Shown one piece after another: positions 1-64,000 of a DNA stretch of 64,000 bases; position 1 is the stretch's first letter, and each line of letters starts with the position of its first letter. Both the position numbers and the translations under genes were made by a program. The DNA comes from Betaproteobacteria bacterium (GTDB lineage: Bacteria; Pseudomonadota; Gammaproteobacteria; Burkholderiales; SG8-39), in NCBI GenBank assembly GCA_005881595.1, contig VBBY01000001.1, positions 12,515-76,514 on the forward strand, given 5' to 3'. The notes under the pieces were generated by a model, which did no database searches, was not told the origin of the DNA, and was given only the letters and a program-made list of their open reading frames with translations.

Positions 1-230
1 AGATCGCGCCCGTGCTGGGATTTCAATGCGACACCCCAGCTTTTCCACAGTGCATGGATGCGAGGCGCGACGTGCAGCTGCACTTCACCGCAGCGCGCGG
101 CGAGGGCGGTGCGCACCGCCTGTCGCGTCAGCCGCGCCTGGAGGCGTGCCGCGCCCCATTCGCCAAGCCGGGGCACCAGGCGCGTCTTGACGCGGCCCGC
201 CAGCGGCGCGCGCGCGAAGACGATGACCAC
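1..230 (-). CDS. DUF2064 / TIGR04282-like 'transferase 1, rSAM/selenodomain-associated'; 5' part only, the gene runs off the left edge
   Basis: My translation of the minus strand from GTG at 230 gives VVIVFARAPLAGRVKTRLVPRLGEWGAARLQARLTRQAV..., which carries the FARxPxxGxVKTRL N-terminal signature of DUF2064. It begins 4 nt after the stop of the upstream GT2 gene. It is absent from the ORF track because the window edge truncates it. Confidence 0.6.
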   Translation of the reverse strand, partial: MVIVFARAPLAGRVKTRLVPRLGEWGAARLQARLTRQAVRTALAARCGEVQLHVAPRIHALWKSWGVALKSQHGRD

Positions 231-234
231 CGCG

Positions 235-902
235 TTACGGCTCGTTGGCGTAGAGGCGGGCAAGGACCTCCGGGCGAGCGCCAAGAAAATACATCAGCCG
301 CAGCCGCCACATGAGCACGATGGTGCGCGCCACGCCGCGCGACTCCCAGCGGCGCCCCGAGGTAACGACGCGCTGAGCAAGGCACGCTGGCGGCCCGGCG
401 CGCTTCATCGCCTTGCTGAAGGCGATGTCCTCCATCAAGGCAATCTCCGGAAATCCGCCGAAGGCGTCGCGCCGCACGAAGATCGCCTGGTCGCCGGTGG
501 CGATGCCGGTGAGCCGGGAGCGCAGGTTCATGGCGCAGCCAACGAGCTTCAGCAGCGGGTGCCGGGCGTCGATCTGCACGTCGAAGCGGCCCCAGACATG
601 GGTTCTCAGGGAAGACAGAATCATCTCGTCGGCCAAGGCAGGAAGCCGCGTGTCAGCATGCAGAAAAACGAGCGCGTCGCCGCGCGCTTCCCGCGCCCCG
701 GCATTCATCTGCAGCGCGCGCCCGCGCGGCGCCGCGATCACCCGGTCGCAAAGCGCGCGCGCGAGCTGCGGCGTGCCGTCGGCGCTGCCGCCGTCCACCA
801 CGATGACCTCGTGGCCGCGCCGGCGCAGCGGCTCGAGCGCCTGCAGGGCCGCCGCGATGCCCCGCGCCTCGTTCAGCGCCGGGACGACGACGGAAAGCCG
901 GA

Positions 903-918
<16 letters not shown>
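235..918 (-). CDS. Family 2 glycosyltransferase (TIGR04283-like 'transferase 2, rSAM/selenodomain-associated')
   Basis: C-terminal 227 aa of ORF 235..1554, from the internal ATG (MDARLIRLSVVVPALNEARGI...VIVVDGGSADGT...FLHADT...). These are GT2 motifs. The part of the ORF upstream of this ATG overlaps the oxidoreductase gene and is Arg-rich shadow sequence. Confidence 0.75.
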
Positions 919-3046
<2,128 letters not shown>

Positions 3047-3050
<4 letters not shown>

Positions 3051-4009
3051 GCGGCAAGCGCGCCGCCGCACGACGACCCCTGCCCCGCGGTGCAGCCATA
3101 GCAGTGGTCGCGCACGGCGATCGGGTTGCCGGCGAGATCGCGTCCGATCAGGTCCGAAAGATGCGGGCGCCTGCGGCCTTCGAGCCGCAGCGGCAGCCCC
3201 AGCATCTGGTTGAAATCGCAGTCGTAGACGTAGCCCTGCCAGTCGACCGAGAGCAGCGTGCGGCACATCACGCCCTCGAGGTTGTCGGCGCGGTGCGAGC
3301 GGTGCAGCAGCGCCATGTACTCGTTGAACTGGCCCTTGGAGATCAGCGTCGAGCCGAAGCGCTGGATCGGCATGTTGGCGAGCGTGTAGAGGCGATTGAA
3401 CACGATGCCGAAGCGCTCGCCCAGGACCCGTTTGTAATCGAGCTCGAGCTTATCCTGCGCCGGCGGCAGGGTCGGCCCTTGCGGGTTGTAGACAAGATTG
3501 AGAATCAGCTGGTCATCCGTACCGTAGCCAAGGGCATTCAACCGCTTGAGAGCGCTGATGCTCTTGTCGTACACGCCTTTGCCGCGCTGGCGGTCGACCA
3601 GCTCCTCGGTGTAGCACGGCAGGGACGCGATCACCTCGACCTGCCGGGAGGCGAGGAACTCTGCGAGATCCGCCTGGCCCGGCTCCTCGAGGATCGTCAG
3701 GTTGCAGCGGTCGATGACGTGCACTCCCAGCTCCCGCGCGCGCACGACCAGCTCCCGGAAATGGGCATTCAGCTCCGGCGCTCCGCCGGTGATGTCGAGG
3801 ATCCGGATCGAAGACATGCCGATGAACGCGACGACGTCGGCCAGGGTCTCGCGCGACATCTCCTCGGTGCGCTGCGGGCCTGCGTTGACGTGGCAGTGCA
3901 CGCAGGTCTGGTTGCATCGGTACCCGACATTGACCTGCAGGGTTTCGAGGCGGCGGCGCTGGATGGCCGGAAAGCCGAAATGCCGCATCAAAGGCAGGGT
4001 GGCATGCAT
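3047..4009 (-). CDS. arsS: Radical SAM / Cys-rich domain protein of the ArsS (arsenosugar biosynthesis, TIGR04167) family
   Basis: ORF 3047..4048. LETLQVNVGYRCNQTCVHCHVNAGP contains the CxxxCxxC radical SAM motif. The C-terminal tail HCYGCTAGQGSSCGGALAA is the family hallmark (the Cys is Sec in selenoprotein members). The start at the second Met (MHATLPLMRHFGFPAIQ) lies 4 nt after the upstream stop. Confidence 0.8.
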
Positions 4010-4013
4010 GGTC

Positions 4014-4556
4014 TTAAAGGATGTTGACTGCGCCCGGCGACTGCTCATCGAGCAGTCCCAGCAACCGCTGGCTCGTGGCGCGCAGGCGCTGCGAGAGCAT
4101 GAGGACCAGCTCCATCAGGATCTTGGCGCCGAGCAGCGGCTGCTCGACGATGATGCGGGCCAGGCTCTCGCGGTGGAGCACGGCGATCAGCGTCGGCTCT
4201 GCCGCGACGCAGGTGGCGAAGCGCGCCTCGCCGTCGATCATCGACATCTCGCCGAGCGTCCTTCCGCCTTCGACCACCGCCAGCGTCTGCGGCGTGTTCC
4301 AGCGGTCGCGCTTCTGCACCTCGACCTTGCCTTCGACGACCATCAGCATGAAATCGCCGCCGTCGCCTTCCTGGATGATTTCAACGCCCGGCTCGGCGCG
4401 GTACATCTCCATGAAATGCGCCAGCAGAAGCACCTCCGCCGGAGAGAAGTTCTCCAGCAGCGCGCAGCGGGGAATGAGCGCGTGCATCTGGCCCGCGAAC
4501 TTGGTGGCGTCGCCGAGAGGTTCGAGGTGCGCGAGCTGTGGCGGGGAATCAGGCAT
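4014..4556 (-). CDS. Stand-alone cyclic-nucleotide-binding (CAP effector) domain protein
   Basis: 180 aa. ..FSPAEVLLLAHFMEMYRAEPGVEIIQEGDGGDFMLMVVEGKVEV...RTLGEMSMIDGEARFATCVA.. matches the cNMP-binding beta-barrel pattern (GE..ld...RsAt). No HTH or other output domain follows. Confidence 0.75.
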   Translation of the reverse strand: MPDSPPQLAHLEPLGDATKFAGQMHALIPRCALLENFSPAEVLLLAHFMEMYRAEPGVEIIQEGDGGDFMLMVVEGKVEVQKRDRWNTPQTLAVVEGGRTLGEMSMIDGEARFATCVAAEPTLIAVLHRESLARIIVEQPLLGAKILMELVLMLSQRLRATSQRLLGLLDEQSPGAVNIL

Positions 4557-4586
4557 ACGCTCGGCGGCAATTATGCCGAATCCCGG

Positions 4587-5696
4587 CTACTTGCGGTGCT
4601 TGCGGCGCTGCTTCACTCCCTGCGCCAGCGCGTCGAGGACCTGCACCGAGTCGTCCCAGCCGAGGCAGGCGTCAGTGATGCTCTGGCCGAAGCGCAGCGG
4701 CTCGCCCGGTTCCAGCTCCTGGCGCCCTTCCACCAGGTGCGACTCGACCATCACTCCCACGATGCGCTTCTCGCCACCGGCGAGCTGCCTGGCGATGTCG
4801 GCTGCGACGTCGGCCTGGCGCTGGTACTGCTTGGCGGCGTTGGCGTGCGAGCAGTCGATCATCAGCCGCTGCGGCAGCTTGGCGCGCTCGAGCTCCTCGC
4901 AGGCCGCCTGCACGCTCGCCGCGTCGTAGTTCGGCTGCTTGCCGCCACGCAGGATGATGTGGCAGTCGTCGTTGCCGCGCGTCTGCACGATCGCCACCTG
5001 ACCGCTCTTGTGCACCGACAGAAAATGGTGCTTCTGGCGCGCGGCGAGGACCGCGTCCACGGCGATTCTCACGTTCCCGTCGGTGCCGTTCTTGAAGCCG
5101 ACCGGCGCCGACAGGCCGGATGCCAGCTCGCGATGTACCTGGCTTTCAGTAGTGCGCGCGCCGATCGCGCCCCAGGACACCAGGTCGCCGATGTACTGCG
5201 GCGAGATCACGTCGAGGAACTCGCAGCCGGCGGGCATTCCGGCCCGGTTGATGCGCACCAGCAGGTCGCGCGCGATGCGCAGCCCCTCGTTGATGCGGAA
5301 GCTGCCGTCGAGGTAAGGATCGTTGATCAGGCCTTTCCAGCCCACCGTGGTGCGCGGCTTCTCGAAGTACACGCGCATCAGCAGCTCGAGCTCGTCGCCG
5401 TGACGCCTTCTTTCCTTCTCGAGTTTTCCTGCGTATTCCAGCGCCGCGAGAGGATCGTGGATCGAGCACGGCCCCATCACTACCAGCAGCCGGTCGCCGC
5501 GGCCGTGCAGGATCTGGCGCACGCTGCGGCGCGTCTCGCTGATCAGGCTCTCGACCGGCGTGCCCTGGATCGGAAAGAAGCGGATCAGGTGCTCGGGCGG
5601 CGGCAGCGGGACGATGTTCTCGATGCGCTCGTCGTCGGTGAGCGAGGTCTTGTCGGCTGGCACCGCGGCGAGATAGTTGTCGAGTGGCGTAGTCAT
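4587..5696 (-). CDS. aroG: 3-deoxy-7-phosphoheptulonate (DAHP) synthase, class I alpha
   Basis: 369 aa. LLVVMGPCSIHD, KPRTTVGWKGLINDP and IGARTTESQVHRELASGL are typical AroF/G/H motifs. The isozyme call (Phe-sensitive) is inferred only from the Phe-rich leader upstream. Confidence 0.9.
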   Translation of the reverse strand: MTTPLDNYLAAVPADKTSLTDDERIENIVPLPPPEHLIRFFPIQGTPVESLISETRRSVRQILHGRGDRLLVVMGPCSIHDPLAALEYAGKLEKERRRHGDELELLMRVYFEKPRTTVGWKGLINDPYLDGSFRINEGLRIARDLLVRINRAGMPAGCEFLDVISPQYIGDLVSWGAIGARTTESQVHRELASGLSAPVGFKNGTDGNVRIAVDAVLAARQKHHFLSVHKSGQVAIVQTRGNDDCHIILRGGKQPNYDAASVQAACEELERAKLPQRLMIDCSHANAAKQYQRQADVAADIARQLAGGEKRIVGVMVESHLVEGRQELEPGEPLRFGQSITDACLGWDDSVQVLDALAQGVKQRRKHRK

Positions 5697-5710
5697 CGCT
5701 TTTCCTTCCC

Positions 5711-5748
5711 AAAAACAAAAACCGCCAGACCTTTCGGCTGGCGGTTTT
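5711..5748 (-). terminator. Rho-independent terminator / attenuator hairpin in the DAHP synthase leader
   Basis: Minus-strand RNA reads AAAACCGCCAGCC-GAAA-GGUCUGGCGGUUUUUGUUUUU. That is a 7+2 bp stem with one bulged U, a GAAA tetraloop and a U-run. It ends 15 nt before the aroG ATG (RBS GGAAGGA). Confidence 0.6.
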
Positions 5749-5770
5749 CGCAGGATCCTAGGGGCTGAGC

Positions 5771-5851
5771 TTAGCCGGTCCCGTCCGCCAGCAGGCAGGG
5801 GAAGAAGTAAAAGCCGAAAAAGAACCGGGTCATAGCGGTGGATTCAAACAT
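5771..5851 (-). CDS. Putative Phe-rich leader peptide (26 aa; alternative start at 5833 gives 20 aa)
   Basis: Minus-strand ORF atg ttt gaa tcc acc gct atg acc cgg ttc ttt ttc ggc ttt tac ttc ttc ccc tgc ctg ctg gcg gac ggg acc ggc taa translates to MFESTAMTRFFFGFYFFPCLLADGTG. Seven of eight consecutive codons are Phe or Tyr. It lies between the thioesterase stop and the terminator hairpin. No strong SD is visible. Confidence 0.55.
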   Translation of the reverse strand: MFESTAMTRFFFGFYFFPCLLADGTG

Positions 5852-5867
5852 GCTTTCGCTGCGCTGT

Positions 5868-6284
5868 CTACTTCGGCCAAAGCACCATCTGCGTACAGCG
5901 AAACAGCGCGATCCTGGCGCCGCTTGCCTCGAGCGTCACGACGGCGTCCCAGACCTGCGTGGTGCGTCCCAGGTGGACCGGCGTCGCGCGGCAAAGAATC
6001 GCGCCTTCACGCGCGGTACCGAGGAAGTTCGCCTTCAGCTCTATGGTAGTGAAGCCGCTTGCGCCTTCCGGCAGCCGCGAGATGCAGCCGTAGCCGCAGC
6101 TCGTGTCGGCGAGCGCGATCACGGATGCGGCGTGCAAGAAGCCGTTCGGCGCCATCACTTCCTTGCGCACCGGCATCCGGCTCGCCACCGCCTCGGGCGT
6201 GATTGTGAGAATTTCCACACCGACCAGCCCCGGAAGATGGCCTTTGCCGAAACCATTGAAGTACTCGGGCGTTGTAGTAGCCAT
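5868..6284 (-). CDS. PaaI-family hotdog-fold thioesterase
   Basis: 138 aa. ..NGFLHAASVIALADTSCGYG...IELKANFLGTAREG...GRTTQVWDAVV.. is the PaaI/YbgC-like 4HBT pattern. Confidence 0.8.
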   Translation of the reverse strand: MATTTPEYFNGFGKGHLPGLVGVEILTITPEAVASRMPVRKEVMAPNGFLHAASVIALADTSCGYGCISRLPEGASGFTTIELKANFLGTAREGAILCRATPVHLGRTTQVWDAVVTLEASGARIALFRCTQMVLWPK

Positions 6285-6381
6285 GCCGGAGTACTTTACC
6301 GGATTAGCACTCTGGATGGCCGGCTGCCAGCCGCACGGTTTGCTGACTCAGACGCATCATGCTAAGAAGGTGGGTGACAAC

Positions 6382-7350
6382 ATGTCTGCTAGCGTGACTA
6401 TTCCGATCGCGGGCTTCAAGGACGTCTACGACGTGCCGAGCGTCGAAAAGGCCCTGCAGGAGCTTTCCCCCACGGCGAACGAAGCGCTGCGCGCGCTCTA
6501 CGAGAAGATGCTGCGCCTCGGGGGTCAGCGCTTCACGGTGAAGCCCTCGGCGCTGCCCGAGATGGAAACGCTGTTCGAGGAGCTGCCGAACTTCGGCGAA
6601 GCGCTGGAGGACATCCGCAAGCACCTCGCGCTGTGCATCGATTCCGACGACTCGATCGAGCTGCCGCCGATGCTGCTGCTCGGCGAGCCGGGCATCGGCA
6701 AGACCCATTTCGCGCGCAAGATCGCGCAGCTCCTGGGCACGGGCTTCGGCTTCGTGCCGATGAGCTCGCTCACCGCCGGCTGGGTGCTCTCGGGCGCTTC
6801 CTCGCAGTGGAAGAATGCCAAGCCGGGCAAGGTGTTCGACACCTTCCTCAACGGCGACTACGCCAACCCGGTGATCGTGGTCGACGAGCTGGACAAGGCG
6901 AGCTCCGACGGCCAGTACGACCCCCTGGGCGCGCTCTACGAGCTGCTCGAGGTCGAGACCTCGACGCGCTTCGTCGACGAGTTCGTCGAGCTGCCGATCG
7001 ACGCCTCGGGCGCGCTCTGGCTGGCGACCGCCAACGATGCGGCGCGCATCCCCGACCCCCTGCTCAACCGTCTCAGCATCTACGAGATCGAGGCGCCGGA
7101 CGCGGCCGGCTCGGCGCGCATCGCCGCTACCATCTACCGCGAGATCCGCAGCACGCACGATTGGGGGCGGCAGTTCCCCGAGTCGCTCTCGCCATTGGCC
7201 CTGGAGAAGCTGGCGTCGCTGCCGCCGCGCGAGATGCGGCGCATGGTCCACTCGGCATTTGGCAACGCGAAGCTCGCCGGGCGCGGCGAAATCGGCCCGG
7301 ATGACCTCCAAGACGCGCGCGGCGCGAGGAAGACGCGGATCGGGTTCTGA
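6382..7350 (+). CDS. AAA+ ATPase resembling the Lon ATPase module, with no protease or Lon N-domain
   Basis: ORF 6103..7350 from internal Met94 (MSASVTIPIAG..., RBS AAGAAGG). The portion before it is antisense to the thioesterase gene. Walker A is LLLGEPGIGKTHFA and Walker B is VIVVDELDK. DPLGALYELLEVETSTRFVDEFVELPIDASGALWLATAN...IPDPLLNRLSIYEI parallels E. coli Lon DPASALLEVLDPEQN..FSDHYLEVDYDLSDVMFVATSN..IPAPLLDRMEVIRL. Confidence 0.75.
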   Translation: MSASVTIPIAGFKDVYDVPSVEKALQELSPTANEALRALYEKMLRLGGQRFTVKPSALPEMETLFEELPNFGEALEDIRKHLALCIDSDDSIELPPMLLLGEPGIGKTHFARKIAQLLGTGFGFVPMSSLTAGWVLSGASSQWKNAKPGKVFDTFLNGDYANPVIVVDELDKASSDGQYDPLGALYELLEVETSTRFVDEFVELPIDASGALWLATANDAARIPDPLLNRLSIYEIEAPDAAGSARIAATIYREIRSTHDWGRQFPESLSPLALEKLASLPPREMRRMVHSAFGNAKLAGRGEIGPDDLQDARGARKTRIGF

Positions 7351-7358
7351 GACGCGCC

Positions 7359-9974
7359 TTACACGCGCTGCTCGACCCAGGACTTCACGGATTGCAGAGC
7401 GACAGGTAGATTGCCGGGCTGCGTGCCTCCGGCCTGGGCCATGTCGGGCCGGCCGCCACCCTTGCCGCCGACCTGCTGCGCCACGAAATTCACCAGCTCG
7501 CCGGCTTTCACCTTGGCGGTGAGATCTGCCGTAACCCCGGCTATCAGCGATACCTTGCCGTCGGCGACCGAGCCGAGGACGATCGCCGCCGACTTGAGCC
7601 GGTGTTTGAGCTTGTCCATGGTCTCGCGCAGGGTCTTCGCATCGGCGCCCTCGAGAGTGGCGGCCAGCACTTTGGCGCCCTTCACGTCGACCGCCTGCGC
7701 GGCAAGGTCCTCGCCCTGGCTCGCCGCCAGCTTCGACTTGAGTCGCGCCAGCTCCCTCTCGAGCGCGCGCTTTTCCTCGCGCTCGGCCCTGAGCTTGTCC
7801 TTCAGCGCCGCGCCCTTGGCCTGGAGAAAATCCTCCACGAAACCCTTGTCCTGCTCCATCTGCTGCACCCAGGCGAGCGCGCCCTCGCCGGTCACCGCCT
7901 CGATGCGGCGGATCCCGGCCGCCACGCCCGACTCAGACACGATCTTGAAGAAGCCGATCTCGCCGGTGCGCCGCACGTGCGTGCCGCCGCACAGCTCGGT
8001 CGAGAACTCGCCCATCGTGAGCACTCGTACTTCGTCGCCGTACTTGTCGCCGAAGAAGGCGAGCGCGCCGGCGCGCATCGCATCGTCGTATTTCATGATC
8101 CGCGCCGTCACCTCGTCGTTGCGCTGGATCGCGGCGTTCACCAGCGCCTCGACCCGAGCGATCTCCTCCGCGGTCAGCGGCCTGGGATGCGAGAAGTCGA
8201 AGCGCGTGCGCTGCGCGTCGACCAGCGAACCCTTCTGCTCGACATGCTTGCCGAGCACCTGACGCAGCGCCGCGTGCATGAGGTGCGTGGCGGAATGGTT
8301 CCACATCGCGCGCTGCCGCGACGCCTTGTCCACCTGCGCGTCCAGCGTATCGCCGACACGTAGCACGCCGGTGCGCTGCCTGCCGTGATGGCCGAACACC
8401 TCAGCCTGGATCTTCTGCGTATCGTCGACCGCGAACGTGCCGGCGGGACCGGCCAGCTCGCCGCGATCGCCGACCTGCCCTCCCGACTCGGCGTAGAACG
8501 GCGTGCGCTCGAGCACCACCACCCCCGCATCGCCCGCGCGCAGCTCCTGCGCCGGCGTGCCTTCGCGGTAAAGCGCTGCCACGCGGGCGCGCAGCGCCAG
8601 CGTATCGTAGCCAAGGAACTCGGTCTTGCTGCCCGAGTATTCGAGCCCGCTCGCCACGGAGAAGCGCGAGGCGGCGCGCGCCCGCTCGCGCTGCTGCTCC
8701 ATGGCCGCCTCGAACCCCGCCATGTCGATGCGCACGCCGCGCTCGCGGCCGATATCGGCAGTGAGGTCGACGGGAAACCCGTAGGTGTCGTAGAGGCGGA
8801 ATACCGTGTCGCCGTCGAGCAGCTTTTCGCCCGAGGCGAGCGCCGACTCGAGGACCGCCATGCCGTTCTGCAGCGTCTCGGCGAAGCGCTCCTCTTCCTG
8901 CCGCAAGACCTGCTCGACCTTCCCCTTCGACGCCCGCAGCTCGGGATAGGCGTCTCCCATCGCCTTGTTGAGATCGGCGACGAGCCGGTGGAAGAACGGT
9001 TGCGTCTGGCCGAGCTTGTAGCCGTGCCGGATGGCGCGCCGGATGATCCGCCGCAGCACGTACCCCCGCCCCTCGTTGCCCGGGATCACTCCGTCGACGA
9101 TCAGGAACGAGCAGGCGCGGATGTGATCGGCGATGACGTTGAGCGAAGGGTTCTCGAGATCCTTCTGGTGCGTCTCGCGCGCTGCCCCTCTGATCAGGTC
9201 CTGGAACAGGTCGATCTCGTAGTTCGAGTGCTTGCCCTGCATCACGGCGGCCATGCGCTCAAGACCCATGCCGGTATCGACCGAGGGCTTCGGCAGGGGC
9301 TGCATGACTCCGGCTTCATCGCGGTTGAACTGCATGAACACCAGGTTCCAGATCTCGATGTAGCGGTCGCCGTCCGCATCCGGTGATCCCGGCGGTCCGC
9401 CTTCGATGCCCGGCCCGTGGTCGTAGAAGATCTCGCTGCACGGGCCGCAGGGGCCGGTATCGGCCATTTGCCAGAAGTTGTCGGACTGGTATTTCTGCCC
9501 GCCGGGCTTGTCGCCGATGCGGACCACGCGCTCTCTCGGCAGGCCCACCATCCTGGTCCACAGGCCGTAGGCCTCGTCGTCGGTGTGATAGACGGTCGCC
9601 CACAAGCGCTCCGGCGGGAGCTTGAAGATCTTGGTGAGCAGCTCCCAGGCGAACCCGATGGCGTCCTGCTTGAAGTAGTCGCCGAAGGAGAAGTTGCCGA
9701 GCATCTCGAAGAACGTGTGATGCCGCGCGGTATAGCCGACGTTCTCCAGATCGTTGTGCTTGCCGCCTGCGCGGAGCGAGCGTTGCGAGCTTACCGCCCG
9801 CACGTAAGGCCGCCTTTCCTTGCCGAGGAACACGTCCTTGAACTGCACCATCCCGGAGTTCACGAACAGCAGCGTCGGGTCGTTCACCGGCACGAGCGAG
9901 CTCGAAGGCACCACGGCGTGGCCCTGCGAGCGGAAATAGTCGAGAAACGTCGAGCGAATCTCGCTTGACTTCAT
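7359..9974 (-). CDS. alaS: Alanine--tRNA ligase
   Basis: 871 aa. It has class II aaRS motifs, the editing-domain HxxxH/CxxxH region ([17 protein letters not shown]) and a C-terminal DHHA1-like domain. Confidence 0.97.
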
Positions 9975-9996
9975 CGGGCCATTCTACTGCAGTGCG

Positions 9997-10030
9997 AAAA
10001 AACCCCGGGGCGCCGGCCAGCCGCCCCGGG
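9997..10030 (-). terminator. GC-rich hairpin plus U-run; terminator of the 115-aa gene, sitting 23 nt upstream of the alaS ATG
   Basis: Minus strand reads CCCGGGGCG-GCUGGCCGG-CGCCCCGGG followed by GUUUUUUCGC. It is a 9-bp all-GC stem. Confidence 0.5.
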
Positions 10031-10040
10031 ACCTGTGCTG

Positions 10041-10388
10041 CTAGGCGTTGATGCGGCCGTATTTCAATAGCCGCGCGCGCACCGCCCCCATCGTTCTTTC
10101 ATGCGCCGCCGCCAGCTCCTGCAGCGCACGCCCCGCGTCGAAGGCGGCGAGGAGCTTGCGGTCCTCGTCTTCGGACCACGGCTCGCCGGTCTTCTGCGGC
10201 AGCTGCGCCTTGCGGCGCTCGAAGCGCTCGATGCGCTCGAGCGCACTCGCCGCCTCGTAGAGCGCGCGCACCACCAGCGGCCTCTGATAGGCGCTTTCCG
10301 CCGGGAATACCTCGCCGCTCTCAGGATCTACGCCGTTCGCCAGCGAACGCACCACCGCCAATGCCTGTGTTGAATCCATGCCGATCAC
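10041..10388 (-). CDS. Hypothetical protein (115 aa) with a C-terminal Myb/SANT-like helical segment; putative SOS regulon member
   Basis: High GC3 in this frame. EPWSEDEDRKLLAAFDAGRALQELAAAHERTMGAVRARL resembles a Myb/SANT or sigma-r4-like HTH. A LexA-box copy lies 28 nt upstream of the GTG start. Confidence 0.6.
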   Translation of the reverse strand: MIGMDSTQALAVVRSLANGVDPESGEVFPAESAYQRPLVVRALYEAASALERIERFERRKAQLPQKTGEPWSEDEDRKLLAAFDAGRALQELAAAHERTMGAVRARLLKYGRINA

Positions 10389-10415
10389 CCCCTCTCCACG
10401 CTATCGCGTGCAGGG

Positions 10416-10431
10416 ATGAACGTTTATACAG
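10416..10431 (-). promoter_or_regulatory. Putative LexA (SOS) box
   Basis: The minus strand reads CTGTATAAACGTTCAT. The 19-mer GATACTGTATAAACGTTCA is identical to the box upstream of recA. Confidence 0.6.
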
Positions 10432-10449
10432 TATCAGCGGATGACAGCG

Positions 10450-10665
10450 TCAGCCGCGCAACCCGGCCGGTGCGCTGGCCGTGCGTCGCTGATCGGTCTT
10501 GTCCTCGGCCCGGGGCTGCGCCTCGGGCAGAAGGGGCGGCCACGACGTGACCGAAGGCTGGCTCGCAGGCGACGGAATGAAGGCCGGCGTCACGTAGTCT
10601 GCGGCCAGGTCGATACAGCCGACGGCGGCCGCGATGGTGATACAACCCGCCAATGACTTGCGCAT
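10450..10665 (-). CDS. Small putative lipoprotein (71 aa)
   Basis: Internal Met22 of ORF 10450..10728 is preceded by the RBS GAGGAGA. The signal peptide with lipobox is MRKSLAGCITIAAAVGC. The mature part is Pro/Ser-rich. Confidence 0.45.
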   Translation of the reverse strand: MRKSLAGCITIAAAVGCIDLAADYVTPAFIPSPASQPSVTSWPPLLPEAQPRAEDKTDQRRTASAPAGLRG

Positions 10666-11243
10666 TGGTCTCCTCGCTCTAGGCCTTGTTGGAAAGCTCA
10701 GACTGCCCACTGAAAAACCCGCGCGCAAGGCTGTCGCTGCCAGGCGACTGCGATTCGTCGCTCACTGGCGACGCAAAAACGGCCGTTCTGAACCCCTTGT
10801 GGCGGCTTAGCTACAGAGAGGCGTCGTCGCCGGAAAGATCAAGCGCGCGGCGGATCGCCTCATAGGAGAAGCCCCGGCCCTGGAGAAAGCGTGCGCGGCG
10901 CGCACGCTCCTCGCGCGTCATGGCCTTGGTTCTGTACTTTTTCCTCAGTGCCAGGCTCGCCTGCTCGAGCTCGTCGTCGTCGGAGCAGGCGAGCGCGACC
11001 AGCTCTTCGGCGACGCCTTTCGCGCGCAGATCGCGGCGGATGCGCGCGGGGCCGTACTTGCGCGCCAGCCAGCGCGCGCGCTCCGACGCATAGCGCTCGT
11101 CCGATAGCTGCCTTTTCTCAATCAGGCTGTCGAGGAGCGTTTCCAGCGCCTGGGCCGACCCGGCATGCGGCGCGAGCTTGCGCGCGAGCTCGGCGCGCGA
11201 ATGCTCGCGCCGCGCCAGCAGCCGCAACGCGCGCTGTCTGAGC

Positions 11244-12305
<1,062 letters not shown>

Positions 12306-12370
12306 TGCTGTACCTCTTTTTTAGGTTGGCATCTACGGCAGGCACTTTAGCGCTGGGCCAACACCGGATA

Positions 12371-12386
12371 CTGTATAAACGTTCAG
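12371..12386 (-). promoter_or_regulatory. LexA (SOS) box of recA
   Basis: CTGTATAAACGTTCAG lies 66 nt upstream of the recA ATG. The left half TACTGTAT matches the E. coli-type consensus CTGT-N8-ACAG. The right half has one mismatch. Confidence 0.7.
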
Positions 12387-12447
12387 GTATTGTGGGTCGT
12401 TGACGCCGGCCTGTCAACTTCAAAAAATTCCTTTAGGAGACAAAACG

Positions 12448-13323
12448 ATGGCGAAGCTAGCGTTCCTGGGTCTTGGCGTGATGGGCTATCCGATGGCCGG
12501 CCACCTGCAGAAAAAAGGCGGCCATCAGGTCACCGTCTATAACCGCACCGGCGCCAAGGCCCAGCAATGGGCCGGGGAATTCGGCGGGAAGCACGCCGCC
12601 AGCCCGCGCGAGGCCGCGAAGGACTGCGATTTCGTCATGCTGTGCGTCGGCAACGATGACGACGTGCGCTCGGTGGTGTACGGCGACAGCGGCGCGCTCG
12701 CCGGCATGAGGCGCGGCGCGATCCTGGTGGATCACACCACGGCCTCTGCGCTACTCGCCAAAGAATTATTTGCAAAGGCCAAAGAGCGCGGCGTCGGCTT
12801 CATCGACGCGCCAGTGTCGGGCGGCCAGGCAGGCGCCCAGAACGGCCAGCTCGGAATCATGTGCGGCGGCGCGCCGGCCGACTTCAACCTCGCCAAGCCG
12901 GTGCTCGACGTCTACGCCAAGATGTGCGCGCTGATCGGCGGCCCGGGCTCGGGCCAGCTCACCAAGATGGTGAACCAGATCGCCATCGCCGGCCTGGTGC
13001 AAGGCCTCGCCGAAGGATTGGCGTTTGCGAAAAGAGCCAATTTGGATGTCGAGAAGGTGGTCGGCGTGATCTCCAAGGGAGCGGCGCAATCCTGGCAGAT
13101 GGAAAACCGCTGGAAGCAGATGAACGAGCTCAAGTTCGACGGCTTCGGCTTTGCGGTCGACTGGATGCGCAAGGACCTCGGCATGTGCCTCGAGGAAGCG
13201 AAGAGAAACGGCTCGCGGCTTCCCGCCACCGCGCTCATCGACCAGTTCTACGCGTGGGTGCAGGCGCGCGGCGGGCGCCGCTGGGACACCTCTAGTTTGA
13301 TGCACCTGCTAATGAAGGACTGA
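12448..13323 (+). CDS. NAD(P)-dependent oxidoreductase, 3-hydroxyisobutyrate / 2-hydroxy-3-oxopropionate reductase family
   Basis: ORF 12400..13323 from Met17 (RBS AGGAGA). MAKLAFLGLGVMGYPMAGHL is the Rossmann motif, and the remainder is HIBADH-like. Confidence 0.85.
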   Translation: MAKLAFLGLGVMGYPMAGHLQKKGGHQVTVYNRTGAKAQQWAGEFGGKHAASPREAAKDCDFVMLCVGNDDDVRSVVYGDSGALAGMRRGAILVDHTTASALLAKELFAKAKERGVGFIDAPVSGGQAGAQNGQLGIMCGGAPADFNLAKPVLDVYAKMCALIGGPGSGQLTKMVNQIAIAGLVQGLAEGLAFAKRANLDVEKVVGVISKGAAQSWQMENRWKQMNELKFDGFGFAVDWMRKDLGMCLEEAKRNGSRLPATALIDQFYAWVQARGGRRWDTSSLMHLLMKD

Positions 13324-13798
13324 ACGCGTCCTGCAGCGGAAGAACCAGGCTGAGAACCTGGTAGAACCCGTCGGCGCGGAACAGGAACGTCTCGAGAAAG
13401 CTCACTGAAGCGGCGCCCTGCAGCACGCCCGGCTGCGGCCCGTCAAACGGTGCCGCCCGCAGCACGCTCGCAAGCGCGACCTGCTCCAGCTCCGGATAGC
13501 CGTTGGAGCGGATGACATAGACATCGAGAGGGTAACCGCGGTGGTCGACCGTGATCTCGAGAACCACGACCGATTTCAGCATCTCCGGCAACGGCTCGAA
13601 AAACACTTCCTCGTTCGCGGCCACGATGCGGCTTGCCACGGTTCTCTTGTAGTCGTTGATCAAGAGCGGCCCGTCCTCGGGGAACGGCGCAGCGAGCCCG
13701 GGCGTGACGGCGGGAGTGGAAACCGGCTCGATCCTGGGCTGCGGCGCGCAGGCCGAGACCAGGAGCGCTGACAGGATGCAGATCCCCCGCAGGACCAT
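13292..13798 (-). CDS. Putative lipoprotein with a TonB-C-like C-terminal domain
   Basis: 168 aa. The signal and lipobox are MVLRGICILSALLVSAC. ..VVLEITVDHRGYPLDVYVIRSNGYPELEQVALASVLRAAPF.. resembles the TonB_C fold pattern. Its 3' end overlaps the convergent dehydrogenase gene by 32 nt. Confidence 0.5.
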   Translation of the reverse strand: MVLRGICILSALLVSACAPQPRIEPVSTPAVTPGLAAPFPEDGPLLINDYKRTVASRIVAANEEVFFEPLPEMLKSVVVLEITVDHRGYPLDVYVIRSNGYPELEQVALASVLRAAPFDGPQPGVLQGAASVSFLETFLFRADGFYQVLSLVLPLQDAFSPSLAGASN

Positions 13799-13835
13799 CT
13801 TGTTGTTCCCCTCCGCCTAGCATATCAGTTGGCGG

Positions 13836-14921
13836 TTAGACCCTGCTGTCCAGCCTTACAGGGATGCGGCGCGGCCCGAAGGGGCGGCCGAACTTCTGGA
13901 ACCGGCCGCTGATCCGCGTGCCGCAGGACCTGCAGGCGCCATCGTCGGCGAGGTGGTAGCCGCGGATGTCGTACCAGTCGCGCACGACCACTGCATTCCC
14001 GCACGCGGGGCAGTAAGTCGAGCCACCGGTCTCATCGTGCACATTGCCCGTATAGACGTAGCGCAGGCCATGACGCAGCGCGATCTCGCGCGCCCGCGTG
14101 AGCGTCGCCGGCGGCGTCGGCGGCACGTCGGTCATCTTCCAGTCGGGATGAAAAGCGGTGAAGTGCAGCGGAACGTCGGCACCGAGGTGCTGCATGACCC
14201 ACTTGCACTCGGCTTCGAGCTCGGCATCCGCATCGTTCTTGCCGGGGATCAGCAGTGTCGTGATCTCGGTCCAGACCCCGGTCTCCTTCACCAGGTAGAT
14301 CAGCGTGTCGAGCACCGGCTGCAGGTGGCCGCCGCAGATCTTGAAGTAGAAGTCGTCGGTAAAGCCCTTCAGGTCGACGTTCGCGGCGTCCATCTTGGCG
14401 TAGAACTCGCGCCGCGGCTCGGCATGGATATAACCCGCGGTGACGGCCACGGCTTTCACCCCCTTGGCATGGCAGGCGTCGGCGATGTCCATCGCATACT
14501 CGGCGAAGATCACCGGGTCGTTGTACGTGAACGCGACCGATTTGCAGCCGAGCTTGAGCGCCGCGTCGGCGATTTTTTCCGGGCTGGCCTGGTCCTGCAG
14601 GCGGTCCATCTCGCGCGATTTCGAGATGTCCCAGTTCTGGCAGAACTTGCACGCCAGATTGCAGCCCGCGGTGCCGAAGGACAGGATGCTGGTCCCCGGA
14701 TAAAAGTGGTTGAGCGGCTTCTTCTCGACCGGGTCGATGCAGAACCCGGAGGAGCGGCCGTACGTGGTGAGCACCATGCTGCCGCCTTCCATCTTGCGCA
14801 CGAAGCACATGCCGCGCTGGCCCTCGTGCAGCCTGCAGTCGCGCGGGCACAGGTCGCACTGGACGCGGCCGTCTTCGAGGCGATGCCACCATCTGCCGGG
14901 GTAACCGGTCTGCGGATTCAT
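13836..14921 (-). CDS. amrS: AmmeMemoRadiSam system radical SAM enzyme
   Basis: ORF 13836..15212 from Met98 (MNPQTGYPGRWWHRLEDGRVQCDLCPRDCRL...). The radical SAM motif is GCNLACKFCQNW. The ATG overlaps the upstream stop as ATGA. The N-terminal 97 aa of the ORF are Arg/Gly/Pro shadow sequence. Confidence 0.85.
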   Translation of the reverse strand: MNPQTGYPGRWWHRLEDGRVQCDLCPRDCRLHEGQRGMCFVRKMEGGSMVLTTYGRSSGFCIDPVEKKPLNHFYPGTSILSFGTAGCNLACKFCQNWDISKSREMDRLQDQASPEKIADAALKLGCKSVAFTYNDPVIFAEYAMDIADACHAKGVKAVAVTAGYIHAEPRREFYAKMDAANVDLKGFTDDFYFKICGGHLQPVLDTLIYLVKETGVWTEITTLLIPGKNDADAELEAECKWVMQHLGADVPLHFTAFHPDWKMTDVPPTPPATLTRAREIALRHGLRYVYTGNVHDETGGSTYCPACGNAVVVRDWYDIRGYHLADDGACRSCGTRISGRFQKFGRPFGPRRIPVRLDSRV

Positions 14922-16282
14922 GCGTGCAGTGTTTCCGCTTTCCACTTGATCACGCGGTAGCGCGACAGCCTGCAACGCGCCAGGCGCGTGCCCGCCGGGA
15001 CTCCGGCCTTGCGCATGAGTTCGTCGAGGAACTGCCGCGTATCCGCGATGCTCTCCCACACCTGCGGCAGGAAGGTAGCGCGCCGGCCCCCGGCCTCCAG
15101 GATCAGCCCGTCCTCGCCGGCACGGATCAGCGCAAGCAGATGGTCCTCGTCGGCGAACCGGATCGGCTTGGGCACCGAAAGCAGCGACACCTCGACGCTG
15201 CACAGAGGCCATTCGTCGCGCTTGAGCGCCGGAAAACGCGGATCGCGGAACGCGGCGCCCAGCGCGTTGTCGGCAACGTCGGCGCCGATCGGCCGGACTG
15301 CTTCCAGGCTGCCGATGCAGCCGCGCAGCGCCCCCGCGCGCAGCAGGGTGACGAACGTCGCACCCACCTGGTCGAGCCAGCCCGCGCCGTCGAGTTGCGG
15401 CTTGGGGCCCAGCCCCAGCCCGTTGGAAATGCTGCCCGAGGCGATGGAGATGAGCGTGCTGCCGGCGTCCTCATGCTGCACCTCGCCGCCTTCGTAAAGC
15501 GCGAACGAGGAATAGCCGACGACCTGGCCTTTGCCGCCGGCAGTGTCGCCCGAGTTGCACGCGGCGAGCAGCTTGATCGACAGGTTCCTTCTCCTCGCCA
15601 CCGACAGCAGACCGTTCAGGGGCGTGGCGCCGCACGCTTCGTCATGGTCGATATCCGTCGCCAGGGCGGCGATGCGTTCCACGGTGGCGCCGTCGATCCG
15701 GCGCGCTTCCTCGTAAGCGTGGTAATGCGACATATCGGTCGAGATCACTATGAGGGTCTCGCGGCCGCCCCACAGGCGCTCGATCACCTGCGCGACCTCT
15801 TCCACATTGGCCATGCCGACGGCGAGCGGCACGAGCGCGAAGTCGCCGAGGATCTTCTGCAGGAAGGGCAACTGCACCTCGAGCGAGTGCTCGAGGGCAT
15901 GCGCCGGGTCGCTGCTTACAACCTGCGGCAACGAAGCGACTTCCTGGATAGCTTTTTGATCGATGGGAATCCGCCCAAGCGGCGTCTCGAAAATTTGCGC
16001 ACCCGGCAGCGCGAGGCCGCGCACCGGAACGCGATGCACCGGGCCGAGCATGACGACCCGCCGCACGACGCCGCGCGCCGCGGCGACCTCGTCGTAAGCG
16101 CGCGCGGCGACCGGCCCCGAATAGATGTAGCCGGCGTGCGGCACGATAAGCGCCTTCGGAAAGCCCAGACGCGGCGCGAGGTGCTCTACGCCGCCGAGCA
16201 GGTCGTCGAGCTCGGTGATGAGCGCGCGCGAATCGCTCGGATAGAACGTGCCGGCTACGGCGGCGGGGCGGACGGAAGCCAT
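14918..16282 (-). CDS. Fused AmmeMemoRadiSam system protein B (MEMO1-like) and protein A (AMMECR1)
   Basis: 454 aa. The N-terminal half has AVAGTFYPSD...VPHAGYIYSGPVAA...HSLEVQLPFL...VISTDMSHYH (Memo/AmrB). The C-terminal half has GATFVTLLRAGALRGCIGSLE...VEVSLLS...TFLPQVWE (AMMECR1/AmrA). Confidence 0.85.
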   Translation of the reverse strand: MASVRPAAVAGTFYPSDSRALITELDDLLGGVEHLAPRLGFPKALIVPHAGYIYSGPVAARAYDEVAAARGVVRRVVMLGPVHRVPVRGLALPGAQIFETPLGRIPIDQKAIQEVASLPQVVSSDPAHALEHSLEVQLPFLQKILGDFALVPLAVGMANVEEVAQVIERLWGGRETLIVISTDMSHYHAYEEARRIDGATVERIAALATDIDHDEACGATPLNGLLSVARRRNLSIKLLAACNSGDTAGGKGQVVGYSSFALYEGGEVQHEDAGSTLISIASGSISNGLGLGPKPQLDGAGWLDQVGATFVTLLRAGALRGCIGSLEAVRPIGADVADNALGAAFRDPRFPALKRDEWPLCSVEVSLLSVPKPIRFADEDHLLALIRAGEDGLILEAGGRRATFLPQVWESIADTRQFLDELMRKAGVPAGTRLARCRLSRYRVIKWKAETLHA

Positions 16283-16303
16283 CGCCCCTATTTATGACTG
16301 CGC

Positions 16304-16783
16304 TCAGTCCTCGTCAAGCAGTTTCAACACCCCTTTCAGGGCATGGATAACGGACTGTTTACGAACGCTTTCGCGGTTGCCTGCGAACCGCCGCGTCTCG
16401 GCATGCCGCCGGCCGTTCTTGCGCTCCCACGCAAAGCACACGGTGCCCACGGGCTTGGCCGTACTGCCGCCGCCCGGTCCCGCGATCCCGGTGACTGCGA
16501 CCGACAGGCTGCCCTTGCTTTGCCGCAGCGCGCCCGATGCCATTTCACGCGCAGTCTCCTCGCTCACCGCGCCGTGCCGGGCGAGCGTATCGGCGCGCAC
16601 GCCGAGCAGCTCCCGCTTGGAGTCGTTGGAGTAGGTGACGAACCCGCGCTCGAACCAGTCGGACGAGCCCGCGACCGCGGTGACGGCTTGAGCGACCCAG
16701 CCGCCGGTGCACGATTCCGCCGTGACCAGCATCGCGCGCGACGCCTTGAGCCGCTTGCCGATCCTTGCCGCGAGCTGCCGCAT
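16304..16783 (-). CDS. pncC: Nicotinamide-nucleotide amidohydrolase (CinA C-terminal domain / PncC)
   Basis: C-terminal 159 aa of ORF 16304..17326, from MRQLAARIG.... TAESCTGGW, SNDSKRELLGV and AVTGIAGPGGG are present. Confidence 0.85.
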   Translation of the reverse strand: MRQLAARIGKRLKASRAMLVTAESCTGGWVAQAVTAVAGSSDWFERGFVTYSNDSKRELLGVRADTLARHGAVSEETAREMASGALRQSKGSLSVAVTGIAGPGGGSTAKPVGTVCFAWERKNGRRHAETRRFAGNRESVRKQSVIHALKGVLKLLDED

Positions 16784-17271
16784 CAGGAGAACAGCCGCTT
16801 GATCACCGCCAGCACCATCAGCGTGTAGGCTGCGGCGAGGATGTCGTCGAACATGACGCCGAAGCCGTCGCGATAGCGGCGCTCGAAATAACGGATCGGC
16901 GGCGGCTTGGCGATGTCGAACAGGCGGAACAGGACGAAGGCCGCCGCCTGCCACGCCAGTTCGCGCGGCACGATCGCGAGCACCAGCAGGAAGGCGACGA
17001 TCTCGTCCCATACCATCGAGCTGTGGTCCGGGATGCCGAGCTTGCGGCCGGTAACGTCGCAGGCCCATATGCCGAGCGCGAACAGCGTCACGATGAGCCC
17101 CAGCACGGCGCTCGCCGGCAAGCTGCCGCCCAGCATCCAGCCGATCGGCCAGGCGAGGAGCGTCCCGGCCGTGCCGGGCGCGAACGGCACCAGGCCGGCG
17201 CCCGCGCCGAAGGCGATGACGTGCGCAGGATGCGAGAAAGCGAACGACGGTTTCGGGCGAAAGACGATCAC
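16783..17271 (-). CDS. pgpA: Phosphatidylglycerophosphatase A
   Basis: 162 aa. ..GAGAGLVPFAPGTAGTL... and ..DIAKPPPIRYFE.. are present. Confidence 0.85.
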   Translation of the reverse strand: MIVFRPKPSFAFSHPAHVIAFGAGAGLVPFAPGTAGTLLAWPIGWMLGGSLPASAVLGLIVTLFALGIWACDVTGRKLGIPDHSSMVWDEIVAFLLVLAIVPRELAWQAAAFVLFRLFDIAKPPPIRYFERRYRDGFGVMFDDILAAAYTLMVLAVIKRLFS

Positions 17272-18149
17272 GGCGCGGCGAAATGATCGAAGCCGCCGCG
17301 GTAGGACATCGGCCTGCCGTCGGCATCGAGCACTTCGAGCGAGGATGCGCCGGAGCGGATAGCGCCGATCCGCGACAGCGCCAGCCTCAGTTGCCTGGCG
17401 ACGCTCTCTATAGGTGCGCGACGCGATTGCGGAGCAGTGAAAAGCAGCTCGTAATCATCGCCTCCCGACAGGACACAGCGTTTTTCCAATGCGGCGTCTT
17501 TGACGTGCTTGAAAGCCGGCGCGCGCGGCACCTGCTCGTAATGGACCACGGCACCGACCCGGGAGCGCTCCAGAATGTGCGCCAGGTCGCCCGCCAGCCC
17601 GTCCGACACGTCGATCGCCGCATGCGCCAGCTCTCGCAGCCGCTCGCCGAGCGCGACGCGCGGCTCGGGCTCGTGCAGCCGCTTCGCCGCTTCCCCGATC
17701 TCGGGGTGAGCGAGGGCGAGCGCCGCGCCGCCCAGTTCGCCCGAAACCCAGATATCGTCGCCGGGCCGCGCGCCGGAGCGGAGCAGCGCAGTGCCTGCAG
17801 GGACTTCCCCGAACGCGGTGATATTGACCACGAGAAGCGGTCCGCGCGTTGTATCGCCACCGACCAGGTCGACCCCATGGCGGTCTGCGAGCGCGAATAA
17901 GCCTTGCGCGAACGCCCCGAGCCAGGATTCATCCGCCGCCGGCAGGGCAATGGCGAGCGTCGCCCAGCGCGGCACGGCGCCTGTCGCCGCCAGGTCCGAA
18001 AGACTCACCGCGAGCGCCTTGTGGCCGAGCGCGCGCGCGTCCGCGCCCGGAAGGAAATGCCGCCCTTCGACCAGCATGTCGGTCGTGACCGCGATCTCGA
18101 AACCGGCCCGGGCGGCGAGCAGCGCGCAATCATCGCCGACGCCGAGCAC
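17268..18149 (-). CDS. thiL: Thiamine-monophosphate kinase; the true start is probably upstream at a non-canonical CTG at 18203 (see findings)
   Basis: 293 aa from GTG. LGVGDDCALL...TTDMLVEGRHF is present, with the AIR-synthase-like fold. The in-frame upstream sequence encodes the conserved [10 protein letters not shown] motif. Confidence 0.85.
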   Translation of the reverse strand: MLGVGDDCALLAARAGFEIAVTTDMLVEGRHFLPGADARALGHKALAVSLSDLAATGAVPRWATLAIALPAADESWLGAFAQGLFALADRHGVDLVGGDTTRGPLLVVNITAFGEVPAGTALLRSGARPGDDIWVSGELGGAALALAHPEIGEAAKRLHEPEPRVALGERLRELAHAAIDVSDGLAGDLAHILERSRVGAVVHYEQVPRAPAFKHVKDAALEKRCVLSGGDDYELLFTAPQSRRAPIESVARQLRLALSRIGAIRSGASSLEVLDADGRPMSYRGGFDHFAAP

Positions 18150-18199
18150 CGCATGCTTCGGCGCTCGCTCGAAGTACCGCCGGATGATCTCGAATTCGT

Positions 18200-18628
18200 T
18201 CAGGCGATCTTTCTCGAGCGCGCCACTTCGTCCGGGCGCAGCGCCGCCGCAATCTTCTCCAGAACGCCGTTGACGAAGCGGTGGCCGTCGGTCGCGCCGA
18301 AGCTCTTTCCCAGCTCGATCGCCTCGTTGAGCACCACCTTGAACGGCGTCTCGGGGTGCGCGGCGAGCTCGAAGGCGCCGATGTAGAGGATCGCCCGCTC
18401 GATCGGCGAGAGCCGGGCGAACTCGCGATCGAGGTGCGGCGCGATGATCCGCTGCAGATCCGCGGCGCGATCGCGCACCCCGCTCGCGAGCGCGTTTACG
18501 AACGCTGGATCGGTCTTGTCGAAGCCTTCCAGGCTGCGTGCCTGCTCGACCGGGTCGCTGCCTGACAACTGCCAGGCGTAAAGCGCCTGCAGAGCGATCT
18601 CGCGCGCCTGGCGCCTAGCCGTCTTCAT
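18200..18628 (-). CDS. nusB: Transcription antitermination factor NusB
   Basis: 142 aa. [20 protein letters not shown]... is present, and the gene lies in the ribH-nusB-thiL context. Confidence 0.9.
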
Positions 18629-19028
18629 GCAGCCTTGCCTTGAGCTTGGCCATCTCGACGGCGACGCGCACCGCCTCGGCGCCCTTGTCGAGGCGCGCCA
18701 TCGCCTGCGGCTCGTCCTCGGTGGTCAGAATGCCGTTGGCGATCGGCAGGCCGAAGTCGAGCGCCACGTCCATCAGGCCGCGCGCGGACTCGTTCGCCAC
18801 CACCTCGAAATGGTAGGTCTCGCCGCGGATCACCGCGCCGAGCGCGACCAGGGCGTCGAAACGTCCGCTCTGCGCCATCCACTGCAGAGCGAGCGGAATC
18901 TCTAGCGCTCCCGGAACGGTGGTGACGGCAACTTCGACGCCCATCGACTGCGCTTGCGCCCGGGCGCGCTCGACGAGCCGATGAGAGACCTCCGCGTTGA
19001 ACTGGCTGGCGACGATGCCGAGGCGCAT
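18615..19028 (-). CDS. ribH: 6,7-dimethyl-8-ribityllumazine synthase
   Basis: 137 aa. LGIVASQFN...VPGALEIP...[14 protein letters not shown] is present. Confidence 0.9.
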
Positions 19029-19035
19029 CGCGGCG

Positions 19036-20148
19036 TTACCGCTTCGGCAGCTCGGCGTAGCCGGTGACTTCGAGCCCGAAACCCGTCATGCTCGGCATCT
19101 TGCGCGGCGCGGCCATCAGCCGCATGCGCCCGACGCCGAGATCGCGCAGGATCTGCGCGCCGATGCCGTAGAGGCGCAGGTCCATGCCCCGGCCGCCGCG
19201 CGGCGTGCGCGTTTCGGCAAGCCGCGCCTCGAGCGCTTCGCTCGTTTGCGTGCAGTTGAGGAGCACCATCACACCCGTGCCCGCCTGCCCGATGGCTTCG
19301 AGCGCTTCGCCGACGCCCCACGCATGCGTGCCCGGCCCGGCATCGAGCAGGTCGACCACCGACAGCGGCTCGTGCACGCGCACCAGAATCTCAGTCTGCG
19401 GCGAAGGACGGCCCCGCACGAGCGCGAGGTGAATCGAGCCGAGCGCGAGATCGCGATACGACACCAGGTGAAAACTTCCCCAGGTCGTCTCGATGTCGCG
19501 CTCCAAGACGCGCTGCACCAGCGATTCATTGCGGCTGCGGTACTCGATCAGGTCGGCGATGGTGCCGATCTTGAGCTTGTGCTGGGCGGCGAAGTCGATG
19601 AGATCGGGCAGCCGCGCCATGCCGCCGTCGTCGCGCATGATCTCGCACAGCACCGCGGCGGGCGCAAGTCCGGCGAGACGCGCGAGATCGCAGCAGGCTT
19701 CGGTGTGCCCGGCGCGCACCAGCACGCCGCCCGGTTGCGCGACAAGCGGGAACACGTGGCCCGGCTGGACGATGTCCTCGGGCTTGGCGTCGGCCGCCGC
19801 GGCGACCTTGATGGTCAGCGCGCGGTCCTGCGCCGAGATGCCGGTGGAGATACCCTCGGCGGCCTCGATCGAGGTGGTGAAGTTGGTGCCGTGGCGCGAG
19901 CGGTTCTGCTCGACCATCGGCCGCAGGCCCAGGCGCTGCGCATGCGCCTCGGTGATCGGCATGCAGATCAGGCCGCGGCCGTGCTTGGCAAGAAAATTGA
20001 TCTTCTCCGGCGTGACGAAGTCGGCGGCGAAAACCAGGTCGCCCTCGTTCTCGCGCTGCTCGTCGTCCACCAGGATCACGATCTCGCCGGCGCGGATCGC
20101 CGAGACGATGCCGGTGATCGGGCTGATGGCAGCGGCCTCTCTGCGCAT
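19036..20148 (-). CDS. ribBA: Bifunctional 3,4-dihydroxy-2-butanone-4-phosphate synthase / GTP cyclohydrolase II
   Basis: 370 aa. [16 protein letters not shown] (DHBP synthase) is followed by a GCH-II-like C-terminal half. Confidence 0.92.
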
Positions 20149-20169
20149 AGCCCGAATTTTATGCCTCTT

Positions 20170-20547
20170 TTACTCCTGCGTTTCGCCTTCCGCGGCGCCG
20201 GTTTTCTCGCGGATGCGCGCCGACTTGCCGGAGCGCGCGCGCAGGTAATAGAGCTTGGCGCGGCGCACATCGCCCTTGCGCTTCACCTCGATCGATGCGA
20301 TCAGCGGCGAGTAGGTCTGGAACGTGCGCTCGACGCCTTCACCCGACGATATCTTGCGCACGATGAACGAGGAATTCAGTCCGCGGTTGCGCTTGGCGAT
20401 CACCATGCCTTCGAACGCCTGCAGCCGCTTTCTCTCGCCCTCGACGACGTTGACGTTCACCACCACGGTGTCGCCCGGGGAGAAATCCGGCACGTCGCGG
20501 CCCAGCCGCTTGATCTCTTCCTGCTCGAGTGTCTGAATCAGGTCCAT
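20170..20547 (-). CDS. rplS: 50S ribosomal protein L19
   Basis: 125 aa. ..[40 protein letters not shown].. is present. Confidence 0.95.
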
Positions 20548-20548
20548 G

Positions 20549-21289
20549 TCAGCTCCTGTACTCTCTCTGGAACTCCGCCAGCAGCTTCGTTTCCTCTTCG
20601 CTCAGCGGCCTCGCCGCCAGCAGGTCGGGCCGCCTGAGCCAAGTCCGCCCCAGCGCCTGCTTCAGCCGCCAGCGCCGGATGTTCTCGTGGTGCCCCGAGA
20701 GCAGCTCCTCGGGCACTCGCGCGCCCTGGTACACCTCGGGGCGCGTGTACTGCGGGCAGTCGAGCAGGCCGTCCGCGAACGACTCCTCGAGCGCCGATTG
20801 CTCATCGCCCAGCGCCCCCGGCAGCTGGCGCACCACCGCGTCGATCAGCGCCATCGCGGCGAGCTCACCGCCCGAGAGCACGAAGTCGCCAAGCGACAAC
20901 TCCTCGTCGACGCGGCGCGCCAGGAGCCGCTCATCGACGCCTTCGTAGCGGCCGCAAAGCAGCGTCAGTGCGCTTTCCTTCGCCAGCTCCATCACCTTGC
21001 GGTGATCGAGCCTGCTGCCCTGCGGCGACAGGTAAATGGTTTTTCCATTGCCCCCGTTCTGCCGGGCTGCCTCGAGCGCCCTGTCCAGCGGCTCGGCCAG
21101 CATCACCATGCCCGGCCCGCCGCCGTACGGACGGTCGTCCACCGTCCGGTAGCTGTCGCTCGTGAAATCGCGCGGATTCCACGTCGCGAGGCGCCACAGT
21201 CCGGCCTGCAGCGCGCGGCTGGTGATGCCGCTCCCCGTCACCGCGGCGAACGTCTCGGGGAACAGCGTCACCACGTCGAAGCGGATCAC
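20549..21289 (-). CDS. trmD: tRNA (guanine37-N1)-methyltransferase
   Basis: ORF 20549..21718 from the GTG at residue 144 ([14 protein letters not shown]...[11 protein letters not shown]...). The GTG overlaps the rimM stop as GTGA. Confidence 0.93.
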
Positions 21290-21786
21290 CAGTCCGCCTC
21301 CCAGGCGACTTCGATCCGCCGATTCGGCAGGTCGACGTTCTTCACCACCGCGGCGACCCACGGCAGCAACCGCGTCCGCTCGCCTGCCAGTTCCATCACG
21401 TCCTGCGCACCGTTGGTGAACAGGCGCTTCACGACCCCGAGCGCTTCGCCGCGCTCGTTCACGACCTCGAGACCCACCAGGTCCGCGAGGTAGTAATGTC
21501 CTTCGCCAGGCTCGGGCAGCGACCCGCGCTGCACCGATACCGCGGATCCCTTCAGAGCCAGGGCCTGCTCGCGCGTCTCGATTCCCGCGAGCTTCCCCAC
21601 CACTGCCGCGCCGTGCAGCTTTGCCTCGCGAACCCGGTACGCCTGGGCCCCGATCCACCACTCTTTCGCGGCGGCGAGCGCCACGCCCGCGCCGCGATCC
21701 GGCGCCAGCTTCACCCATCCGCGCACGCCGTAGGACCCGGCGACGCGGCCCATCGCTAACAACCGCTCAGGCGGCCTTCTTTGCAA
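21286..21786 (-). CDS. rimM: Ribosome maturation factor RimM
   Basis: 166 aa. ..[16 protein letters not shown].. is present, with a PRC barrel at the C-terminus. Start is uncertain (21786, overlapping rpsP by 20 nt, or 21753). Confidence 0.85.
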
Positions 21787-22018
21787 ACTGCTTCACGAGC
21801 CGCGCCGCCGTGCCGGAGAGCTGCGCGCCCTGGCCGGTCCAGTGCTTCACGCGCTCCATGTCGACTCGCAGCGCCTCGCGCCCCTCGGGCGCCTTGGGGT
21901 CGTAGAATCCCACGCGCTCCAGGAACTTTCCGGACGCCGCACGCCGCGAATCGGCCACCACCAGGTGATAGAAAGGCCGCTTGTTGGCGCCGCCTCGCTG
22001 CAGTCGAATCACCACCAT
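21767..22018 (-). CDS. rpsP: 30S ribosomal protein S16
   Basis: C-terminal 83 aa of ORF 21767..22402: [25 protein letters not shown]... Confidence 0.95.
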
Positions 22019-22108
22019 TGGGAAATGCTCCGCGGACCGCGAAAAGGCGCGGATTATACGGGAGAAATCAGGCCTTTGGGAAGAATCTGTGCTACCGTAA
22101 TCATAACA

Positions 22109-22453
22109 ATGCACCATCCCCACGCGACCGACGAAGTCATCGATCTGATCGCCAGCATCGAAATTCAGCGGCAGGAAATGGAGAGCCGCAGCGGCCTCGA
22201 GCAATCCCGCAATTTCGCGTTGAGCCGCCTGCAGGAGGCGCTCGCCGGCGAGCAGCTGCCTGAAAACGTCGAAGCCCTTAACCAGGCCATTCGGCGCGTC
22301 CAGGCGCTGGGCAAGCGCAGCAACGCGCAGCAGCAGGGTCAGTCGCAGAACGGCGGGCGGCAGCACCAGGGCGGCAAGTCCTGGCGCGGCGCGCCTCCCC
22401 ATGCGCGCGGCCCGCGCGGCCGCAAGAACCCCGGGCGGCGCACCGGGCGCTAG
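22109..22453 (+). CDS. Hypothetical small protein (114 aa): helical N-terminal part with a Gln/Gly/Arg-rich basic tail
   Basis: Internal Met90 of ORF 21842..22453. Third codon positions in this frame are almost all G/C, and less so in the antisense frame. The gene fills the 436-nt gap between rpsP and ffh, divergent from rpsP. Its stop lies 1 nt from the ffh stop. Confidence 0.45.
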
Positions 22454-22454
22454 C

Positions 22455-23804
22455 TCAGCGCAGGCCGGGCAGCACGCCCTTCATGTTGCGCAGCATGCGG
22501 GCCATGTTTCCGCCTTTCATCATCTTCATCATCTTCTGCATCTGCTCGAACTGGTTCAGGAGCTGGTTCACGGCCTGAACCGGAACCCCGGCGCCGGCGG
22601 CGATGCGCCGCTTGCGCGAGGCCTTGAGCATCGAGGGGTCGGCGCGCTCGGCGGGCGTCATCGAGTTGATGATGCCTTCGATACGGCGGATCTGCCTGTC
22701 GTCCTGCAGCTGCGCGGGACTGATCTGCCCCGCGAGCTGCGCCGGCAGCTTGTCGAGCAGCGCAGCGACGCCGCCCATCTTCTTCATCTGCGCGATCTGT
22801 GCCTTGAAATCCTCCAGGTCAAAGCCTCTGCCCCGCTTCAGCTTATCGGCGACGCGCTTCGCCTCGTCGAGGTCGATCCTGGCGTGCGCCTCCTCGACCA
22901 GCCCGAGGATGTCGCCCATGCCGAGGATCCGTGCCGCCATGCGCTCGGGGTGGAACGGCTCGATGCCGCCGAGCTTCTCGCCGACGCCCGCGAACTTGAT
23001 CGGCTTGCCGGTGACCTGCCGGACCGAGAGCGCTACGCCCCCGCGCGCATCTCCGTCCAGCTTGGTGAGGATCACGCCGGTGAGCGGCAGCCGCGCGTCG
23101 AAAGCGCGTGCCACGTTGACCGCGTCCTGGCCTTGCATGGCGTCGACGATGAACAGCGTTTCCACCGGCTTGAGCACGGCGTGCAGCTCGGCGATCTCGC
23201 GCATCATCTCCTCGTCGATCGCCAGCCGTCCTGCGGTGTCTACTATCAGCACGTCGAAGTACCGCGTTTTCGCGTGCTCCAGGGCGCGGCGGGCGATGTC
23301 GACGGGGTTTTCGCCCGATTTTGATTCAACAAAATCGGCGCCGGCCTGGGCTGCAACCGCTTTCAACTGCTCGATCGCAGCCGGGCGATAGACGTCGCAC
23401 GAGACAAGGGCGACTTTTTTCTTGTCGGCAGCGAGAAGCTTCGCCAGCTTCCCCGCGGTGGTCGTCTTGCCCGAGCCCTGCAGCCCGGCCATCAGGATCA
23501 CGGCCGGCGGCTGCGTCGCCAGATCGAGCCCGACATTCGCCCCGCCCATCAGGCGCGCGAGCTCGCGATGCACCAAGCCGACCAGGGCTTGCCCCGGCGT
23601 GAGGCTGCCGATCACTTCCTCGCCGAGCGCGCTCGCGCGCACCGCTTCGATGAACTGCTTCACCACCGGCAGTGCGACGTCGGCCTCAAGCAGCGCGACG
23701 CGCACTTCGCGCAGCGCATCCTGGATGTTCGCTTCGGTGAGCCGCGCTTCGCCGCGGATCTGCTTCACGATCTTCGCCAGCCGCGCGGTCAGGTTGTCTA
23801 GCAT
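22455..23804 (-). CDS. ffh: Signal recognition particle protein Ffh
   Basis: ORF 22455..23834. The start is taken at Met11 ([19 protein letters not shown]...). [10 protein letters not shown] is present, along with the Met-rich M domain ([11 protein letters not shown]). Confidence 0.95.
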
Positions 23805-23823
23805 GGGGTGATAAACTGAAGAG

Positions 23824-24663
23824 GTGCCGGACATTGTAATTCACGTCCTTGCCTCGGCCGTGTATTTGGGGCTGGCGTGGCATTTCTGGAACACGCGCTG
23901 GCGACGCCGTACGCCGGCAACAGGACTGCGGCCGTGGGAGCGCGGCGCCATCCTGGTCGCGCTTGGAATTCACGGCGCGCTGCTCTACTCGCAGATCTTC
24001 GCCGCCGCAGAGCTGCGCTTCGGCTTCGCGCAGGCGCTCTCGGTCATGATGTGGCTCGCGGTCCTCATCTGCTGGGCCGAAGGCATCTTCTATCGGATAG
24101 AGCTGGTGTATCCGATGGCGCTCGCCGCCGCTGCGCTTTGTGCGCCGCTGCCCGCATTCTTCTCGGGTCGAGCGAGCCCGGATCCCGTCTCGTTCGAGTT
24201 CCGGCTGCACCTTTTCTTCGGCATGCTTGCCTACAGCCTGTTCGTCGTCGCGACATTCCATGCGCTGCTCATTTCTTCGGTCGAGCGGCGCCTGCACGCC
24301 GCGCACGCGACGGCACAGAGCGGCGCATGGCTGGAGGGGCCGCTGCGCGATGTGCCGCCATTGCTCTCCCTGGAGCGCCTCGTGTTTCGTCTGATCGGAG
24401 CGGCGTTTGCCGTGCTGACCGTCACCTTCGTCGTCGGCATCGCCTATTCGGAGTCCTTTCTCGGCCGCGCCATGCGCTTCGACCACAAGACGCTGTTCGT
24501 GGTCCTGTCCTGGCTGGTTTTCGCGTTGCTGCTCGCCGGGCGCTGGCTTTACGGCTGGCGGGGGCGCACCGCTTTGCGCTGGACGCTCACCGGTTTCATC
24601 ATGCTGATGCTCGCCTATCCGGGCAGCCGCTTCGTTCTCGAAGTGATTCTGCATCGGAGCTGA
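23824..24663 (+). CDS. ypjD: Cytochrome c assembly (CcsA/ResC) family inner-membrane protein, YpjD-like
   Basis: 279 aa, multi-TM. The C-terminal ..GWRGRTALRWTLTGFIMLMLAYPGSRFVLEVIL matches the E. coli YpjD end. It is divergent from ffh, as in E. coli. Confidence 0.8.
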   Translation: MPDIVIHVLASAVYLGLAWHFWNTRWRRRTPATGLRPWERGAILVALGIHGALLYSQIFAAAELRFGFAQALSVMMWLAVLICWAEGIFYRIELVYPMALAAAALCAPLPAFFSGRASPDPVSFEFRLHLFFGMLAYSLFVVATFHALLISSVERRLHAAHATAQSGAWLEGPLRDVPPLLSLERLVFRLIGAAFAVLTVTFVVGIAYSESFLGRAMRFDHKTLFVVLSWLVFALLLAGRWLYGWRGRTALRWTLTGFIMLMLAYPGSRFVLEVILHRS

Positions 24664-24664
24664 G

Positions 24665-25966
24665 ATGCACGAACAATGGCCGCTGAGCTGGCAGGTGGCG
24701 GCGCTCGTCGCGCTGCTGCTGCTGTCGGCGTTCTTCTCGATCGCCGAGACCGCGATGATGGCGATCAACCGCTACCGGCTGAAGCACCTGGTGACGCAGG
24801 GCCACCGCTCGGCCGTGCGCGTCGCCGAGCTGCTCAAGCGCACCGACCGCCTGCTCGGCGGCATCCTCATCGGCAACACGCTGGTGATCGTGGCGGCGAG
24901 CTCGCTGTCGAGCTTCATCGCGATCAGGCTGTTCGGCGAGGACAAGATCGTCTACGCCATCGGCACGCTGGTGATCTCGTTCCTGATCATCATCTTCTCG
25001 GAGATCACGCCGAAGGTCATCGGCGCAACCTATCCGGAGCGCACCGCGCTCTTGCTCTCATACCCGCTCAAGGCGACGCTGCGCCTTCTCGTGCCCGCCG
25101 CCTGGTTCGTGAACCTGTTCGTCAGGCCGCTGCTGTGGCTGCTGCGGATCCCGACCGATCCGAACATGGATACGCCCAAGCTGTCTGCCGAGGAGATCCG
25201 CACGCTGGTGCTCGAGTCCTCCAGCTTCATGCCGAAAAAGCACCTGTCGATCCTGCTCAACCTGTTCGATGTCGGCGCGGTAACGGTGCAGGACATCATG
25301 GTGCCGCGCGCGCGCATCGAGGCCATCAAGCTCGACGACGACTTGGAGACCATCTCCCACCAGCTCGCCACCAGCTACCACATGCGGCTGCCCGTGTTCC
25401 GCGACGCGCTCGGCGAGGTGCTCGGCGTGCTTCACCTGCGCAAGGTGCTGGCCCTGCTGCGTACCGGCGAGCTCGACAAGCCGGCGCTGGAGCGGCTTCT
25501 CGTCGAGCCCTACTTCGTGCCCTCGACCACGCCGGTGCTGGCGCAGCTGCAGTACTTCCAGGAAAACAGGGAGCGCGTCGCGCTGGTGGTCGACGAGTAC
25601 GGCGAGCTGATGGGCCTGGTCACGCTCGAGGACATCATCGAGGAGATCATCGGCAAGTTCACCACCTCGCTGCCCTCGGCGGCGCCGATGCTCGCCTGGG
25701 ACGAGCAGGGCAGCGCCACCGCCGAGGGCGCGATGCCGGTGCGCGACATCAACCGGGCGCTGGGCCTCAATCTGCCGACCGACGGACCGAAGACCCTCAA
25801 CGGGCTGATCGTCGAGTACCTGCAGGACATCCCCGAGGCCGACCTTGCGGTCAAGATCGGCAGCGTGCCGATGGAAATCGTGCACGCCCAGGGCCGGACG
25901 GTGAAAACGGTGCGTATCTTCCGGCCGGTCGAGCCGGTCGAAAACGCCGAACCCTCAGAGGCTTAG
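24665..25966 (+). CDS. HlyC/CorC family transporter (DUF21-CBS-CorC_HlyC), CorB/YfjD-like
   Basis: 433 aa. FFSIAETAMMAINRYRLKHL marks DUF21, followed by a CBS pair and a C-terminal transporter-associated domain. It starts 1 nt after the ypjD stop. Confidence 0.9.
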   Translation: MHEQWPLSWQVAALVALLLLSAFFSIAETAMMAINRYRLKHLVTQGHRSAVRVAELLKRTDRLLGGILIGNTLVIVAASSLSSFIAIRLFGEDKIVYAIGTLVISFLIIIFSEITPKVIGATYPERTALLLSYPLKATLRLLVPAAWFVNLFVRPLLWLLRIPTDPNMDTPKLSAEEIRTLVLESSSFMPKKHLSILLNLFDVGAVTVQDIMVPRARIEAIKLDDDLETISHQLATSYHMRLPVFRDALGEVLGVLHLRKVLALLRTGELDKPALERLLVEPYFVPSTTPVLAQLQYFQENRERVALVVDEYGELMGLVTLEDIIEEIIGKFTTSLPSAAPMLAWDEQGSATAEGAMPVRDINRALGLNLPTDGPKTLNGLIVEYLQDIPEADLAVKIGSVPMEIVHAQGRTVKTVRIFRPVEPVENAEPSEA

Positions 25967-26041
25967 AGCGGGTATTTCAGCCTTTACAAACGTCTTCCCG
26001 GGAGGCATTATCGGCCCCACAAGCGAGAGCGCCTGGTCTAT

Positions 26042-27262
26042 ATGGCAACAGCAGCAGCAATAAAGGGGCCCAAGGAATTCATCTTCCTCTGGGAAGGCAA
26101 GGACAGGGCCGGCAAGATCATTCGCGGCGAGCTGCGCGCGGTCAGCGAGACGGCGGTCAATGCCACCCTGCGGCGGCAGGGCATCCTGGTGCAGAAGGTC
26201 AAGAAGCAGAGGATCCGCGGCGGCGGCAGGGTCAGCGAAAAGGATCTCGCGCTGTTCACGCGGCAGCTCGCGACGATGATGAAGGCCGGCGTGCCGCTGC
26301 TGCAGGCGTTCGACATCGTCGGCAAGGGCGCCTCCAACCCGGCCGTGCAGAAGCTGGTGCTGGAGATCAAGACCGAAGTCGAGACCGGCTCGTCGCTCGC
26401 CTCGGCGTTCCGCAAGTACCCGCTGTACTTCGATGCGCTTTACTGCAACCTCGTGCAGGCGGGCGAGCAGGCGGGAATTCTGGAAAACCTGCTCGAGCGC
26501 TTGGCGACCTACAAAGAGAAGATCCTGGCGATCAAGTCGAAGATCAAGTCGGCGCTGTTCTACCCGATCGCGATCATCGCGGTGGCATTCATCATCACCG
26601 CGGTGATCATGATTTTCGTGATCCCGGCGTTCAAAGAGGTGTTCAGGAACTTCGGCGCCGACCTGCCGGCGCCGACGCTGATCGTGATGGCGATTTCCGA
26701 CTGGTTCGTGACCAGGTGGTACATCATCTTCCCGGTGATCATCGGCGGTATCTACGGCTTCCTCCAAGCCTGGAAGCGTTCGCTCGCGGTGCAGGTCTTC
26801 ATGGACCGGTTGATGCTGCGCATGCCGGTGTTCGGCGACCTGGTGCGCAAGTCGACCATTGCGCGCTGGACCCGGACGCTCGCCACCATGTTCGCCGCCG
26901 GCGTGCCGCTGGTGGAGGCGCTCGACTCCGTCGGCGGCGCATCCGGCAACTACATCTATCTCATGGCCACCAAGCAGATCCAGGCCGAGGTCTCGACCGG
27001 CACCTCGCTCACCGTGGCGATGCAGAACGCCAACGTGTTCCCCTCGATGGTGCTCCAGATGTGCTCGATCGGCGAGGAAACCGGCGCGCTGGACGGCATG
27101 CTCGGCAAGGTCGCCGACTTCTACGAGGCCGAAGTGGACGATGCGGTCGAGGCGCTGTCCTCGCTCATGGAGCCGATGATCATGGTGGTCCTCGGCACGC
27201 TGATCGGCGGCATGGTCATAGCGATGTACCTGCCGATCTTCAAGATCGGCCAGGCCGTTTAG
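26042..27262 (+). CDS. pilC: Type IV pilus platform protein PilC (GspF family)
   Basis: 406 aa. It has two GspF repeats (..LATMMKAGVPLLQAFDIV.. and ..LATMFAAGVPLVEALDSV..). Confidence 0.9.
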   Translation: MATAAAIKGPKEFIFLWEGKDRAGKIIRGELRAVSETAVNATLRRQGILVQKVKKQRIRGGGRVSEKDLALFTRQLATMMKAGVPLLQAFDIVGKGASNPAVQKLVLEIKTEVETGSSLASAFRKYPLYFDALYCNLVQAGEQAGILENLLERLATYKEKILAIKSKIKSALFYPIAIIAVAFIITAVIMIFVIPAFKEVFRNFGADLPAPTLIVMAISDWFVTRWYIIFPVIIGGIYGFLQAWKRSLAVQVFMDRLMLRMPVFGDLVRKSTIARWTRTLATMFAAGVPLVEALDSVGGASGNYIYLMATKQIQAEVSTGTSLTVAMQNANVFPSMVLQMCSIGEETGALDGMLGKVADFYEAEVDDAVEALSSLMEPMIMVVLGTLIGGMVIAMYLPIFKIGQAV

Positions 27263-27265
27263 GGA

Positions 27266-28129
27266 ATGAGCACCCTCGGCTGGCTCCTCCAGCCAGCCGC
27301 GCTGCCCTGGGTTGCGCTGGCGCTCGGGCTGTGCATCGGCTCCTTCCTGAACGTCGTCATCCATCGCCTGCCGAAGATGATGGAGCGCGAGTGGCGGGCC
27401 GAATGCGCCGAGCTCGCAGGGCAGGAACCCGTCAAGGAGGAGACCTACAACCTCGTCGTGCCGCGCTCCCGATGCCCCGGTTGCGGGCATGCCATCACGG
27501 CGCGCGAGAATATTCCGCTGCTTAGCTACCTAGCGCTGCGCGGCAGATGCTCTGCGTGCGGCGCCCGCATCGGCATCAGGTACCCCGTGGTCGAGCTGCT
27601 CGCCGGACTCGCTGCGGCCTATTCCGCGTGGCGCTTCGGCCCGTCGCTTGCCGCGCTTGGCGCGGCGCTGTTCGTCTGGTTCACGATCGCACTCGCGTTC
27701 ATCGACCAGGAAACCGGTTTCCTGCCCGATGCGCTGACGCTATTGCTGGTCTGGATCGGGCTGGTCCTGAACGTCGCAGGGGCCTTGGTCCCGCTGCCCG
27801 AGGCGGTGATCGGGGCCGCGGCCGGCTATCTATCTTTGTGGCTGGTCTACTGGGGTTACAAGCTCGTCACCGGCAAGGAAGGCATGGGATACGGCGACTT
27901 CAAGATGAACGCCGCGGTGGGAGCGTTTCTGGGCTGGAAGATGCTGCCGCTGGTGATCCTGCTTTCCTCGCTCGTCGGCCTCGCCTTCGGCGCGCTGCAA
28001 ATGTTCGCGGCGCGCGGCCGCTGGGACGCCGGGTTCCGCTTTCATTTCGGACCGTATCTCGCGATCGCGGGCGTGGTCGCGCTCTACTGGGGCGATCCCA
28101 TCGTGCGGTGGTACGTGCAGAGGCTGTGA
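27266..28129 (+). CDS. pilD: Prepilin peptidase / N-methyltransferase (A24 family)
   Basis: 287 aa. It has the N-terminal CPGCGH...CSACG zinc motif and the GMGYGDFKM catalytic Asp region. Confidence 0.92.
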   Translation: MSTLGWLLQPAALPWVALALGLCIGSFLNVVIHRLPKMMEREWRAECAELAGQEPVKEETYNLVVPRSRCPGCGHAITARENIPLLSYLALRGRCSACGARIGIRYPVVELLAGLAAAYSAWRFGPSLAALGAALFVWFTIALAFIDQETGFLPDALTLLLVWIGLVLNVAGALVPLPEAVIGAAAGYLSLWLVYWGYKLVTGKEGMGYGDFKMNAAVGAFLGWKMLPLVILLSSLVGLAFGALQMFAARGRWDAGFRFHFGPYLAIAGVVALYWGDPIVRWYVQRL

Positions 28130-28737
28130 GCTTTGTGATCGGACTGACCGGAGGCATCGGCAGCGGCAAGAGCGCGGCGGCCGAGGAGTTCGCCCGCCTC
28201 GGCGCCAGCATCGTCGACACCGACGCCATCGCGCGCGAGCTCACCGAGCGCGGCGGCGCGGCGCTGCCGCAGCTTGAAAGGCTGTTCGGCGCGGAGTTCA
28301 TCGCCGCATCCGGCGCCATGGACCGGAAGAAGATGCGCGAGCGCGTCTTCTCCGACCCCGCGGCCAAGAGGGCGCTCGAGGCTCTGCTGCATCCGCTGAT
28401 CCGAGAAGAATCGCAGCGGCGCATCGCCGCGGCGGGTGGGCCCTATGTCGTGCATGTGGTGCCGCTGCTCGTTGAATCCCCGGATTACCGGCAGCGCGTG
28501 GACCGCGTGCTGGTGGTCGACGTCCCGGAGGAAACGCAGGTCGCGCGCGTGCACGCGCGCTGCCAGCTTTCGGAAAGCGAGATACAGGCGATCCTGCGCT
28601 CGCAGGCGTCCCGCGCCGAACGCCTCGCGGCGGCCGATGACGTCATCGACAACAGCGGCACGCTTGATGCGCTGCGGAAACAGGTCGCCGCACTGCATGC
28701 CCGGTACGAAAAAATGACCCGCAACGTCAAAGGCTAA
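28126..28737 (+). CDS. coaE: Dephospho-CoA kinase
   Basis: C-terminal 203 aa of ORF 27547..28737, from the GTG ([19 protein letters not shown]...). This GTG overlaps the pilD stop as GTGA. Confidence 0.9.
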
Positions 28738-28806
28738 GTTGTGCTGCGAGCGCAAATCGCTCAGAATCCGCCCAACTTTTTGATCCTGCCGAGCGCTGCC
28801 GCCTCC

Positions 28807-29565
28807 GTGATCACGTACGAATATCCTCTGAACGAGCGTATCCGCACGCTGCTGCGCCTGGAGGACCTGTTCGAGCGTTCCCGGCACTTCATCGCGCGCA
28901 CCGATCCGCACGACCACCACATGGCGCTGCTGACGCTGTTCGAGATCATGGAAGTCTCGAGCCGCGCCGATTTGAAGTCCGACCTGCTGCAGGAGCTAGA
29001 ACGCCAGAAGCAGGTGCTGCTGTCGTTCAGGAACAACCCGGAGATCGCGGAAGAGGCGTTGGCGAGCGTGCTGCGCGACATCGAGCAGGCGTCAGCGGCG
29101 CTGTTCTCCATGACCGGCAAGATCGGGCAGTATCTGCGCGAGAACGACTGGCTGATGTCGATCAAGCAGCGCACCGGTATCCCGGGCGGCGCCTGCGAGT
29201 TCGACCTGCCTTCCTACCATTACTGGCTGCACCGGCAGGCGGAGGAGCGGACCGGCCAGCTCGCCGCATGGACCGGGCCGCTCCACCCGCTGCGCGACGG
29301 CACCGCGATCGTCCTGCGCATCCTGCGGGAATCGGGCAAGCCGCAGGCGCACAGCGCGGCCCTCGGCACCTACCAGCAGATGCTCGGCGGCAAGACGGCG
29401 CAGATGCTGCGCGTGCGCCTCGATGCCGATACGCCCTGCGTGCCGGAAATCAGCGCCAACAAGTACGTCCTCAATATCCGCTTCCTCGCGCAGAACGGCG
29501 ACGATCCGCGGCCGCGCATTGCCGACTGGGACGTCGGCTTCGAGCTCACGTTTTGCAATCTGTAA
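28807..29565 (+). CDS. zapD: Cell division protein ZapD (YacF/DUF1342)
   Basis: ORF 28741..29565. The start is taken at the GTG at residue 23 ([22 protein letters not shown], compare E. coli VLFEHPLNEKMRTWLRIE). A start at 28741 cannot be excluded. Confidence 0.8.
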
Positions 29566-29768
29566 GGAAGCTGCCTTGCCCGCGCTGCGGCGCGCCGGCG
29601 CTCTTCGGCCCCAAGAACAAGTGGCGGCCGTTCTGCAGCGAGCGCTGCAAGATGATCGACCTCGGCCTCTGGGCCTCGGAGAGCTACCGGGTCCCCGAGC
29701 AGGAGCCCGCCCCGGACCAGAATCCCGGCTCCGATCCCGACTCTCCTTCTAGGTCCAGCTCCCGCTGA
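29553..29768 (+). CDS. yacG: DNA gyrase inhibitor YacG (zinc finger)
   Basis: C-terminal 71 aa of ORF 29268..29768, from a TTG. ..[42 protein letters not shown] is the YacG CxxC...FCSxRCxxIDLGxW signature. It overlaps the zapD end by 13 nt. Confidence 0.7.
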
Positions 29769-30639
29769 TCATCGCCAGGCCGTGCGCACCGGCGCGCCAG
29801 GCTGCCTCGAGATCCGCACGCTTCAGGCCGCCGATCGCGTAAACCGGCAGGCTCGCGCCGCGAGCGATCGTCGCAAAATCCTCCCATCCCAGAACCGGCT
29901 GGGCTGCGTGCGAGGCGGTGCGCTTCACCGGCCCGAGGACCGCGAAATCCAGCTCCAGCTGCATCGCGCGCTCCAGCTCTTCGCGGCTGTGACATGAGGC
30001 TGCGGCGAGGACTTGCGTCGGCCGTGCCTGCAAGCGCATCAGCTCGGCCGCGGTGAAGTGCACGCCGTCGGCCCCGGGAACGAGCGACTTGACGAGCACC
30101 TTGCAGCCGTAACGATGCGCCAGATCGAGTGCTTGCTGCGTGAACAGGCGCCGCTGCTCGCTCGCCAATCCGGGCTCGCGCACCTGAAGCAGCTTCAAGC
30201 CGTGCTCAAGGCGTCGCTCCAGCCGCGCCAGCATCTGCCGCGTACCGAATTGCGCCGCATTGGTGATCGCGTATTCCGCCGGAAGCGCGAGAGAAGCCAG
30301 TACCGGAGCGTTCGCCGGCAGCATCGGCTGCGCCAGCGGCGCGGCCAACGCCTGCCACGCGATCGCCTGGTCTTCCTTCGGATGCGGCTCGCCGTCCCAT
30401 TCGGTGACGCGAAAGAAGTTGAGGCGCACGGTGGCGTGCGGATAGGCAAAAACGCGCGTGAGCCACGGATAGGCGCGCCGCACCTCGATGCCGAGCTCCT
30501 CGTGGAGCTCGCGCGCGAGCGCCCCGACCGCCGGCTCGCCGGGCTCGAACTTGCCACCCGGGAATTCCCAGTAGCCGGCATAGACCTTTCCCGCGGGCCG
30601 CTGCGCCAGCAGGAACGCGCCGTCCGCGCGCTGGATCAC
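29749..30639 (-). CDS. Nudix hydrolase (MutT-like 8-oxo-dGTP diphosphatase) fused to a thiamine-phosphate synthase (ThiE/TenI)-like domain
   Basis: 296 aa. The Nudix box is [30 protein letters not shown]. The C-terminal half is TIM-barrel ThiE-like (..VHFTAAEL...[11 protein letters not shown]...DFAVLGPV...YAIGGL..). The N-terminus is probably longer (see findings). Confidence 0.8.
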
Positions 30640-30661
30640 GGCCGCAGCGACTTCGACGAGT

Positions 30662-31522
30662 TCAGCGTTTCCTGGAATGCCGGCCCGCCCAATCCCTCGC
30701 GAACTGGTAAGCCACGCGGCCGCTTCTCGAGCCGCGCTGCAGCGCCCATTGGAGCCCCTCTTCGCGCGCCGCGTCCATCTCCCTCGCGCCGCAGCCGAAC
30801 GTCTTCAGCCAATGCGCAACGATGTCGAGGTACTCGTCCTGGTCGAAGGGATAGAACGTGACCCACAGTCCGAAGCGCTCGGAGAGCGAAATCTTCTCCT
30901 CTACCGTCTCGCCTGGATGGATTTCCTCTCCGACATACTTGGTCTCGAGGTTTTCCCCCATGTACTCGGGCATCAGGTGGCGGCGGTTCGACGTCGCATA
31001 GATGAGCAGGTTCTCCGAGGTGGTCGAGATCGAGCCGTCTAGCGCCACCTTCAGCGCGATGTACCCGTCCTCGGCGCCGTGGAAGCTCAGATCGTCGCAG
31101 AACAGGAGGAAACGCTCGACGCGGGAGGCGATGCGATCGACGATATGCGGCAGATCGACCAGGTCGTTTTTCTCCACCTCGATGAGGCGCAGGCCCTGCT
31201 TGCTGTACTTGTCGAGCAGGCCTTTCACGATCGACGACTTGCCGGTGCCGCGCGCGCCGGTCAGAAGCACGTTGTTGGCGGGCTTGCCGTCGATAAACTG
31301 CCGCGTGTTCTGCTCTACGCGCTCGATCTGCCGGTCGATGCCGCGCAGGTCGGCGAGCCGGATCTGGTGCACGTGCCGCACCGGCTGCAGCCAGCCGGGC
31401 GCGCCGCGCCGGCCGCTCGAGCGCCAGCGATACGCGACACTCGCCGCCCAATCGGTCGGCGCGGGAGGCGCGGGCAGGAGCTGCTCGAGGCGCTCGAGAA
31501 TCTTCTCTAGTTCGCTGCTCAC
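30662..31522 (-). CDS. DUF815-family ATP-binding protein (AAA-like)
   Basis: 286 aa. ..LADLRGIDRQIERVEQNTRQFIDGKPANNVLLTGARGTGKSSIVKGLL.. contains Walker A. LLFCDDLSF is Walker B-like. Confidence 0.8.
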   Translation of the reverse strand: MSSELEKILERLEQLLPAPPAPTDWAASVAYRWRSSGRRGAPGWLQPVRHVHQIRLADLRGIDRQIERVEQNTRQFIDGKPANNVLLTGARGTGKSSIVKGLLDKYSKQGLRLIEVEKNDLVDLPHIVDRIASRVERFLLFCDDLSFHGAEDGYIALKVALDGSISTTSENLLIYATSNRRHLMPEYMGENLETKYVGEEIHPGETVEEKISLSERFGLWVTFYPFDQDEYLDIVAHWLKTFGCGAREMDAAREEGLQWALQRGSRSGRVAYQFARDWAGRHSRKR

Positions 31523-31532
31523 GTGATCGGGG

Positions 31533-32734
31533 TCAGGTCCGGTATTCGGCGTTGATTTTCACGTAGTCGAAGGAAAGGTCGCAAGTCCAGAGCGTGGCGG
31601 CCGCCTTGCCGCGATTCACCACCGCGCGCACCGTGAATTCCGGTTTTTTCATTACCGCCACGCCCTGCTCCTCGCGATATGCGGGATGGCGGCTGCCCCC
31701 CGCGGCAACGAGCACGTCGTCGAGATAAAGATCTATTTTGCCAGCCTCGACCGGCGCCCCCGAATTTCCGATCGCCGCCAGGATGCGGCCCAGGTTCGGA
31801 TCCGAGGCGAAAAATGCCGTCTTCACCAGCGGGGAATGGGCAATCGCGTACGCCACGCGCCGGCATTCCTCGACGCTGCGGCCGCGGTCGATCCGTATCG
31901 TGACGAACTTGGTCGCGCCTTCTGCGTCGCGCACGATGGCCTGTGCAAGTTGCTGCGCAACCGCTGTGATCGCGACCTGCAGCTCCAGCAGGTCGCGCCC
32001 GGAGGACGCCTGAGGCCCCTGCCCCGTCGCCGCCACGACGAAAGAATCGTTCGTCGACGTGTCGCCGTCGACGGTCACGCAATTGAAGGATTGCTCCGCT
32101 GCCACGGTAACGACGCGCTCGAGCGCCTTGCGCGGCACGCCGGCGTCGGTGCATACGAAGGCGAGCAGCGTCGCCATGTCCGGGCGTATCATGCCCGCCC
32201 CTTTGGCAATGCCCGTCACCGTGGCTTCGCCCGTCGAAAGGCGGAGCTTGCGGGAAAAAGCCTTCGGCAGGGTATCGGTCGTCATGATCGCCTCGGCGGC
32301 CGACAGCCAGTCACCTTTGTCGAGCAGCGCCTTCGGCAGCGCCGCGGTGATACGCTCCGCCGGCAATGGCTCCATGATGACACCGGTGGAAAACGGCAGG
32401 ATCTCCCGCGGCTCGCAGCCGAGGTGGTGCGCGAGCGCCTCGCAGACCTGCAGCGCGCGCTGCAATCCCTCGGCTCCGGTCCCGGCATTGGCGTTGCCGG
32501 TGTTGACCACCAGGGCACGCACCGCGTTGCGCAGGTGCCTCTTGGCGATGACGACCGGCGCCGCGCAAAAGCGGTTCTGCGTGAACACGGCCGCTACGGC
32601 CGAACCGGCTGCCAGCCGAATCACCAGCAGGTCCTTGCGGTTCGGCTTGCGCACCCCGGCCATCGCAACGCCGAGCTCGACGCCGCGAACGGGATGAAGC
32701 GACGCCGGGTCGGGCGGCGCTAGATTGACCGCCA

Positions 32735-32735
<1 letters not shown>
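31533..32735 (-). CDS. argJ: Bifunctional glutamate N-acetyltransferase / amino-acid acetyltransferase
   Basis: 400 aa. ..GAGMIRPDMATLLAFVCTDA.. is the autoproteolytic ATL site, and ..INAEYRT is the typical C-terminus. Confidence 0.93.
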
Positions 32736-35524
<2,789 letters not shown>

Positions 35525-35605
35525 GCACTCGGGGGCGAGGCGTTACAACCCCCGAAAAATACAGAATTTTATCACGCCCCGGAGCGGACCCCGAGGGCAG
35601 CGCCG

Positions 35606-36544
35606 CTACTGCGTGTGCGCTACGGCGTTGGAAAGAACGAGAAACTTCGCGGGGTTCTGCGCTGCGCCGCGGAAGCGCACTTCGAAATGCAGGTGCGGAC
35701 CGGTCGAGCGGCCGGTATTGCCCGTGAGGGCGATGCGGCGGCCGCGCTGCAGGACGTCGCCTTCCTTCACGAACAGCTTGGACAGGTGCGCATACCGCGT
35801 CACCAGATCGTTGCCGTGATCGATGTCGATGACGTAGCCGTACTGCGGGTGGAAGCCTGCAAACTGCACTACGCCCGCCGCGGCGTTGACGACCGGCGAG
35901 CCGGCGTCGGCGAGGAAGTCGATGCCTTCATGCATCGTCCACTGCCCGTTGAAAGGATCGATCCGCTTGCCGAATCCGGAGGCGTTGTATGGAGCGGCCA
36001 CGGGCAGCATGGTCGGCATGAGTTTCTTCTTCACTGCCTGCTCGAAGAGTTGCGCTTCCAGCACGCCGAGCATGTCATTGCGGCTTTCCACCTCCCGCGA
36101 GAGCGTAAGCAGCTTCTCGTTGAAGTCGGCGAGGGAAAGATTCTGCGGCGGCATGAGCGTGGGGGCGGCGCCGCCGAGTCCGGGAGCCTCGGAGAGGCGG
36201 AACTCCTGCGGCCGCACTCCCGCGAGCGAGGAAAGACGCTCGCCGAGAGCATCCAGGCGCGTGAGCTGGGCCTGCATTTCTCCGAGCTTGACTGCCATCG
36301 CGTTCAGGTTTTGCTGCACGAAGCTGCGCACCCGCTCCGCCTCGGATTCCTGAGCGGCGAGCACCAGTTGTTGCAGCACCGGAATGCGCAGCTCCGCCGC
36401 GTAGCGCAGCGAGATCCAGTAAAGCGCAGCGGTCCCGGCGAAGAGCAAAGCGACGGCGAGGAGCGCGCTGCCCACCAGGTGGCGCAGCGAAAGCGTCACT
36501 GACCGTGCCTTGGCCAGACGGTCAGAGATCAGGATAATCTGCAC
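35606..36544 (-). CDS. M23 family metallopeptidase with an N-terminal TM helix and coiled coil
   Basis: ORF 35606..36772 from the GTG at residue 77 (VQIILISDRLAKARSVTLSLRHLVGSALLAVALLF...). The C-terminal region has HEGIDFLADAGSPV...GNTGRSTGPHLHFEV (LytM/M23 motifs). Confidence 0.8.
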   Translation of the reverse strand: MQIILISDRLAKARSVTLSLRHLVGSALLAVALLFAGTAALYWISLRYAAELRIPVLQQLVLAAQESEAERVRSFVQQNLNAMAVKLGEMQAQLTRLDALGERLSSLAGVRPQEFRLSEAPGLGGAAPTLMPPQNLSLADFNEKLLTLSREVESRNDMLGVLEAQLFEQAVKKKLMPTMLPVAAPYNASGFGKRIDPFNGQWTMHEGIDFLADAGSPVVNAAAGVVQFAGFHPQYGYVIDIDHGNDLVTRYAHLSKLFVKEGDVLQRGRRIALTGNTGRSTGPHLHFEVRFRGAAQNPAKFLVLSNAVAHTQ

Positions 36545-36572
36545 GACTCTCCCTTCCGAGCACGCTACTCCC

Positions 36573-37085
36573 GTGCGACTTCCCAGACTCGACCGCATTC
36601 TTGCGGCCGAGGGTGAATTGCAACCCGTCCTCGCGAAAGCGCGAGACATTCGCGCGCTCGCCGGGCTCGTTACCGACTTCCTCCCGTTGGACCTGGCGCG
36701 CCAGGCCCGCGTAGCCAACTTCAGGGACGGAGAGGTGATCCTCGTCGCCGCAAATTCAGCGGCTGCGGCCAAGCTCAGATTGCTGGCTCCATCCCTGTGC
36801 CGCTACTTGTCCGAGCGGCGCTGGCAGGTTAATTCAGTTTCAGTGAGGGTGCAACCAAACAGGACAACTAAGGACGGTGTTGCGTCGCAAAAAAGTGCGC
36901 ATTTATCCACACGTACGCTCGATTCCTTGCGGAATCTCTACGAAAGCATGACAGATTCCCCAGCGCGCGAAGCGCTGCGGAAGCTTCTGCAGCGGCGCGG
37001 AGCAACCCGCCCTACAGCCCCTGCAGGAGCCGCTCCCCAAGAAAGAGCAGCAGGATCAGCAAGACCACGAAAACCGCGACCCTGA
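36573..37085 (+). CDS. dciA: DUF721 / DciA-family protein (putative replicative helicase operator)
   Basis: ORF 36510..37085; the start is tentatively the GTG at residue 22. ..ARVANFRDGEVILVAANSAAAAKLRLLAPSLCRYLSERRWQVNSVSVRVQP is the DUF721 core. The last ~25 codons have low GC3 and overlap a convergent gene. Confidence 0.65.
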   Translation: MRLPRLDRILAAEGELQPVLAKARDIRALAGLVTDFLPLDLARQARVANFRDGEVILVAANSAAAAKLRLLAPSLCRYLSERRWQVNSVSVRVQPNRTTKDGVASQKSAHLSTRTLDSLRNLYESMTDSPAREALRKLLQRRGATRPTAPAGAAPQERAAGSARPRKPRP

Positions 37086-37197
37086 AAATCCGCCAGGCCA
37101 GCGTCAGCCATTTGCGCTCGCCGGTCATGAGCCACAGCAGCACCGAGGTGCCGAGCGCGATCGCGGTCAGCAATCCGATGATGCGGACCAGCAGCAC
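37012..37197 (-). CDS. Small two-TM membrane protein (61 aa) translationally abutting lpxC
   Basis: MLLVRIIGLLTAIALGTSVLLWLMTGERKWLTLAWRIFRVAVFVVLLILLLFLGERLLQGL. GC3 is high. The GTG start directly follows the lpxC TAG. Confidence 0.55.
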   Translation of the reverse strand: MLLVRIIGLLTAIALGTSVLLWLMTGERKWLTLAWRIFRVAVFVVLLILLLFLGERLLQGL

Positions 37198-38112
37198 CTA
37201 GGCGAATTGGGCGACGAGCCGGGCGACGCCGGCGGGCGCTTCCTCTGCGCGCTCGAAGGTTACCGTTTCCAGCGCGGCGCTGTCCGCGAGCAGCGCGCGT
37301 AGCAGCCTGTTATTGAGCGAGTGGCCCGACTTGTGCGCGCTGAAGGCGCCAAGCAGCGGCCGACCGAGGAGGTACAGGTCGCCAATCGCATCGAGCAGCT
37401 TGTGGCGGATGAATTCGTCGGCGAAGCGCAGGCCGTCGCTGTTGAGGACCCGGTATTCGTCCAACACCAGCGCGTTGTCAAGGCCGCCGCCCAGCGCGAG
37501 CCCGCTTTCGCGCAGGTCTTCGACTTCGTGCATGAAGCCGAAAGTGCGCGCCCGCGCGATCTCTTTCAGGTACGACGTCTCGGCGAAGTCCACGGCAACC
37601 GACTGCGTCGAGCGCTCGATCACCGGGTGCTTGAACTCGATCGAGAACGCGAGCTTGTAGCCGTCGTAGGGCTCGAGCCGCGCCCATTTGTCGCCATCCT
37701 TGACTTCAACCCGCCGCGTGACGCGCAAAAAGCGCTTCGGCGCCCCCTGCTCCGTAATGCCGGCCTGCTGCACCAGAAGGACGAACGGCGCGGCGCTGCC
37801 GTCCATGATCGGCACCTCGGGCGCGTCCAGGTCGACGTAGGCGTTGTCGACGCCAAGGCCGCCAAGCGCGGACATCAGGTGCTCGACGGTGTAGATCTTG
37901 ACTCCTTCGCGCACCAGGCACGAGGAAAGCCTCGTTTCGCCCACTAGGTCTGCTCGTGCCGGAATGTCGACCGGCGACCTCAGGTCGACGCGCCGGAAAA
38001 CAATGCCGCTGTCGGCCGGCGCCTGGCGCAGCGTCATCCGCACCTTCTGGCCGGTGTGCAAACCGACGCCGGAGGCGCTGACGAGGGATTTCAGAGTGCG
38101 TTGGCGAAACAT
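37198..38112 (-). CDS. lpxC: UDP-3-O-acyl-N-acetylglucosamine deacetylase
   Basis: 304 aa. MFRQRTLKS...GVGLHTG...TVEHLMSAL...[10 protein letters not shown] is present. Confidence 0.95.
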
Positions 38113-38152
38113 GCGAGCAGCGGATTGTAACGGAACCGACAGCCAGGAAGGC

Positions 38153-39313
38153 CTAGTCGGCCTGCTTGCGCAAAAAAGCCGGGATGTCGTACTTGTCTAC
38201 ACCCGACTGCTGCAGCGCTTCGACCGTCGAAGCGCGGTTGCGGCGGATGACCGCCGGCACCTGGTCCAGCCGATTGTAGTCCACCGCGCCGCCGACCGGC
38301 ATGTTGTCAGTTCCGGTCTTTTGCGAGTGCACGAGCTGGGGCTTGGGCTGGCGCGCTGCCGCCGTCAGTCCAAGGCCGGTGGCGACCACCGTGACGCGCA
38401 GGTTGTCGGCCAGAGCATCGTCGTACACGCCGCCATAGATGATCGTGGCGTCCTCCGCGGCAAAGGTGCGGATGATGTTCATCACCTCCTTGGTCTCGCG
38501 CAGCTTGAGGCTGGGGCGCGAGGCGGTGATATTCACCAGGACCCCGCGCGCGCCGGCCAGGTTGACGCCCTCGAGCAACGGGCAGGCAATCGCCTGCTCC
38601 GCGGCGATGCGGGCCCGGTCGATGCCGCTTGCTACCGCCGAGCCCATCATCGCCATGCCCTGCTCCGACATGACGGTGCGCACGTCCTGGAAGTCGACGT
38701 TCACCAATCCGGGCAGATTGATGATCTCGGCGATCCCGGCGACCGCGTTGTTGAGCACGTCGTCGGCGGCCTTGAATGCGTCTTCCTGCGTCACGTCCTC
38801 GCCGAGCACCTCCTCGAGCTTGTCGTTGAGGATGACGATCAGCGAATCGACGTGCGGCGCAAGTTCCTCCAGGCCCTGCTCGGCGGTCTTCATGCGCTTG
38901 GAGCCCTCGAAGGTAAACGGCTTGGTCACCACCGCGACCGTGAGAATGCCAAGCGAGCGCGCTACCTCGGCGATGACGGGCGCTGCGCCAGTGCCGGTGC
39001 CGCCGCCCATGCCGGCGGTGATGAACACCATGTGCGCGCCGGCAACTGCCTCCTCCAGGCGCTCGCGCTCGGCAACCGCGACCGCGCGCGCTTCCTCGGG
39101 CCTGGCGCCCGACCCGAGCCCGCTCGTGCCGAGCTGGATCTGGTTGCGCGACCTGTTGCGCGACAGCACCTGCGCGTCGGTATTGATGGCGATGAACTCG
39201 ACGCCCTCCACGCCCTGCTCGATCATGTGATTGACGGCGTTGCCGCCCGCGCCGCCAACTCCGATCACCTTGATGATCGGCCCTGTTGCCTGGCTGTCTA
39301 CGATCTCGAACAT
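38153..39313 (-). CDS. ftsZ: Cell division protein FtsZ
   Basis: ORF 38153..39361 from Met17 (MFEIVDSQ..., RBS AAGGAGA). [13 protein letters not shown] and the tubulin signature GGGTGTG are present. Confidence 0.97.
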
Positions 39314-39339
39314 GTTGTTTTCTCCTTGCCGTTGGGACA

Positions 39340-40569
39340 TCAAAAGTTTCTTTGAAACCACTCCCTCATCCTCGCCAGCGCGGCTCGGAAAGAGCCGCTC
39401 TGGCGCGAAAGCTGCCCGTGCTGCACCTGCGCCACGCCTTCCACCACCAGTCCCACCGCGGTGGCGAAGCGCGCGTTGCGCACCACCTCGGCGAGGCCGC
39501 CGGTGTAGCGCGGCACGCCCACGCGCACCGGCATGTGGAAGATCTCCTCGCCGAGCTCGACCATGCCCTGCATTACCGAGGAGCCTCCGGTGAGCACCAC
39601 TCCCGAGGACAGCAGCTCCTCGAATCCCGACTCGCGCAGCACCTGCTGCACCAGCGAGAACAGCTCCTCCACCCGCGGCTCGATCACTTCCGCCAGCGTC
39701 TGCCGCGACATCGAGCGCGGCGCGCGTTCGCCGATGCCCGGCACCTCGATCATGTCGTTCGCGTTCGCAAGCTGGCGCAGCGCCACGCCGTGCCGGATCT
39801 TGATGTTCTCGGCATCCGGCGTCGGCGTACGCAGTGCCATCGCTATATCGTTGGTGATCTGGTCGCCGGCGATCGGGATCACCGCCGTATGGCGGATCGC
39901 GCCGTGCGTGAACACGGCGATGTCGGTCGTGCCGCCGCCGATGTCGAGCAGACAGACGCCCAGGTCCTTCTCATCCTCCGACAGCACCGCGCGCGACGAG
40001 GCGAGCGGCTGCAGGATCAGGTCGTTCACTTCAAGCCCGCAGCGCCGCACGCATTTGACGACGTTCTGCGCCGCCGACACGGCGCCGGTGACGATGTGCA
40101 CCTTCACTTCCAGGCGGACTCCCGACATGCCGATCGGCTCGCGCACGTCCTCCTGGCCGTCGATGATGAATTCCTGCCGCAGCACGTGCAGGATCTGCTG
40201 GTCGGTCGGGATATTGACCGCCCGCGCGGTATCGATCGCGCGCTCGACGTCGAGCGCGCTCACCTCGCGATCCTTGATCGCGACCATTCCGGTGGAATTG
40301 AAGCTGCGGATGTGGCTGCCGGCGATGCCGACGAACGCCGAGCTGATCTTGCAGTCCGCCATCAGCTCGGCCTCCTCGAGGGCGCGCTGGATCGCGCCGA
40401 CGGTGGCCTCGATGTTCACCACCACGCCTTTCTTCAGGCCTTTCGACTCGTGGCCTCCCATGCCCAGGATCTCGAGCGAGGCATCGGGGCGCAGCTCCGC
40501 GACGAGGCAAGCCACTTTGGAGGTTCCGACATCGAGCGCCACGATGAGGTTCTTGTTGTCTTTCGGCAT
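39340..40569 (-). CDS. ftsA: Cell division protein FtsA
   Basis: 409 aa. LIVALDVGTSKV... and DIGGGTTDIAVF show the actin-like fold. Confidence 0.95.
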   Translation of the reverse strand: MPKDNKNLIVALDVGTSKVACLVAELRPDASLEILGMGGHESKGLKKGVVVNIEATVGAIQRALEEAELMADCKISSAFVGIAGSHIRSFNSTGMVAIKDREVSALDVERAIDTARAVNIPTDQQILHVLRQEFIIDGQEDVREPIGMSGVRLEVKVHIVTGAVSAAQNVVKCVRRCGLEVNDLILQPLASSRAVLSEDEKDLGVCLLDIGGGTTDIAVFTHGAIRHTAVIPIAGDQITNDIAMALRTPTPDAENIKIRHGVALRQLANANDMIEVPGIGERAPRSMSRQTLAEVIEPRVEELFSLVQQVLRESGFEELLSSGVVLTGGSSVMQGMVELGEEIFHMPVRVGVPRYTGGLAEVVRNARFATAVGLVVEGVAQVQHGQLSRQSGSFRAALARMREWFQRNF

Positions 40570-40575
40570 CGGCCC

Positions 40576-41286
40576 TCAGCCCCTCAGCTCCGGCGTCCGC
40601 AACGCGAAGCCGTTCGGGTAACGCAGGTCGACGTAGGCATGACGGCGCTCGATCCTGCCGAGCGTCTCGGGATAAGCGGCGACGAAGCGCGCGAGCCGGT
40701 GCTCGGCGGAGTCCGCGTCGCGCCCGAGCATGATGTTCAGGCCGCTGGCGAGCCGGAGCTGCCATGCGTAACGCGGCGTGAGCACGACGCGCTCGAGACT
40801 GGTGCCCAGCGGCGCCACCAGGCTGGCAAAATGCGCGTAGCGCCTCGCCACTTCCTGCTCGGTCCCGGCGGGCCCGAGGAACGCCGGCAGCAGCGCCTGG
40901 CTGCGCCCGCTGAAACGTTCGCCGTAGGTGTTGACCAGCGCCTCGTCGCCCCAGCGCGCGAGCGCAACATGCTCCTCCACGGAAACCTCGATCCGGTCGG
41001 GCCAGACGCGGCGCACCGTGACGCGCCTGACCCATGGCAGCTGCTCGATGGCGGCCCGAATGGCGGACAGATCGACGGCGAAGAAATTGCCGGCGATGCT
41101 GCCGCGCACGGCCGCCTCGATCTGCTGCCGGGTGGCGTGCTTCAGGCCGTGATCGACCTCCAATTCCCTGATCGGAAACAGCGGCGAGTGAACGAGGAAC
41201 TGCAATCCCGCGAACGCGAACAGGAGCGCGGCGACGATCACCAGCAGCCCGGCCGCCGAGTTGAGCAGCCGCGGGTTATCCCACAT
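40576..41286 (-). CDS. ftsQ: Cell division protein FtsQ
   Basis: 236 aa. It has an N-terminal TM helix and a POTRA segment (..[24 protein letters not shown]..), in the dcw position. Confidence 0.85.
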
Positions 41287-42184
41287 GCGCGGCCTCCAGG
41301 ATTCTCAGGCACAGGTCCTCGTACGACATGCCCACGGCGCGCGCCGCCTTCGGCACCAGCGAATGGTCGGTCATTCCGGGCACCGTGTTGACTTCCAGCA
41401 CGAACGGTCGGCCCTGGCGGTTGAGCATCAGATCGACCCGCCCCCAGCCCCTGCAGCCGACCGCGCGGAATGCCTTCAGGCACAGGGCTTGCATGTCACG
41501 CTCGCGCCCCGCGGACAGGCCGCAGGGCACGATATAGCGCGTGTCGTCGGCGATGTACTTGGCCTCGTAGTCGTAGAAGTCCCGCGGCGTCTCGATCTTG
41601 ATGAGCGGAAGCACCTGATCGCCGAGGATGCCGGCGGTCAGCTCGGTGCCGTCGATGAACTTCTCGGCAATCACGACGCGGTCGTAATTCACCGCGAGCG
41701 CATAAGCCTCGTCCAACCGGGCTGCGGAGCGCACCTTCGACATTCCGATCGAGGAACCTTCGCTCGCCGGCTTGACCATCAACGGTACTCCCAGCTTGCG
41801 AGCTACCGCGCGCAGATCCGAATCCTTGGTCAGCACGGCGTACGGCGGTGTCGGCAGCCCTTCCGCGTGCCACAGCAGCTTGGTGCGCAGCTTGTCCATG
41901 GCGAGCGCCGAGGCGAGCACCCCGCTGCCCGTGTACGGGATGCCGAGCCATTCGAGCACGCCCTGCACCGTGCCATCCTCGCCGAAACGCCCGTGCAGGG
42001 CGATGAAGGCTCGCTCGAAGCGCTCGCCGATCAGCGCATCGAGGCCGCGCTCGGCAGGATCGAACGGCAGCGCGTCGACGCCGCGGCTGCGCAGGGCATT
42101 CAGCACCATGCCGCCGCTCTTCAGCGAAACCTCGCGCTCCGCCGATTTGCCACCGAGGAGAACGGCGACTTTTCCGAAGTTCAC
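41276..42184 (-). CDS. ddl: D-alanine--D-alanine ligase
   Basis: ORF 41276..42271 from the GTG at residue 30 ([24 protein letters not shown]...). This GTG overlaps the murB stop as GTGA. Confidence 0.93.
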
Positions 42185-43086
42185 GCCGCCTCCCCGACGA
42201 TGCGGACTTCCGGCACCAGCTCGACGCCCTGCTTCTGCAGAACCCGTTGCCTGACCTGCCCGATCAGCCACTCGATGTCCGCGGCGCTGGCCGTTCCATC
42301 GGGATTGACGATGAAGTTCGCATGCTTCTCGGACACGCGCGCGCCGCCGCGCGATAGGCCCTTCAGCCCGCAGGACTCAATCAGGTGCGCGGCGTGGTCG
42401 TGCGGCGGGTTCCTGAAAACGCTCCCCGCGTTGGGCAGTGAAAGCGGCTGCGTCGCGATGCGGCGCGCCAGCAGCTCCTTGATCTTGGCGCGCGACGCTT
42501 CGCCATCGCCGCTTTCGAGCTCGAACCAAGCGGCAGCAAACCATTCCACCTGCGGCAGGGCGCAATGCCGGTAGCCGATCTCGAACTCAGGCTTGCGCCG
42601 GGTGTGGAAGGCGCCTTCTCGGTCCACAGTGAGGACCTGCTCGACGATGTCCCAGGTTTCGGCGCCGTAGCAGCCGGCATTCATCGCCAGCGCCCCGCCG
42701 ACGGTGCCGGGAACGCCGGCAAGAAATTCGGCACCCTGACGGGCATGCATTGCCGCAAAACGCGCCACTTTGGGAGCGGCCACCCAGGCTTCTGCGTAAA
42801 TGCGGCCATCGCGCAGCTCCGGACGCCGCGTAGCGGCATGCATCAGGATCACCGTCCCCGGGAATCCGCCGTCGCGCACCAGCAGGTTGCTGCCAAGGCC
42901 GACGAACAGCGCGGGCTCCGCCGCCGGCAATTGGCGCAGGAAGGAAGCGAGGTCCGGCAGATCGGCCGGCACATAGAAGACTCGCGCGCGCCCGCCCGCC
43001 CGCCAGCTGACATGGCGCGACATCGGCTCATCGCGCCTGAGGTTGCCGCGCAATCCATGGAAATGCAGAGGTTCGGCCATGTTCAT
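42181..43086 (-). CDS. murB: UDP-N-acetylenolpyruvoylglucosamine reductase
   Basis: 301 aa. ..[15 protein letters not shown].. and ..GSVFRNP.. are present. It sits between murC and ddl. Confidence 0.9.
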
Positions 43087-44459
43087 GTCAGTTGCGCGGC
43101 GACGTTGCCGATCGAGCCGGCACCCATCGTGACGACGATGTCGCCGCTCTGCGCGACGCGCAGGATCGCCTGCGCCAGCGCGGTGAGGTCTTCCACAAAT
43201 ACGGGCTCGACCTTGCCGGCGACGCGCACGGCGCGCGCCAGCGAGCGGCCGTCTGCGGCAATGATTGGCGCCTCCCCGGCGGGATAAACCTCGGCGAGCA
43301 GCAGCGCGTCGGCGGTGGACAACACCTTTACAAAGTCCTCGAACAGGTCCCGCGTCCGCGTGTAGCGGTGCGGCTGGAACGCGAGGACGACGCGGCGCCC
43401 GGGGAAAGCGCCGCGCGCAGCCTCGAGCGTCGCGGTCATTTCCGCCGGATGATGAGCGTAGTCGTCCACCAGCGTGAATGAGCCGCCCCCGGAAAGCGCG
43501 ACTTCGCCGTAGCGCTGGAAGCGCCGGCCAACGCCGTGAAATTCGGCGAGCGCCTTCAGGATCGCCCGGTCCGCAACGCCGATCTCGGTGCCGACCGCGA
43601 TGGCCGCGAGCGCGTTGAGCACGTTGTGGCGCCCCGGCAGGTTGAGCGTGACCTCGAGCGCCGCGGCCTTGTCGCGGCGCGCTTTGAAGCGCATCCGGCC
43701 GGCGTCGTGCTCGATCGCTTCGGCGCGGACCGAAGCGTCGGCCGAGGTGCCGTACATGAGCACCGGCTTGGACACGAATGGCAGGATCTCGCGCACGTGC
43801 TGATCGTCGGCGCAGAGCACCGCGCTGCCATAGAAAGGCAGGTTCTGCAAGAACTGCACGAACGCCTGTCTCAGGCGTGCGAAGTCATGCTGATAGGTAT
43901 CCATGTGATCGGCATCGATGTTCGTGACCACCGCAAGCACCGGCTGCAAGTGCAGAAAAGAGGCGTCCGATTCGTCCGCCTCGACGACGATGAAATCGCC
44001 GCCGCCGAGCCGCGCGTGCGAACCGGCGGCAGTCAGGCGGCCGCCGATCACGAAAGTGGGATCAAGCCCGCCCTCCGCAAGCACGCTCGCCACGAGGCTG
44101 GTGGTGGTCGTCTTGCCGTGCGTCCCGGCGATGGCCACGCCTTGCTTTAGGCGCATCAGCTCGGCGAGCATGAGGGCGCGCGGCACGACCGGGATGCGCC
44201 GCGAGCGCGCCGCGATCACCTCCGGGTTGTCCGGCCGCACTGCGCTGGACACGACGAGCGCATCGGCGCCCTCCACATTCGCCGGCAGATGCTCGAAGCT
44301 CAGCCGCACGCCGAGCGACGAGAGCCTCTTGGTGGCGGTATTGACGGCGAGGTCCGAGCCGCTGACCTGGTAGCCGAGGTTGACCAGCACTTCGGCGATG
44401 CCCGACATGCCTGCGCCGCCGATGCCGACGAAATGGATCCGCCTGACCTTGTGCTTCAT
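43083..44459 (-). CDS. murC: UDP-N-acetylmuramate--L-alanine ligase
   Basis: 458 aa. [18 protein letters not shown] and [10 protein letters not shown] are present. Confidence 0.95.
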
Positions 44460-45511
44460 TTGGCGAGCTCCATGCAGCGCGCCGCCACCAGGCGCGCTGC
44501 ATCAGGCTTGCCGAGCACGCGCGCCTGCTTTGCCATCTCGAGCAGCTTCGGGCGATCGAGCGAGCGGATCAGCGCCGCAAGCCGTTCCGCGGTGAGCTCG
44601 CGCTGCGGCAGCAAGATCGCCGCGCCGCGGTCGGCGAGGAACCTCGCGTTCGCCGTCTGGTGGTCGTCCACCGCATGGGGAAACGGCACCAGAATGCTTG
44701 CCATGCCCCCGGCCGAGAGCTCGGCGATCGTCACGGCACCGGCACGGCAGATGACCAGATCCGCAGCAGCGTAGGCGCGCGCCATGTCGTCGATGAAGGC
44801 CACCAGCTCTCCTTGCACGCCCGAGGCGCGATACTGGCCGGTCAAGGACTCGAGGTGCTTCTCGCCGGCCTGGTGCCGCACTACGGGACGCGGCGAGAGA
44901 AGCGCCAGCGCCTTCGGCACCGCCTCGTTCAGCGCTTGCGCGCCAAGGCTGCCGCCAACCACCAGCAGGCGGATCGGTCCTTCGCGGCGCGCGTAGCGCT
45001 GCTCGGGCGGGTCCATGGTGGCGATCTGGGCCCGCACCGGGTTGCCGGTCCACTCGGCCTTTTTCAGGGCGTCGGGAAATGCCACCATTACCTTGTCCGA
45101 GACACCGGCCAGCACCCGGTTGGCCAGCCCGGCGATCGCGTTCTGTTCATGCAACGCGAGCGGCCGGGCGAGCAGCGATGCCATCATGCCGCCCGGGAAG
45201 GCGACATAGCCGCCCAGACCGAGCACGACGTCGGGCTTCAGCCGCAGCAGGTGCCGGCCGCTTTCCCAGAAGGAAAACAGCAGGTTTGCGGGCAGCAGGA
45301 GTTTTTGCAGAAAGCCCTTGCCGCGCGCGGCGCGCGCGCGGATCCATGCCGTGCGGTAACCGTGCGGCGGCACCAGGCGCTCTTCCATGCCGCCGCGCAC
45401 CCCCATCCAAACCACGTCCCAGCCGGCGGCGCGCACCTGTTCGGCGACCGCCAGTCCCGGGAAGATGTGGCCGCCGGTGCCGCCTGCCATGATGAGGAGG
45501 GTGCGGCTCAC
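44456..45511 (-). CDS. murG: Undecaprenyldiphospho-muramoylpentapeptide beta-N-acetylglucosaminyltransferase
   Basis: 351 aa. [16 protein letters not shown]... is present. Confidence 0.95.
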
Positions 45512-46671
45512 GCGTGCAGCCCCCGTGCCAGCTGGCGGTTTTCCCAGTCGATGCGCAGCAGGATCGCGAGCGCCACGAAGTTCGCGAGCAAACCCGAGCC
45601 GCCGTAGCTCATCAGCGGCAGCGTCAGCCCTTTGGTCGGCAGCAAGCCCATGTTGACGCCCATGTTGATGAGGGCCTGGAAGCCGATCCAGATGCCGATG
45701 CCCTGCGCGGCGAGCGACGCAAAGTGACGCTGGTGCAAGGCGGCCTGCCGGCCGATCGCAAAGGCGCGCGCCACGATCCAGATGAACAGCCCGATCACGA
45801 GGGCGACGCCCGCAAAGCCGAGCTCCTCTGCGATCACGGCGAGAAGAAAATCAGTGTGCGCTTCGGGCAGGTAATGGAGCTTTTCCACGCTTGCGCCCAG
45901 CCCGACGCCAAGCCACTCGCCACGGCCGAACGCGATCAGCGCATGCGAGAGCTGATAACCGCGGCCGAACGGGTCTGACCAGGGATGCATGAAACCGAAA
46001 ATGCGCTGCATGCGGTAAGGCGACACAACCACCAGCAGCGCGAAGCCAGCGGCCAGCATGCCAAGCAGCGCCGCGAAATGCCGCCCGTTCATTCCGCCCA
46101 GGAACAGGATCCCGAATGCGGTCACCGCGATGACGACGAACGCGCCGAAATCGGGTTCACGCAGCAGCAGCCACGAAACGAGCAGCATGACCGCCAGTAT
46201 CGGCAGCAGGCCTCGCCTGAATTTCTTCAGAACGCCGTGCTTGCGGGTAGTGTAGTCCGCGGCATAGAGCACGGCAGCGAGCTTCATGAGCTCGGAGGGC
46301 TGCACGCTGAATAGCGGCAGTTCGAGCCAGCGCCGGGCACCGTTCACCTCGCGTCCGAATCCCGGGATCAGCACCAGTACGAGAAGCGCCACGCCGCCGA
46401 GAAACAACGCCGGCGCCGCGTGCTGCCACAGCCGCGCCGGCACCAGGAATACCGTAATGGCGGCAAGCAGGGCCACCCCGAGGAACAGGCCGTGGCGCGC
46501 CAGGAACCAGGCGGCGTTGTTTCCGGTATACCTGCTCGCCTCCGCCGTCGCAATGGAAGAGGAGTACACCATCACCAGGCCGGTGGCAGCCAGCAGAAGG
46601 GCGGCCCAGGCGAGCGAACGGTCGTATTCCGCGCTCGGCGCGCTGCGCGCGAAGACATACGTGCGGCTCAC
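45508..46671 (-). CDS. ftsW: Peptidoglycan glycosyltransferase FtsW (SEDS family)
   Basis: ORF 45508..46740 from the GTG at residue 24, which overlaps the murD stop as GTGA. It is multi-TM, with ..[19 protein letters not shown].. and ..[14 protein letters not shown]... Confidence 0.9.
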
Positions 46672-48038
46672 GCCAGCAGCCTCCTCACCGCGGCGGCGAA
46701 TACCTCGCCGCGATGACGGTAGTCGCGGAACATATCCCAACTCGCGCAGGCTGGTGACAGAAGCACGGCGTCGCCAGGTGCAGCATTGCGCAGCGCCTTC
46801 TCGACCGCTTCCTCGAGAGAGCCGCAGTCCTCGAGCTGCACGCCGCTGCCGTTGAGCGCCGCCGCGATGCGCGGCGCATCGCGGCCGATCAGCAGGACCC
46901 TGCGTGCAAATTGAGAAACCGGCTCGGCAAGCGGCGAAAAATCCTGACCCTTGCCGTCGCCGCCCAGGATCAGAACCGTCTTCTTCCCCAGGCCGCGCAG
47001 CGCGGCGACCGTAGCTCCGACGTTGGTGCCTTTCGAATCGTCATACCAATCGACGCCATTTCGGCTCGCCACTAGCTGCACGCGGTGCGCAAGACCATGG
47101 AAACTGCGCAGCCCTTCGGCGAGCGCCTGATGGGAAACGCCCAGAGTCCGCGCCAACGCGCAGGCGGCAAGCGCATTGGCGACGTTGTGCCAGCCGCGGA
47201 TCGGCAGCTCATCCACGCGCAGAAGCGGGGTCCTGCCCTGGACCATCACCCCTGCGGCCACGCCGAAATCCTCGCCGGCAGCGGGCACATCGAGGCCGAA
47301 CGTAATCCGTGCTCTGCCGGACTGCGCCATGGCGAGGGAGCGGCGATCGCCACGGTTCAGAACCTGGATACCCGAGCCGATGAAGATACGCGCTTTGGCG
47401 GCGCCGTACTCGGCAAGGCTCGCGTATCGATCGAGATGATCCTCCGTGAGGTTGAGCATCGCGGCGGCATCCGGGTCGAGCGACCAGGTCGTCTCGAGCT
47501 GGTAGCTCGACAGCTCAAGCACCCAGGCCGCAGGTGGTCTGGTTCGCCTCAGCGACGCATCGAGAACCGCCGGCCCGATGTTGCCGGCGACTTCGCAGTC
47601 CAGGCCCGCCTTGCGCAGGAGATGGCCGGTGAGCGCCGTCACGGTCGACTTGCCGTTGGTTCCGGTGACCGCGAGCACGCGGCTCTTCTGCCGCACATGC
47701 CAGGCAAAAAGCTCGATGTCGCCGACGACCGGGATGTCCAGCTGCAATGCTTTCTGCACCAAGGGGTCGGCGAGCGGGAGTCCGGGACTGAGGCACAGCA
47801 GGTCGATGCTCTGCAGCAGCGCCGCGCTGAACGGGCCGGTATGCAGCTCGCCCGCGAAATCATCTCTTCGCGGCGGCGATTCGCGCGTGTCGGCGACGCG
47901 CACCGTGCCGCCCTGATGTTCTATCCAACGCGCGACCGAGAGCCCGGTGTCGCCCAGGCCGAGCACAAGAACCCGCCGGCCCGTGAGAGCGACCGGCCGG
48001 GGTCGCGGGAGCAAGTTGAAGGGGGGCTCTCGCATCAT
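46668..48038 (-). CDS. murD: UDP-N-acetylmuramoylalanine--D-glutamate ligase
   Basis: ORF 46668..48122 from Met29 (MMREPP...), which overlaps the mraY stop as [16 protein letters not shown] and GTNGKSTVT are present. Confidence 0.9.
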
Positions 48039-49126
48039 CGGAGCTTGAGAGTCGAGAGCCCGAACAGGACCAGCATCATGGTGATGATCCAGAAACGCAC
48101 TACGACCTGACTCTCCTTCCACCCCTCCAGCTCATAGTGGTGATGGAGGGGCGCCATGCGGAAAATCCGCTTTCCGCCGGTCCACTTGAAGTACAGCACC
48201 TGGATCATCACCGACAGGGTCTCGGCCACGAACACGCCGCCCATGATGAACAGCACGATTTCCTGGCGCACGATCACGGCGATGGTGCCGAGCGCGGCGC
48301 CCAATGCGAGCGCGCCGACGTCGCCCATGAAGACCTCCGCCGGGTACGCGTTGAACCACAGGAAGCCGAGCCCGGCGCCGGCGAGCGCCCCGCAGATCAC
48401 CGCCAGCTCGCCGGCGCCGGGGATGTAGGGCAACCCGAGATACTTGGAGAACACTGCGTGCCCGGCCACGTAGGCGAAAATGCCGAGCGCGCCCCCCACC
48501 ATCACGGTCGGCATGATCGCCAGGCCGTCGAGGCCATCGGTGAGGTTTACGGCGTTGGAAGTACCGACGACGACGAAGTAGGTGAGCACGATGAAGCCGA
48601 TCGGACCCAGCGGGTACGCTACCAGCTTGAAGAATGGAACGATCAGCTCGTTCAGGGCCGGAACGCCTTGCGCCAGATAGGCGAGATACGCGGCAGCAGA
48701 GAGTCCGATTACCGACTGCCAGAAAAACTTGGCCCTGGCGGAGAGACCCTTAGGATTGTGCTGCACCACCTTGCGGTAGTCGTCGATCCAGCCGATCGTG
48801 CCGAATGCGAGGGTGACCAGAAGCACCACCCACAGCAGCCTGTTGGAGAGATCCCCCCACAGAAGCGTGGTCAGGCAGATCGAAACCAGGATCAGCGCGC
48901 CGCCCATCGTCGGTGTGCCGGCCTTGGTCAGATGCGAGCGCGGGCCCTCTTCGCGCACCGCCTGGCCGATCTTGTACGCCGTCAGCTTGCGGATCATGTA
49001 TGGCCCGAGGATCAGCGAGACCGCGAGCGCCGTAAGGCAGGCGAGCACGGCGCGCAGCGTGATGTAGTTGAAGACGTTGAATACCCGTACCTCTTTCGCC
49101 AGCCACTGCGCGATCTCGAGTAGCAT
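48035..49126 (-). CDS. mraY: Phospho-N-acetylmuramoyl-pentapeptide transferase
   Basis: 363 aa. ..TPTMGG..., [13 protein letters not shown] and ..[15 protein letters not shown].. are present. Confidence 0.96.
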
Positions 49127-50476
49127 TCAGTGACCCCCTTGGTTGCCGCCGCCGGTCAGCGCAGCCACCACCCGCTCCATCTTCATGAAGCGCGAACCCT
49201 TGACAAGGACCGTCCTGCCACTCACGTTGCGGGCGAGCTCGTCGACATCGGCGAAATGCCGCGCCCCTGGGCCGAAAGCCTCCACCGCATGGCGCATTGC
49301 GTCACCGAGCGCAAAGAGATTGGAGATCCCCTTGCCGCGCGCGTAGAACCCTATTTCCCGGTGGAAATCGGCTCCGTGTGCCCCCACCTCGCCCATGTCG
49401 CCGAGCACCAGCACCGTAGGCCCTGGGCACGCGGCGAGCACGTCGATCGCGGCGCGCACCGAGTCCGGATTGGCGTTGTAGCTGTCGTCTATCACGGTGG
49501 TGCCGCCACTGGCCTGCTTGACCTGCAGCCTCCCGACGTAGGGACGAAACGCGGCCAAGCCCTCGCCGATCGCCTTTGCCGGCACGCCGACCGCGTACGC
49601 AGAGGCTGCAGCGGCGAGCGCGTTGCGCACGTTGTGCAGGCCCGGGATCGCAAGGGTCGCCTGCGCTTCGCCCGCCGGCGTGGTGACGCGAATCTCGGTG
49701 GTGAGCGGGTGCAAGGCATAGCGACCGGTAACGCTCGCCGCCCCCAGGCCGAAATCGACCAGGCGCCGTTGCCCCGCCTGCTGTCGGAAAAGCGCCGCGT
49801 GGGCGTCATCCGCGTTGACCACGGCGACACCGTCGTCGCCCAATGCGACGTATACGCTGGCGTTCTCCACTGCGACCTCGTCTACCGAGCGCATGAATTC
49901 CAGGTGCTCGCGCTGCGCATTGTTGACGAGCGCTACGGTAGGCCGGGCAATGCCGGCGAGATTAGCGATTTCTCCCTTGTGGTTCATGCCGAGCTCGATG
50001 GCGCACCAGCGGTGCGCCGGCCGCAGGCGCAGCAGGGTCAGCGGCACGCCGATGTCGTTGTTCAGGTTTCCCGTGGTCGCGAGCACAGCATCGGTGCCGG
50101 CATGACGGCGCAGGATCGCGGCCAGCATTTCCTTCACGGTCGTCTTGCCGTTTGATCCGGTGATGGCGATCAGTGCCGGGGAAAACCGCGCGCGCCAGTG
50201 GCGGGCAAGGTCGCCGAGCGCGCGCTTGGTGTCCGCCACCGTGATCACGGGAAGCGGCGCTTTGCCGGTGTAGCCGCGATCGACCAGCGCGCCTGCGGCT
50301 CCGGCGCTCTTCGCATGGTCGAGGAAAGCATGGCCATCGAAGTGCTCGCCGCGCAGCGCGACGAACAGGTCGCCGCGCTGCAGGCTGCGCGTGTCGGTCG
50401 ACACTCCGGTGAACGCGGCGCTGCCGTCACCCGCTCTGCTGCCCAGCACGGCGGCCGCTTCAGCGAGGCTCATCAT
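49127..50476 (-). CDS. murF: UDP-N-acetylmuramoyl-tripeptide--D-alanyl-D-alanine ligase
   Basis: 449 aa. ..VSTDTRSLQRGDLFVAL.. and GSNGKTTVKEM are present. Confidence 0.9.
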   Translation of the reverse strand: MMSLAEAAAVLGSRAGDGSAAFTGVSTDTRSLQRGDLFVALRGEHFDGHAFLDHAKSAGAAGALVDRGYTGKAPLPVITVADTKRALGDLARHWRARFSPALIAITGSNGKTTVKEMLAAILRRHAGTDAVLATTGNLNNDIGVPLTLLRLRPAHRWCAIELGMNHKGEIANLAGIARPTVALVNNAQREHLEFMRSVDEVAVENASVYVALGDDGVAVVNADDAHAALFRQQAGQRRLVDFGLGAASVTGRYALHPLTTEIRVTTPAGEAQATLAIPGLHNVRNALAAAASAYAVGVPAKAIGEGLAAFRPYVGRLQVKQASGGTTVIDDSYNANPDSVRAAIDVLAACPGPTVLVLGDMGEVGAHGADFHREIGFYARGKGISNLFALGDAMRHAVEAFGPGARHFADVDELARNVSGRTVLVKGSRFMKMERVVAALTGGGNQGGH

Positions 50477-51939
50477 CCAGTTCCCCGTCGCGCCAGCGCG
50501 GCGCCTGCCACGGCCGCGTCCGAGAACGGCAGACGCTTGCCCGCGATCTCCTGGTAGATTTCGTGCCCCTTTCCCGCGATCAGCACGACGTCCGCCGGCG
50601 CGGCTTCGCTGACCGCTTTCTCGATCGCCCGCGCGCGATCCGGCTCGGTTTCGTGGATCTCGGCAATGCCCGCGCTGACGGCTGCAATGATGGCCAGCGG
50701 GTCCTCGCTCCTCGGGTTATCCGAGGTGACGATCACACGGTCCGCAAGACCCGCCGCGATGGCGCCCATCCGCGGGCGCTTCGCGACGTCACGGTCGCCG
50801 CCCGCCCCGAACACCGCTGCAAGCCGCCCGCCGCGCGCTTCGGCCACCGGACGCAGCGCCTGCAGCACTTTTTCTAGCGCATCGGGCGTATGCGCGTAAT
50901 CGACCACCACCAGAGGCCACTCGCCGATTTTCTGCATGCGGCCGGGAACGCTCGGCAATGCGCCGAGCAGCTCGACCGCTTCATGAAACGGCACGCCGTA
51001 CGCCACTAGGCAGCCGAGGACTCCCAGGGCGTTCGAAAAATTGAACCGTCCCAATTGGTTGATGGTGCCGGTGGCGTTGCCCCAGCTCGAACGAAGCTCA
51101 AGCGTTTGAGCGGTGATGCGGTGCGCGGCGATGAACTCGGCCACGCTACCCGGCGCAATAGCCGACGCCTCGAGGCTATAGCCGATCGTGCGCACACCGC
51201 GGGCGGCGAGCCGCTGCGCGAGCTGCAAGCCGACCGCATCGTCGAGATTGAGCACCGCGGTGCGCAGTCCCGGCGTGTCGAACAGGCGCGACTTCGCTGC
51301 CGCATAGGCCTGCATCGAGCCGTGGTAGTCCAGATGGTCGTGCGAGAGGTTAGTGAAGAGCGCGCAGCCGAACGCAACCCCGTTGACGCGGCCTTGGGCG
51401 AGCCCGTGCGAGGACACCTCCATGGACACGCATTTCGCTCCGCCGGCCAGAAACGCCTTCAGCATGCGATGCAACTCCAACGCATCCGGCGTGGTATTCA
51501 AAGCTTCCGCGAGCGCACCCGGGTAGCCGCTGCCCAGCGTGCCGATGATCCCGGTCCTGATCTGTTTCTTCTCGAGCAGCGCAGCGATCCACTGGCTGCA
51601 CGAGGTCTTGCCATTCGTGCCGGTCACGCCGCACATCCATAGCGTCTCCGATGGTCGGCCGTAAAACTCGTGCGCGATGGCGCCGGCGCTGAGCTTGAGG
51701 CTGGGCACGGCGAGGTTCGGCACCCGCCATTCGCTGCGCCAGGAGAAACCTTGCTCCTCCCAAAGCACGGCCGAGGCCCCGCGCGAGATCGCATCGGGAA
51801 TGTGAGCACGGCCGTCCGCCGTCTCGCCTGGATACGCGAAAAACGCGACCCCGCGTGCGCAGCGGCGGCTGTCGGACGAGAGCCGCTGGATCATCGCCCC
51901 TTGGGCAGCGAGGCGCGCGAAGAGCTCCAGGTTTCCCAC
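50473..51939 (-). CDS. murE: UDP-N-acetylmuramoyl-L-alanyl-D-glutamate--2,6-diaminopimelate ligase
   Basis: 488 aa. GVTGTNGKTS and ..DNPRSEDP.. are present. Confidence 0.93.
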   Translation of the reverse strand: MGNLELFARLAAQGAMIQRLSSDSRRCARGVAFFAYPGETADGRAHIPDAISRGASAVLWEEQGFSWRSEWRVPNLAVPSLKLSAGAIAHEFYGRPSETLWMCGVTGTNGKTSCSQWIAALLEKKQIRTGIIGTLGSGYPGALAEALNTTPDALELHRMLKAFLAGGAKCVSMEVSSHGLAQGRVNGVAFGCALFTNLSHDHLDYHGSMQAYAAAKSRLFDTPGLRTAVLNLDDAVGLQLAQRLAARGVRTIGYSLEASAIAPGSVAEFIAAHRITAQTLELRSSWGNATGTINQLGRFNFSNALGVLGCLVAYGVPFHEAVELLGALPSVPGRMQKIGEWPLVVVDYAHTPDALEKVLQALRPVAEARGGRLAAVFGAGGDRDVAKRPRMGAIAAGLADRVIVTSDNPRSEDPLAIIAAVSAGIAEIHETEPDRARAIEKAVSEAAPADVVLIAGKGHEIYQEIAGKRLPFSDAAVAGAALARRGTG

Positions 51940-51955
51940 AGCTCCGCCGAGGCCA

Positions 51956-53680
51956 TTACGTGTTCTCCTTCGCTTCCTCGCCCTCGGCCGGCGTTTCGAG
52001 CGGCTCGAGCGGCGCGTCGTGCGGAACGCCCATCATGCGCAGCGCACCCTGCGTCACCTGCGCAAACACCGGTGCGGCTACTATGCCGCCGTAATGCTCT
52101 CCAGCCGACGGTTCGTCGACCATTACCGCGACCACCACTCGCGGTGCCGATGCGGGCGCGAAACCGACAAAGGAAGCAACGAATTTATCGGGCGCATAGC
52201 CGCCGTTCTCCTGCTTGTGCGCGGTCCCCGTCTTGCCCGCGACGCGCCATCCCATAATGCGGGCACGCGGCCCCGTGCCCCCGGGCTGTACCGCGAGTTC
52301 AAGCATCGCGCGCATGGCGCGCGCCGTTTCGGTGGACAACAGCTTCACGCCGCTCGCAGCCGTGCCGGTTTTGACCAGGCTAAGCGGCACCAATTCCCCG
52401 TCGCGGGCGAACACCGTGTAGGCGTGCGCCAGCTGCACCAAGCTCACGGAAATCCCCATTCCGTACGCCATCGTCGCCTGCTCGATGGGCCGCCAGCTGC
52501 GGTAATGGCGCAGCTTTCCCGTCGCCTCGCCCGGGAATCCGAGCTGGGGTGCGGTGCCAAAGCCGACGCGCCTGAAGAGGTCCCACAGCGCTTCGCGCGG
52601 CATCGACAGGGCGATCTTCGCCATGCCTACGTTCGAGGACTTTTGCAGCACCTGCGCCGCGCTGAGCGTGCCGCCGGGGTGCGTATCGTGAATGGTGTAA
52701 TCCGCGATCGTGAGGTGGCCGGGCGCGGTCTGCACCAGCGTTGCCGGCGTCAGTTTTCCTCTTTCGATTGCCAGCGCGAGCGTAAACGGCTTGAGCGTCG
52801 AGCCCGGCTCGAACAGATCGGTGATGACCCGGTTGCGCAGTTGCGCTCCGCTGAGATGGGCGCGGTTATTGGGATTGTACGAAGGCACATTGGCGAGCGC
52901 GAGCACTTCGCCGGTCCGCACATCGAGGGCGATGATCGCGCCGGCCTTGGCGTGGTGCTGCGCGACTGCGGTCTTGAGCGCGCCGAAGGCGAGATTCTGG
53001 ATCTTGCTGTCGATGGACAGGGTGAGGTCGCGTCCGTCCTGCGCTTCGCGGATCGACTCCACGTCCTCGACGATGCGGCCGAGCCGGTCCTTGATGACGC
53101 GCCGGCTTCCCGGCTTGCCGCCGAGGCTTGCCTGGTGCGCGAGCTCAATGCCCTCCTGACCGTCGTCATCGACCCCGGTGAAGCCGATGACGTGAGCTGT
53201 TACTTCGCCGCCAGGGTAGTACCGCCGGTATTCGCGATGCTGGTATATGCCCTTCAACCCGAGCGCCTCGACGCTCTCGGCGATATCCGGCGACACCTGG
53301 CGCTTGAGATAGACGAAATCGCGCGATGTGTCAGCGAGCTTCTTCCCAAGTTCATTGCGCTCCAGGGCGAGCAGGGATGCGAGCTTGCGCCGCTCGGCGC
53401 CGGAGAGCTCCGCGTCGGCCGGGATCGCCCAGACCGATTTCACCGGGGTGGACACGGCGAGCGCCTCGCCATTGCGATCCAGGATGCGGCCGCGCGTCGC
53501 AGGCACTTCGATGAGGCGCGAGTAGCGCGCGTCGCCTTTCTCCTGGAGGAAGTCGGTCTGCAGCGCCTGCAGGTACAGCGAACGGACACCGAGCACCCAG
53601 AACGCCGCCAGCAGCGCCGCAAGCACGAACCGCGCGCGCCAGACCGGCAGGCGCACCAGGCCCTGCGTCGCAGCGTTCAA
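51956..53680 (-). CDS. ftsI: Peptidoglycan D,D-transpeptidase FtsI (PBP3)
   Basis: 574 aa. It has an N-terminal TM helix plus the STLKP (SxxK), SSN and KTGT motifs. Confidence 0.93.
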   Translation of the reverse strand: MNAATQGLVRLPVWRARFVLAALLAAFWVLGVRSLYLQALQTDFLQEKGDARYSRLIEVPATRGRILDRNGEALAVSTPVKSVWAIPADAELSGAERRKLASLLALERNELGKKLADTSRDFVYLKRQVSPDIAESVEALGLKGIYQHREYRRYYPGGEVTAHVIGFTGVDDDGQEGIELAHQASLGGKPGSRRVIKDRLGRIVEDVESIREAQDGRDLTLSIDSKIQNLAFGALKTAVAQHHAKAGAIIALDVRTGEVLALANVPSYNPNNRAHLSGAQLRNRVITDLFEPGSTLKPFTLALAIERGKLTPATLVQTAPGHLTIADYTIHDTHPGGTLSAAQVLQKSSNVGMAKIALSMPREALWDLFRRVGFGTAPQLGFPGEATGKLRHYRSWRPIEQATMAYGMGISVSLVQLAHAYTVFARDGELVPLSLVKTGTAASGVKLLSTETARAMRAMLELAVQPGGTGPRARIMGWRVAGKTGTAHKQENGGYAPDKFVASFVGFAPASAPRVVVAVMVDEPSAGEHYGGIVAAPVFAQVTQGALRMMGVPHDAPLEPLETPAEGEEAKENT

Positions 53681-53949
53681 CGCGCAGCCCCGGGGGTAAC
53701 GATCCGGACGCGCCTCGGCTCGGGCGTGCGCAGGCGAAGCGTGCCGGTGGCGATTTTCTCCACCCGCGAATGCAGGCCCCAGGTACTCGCCTCGAGCTGC
53801 AGCCGGCCGTACTCGATATCGAGATCGCGGGCACGGTTCTGCTCCCGTTCAAGCTCCGAGAACAGCTTGCGCGCCTTGTGCTGAGAGCTGACGAGCCCGA
53901 TCGCGCAGGCGACGAGAACCGCGAGGAGGAGGAGATTCAGTTTCGCCAC
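53677..53949 (-). CDS. ftsL: Cell division protein FtsL
   Basis: 90 aa. It has a single TM helix and a coiled coil (..[22 protein letters not shown]..), in the dcw position. Confidence 0.8.
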
Positions 53950-54902
53950 CGCGCGTCGGGCTCGATTCTGTAGGGGGAAGGAATGTAAGGGGCCGCGGTG
54001 CGTTCGGCCACCCGCAGGGTGGCGCTGCGCGCGCGCGGATTTGCCGCGGTCTCCGCAGCGGACGGACGGATCGCTCGTCCGATCAGCTTGAGCGCGGGTT
54101 GTGGCATTTCGATGGCACGCAGCGGCAATTCGCGTGGCACATCGGGACGCACCGCGTGCTGCATGAAGCGCTTGACGATGCGGTCTTCGAGCGACTGAAA
54201 GCTGATCACCGCGAGGCGCCCGCCGCTCGCCAGCCGCGCCACGGCCTGGGGCAGCATCAGCGACACTTCCTCAAGCTCCCGATTGAGGTGAATCCGTAAA
54301 GCCTGAAAGGTACGCGTCGCCGGGTCCTGGCCCGGCTCCCGCGTGCGGACCGCCTGACCCACGAGATCGGCCAGTTGGCGGGTGCGGACGATGGGCCCGC
54401 GGCTCCGAGCAGCAACAATCGCCGCTGCAATCTGTTTAGCAAACCGTTCTTCCCCATAGTCGCGGATCACCCTCCTGATTTCTTGTTCTTCTGCCGTCGC
54501 GAGCCATTGCGCCGCAGACACGCCCTCGCCCGGATCCATCCGCATGTCGAGCGGCCCGTCGGCGCGGAACGAAAATCCGCGTGCCGGGTCATCGAGCTGC
54601 GGCGAGGAAATGCCAAGGTCGAAGAGCATGCCGTGGGCCGATCGGACGCCAGCCGCATCCAGCGCTGCGCTCAGCGTCCCGAAGTTGTGCTTGAGGAACA
54701 TGAAGCGGCCGTCGCGGAGCTCGCGTGCCGCGGCCCTTGCCTGCGGATCGCGATCGAGCGCCACCAGCCTTCCCTGCGGGCCGAGGCGATCTAGAATTGC
54801 GCGGCTGTGCCCGCCCCGGCCGAAAGTGCCGTCGATGTAGATGCCATCGGCGCGCACCGCGAGCGCCTCGATGGCCTCGGCGGCGAGGACCGGCCGGTGC
54901 AT
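53937..54902 (-). CDS. rsmH: 16S rRNA (cytosine1402-N4)-methyltransferase
   Basis: 321 aa. MHRPVL...[10 protein letters not shown]... and [10 protein letters not shown] are present. Confidence 0.95.
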
Positions 54903-54911
54903 CGGCCTCTC

Positions 54912-55361
54912 TCACAGGGAAAAATCCTCCATGCCGGGGGGCGGTGCACCGCCCCCGGAAAGCGCATGGCCCAGCTTTGCCGCCCACACGCCCGAGTCCC
55001 ACAGTTCGAAATAGCGTCCCTGCCCGACCATCATGGCTTCGCGCTCGAGCTTGGCGTGTAGTCGCAAAGCCGGCGAAAGCAGGATCCGGCCCGAGCCGTC
55101 GGGCGTCAGGTGCTCCTCAAAACCGAGCAGCAACCGCTTCCACCAACTCGCTTGGGGATGAAAGCTCGGAAAAGCCTCGACGCGCAGCCGCACCGGCTCC
55201 CACTCGTTTGCCGGGTAAATCAGCACGCAACCGTCCGGATGCGCGGTGACAACGAGAGACTTGCCGCCATCGAGCAGTGCGTCGCGATGGCGCGTAGGAA
55301 TAGCGACGCGACCCTTGGCGTCGAGCGTAATGACCGCCGCTCCATGAAACCCTCCACCCAT
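54912..55361 (-). CDS. mraZ: Division/cell wall cluster transcriptional regulator MraZ
   Basis: 149 aa. ..ITLDAKGRVAIPTRHRD.. and ..TPDGSGRILLSPALR.. are the two SpoVT/AbrB-like repeats. Confidence 0.93.
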   Translation of the reverse strand: MGGGFHGAAVITLDAKGRVAIPTRHRDALLDGGKSLVVTAHPDGCVLIYPANEWEPVRLRVEAFPSFHPQASWWKRLLLGFEEHLTPDGSGRILLSPALRLHAKLEREAMMVGQGRYFELWDSGVWAAKLGHALSGGGAPPPGMEDFSL

Positions 55362-55373
55362 ATGGCTTTTCCT

Positions 55374-55398
55374 GCCACTTTTCCCTACCTTTTACCAC
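55374..55398 (-). promoter_or_regulatory. Putative MraZ operator: three direct repeats at exact 10-bp spacing
   Basis: The minus strand reads GTGGT-aaaag-GTAGG-gaaaa-GTGGC, 13-37 nt upstream of the mraZ ATG. This resembles the GTGGG-N5 triple repeat bound by MraZ in E. coli. Confidence 0.55.
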
Positions 55399-55426
55399 TC
55401 TAAGGGTAAAGAGAACCCTAGGTCAA
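55397..55426 (-). promoter_or_regulatory. Candidate sigma70 promoter of the dcw cluster (Pmra-like)
   Basis: The minus strand reads TTGACC-18 nt-TAGAGT, immediately upstream of and overlapping the first MraZ repeat. Confidence 0.4.
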
Positions 55427-55589
55427 GTGAATTTTTCCCGCCGGGACAACCACTTAGCTGTGTTTTTTACCAGTAGATGCCATCACATCACTGTCATATA
55501 AATCAATTGGTTATAAAGCCAAATAAATGTGCCTTCTTAGGAGCCGGCTGACTGAGGGGAAAAAGGTGCGATGCGATAATTTCCGGCCG

Positions 55590-56273
55590 ATGGTCAACAA
55601 GCTTTTTGCAAGTCCGGAAGCGGCGCTGGCCGATATTCCGGACGGTTCAACGATCATGATCGGGGGGTTCGGCCATGCCGGCATGCCTGCCGAGCTGATC
55701 GACGCGCTCATTGCGCAAGGGGCCCGCGAACTCACCATAGTGAACAACAATGCCGGCAACGCCGACACCGGCCTCGCCGCCCTGCTCAAAGCGAAGCGCG
55801 TGCGCAAGATCCTCTGCTCCTTCCCCCGCCAGGCGGACTCATGGCATTTCGATGCGCTGTACCGCGCCGGCGAGATCGAGCTCGAGCTTGTGCCGCAGGG
55901 CACGCTCGCCGAGCGCATCCGCGCGGCGGGCGCGGGGATCGGCGCGTTCTATACGCCGACGGCGTACGGCACGCGCCTCGCGGAGGGCAAGGAGACCCGG
56001 CGCATCGGCGATCGCGATTGCGTGCTGGAATACCCGATCCACGCCGATTACGCACTCATCAAGGCGGAACGCGCCGACCGCTGGGGCAACCTGGTCTATC
56101 GCAAGAGCGCGCGAAACTTCGGCCCGATCATGGCGAGCGCGGCGAGGTGCGCCGTCGTGCAGGTGCGCGAGACGGTCGAACTCGGCGCCCTGGATCCGGA
56201 GTCGATCGTGACTCCCGGCATTTTCGTCAAGCGCGTGGTACGTGTCGCCCCCTCAATGCGGAAGGCTGCGTGA
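55590..56273 (+). CDS. 3-oxoacid CoA-transferase family, subunit A
   Basis: ORF 55527..56273 from Met22 (MVNKLFASPEAALADIPDGSTIMIGGFG...). ..ELELVPQGTLAERIRAAGAGI.. is present. Confidence 0.9.
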   Translation: MVNKLFASPEAALADIPDGSTIMIGGFGHAGMPAELIDALIAQGARELTIVNNNAGNADTGLAALLKAKRVRKILCSFPRQADSWHFDALYRAGEIELELVPQGTLAERIRAAGAGIGAFYTPTAYGTRLAEGKETRRIGDRDCVLEYPIHADYALIKAERADRWGNLVYRKSARNFGPIMASAARCAVVQVRETVELGALDPESIVTPGIFVKRVVRVAPSMRKAA

Positions 56274-56923
56274 TGAAGAAGCTCGACAAAAAGCAGATCG
56301 CGGCGCGGGTTGCCCGCGACATCCCCGATGGGGCGTACGTCAACCTCGGGATCGGCCTGCCGACCCTGGTCGCCGACCACCTGCCGAGAGGCCGCGAGAT
56401 CATTCTGCACAGCGAGAACGGCATCCTCGGTGTCGGGCCGAAACCCGCACCCGGCGAAGAAGACGAAGATCTCATCAACGCCGGGAAGGAGCCGGTAACG
56501 CTTCTGCCGGGCGGGGCTTATTTTCACCATGCCGACTCCTTCGGCATGATCCGCGGCCGACACCTCGATTTCTGCATTCTGGGGGCGTTCCAGGTGTCGG
56601 TGGCTGGCGACCTCGCCAACTGGCACACCGGCGGCGCAGACGCGATCCCGGCCGTGGGTGGCGCGATGGACCTCGCGGTGGGCGCGAAGAAGGTCCTGGT
56701 GATGATGGAGCACCTCACCAAGAGCGGCGAGAGCAAGATCGTCGAGCGCTGCACCTACCCCCTGACGGGCGCGCGCTGTGTCAACCGGATCTACACTGAC
56801 CTCGCGGTGATCGACGTGAAGCCCGACGGGCTCCAGGTCGTCGAAATGGTCGAGGGCCTTTCGTTCGACGAGCTGCAGCGTCTATCCGGCGTGCCGCTCA
56901 GGCGACTCGCTACTGCGGCTTGA
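56273..56923 (+). CDS. 3-oxoacid CoA-transferase family, subunit B
   Basis: C-terminal 216 aa of ORF 55841..56923 (MKKLDKKQIAARVA...). The active-site SENG motif is LHSENGILG. The ATG shares one nt with the subunit A TGA. Confidence 0.9.
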   Translation: MKKLDKKQIAARVARDIPDGAYVNLGIGLPTLVADHLPRGREIILHSENGILGVGPKPAPGEEDEDLINAGKEPVTLLPGGAYFHHADSFGMIRGRHLDFCILGAFQVSVAGDLANWHTGGADAIPAVGGAMDLAVGAKKVLVMMEHLTKSGESKIVERCTYPLTGARCVNRIYTDLAVIDVKPDGLQVVEMVEGLSFDELQRLSGVPLRRLATAA

Positions 56924-57905
56924 TCCCCGCGTTCCTGACGACGCGCTGGTAGTCCTCGATTTCGCTGCGCACAAAGCGCGCGAATTCCTGCGGCGACATA
57001 TCCATCGTGTCGTTGCCCAGGTTCGCCAGCCTTTCCTTGACGCCGGGGTCGGCGAGCGCCCTGCGCACGTCGATATTGATCTTGTTGACCAGATCGGCCG
57101 GCATCCCGGTCGGGCCCCACAGTCCGAACCACAACGGTGCGTCCGCGTCTTTCACCCCCGCCTCGCCCGTGGTCGGCACGTCGGGCAGCGTCGGATTGCG
57201 CTTCGCGGTGCTCACTGCCAAGGGGCGCAGCTTTCCGCTTTTGATGTGCGACATCCCCGCGGAGATCGGCACCCAGTAGCAATCCACCGCTCCGCTAAAC
57301 ATGGCCTGGATCACTTCCGGGGTGCCCTTGAAGGGGACCTGGGTGACGTTGACGTCCGCGGCAGCGATGAATTTTTCCGTGTTGAGATGAGTACCGCTGC
57401 CGATACCGGCGTGCCCCCAGTTGATCGCGCCGGGATTTGCCTTCGCGGCGTTGACCAGGTCCATCACGGACTTGTAGGGAGCTCCTGCGTTGACCACCAG
57501 AACGTTCGGCTGCACCGCGAGCGGCGCGATGTCGGCGAAGTCTTTCGCCGTGTCGTACGGCAGCTTGGCGTAGATCGCCGGGTTGACCGAATGCGCGTTG
57601 GAATTGATGAGCAGGGTATAGCCGTCGGCGGCGGCCTTGGCGACGATCGCCGAGCCGATCGAGCCACCGGCGCCGGCCCGGTTTTCCGGCACGACCGGCT
57701 GATTCCAGATGTCGGACAGCTTCTGCGACACGATGCGGCCGACGATGTCGGTCGAGCTGCCTGGCGTGAACGAGATGATGACGTGCACCGGCTTGTTCGG
57801 ATACCCCTGGCCGAACGCCTGCATCGCCAATGCGGCGCTTGCCGCCATCAGCCATCTGATCCACGCTTTCACGCTGCCTGCGTCATTGTGGTTTCGCGCC
57901 AGCAT
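56910..57905 (-). CDS. Bug-family (TctC-like) tripartite tricarboxylate transporter substrate-binding protein
   Basis: 331 aa. ..YPNKPVHVIISFTPGSSTDIVGRI...ENRAGAGGSIGS.. is present. An alternative GTG start at 57872 removes the overlap with the upstream gene. Confidence 0.85.
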   Translation of the reverse strand: MLARNHNDAGSVKAWIRWLMAASAALAMQAFGQGYPNKPVHVIISFTPGSSTDIVGRIVSQKLSDIWNQPVVPENRAGAGGSIGSAIVAKAAADGYTLLINSNAHSVNPAIYAKLPYDTAKDFADIAPLAVQPNVLVVNAGAPYKSVMDLVNAAKANPGAINWGHAGIGSGTHLNTEKFIAAADVNVTQVPFKGTPEVIQAMFSGAVDCYWVPISAGMSHIKSGKLRPLAVSTAKRNPTLPDVPTTGEAGVKDADAPLWFGLWGPTGMPADLVNKINIDVRRALADPGVKERLANLGNDTMDMSPQEFARFVRSEIEDYQRVVRNAGIKPQ

Positions 57906-58851
57906 CGCGCATCACCTTGCCGAGCACCTCGTATTCCTGGCGGATAAAAGCGTCGAATCGTGGCGCACTCATGGACATCGGCTCGCCGCCAAGCTTGGCC
58001 AGGCGGTCGTTCATCTCGGGCGAGCGCAGTGCGCGATTGATCTCCGCGTTGAGCCTGGCCACGATGTCGCGAGGTGTTCTTGCCGGCGCGAGGATGCCCA
58101 CCCAGAAATTGAATTCCCCGCCGGGGAAACCCGCCTCGGCGATGGTCGGGACCTCCGGCAGCGCGGCGATGCGGGCCGGGGTGCTGACGGCGAGCGCGAC
58201 CAATTTGCCATCCTTCACAGGTCCCATGCTCGACACGCTCGGCACCCAGGCGAAATGCAGCCGCCCGCCCATCGTCTCGGTCAGGATGGGAGGCGTGCCC
58301 TTCAGGGGCACGTGCACTGCCTGGATGCCGGCAGCGACGTTGAATTTCTCCGAATTGATATGCGCCGCGCTGCCGACGCCCGCGGTGCCGTAATTGAACT
58401 CGCCGGGTTTCGCTTTGGCGGCCGCGACGAGTTCCTTTACCGATTTGACGCCCAGCGCAGGGGAGACGACAAGCACGCTCGGTAGGCTCGCCAGCGGCGC
58501 GACGCCGGCAAGGTCCTTGAGCGTGTCGTACGGCAGGTCCTTGTAGAGAACGTAGTTCACCACGTGGCCGGTGGAAACCACCGCCAGCGTGTAGCCGTCC
58601 GGATCCGCTTTCGCCGTCTGTGCAATGCCGATCGTGCCACCGGCCCCGGGGCGATTCTCGACGATGACCGGCTGACCCCAGGCCGCGTTCAGCTTCTCGC
58701 CCACCAGCCGCGCGACGATGTCGGTCGCGCTGCCGGGCGTAAAGGGCACGATGATGCGGATCGGTCTGTTCGGATAGCTCGTCGCGTCCTGCGCGAGCGC
58801 GGGGACGGCAACAACAGCGAGCGCGACAAGAAAATACTTGATGCTCGTCAT
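57883..58851 (-). CDS. Bug-family (TctC-like) substrate-binding protein, second copy
   Basis: C-terminal 322 aa of ORF 57883..59364, from MTSIKYFLVALAVVAVPALAQD... (signal peptide, RBS AAGGAGAAGG). YPNRPIRIIVPFTPGSATDIVAR..ENRPGAGGTIG is present. Confidence 0.85.
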   Translation of the reverse strand: MTSIKYFLVALAVVAVPALAQDATSYPNRPIRIIVPFTPGSATDIVARLVGEKLNAAWGQPVIVENRPGAGGTIGIAQTAKADPDGYTLAVVSTGHVVNYVLYKDLPYDTLKDLAGVAPLASLPSVLVVSPALGVKSVKELVAAAKAKPGEFNYGTAGVGSAAHINSEKFNVAAGIQAVHVPLKGTPPILTETMGGRLHFAWVPSVSSMGPVKDGKLVALAVSTPARIAALPEVPTIAEAGFPGGEFNFWVGILAPARTPRDIVARLNAEINRALRSPEMNDRLAKLGGEPMSMSAPRFDAFIRQEYEVLGKVMRDAGAKPQ

Positions 58852-59504
58852 GCTGCGTCCTTCTCCTTTTTTGCGCCTTGCTTTGCCCAGTAGCTGCTTG
58901 AAGACTTGGACTGCCGCAGCGAGTCGGCGGACTCGAATCCCGGCGCCATCGAGGCACTGGTCCCGGCGAGCACCTGGTGGTGCTCGATGTTGAGGAGGCG
59001 CAACCAGCTCTGTTGACCCATGGTAAGGGCGATGAAGCAGCCCAGCTCCACCAGCTCCGGCTCGGTGAAATGCCGATGCATGCGCTCCCAGAACGCGTCG
59101 TCGGTCGCGAGGCGCCAAGTAATCGCTTCCGCGTAGGCGAGCGCCGCCTTCTGCCTCCCGGAGTAGCGCGTGGACTTTTCGAAGTTGAGGAGGTCCTTGA
59201 CATCGTCCTCGATCAGCCCGGCACCCGCGGCCTGGATCGAGCGCTGGTTGCCACAATAGTCGCATTGCACCGAGCGGGAAACATAAAGCCGGCACAACTC
59301 CTTGATGGCGTGATCGCACACCCCGTTCTTGAAAATGTCCCGCCACGAGTTGGCGAATGCCCAAAATGCGCCGGGGACATGGGCGCGTACCGCCGAGCTT
59401 TCGGGCCGCGGCGTGCCTTCGCGCTGGCAGCGCTCCATTTCCTTGCGCATCGCTGCGTCCATCTTCTCCAGTGGGAAATAGCTGATGCGTTGCTTCGGGT
59501 TCAT
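58848..59504 (-). CDS. Carboxymuconolactone decarboxylase (AhpD-like) family protein
   Basis: ORF 58848..59537 from Met12 (RBS AAAGGAA). ..CRLYVSRSVQCDYCGNQ.. is the CxxC-type AhpD/CMD core. The stop overlaps the Bug start as ATGA. Confidence 0.7.
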   Translation of the reverse strand: MNPKQRISYFPLEKMDAAMRKEMERCQREGTPRPESSAVRAHVPGAFWAFANSWRDIFKNGVCDHAIKELCRLYVSRSVQCDYCGNQRSIQAAGAGLIEDDVKDLLNFEKSTRYSGRQKAALAYAEAITWRLATDDAFWERMHRHFTEPELVELGCFIALTMGQQSWLRLLNIEHHQVLAGTSASMAPGFESADSLRQSKSSSSYWAKQGAKKEKDAA

Positions 59505-59515
59505 GCCTGTTCCTT

Positions 59516-61402
59516 TCAGAACGCGCCGCAGGGGCACTCAGTAGACCACACCCCGCCGTCGCTTACGATCGTTGGATGCTTGTGCGCGGCAAACGTTGCC
59601 GCTGTCGCGGCTGACCTTTTGCCGTACCCGCCGTAATGCCGCACCGGCAGCCAATCGGGAAGCGTCGGCAGCGACGGTGGATCGAGCGTTGCGTACGGGC
59701 CGACACCATATACTGGCTTTCCCCCAACTATGGTGAGCACGGACTCGATGTCCTTGATGCCCTCCTCCGGGACCGAGAAGTAATCTGCCGAAAGAATGAC
59801 TAGGTCGGCGAGCTTGCCGACCTCCAGAGTGCCTTTCTTGTCCTCTTCCGACGACATCCATGCGCTGCCGGACGTATAGAGCCGCAGCGCCGCCGTTCGA
59901 TCGAGCAGATTGCGCTCGCCCTGCAGCTTGGCCCCGCCGAGCGTCTTTCCGGTGATCAGCCAATGCACGCCGATCCACGGGTTATAGCTCGTCGCACGGT
60001 TCGCGTCGGTACCGCAGGCCAGCGGGATACCCATTGCCCGGATGCGCGCCACCGGCGGCGCATCGGCCGCGGCCTGCGCGCCGTACTTGCTCAGGAACGC
60101 CTCGCCGTCCAGCGACATGCGGTTCTGGATATTGATGCTGCCGCCGAGCCGGGCAACGCGCTCGAGCGTTTTCGGCGACAGCGTTTCACAATGGTCTAGC
60201 CCCCAGCGCAGTCCCCTCAGCGGCACGTCCCGGTTCACCTGTTCGAGCACGTTTAGCACGCGGCTGGCAGTGGAATCGAAGGTCGTGTGCTGGCGGAATG
60301 GCCAGCGCAGGCCGACGAGGTGCTTGGTCACCGCCGTGAACTGGCTCTCCATCACGCCGGGGGGCGCCACGATCCAGTCCTTGGCGAAATTCGCGGGGTC
60401 GCCGGCGGCGTAGAGCACATATTCGCCGGCGCCGATCATGCGATAGTAGTCATTACCCTCGCCGAGGCTCACCAGCTTCGACCAGGCGAGGTAGTTGTCG
60501 AGTTCCTTGCCGGGGGCCTGCGCAAACAATTCATAGCCAATGCGCAGGGTCAAGAGCTTGTCCGCCGCGAGCTTGGCGATCGCGGCGTAATTCTCAGGAT
60601 AGTTCTGCCCACCGCCGCCGGCGTCGATTATGCTGGTTACGCCGAGCCGGTTGTGCTCGCGCATGAAATGGCGCGTCGAAGTGATCTGCTCTTCGGGCGA
60701 AAGGCGCGGCACACGCAGCCAGACTGCCACCAGGCTCGCGAGGCTCGTCGTCGACACCACCAGGCCGGTAGGATTGCCGCCCGCGTCGCGCTCCGCGAAT
60801 CCACCGAACAGCTTCGGAACTTCCCGCTCCCAGCCTAGAACCCTGATCGCGGAGCGGTTCAGCCAGGCGCGGTCGTAGAGATGCATGATCATGCACGGCG
60901 TGTCGCCGGTCGCGGCATTGATCTCCTCGAGGGTCGGGAAGCGCTTCTCGGCGAATTGCGCCCAGGTCCAGCCGCCGATCACCTGCACCCAGTGCGGCGG
61001 AGGCGTGCGGCGTGCCTGCTCGCCAACCCGCCGCATGCCCTCGGCGAGCGACGGCACGCCATCCCAGCGCACTTCGTTGGTATAAGTCAGTCCACCGCGA
61101 ATGAAGTGGGTGTGCGCGTCGTTCAGCCCGGGGATGACGGTCCGGCGCCCAGCGTCGATGACGCGGGTTTCCTCGTCCCGGAAAGAATTCAGTTCTGCCT
61201 CGGAACCGACGCCGACGATGGTGTCGCCCTTGATCGCAATGGCTGCGGCTTCGGGCTGCCGCGGATTGAGCGTCGCGACACGGCCGTTCACGATCAGCAC
61301 ATCGGCGGGACCGGCCTGCACTAGCGGCGCACAGCCGCCCAGCGCGGTTACACCGAGAACCGCGCCCGAACTGCGCAAGAATTGCCGACGGCCGTATGTC
61401 AT
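59516..61402 (-). CDS. Amidohydrolase family (YtcJ-like, amidohydrolase_3) enzyme with a Tat signal and possible lipobox
   Basis: C-terminal 628 aa of ORF 59516..62134, from MTYGRRQFLRSSGAVLGVTALGGCAP.... PGLNDAHTHF is the metal-binding HxH. ..ACGTDAN.. contains the catalytic Asp region. Confidence 0.85.
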   Translation of the reverse strand: MTYGRRQFLRSSGAVLGVTALGGCAPLVQAGPADVLIVNGRVATLNPRQPEAAAIAIKGDTIVGVGSEAELNSFRDEETRVIDAGRRTVIPGLNDAHTHFIRGGLTYTNEVRWDGVPSLAEGMRRVGEQARRTPPPHWVQVIGGWTWAQFAEKRFPTLEEINAATGDTPCMIMHLYDRAWLNRSAIRVLGWEREVPKLFGGFAERDAGGNPTGLVVSTTSLASLVAVWLRVPRLSPEEQITSTRHFMREHNRLGVTSIIDAGGGGQNYPENYAAIAKLAADKLLTLRIGYELFAQAPGKELDNYLAWSKLVSLGEGNDYYRMIGAGEYVLYAAGDPANFAKDWIVAPPGVMESQFTAVTKHLVGLRWPFRQHTTFDSTASRVLNVLEQVNRDVPLRGLRWGLDHCETLSPKTLERVARLGGSINIQNRMSLDGEAFLSKYGAQAAADAPPVARIRAMGIPLACGTDANRATSYNPWIGVHWLITGKTLGGAKLQGERNLLDRTAALRLYTSGSAWMSSEEDKKGTLEVGKLADLVILSADYFSVPEEGIKDIESVLTIVGGKPVYGVGPYATLDPPSLPTLPDWLPVRHYGGYGKRSAATAATFAAHKHPTIVSDGGVWSTECPCGAF

Positions 61403-61422
61403 CCTTCCTCCTCGTGGCACCC

Positions 61423-62349
61423 CTAGCTGGACAGCCCGTCGTTCACCGCGACGTTTTCCGGCTTCAGCTCGATCCCGGAGGCCCTTGCCTGCATCAGGAG
61501 GAGCGTCGAGAAGTCCTGCTCGGTCATGCCGTGACCGAGCATCTGCTGGATCAGGTCGCGCGTCAGCGCCGCGAGCGGCATCGGAACCTCGAAGCGCCTG
61601 CCCGCGTCCAGCCCCAGGTCCATGTCCTTCCTGAGGAGCTGCGGCGTGAAAGTGACGTGAAAATCGAGGTTCACCAGAGCAGGCGCCTTGTAGCGCGAAA
61701 ACATGGAGCCCATCACGCTCTTGTTCAGGAAATCGAGGAAGGCATGCCGCGGCACGCCCGCCTTCTGGGCGAGGATCGTGATCTCGCACAGCGACTGGGT
61801 GACGACGCCAAGCATCACGTTGTGGCAGATCTTCACGATGCGCGAAAGCTCGCCGTCTCCGACGTAGCTCGAGCCCACGCCCATCATGTCGAGATACGGC
61901 CGCGCCACCTCGTACGCCGGCTGCGGGCCCGAGACGACGAACGTGAGCTTCCCGGCCTCGATGACTTTCGCGTTGCCGCTGACCGGTGCGGCGAGATATT
62001 GGATGCCTCTCCCCTGCAGCATCTTGCGCAGCTCGGCCGAGCCCTCGAGCGAGATGGAGGAGCACTCGATGACCATTTTCGGTTTCCTCGATCCCGAGAG
62101 AAGCCTCTGCATCACTTCCTTCACGTCCTCCCATGTCGACACCATGCAGAACACGATGTCGCGCGAGGCGAGCTCCGGGAGCGCGTCGACGACTTTGGCG
62201 CCGTACTTGGCGAGAGGCTCGGCTTTAGCGCGCGTGCGGTTCCACAGCGCGATGTCGCAGCCGCCCTTCGCCAGGCGCGCGGCCATCTGGTAACCCATGC
62301 GCCCGGTGCCGATCCAGCCGAGCTTCACGTCCTTAATAGGGGTTGGCAA
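61423..62349 (-). CDS. NAD(P)-dependent oxidoreductase (HIBADH / 6-phosphogluconate dehydrogenase NAD-binding family)
   Basis: 308 aa. KLGWIGTGRMGYQMAARL is the Rossmann motif. The TTG start has GAGGA 8 nt upstream and overlaps the M24 gene end by 17 nt. Confidence 0.85.
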   Translation of the reverse strand: MPTPIKDVKLGWIGTGRMGYQMAARLAKGGCDIALWNRTRAKAEPLAKYGAKVVDALPELASRDIVFCMVSTWEDVKEVMQRLLSGSRKPKMVIECSSISLEGSAELRKMLQGRGIQYLAAPVSGNAKVIEAGKLTFVVSGPQPAYEVARPYLDMMGVGSSYVGDGELSRIVKICHNVMLGVVTQSLCEITILAQKAGVPRHAFLDFLNKSVMGSMFSRYKAPALVNLDFHVTFTPQLLRKDMDLGLDAGRRFEVPMPLAALTRDLIQQMLGHGMTEQDFSTLLLMQARASGIELKPENVAVNDGLSS

Positions 62350-63640
62350 TCGGGAGTTCCTCTGCGGGATAGAGCGAAATGATCTTGGCGCCCTGCGGTG
62401 TAAGCACCACTTCTTCCTCGATGCGCGCTGCCGAGATGCCGTCGGTGGCCGGGCAGTAGGTCTCGACCGCGAACACCATGCCGGCCTTCAGCTCGATCGG
62501 CTCGCGCAGCGAGGTCAGGCGCGAGACGAGCGGCCGCTCGTGCAGCCCGAGGCCAAGGCCGTGGCAGAAGTTGAGGCCGAAAGCATCCATCTCGCTGGCG
62601 AAGCCGATCTCCTTTGCCTCGGGGAAGGCGCGCGCGATCTTGTCGCTCGTCATCCCCGGCTTGAGCAGCTCGATGGCGCGGTCCATCCATTCTCGCGCCT
62701 TCTTGTACGCGCTGCGCTGCGGCGAGGTCGCGCGCCCCACGTTGAAGGTGCGGTAGTAGCAGGTACGGTAGCCCATGAACGACTGGATGACGTCGAAAAA
62801 CGCCTGGTCGCCCGGCCGGATCAGGCGATCGGTGAAGTTGTGCGGGTGTGGCGAGCAGCGCTCGCCGGAAATCGAGTTGATCGCCTCGACGCAGTCCGAG
62901 CCCATCTCGTAGAGGCGCTTGGTCGCGAGCGCGACGATCTGCGATTCCATCACGCCCGGCTTGAGCGCTGCGGCGATGTCCTGGTACACGCCGTCGACCA
63001 TGGCCGCCGCCATGTTGAGCAGCGTCAGCTCGTCGATGCTCTTCACCTCGCGCGCCTCCAGCATCACCTGCTGGCCGTCGCGCACCTCGATGCCGGCTTT
63101 CTGCAGCGCGAACAGCATCGGCGGCTCCACCACGTCGACGCCCACCGGCATGTCGCCGACGCCTTCGGCATCGAGGATAGCCTTGATCTCCCTCGCCGCG
63201 TCGCGGAACAGCGTCAGATCGGCTCCGGTCGCGCCCCGCAGGCCGAGCAATCCGGCGCGGCAATGGTCGGCGTGCAGCCACGGCGCGTACAGCTTGTGGT
63301 GGCGCGCCGCGCTGCCGAAATCCCAGATGTACGGCTCGCCGTTTCCCGTGAGCAGCGAATAGCGCGTGAGCTTGTCGCGCGCCCACTCGCCGATCACCGT
63401 GCTGGTGGTGTAGCGGATATTGTGCTGGTCGAACGAGAGCAGCGCACCAAGACCGGAGTTCGCGAGCGCGGCGCGCACGCGCGCGAGGCGGTACCCGTGC
63501 AGCCTGCGGAAATCGACGCGCTCCTCGAAATCGACCTGCGTGCGGCCCGGCGCCTGCAGCGGTCGGTCCCAGCGGTGCGCGGGATCGACGTCGTCTGGAC
63601 GGACGATCTTCGGCTCCGGATGCCGGCTCTTGCTAGCCAT
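62333..63640 (-). CDS. M24-fold (creatinase / Xaa-Pro peptidase / DddP-like) hydrolase
   Basis: ORF 62333..63661 from Met8 (RBS GGAGGA). It has an N-terminal creatinase_N-like part and a pita-bread fold C-terminal part (..HGLGLGLHERP.., ..MVFAVETY.., ..ARIEEEVVLT..). Confidence 0.8.
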   Translation of the reverse strand: MASKSRHPEPKIVRPDDVDPAHRWDRPLQAPGRTQVDFEERVDFRRLHGYRLARVRAALANSGLGALLSFDQHNIRYTTSTVIGEWARDKLTRYSLLTGNGEPYIWDFGSAARHHKLYAPWLHADHCRAGLLGLRGATGADLTLFRDAAREIKAILDAEGVGDMPVGVDVVEPPMLFALQKAGIEVRDGQQVMLEAREVKSIDELTLLNMAAAMVDGVYQDIAAALKPGVMESQIVALATKRLYEMGSDCVEAINSISGERCSPHPHNFTDRLIRPGDQAFFDVIQSFMGYRTCYYRTFNVGRATSPQRSAYKKAREWMDRAIELLKPGMTSDKIARAFPEAKEIGFASEMDAFGLNFCHGLGLGLHERPLVSRLTSLREPIELKAGMVFAVETYCPATDGISAARIEEEVVLTPQGAKIISLYPAEELPIANPY

Positions 63641-63673
63641 GGGAACTCCTCCAGCGGGCAATTTTATAACGAG

Positions 63674-64000
63674 CTAGCCGGAGATAAGCTCGATCCGCCG
63701 CCGGATGCGCGCCGCCGTTTCGCTGTCGCCGGCGTCCTCGGCGCGCTTCGCCTGCACGCCAAGCCAGGCAAGGAGCGGCCGCCGCCAGCCCTGCGCAGAG
63801 GCAATCTCGACCGCCTGGGCGATGCCGGCAGGACTGATGCGACCCGCCTTGAACTGCACGCCCAGCCCGACCAGACGCGAGAGCGCTTCGTCGCTCGCGG
63901 CACGCTGCGCCCGGCCGGACAGGTACTCGGCGTATCCGGTCTCCTCGCTGCGCGCCTCGCTTCGCAGAGCCTCGAACGCCGGGCAGTCATCGAACTCCAG
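63674..64000 (-). CDS. Hypothetical protein, 3' part only (the gene starts beyond the right edge)
   Basis: The frame of ORF 63674..63859 stays open to position 64000 (LEFDDCPAFEALRSEARSEETGYAEYLSGRAQRAASDEALSRLVGLGVQFKAGRISPAG...ELISG). GC3 is high. I recognised no family. Confidence 0.4.
   Translation of the reverse strand: MEFDDCPAFEALRSEARSEETGYAEYLSGRAQRAASDEALSRLVGLGVQFKAGRISPAGIAQAVEIASAQGWRRPLLAWLGVQAKRAEDAGDSETAARIRRRIELISG

Follow-up and report, generated by a model that had tools for sequence, protein, structure and literature searches.

The DAHP synthase gene of the 64-kb window, by which we mean the whole stretch of DNA analysed, is very probably controlled by a classical ribosome-mediated transcription attenuator. 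The minus-strand gap of 171 nt in front of this gene (5867..5697), which has a thioesterase gene on one side and the DAHP synthase gene on the other, contains a short leader ORF rich in aromatic codons together with three alternative RNA helices. The ORF and the helices lie in the geometry of an attenuator, the helices are thermodynamically plausible, and both are conserved in related loci, where the helices covary. A sequence-only reading of this gap had proposed attenuation of the pheA/pheST type, and each structural element of that proposal is backed by the comparative evidence described below.

The aroG locus

The gene at 5696..4587 was identified through matches to NCBIfam and Pfam models. 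It scores 528 bits against the NCBIfam HMM for DAHP synthase (TIGR00034), matches Pfam DAHP_synth_1, and reaches 542 bits against the AroG equivalog model NF006723, which is under that model's cutoff of 568. We refer to this aroG-type (type I-alpha) DAHP synthase gene (4587..5696), the one regulated in the proposal, as aroG; it lies on the minus strand, as do all the features described here. The 5' neighbour of the gap, on the same strand, is a gene for a hotdog-fold thioesterase (6284..5868). To set the gap beside its relatives, we collected related loci by an AroG protein scan with one genome per species, which gave 80 loci; alignment A1, used for most of the comparisons below, holds 58 loci with 57 distinct sequences. 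A thioesterase is the upstream neighbour in the window and in a single relative (L052) only, and TldD (tldD) takes this place in many other loci of the Burkholderiales. The upstream gene thus varies among loci, and the element tracks aroG rather than its 5' neighbour.

The leader ORF

A re-read of the minus strand across 5600..5960 agrees with every sequence statement that had been made about a small Phe-rich ORF in the gap. Read from the first ATG, this ORF encodes a 26-residue peptide, MFESTAMTRFFFGFYFFPCLLADGTG, followed by a stop (5851..5771). Two ATGs had been put forward as possible starts, and of these the one at 5833 is the conserved start, whereas the one at 5851 lacks in-frame conservation in the nearest relatives. 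In these relatives (L001, L052 and L002) the leader begins M-[T/S]-[R/P], which aligns with the second ATG of the window (5833) and defines a leader peptide ORF of 20 codons, MTRFFFGFYFFPCLLADGTG, with a TAA stop (5771..5833). The ATG at 5851 was accordingly rejected as the leader start: it falls within a -10-like motif, and L052 and L001 either lack it or have it in another frame. Within the 20 codons, the regulatory codon run FFFGFYFF (5801..5824) carries six Phe and one Tyr in eight codons (ttc ttt ttc ggc ttt tac ttc ttc, 5824..5801). No other stretch in any of the six frames of the 64-kb window has at least six F, Y or W residues among eight codons.

The absence of a strong Shine-Dalgarno sequence had been conceded as a weak point of the attenuation proposal. 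It turns out to be the usual state of these leaders, since just 1 of the 58 loci has anything like a Shine-Dalgarno sequence in front of the leader ATG, and a leaderless transcript probably explains its absence. A putative extended -10 element, TGtTTGAAT (5842..5850), was recognised as a comparative motif and ends 8 nt before the leader ATG. The general form of this motif, TGnT[AT]nnnT, is seen in 34 of 58 loci with its end 6-9 nt 5' of the leader ATG, against a background of 0.4%; most Comamonadaceae have it as TGCTACATT, and the clade of the window (WIN, L001, L002, L052) has TG[C/T]TTGAAT at the equivalent place. A putative -35 element, TAGACA (5865..5870), overlaps the TAG stop of the thioesterase gene; it is proposed from a reading of the sequence, sits 17 nt 5' of the -10-like hexamer and is also present in L052. 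The hexamer of the window is non-canonical, with T replacing A at -11, and a consensus promoter scan of the region made no promoter call because the -10 lacks an A at position 2.

The spacing of the -10-like motif would place the transcription start at the AUG or within ~3 nt of it, and the leader mRNA is thus probably leaderless, as judged from the position of the promoter motif alone. Burkholderia and Oxalobacteraceae loci differ in this respect, having a TATAAA- or TATAGT-type hexamer 25-40 nt 5' of the leader ATG. At the other end of the gap, the distance from the U-tract of the terminator to the aroG ATG (5696) is 14 nt, and this spacer, within which lies the aroG Shine-Dalgarno sequence GAAGGA (about 5708..5703), is too short to hold a promoter for aroG itself.

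Predicted terminator, antiterminator and anti-antiterminator helices

A terminator had been placed directly before aroG, and both a strong hairpin and a U5GU5 tract are seen there, with the stem conserved in 58 loci. Folding and conservation define this intrinsic terminator (5711..5751) as a stem in which 5751..5736 pairs with 5731..5715 around a GAAA loop (5735..5732), leading into the U-tract UUUUUGUUUUU (U5GU5, 5721..5711). The hairpin at 5751..5715, with the core CCGCCAGCC-GAAA-GG-u-CUGGCGG, folds at -24.4 to -25.8 kcal/mol. A consensus hairpin, AAACCGCC[A/G]G-loop-C[U/C]GGCGGUUUUUU, stands 3' of the ORF stop in 58 loci. Across the 57 distinct sequences of A1 the terminator helix is 96% paired, and its pair 138:154 is G-C in 30 sequences and A-U in 25. 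A consensus terminator scan did not call the terminator of the window because its stem is bulged, and folding together with comparative motifs was used here in place of the consensus promoter and terminator scan.

The antiterminator pairs the 3' part of the leader ORF with the 5' side of the terminator. We call the leader portion segment 2 (GCUGGCGG-AC-GGGA, 5779..5792), which can be the partner of either segment 1 or segment 3; segment 3 (5737..5755) consists of UCCUG (5755..5751), the inner-helix partner of CGGGA, and of the terminator 5' arm CCGCCAGC (5744..5737). The perfect complementarity that had been claimed between a leader octamer and this arm was re-read exactly in the window: GCUGGCGG (5792..5785) can pair with CCGCCAGC over 8 bp with no mismatch, and this leader octamer ends 11 nt short of the leader stop. 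The antiterminator segment as a whole (5794..5735) folds at -26.7 kcal/mol. The duplex between region 2 and the terminator arm reaches -17.8 kcal/mol in the window; shuffled sequences average -12.1 kcal/mol and do as well in 4 of 200 cases, and in 49 of 58 loci no more than 10 of 200 dinucleotide shuffles do as well as the native sequence.

When the terminator 3' arm is omitted from single-sequence folding, xGGCGG in the leader pairs with the CCGCCx 5' arm in almost every locus, and the GGCGG:CCGCC helix also emerges de novo from RNAalifold when the input sequences stop short of the terminator 3' arm. An inner helix joins a purine block (GAGAGG, GGAG or GGGA) to a pyrimidine tract directly 5' of the terminator. 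In A1 the antiterminator helix is 83% paired, and its pair 57:138, C-G in 22 sequences and U-A in 19, switches in step with the terminator pair 138:154; these covariation figures concern the outer GGCGG:CCGCC helix, as the interior of the alignment, where the inner helix lies, aligns poorly. In one lineage (L077) all three strands have changed together to keep pairing, as AGCGG/CCGCU/AGCGG. Although the GGCGG core hardly varies, it is read in two frames across lineages (frame 2 in 33 loci, frame 0 in 23), and it is therefore conserved as RNA and not as peptide.

The third helix is formed between the GGCGG and purine block and a stretch that takes in the last codons of the aromatic run and those just after them. 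Its 5' strand is segment 1, UCCCCUGCC (5794..5802), and the resulting anti-antiterminator (1:2) hairpin of the window, UCCCCUGCC-UGCU-GGCGG-AC-GGGA, has a local fold of -13.1 kcal/mol. A comparable 1:2 hairpin occurs in 57 of 58 loci, with a median z of -1.2 and a register that varies by clade; across clades it is 72.5% paired, compared with 44-59% in slid controls. Its support is moderate, and together with the other two helices it would make up a classical four-segment attenuator.

Distribution and conservation

In about 60 of the 80 loci, an ATG-initiated ORF of 17-30 codons lies 100-250 nt 5' of aroG, and these ORFs have 5-8 Phe, Tyr or Trp codons within an 8-codon window, as in the leaders MSAKFYFYFFWHLRPLADREG of Paraburkholderia, MQVRSAFYFYFWFSVPGG of Comamonas and Acidovorax, and MNANRSFYFWYYGFPMPLAEEGVRSP of Xanthomonas. 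The 5' part of the leader bears a coding signature: there are synonymous substitutions, one aromatic residue (Phe, Tyr or Trp) replaces another, and gap lengths are divisible by three. In the alignment of orthologues, the aromatic run is conserved and so are the stems, which show matching compensatory changes, and the complementarity between leader and terminator arm is kept in relatives.

The covariance model R1 (135 positions, from the 58 loci of A1) was searched against the 80 loci and the window. It matches 63 of the 80 loci, each with a single full-length plus-strand match that is always 5' of aroG, and five of these matches come from outside the training set (L004, L025, L055, L058 and L076). 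The 64-kb window yields exactly one full-length match, at 68.4 bits. The taxa with the element include Comamonadaceae, Burkholderia/Paraburkholderia, Oxalobacteraceae and Xanthomonas; within the 80-locus sample, R1 did not find it in the loci of Polynucleobacter, Cupriavidus, Rhodocyclales or Methylophilaceae. R1 also gives weak matches on the opposite strand, which are the palindromic terminator in reverse.

Ribosome position and the proposed switch

We infer translation of the leader, the site of the transcription start, termination at the U-tract and a response to aminoacyl-tRNA, which together would operate in the following way. Transcription would probably start at the leader AUG (5833) or a few nucleotides away, and the 20-codon leader would be translated. 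With Phe-tRNA and Tyr-tRNA plentiful, the ribosome would pass the aromatic codons and cover segments 1 and 2 (5802..5779) on its way toward the UAA; with these covered, the 5' arm (5744..5737) would be free to pair with the 3' arm, and polymerase would stop at the U-tract. With charged tRNA scarce, the ribosome would stall in FFFGFYFF and block segment 1, preventing the 1:2 hairpin, and segment 2 would then pair with segment 3 while the terminator 3' arm has yet to be transcribed, allowing read-through into aroG.

The switch was modelled by folding nascent RNA that spans 5833..5731 and so stops short of the terminator 3' arm, with a ribosome footprint of 30 nt. In these constrained folds of the window, all 8 antiterminator pairs form while the A site is anywhere from Phe4 to Tyr9; at Phe10 the number is 7 of 8, and none of the 8 is left once the A site has reached Phe11, a later codon or the stop, or when no ribosome is placed on the RNA. 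The idea that a ribosome stalled at the Phe run leaves the octamer free is thus borne out in silico for positions Phe4 to Tyr9, and across the family the antiterminator core forms in 53 of 58 loci with the ribosome at the first or middle aromatic codon. The companion idea, that a ribosome at the stop codon masks the octamer, holds in the window (0 of 8 pairs) but extends only part of the way beyond it, as the antiterminator is lost in only 29 of 58 loci. In another 29 of 58, where the stop lies at least 16 nt past GGCGG, a stop-parked ribosome leaves the GGCGG core uncovered, and masking must therefore be assumed to occur during ribosome transit and not at the stop. This limit is a caveat for the wider family and not for the window.

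The energies of the two alternative structures were also compared by folding. In isolation they are nearly isoenergetic (antiterminator -26.7 kcal/mol, terminator -24.4 kcal/mol), whereas in the complete transcript at equilibrium the terminator is preferred at every ribosome position. Because the full transcript always favours the terminator, the switch must be kinetic, like that of the trp operon. Pairing of the Phe run with the terminator loop was also considered as a mechanism and was dropped, this pairing being absent in the closest relatives.

Alternative explanations

The same sequence could in principle be explained by a plain terminator of the thioesterase gene next to a chance ORF, with aroG expressed from its own promoter and without attenuation. 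The hairpin does lie 3' of a same-strand gene (6284..5868), with an A-tract upstream of it as in many ordinary terminators. However, the 14 nt from the U-tract to the aroG ATG are too short for a promoter, the ORF, terminator and antiterminator accompany aroG in 63 loci despite varied upstream genes, and the aromatic ORF is unique in the 64-kb window, so we regard this explanation as extremely improbable. We give equally little credence to control exerted mainly on translation, in which the pyrimidine-rich Phe run would hide the aroG Shine-Dalgarno sequence unless occupied by a ribosome. Such pairing, of CUUUUACUUCUUCCCC with GGGAAGGAAAAG at the aroG ribosome-binding site, is indeed part of the minimum-energy fold of the whole gap, but it is lost in the closest relatives (L052, L001 and L002), and most loci have aroG 50-150 nt past the terminator, with unrelated sequence in between.

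Two further readings keep the switch and change what drives it. If a trans factor or ligand (a TRAP-like protein, a T-box or a riboswitch) switched the hairpins, the ORF would be untranslated, which would suit the 57 of 58 loci without a Shine-Dalgarno sequence before the leader ATG and the conservation of GGCGG and the purine-rich blocks as nucleotides. Against this, the aromatic run stays in frame from a conserved ATG to the stop, with triplet gaps and synonymous or F/Y/W exchanges; Rfam families give no match; and the -10 motif abutting the ATG accounts for the missing Shine-Dalgarno sequence. We consider this reading unlikely by a wide measure. Alternatively, a nascent arrest peptide could sense the free aromatic amino acid, as TnaC does, and not tRNA charging. 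The peptides are rich in Trp and Phe, and C-terminal motifs such as PLADREG and SVPGGRE recur inside clades, but the conserved 3' portion of the ORF falls in one frame in some clades and in another in others, so that what is conserved there is not the peptide. The direction of regulation expected of a biosynthetic gene also suits hungry-codon stalling, for which the enrichment of TTT and TAT, codons rarer in the adjacent CDS, likewise speaks, and an arrest peptide seems to us very improbable. Ribosome-mediated attenuation driven by tRNA charging is our preferred reading.

Prior records

The view that such an attenuator is not standardly annotated for aroG agrees with our searches of Rfam, NCBIfam, Pfam and the proteobacterial literature. 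A permissive Rfam 15 scan (5400..6200, E <= 10) returned no amino-acid leader family, Phe_leader included, and at the gathering score Rfam 15 gave no match in eight related loci; a 15.8-bit match to 'Rev39 5'UTR' was discarded as noise, being merely the terminator hairpin. Six leader peptides remained unmatched at E <= 10 in NCBIfam and Pfam (PheL, TrpL etc.), searches whose sensitivity is low for peptides this short. When ten leader peptides were looked up exactly, only the 26-residue form of the window was on record, in JGI, where it had been called on metagenome contigs and left without a name. PLSDB, queried with a Paraburkholderia leader and the 5' end of aroG, gave matches to the aroG coding sequence only and is uninformative on annotation. 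Our literature search found no account of proteobacterial aroG attenuation, although an earlier in-silico prediction is possible; Vitreschak and colleagues reportedly carried out a comparative study of proteobacterial attenuators in 2004. A survey of proteobacterial regulons names attenuation for trp and pheA only, and has aroF, aroG and aroH under TyrR/TrpR (PMC5343134).

Relation to known attenuators

In the pheL-pheA and pheM-pheST systems of E. coli, stalling at Phe codons leads to read-through. The aroG element resembles these systems in having a leader ORF with a Phe run, mutually exclusive 1:2, 2:3 and 3:4 hairpins and an intrinsic terminator (PMC11802643). It differs from them in its target, which is DAHP synthase at the first common step and not the Phe branch or a synthetase, and in its leader, which is probably leaderless where pheL and pheM are led by a Shine-Dalgarno sequence. 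It has no match in sequence or structure to the Phe_leader family of Rfam, and members of the aroG family mix Phe, Tyr and Trp codons. With E. coli trpL it shares the four-segment logic and a kinetic contest that the stabler terminator loses if the antiterminator forms first; trpL differs in having two Trp codons, a Shine-Dalgarno sequence and a 1:2 hairpin that doubles as a pause site, and no pause element was identified in the aroG leader.

For leader-peptide attenuation of a DAHP synthase gene, our literature search found Corynebacterium glutamicum only. There the aroR leader, with Phe-Tyr-Phe, lies 5' of aroF (DAHP synthase) and is an attenuator, reported to respond to Phe limitation (Neshat et al. 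2014, as cited in PMC11802643; PMC4046766). This aroR-aroF system is the closest tested precedent, as a functional analogy only. In both, a DAHP synthase gene is preceded by a leader-peptide attenuator whose regulatory codons are for Phe and Tyr, but aroR belongs to Actinobacteria and has just the Phe-Tyr-Phe triplet, compared with 6-8 aromatic codons here. The CCGCC/GGCGG hairpins of the aroG element are specific to the proteobacterial family.

Leaderless regulatory short ORFs have been documented in mycobacteria and Deinococcus (bioRxiv 10.1101/834739; PMC4633059; PMC4007540). The mycobacterial polycysteine uORFs and the leaders of Actinobacteria and Deinococcus are alike with the aroG leader in being short ORFs at the 5' end of a transcript and without a Shine-Dalgarno sequence. 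They come from other phyla, and in the aroG leader the leaderless state is suggested by the position of a motif; furthermore, the mycobacterial Cys uORFs, as described, act on operonic expression and not via a canonical intrinsic terminator.

Significance of the proposed aroG attenuator

To our knowledge, gene-level control of entry into the aromatic pathway is poorly documented in beta-proteobacteria and Xanthomonadales, and we know of no obvious way in which the enterobacterial TyrR/TrpR scheme would apply to them. A conserved aroG attenuator would fill this missing regulatory layer. As to whether it forms an undescribed, widespread family of cis-regulatory RNAs in Burkholderiales and Xanthomonadales, in which a leaderless Phe/Tyr/Trp leader integrates the charging of three tRNAs, sets transcription at the shikimate entry and replaces TyrR/TrpR control, we judge the chances to be about even. 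The element would work like pheL-pheA and aroR-aroF. The mechanism itself is textbook and will not surprise a specialist; the advance lies in distribution and design and not in principle, the points of note being the breadth of the element, its absence from annotation resources and its multivalent and probably leaderless design.

Genome annotators would gain a new RNA or leader-peptide family, for which the 135-position covariance model already separates the element cleanly. For strain engineering the element offers a target, whose deletion would be expected to relieve repression of the shikimate pathway in Burkholderia, Cupriavidus-like or Comamonas hosts. If the leaderless start is true, the leader would be a proteobacterial example of a leaderless leader peptide, where the examples that we found come from Actinobacteria and Deinococcus.

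Codon content of the leaders

The multivalent attenuators of ilvGMEDA and thr in E. coli combine, in a single leader, the codons for more than one end product of the same pathway. The aroG leaders are similar in that Phe, Tyr and Trp codons occur together in 43 of 58, although the amino acids and genes differ and the leader of the window has no Trp. The median leader contains four Phe, two Tyr and one Trp codons, and Trp codons are absent from the window leader and 13 others. The sequence-only reading had put the stall at the Phe run, which in the window has six Phe and one Tyr; at family level the leader would sense Phe, Tyr and Trp and not Phe alone, as most relatives mix codons for the three. 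TTT makes up 62% of Phe codons in the leaders compared with 17% in the adjacent aroG CDS, and TAT makes up 44% of Tyr codons compared with 22%, a bias that could reflect selection, either on the regulatory codons or for a U-rich stretch free of structure.

Codon usage and pairing potential of the leader

Across the 58 leader ORFs of alignment A1, the F/Y/W-rich leaders differed strongly from the neighbouring coding sequence in their choice of aromatic codons: TTT made up 62% of Phe codons in the leaders versus 17% in the adjacent aroG genes, while TAT made up 44% of Tyr codons versus 22%. In these same ORFs, the run of aromatic codons was usually broken midway by one of the small residues Gly, Ala or Ser.

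In the window, this run has two additional pairing partners on the minus strand. UUUCGGCU, which spans Phe and Gly codons (5812..5819), is complementary over all 8 nt to AGCCGAAA in the upper stem and loop of the terminator (5732..5739), and the duplex forms when the nascent RNA is folded without a ribosome. Because no such pairing was evident in the closest relatives of the window (L052, L001 and L002), this sequence complementarity is probably due to chance. Similarly, when the entire gap between the thioesterase gene and aroG is folded to its minimum-energy structure, the purine-rich aroG ribosome-binding region GGGAAGGAAAAG (5699..5710) pairs with the aromatic codon run (5798..5813), a pairing that is not conserved among the closest relatives.

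Distribution of the attenuator element

The attenuator element was absent from 17 of the 80 related aroG loci (L010, L018, L024, L048, L051, L057, L066, L069, L074 and L080, with others), including those of Polynucleobacter, Cupriavidus necator, Rhodocyclales and Methylophilaceae. On several occasions, then, the element was lost or gave way to another control. In Undibacterium, about 470 nt separate the aroG match from the upstream hit (L076:1894-2033, 84 bits) of R1, the covariance model of the element, as compared with 50-150 nt in most loci.

Short F/Y/W-rich ORFs were also found upstream of the AroG gene in two MAGs labelled Chloroflexota/Anaerolineae (approximately L059:2350-2500 and L079:2295-2500), whose AroG proteins are 63-64% identical to that of the window. 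The hairpins at these two loci are different and GC-rich, with weak U-tracts, and an R1 search of both returned no match. These ORFs could represent an independent or transferred variant, or could reflect mis-binning.

Genomic and environmental context

The exact AroG of the window is present on eight ENA/JGI metagenome contigs, and the exact 26-aa leader ORF is on record for 80 JGI contigs, which suggests that the host is an uncultured bacterium that recurs across metagenomes. Loci L081-L084, all metagenome contigs, match the window exactly at aroG. The nearest relatives in genome collections are MAGs labelled Burkholderiales and Gammaproteobacteria, with AroG identities of 83-84%.

Directly 3′ of aroG, the window carries two genes on the same, minus strand (3047..4556), which encode a 180-aa cyclic-nucleotide-binding-domain protein (4556..4014) and an ArsS-like radical SAM protein (4048..3047; TIGR04167, 460 bits); neither is a usual operon neighbour of a DAHP synthase.
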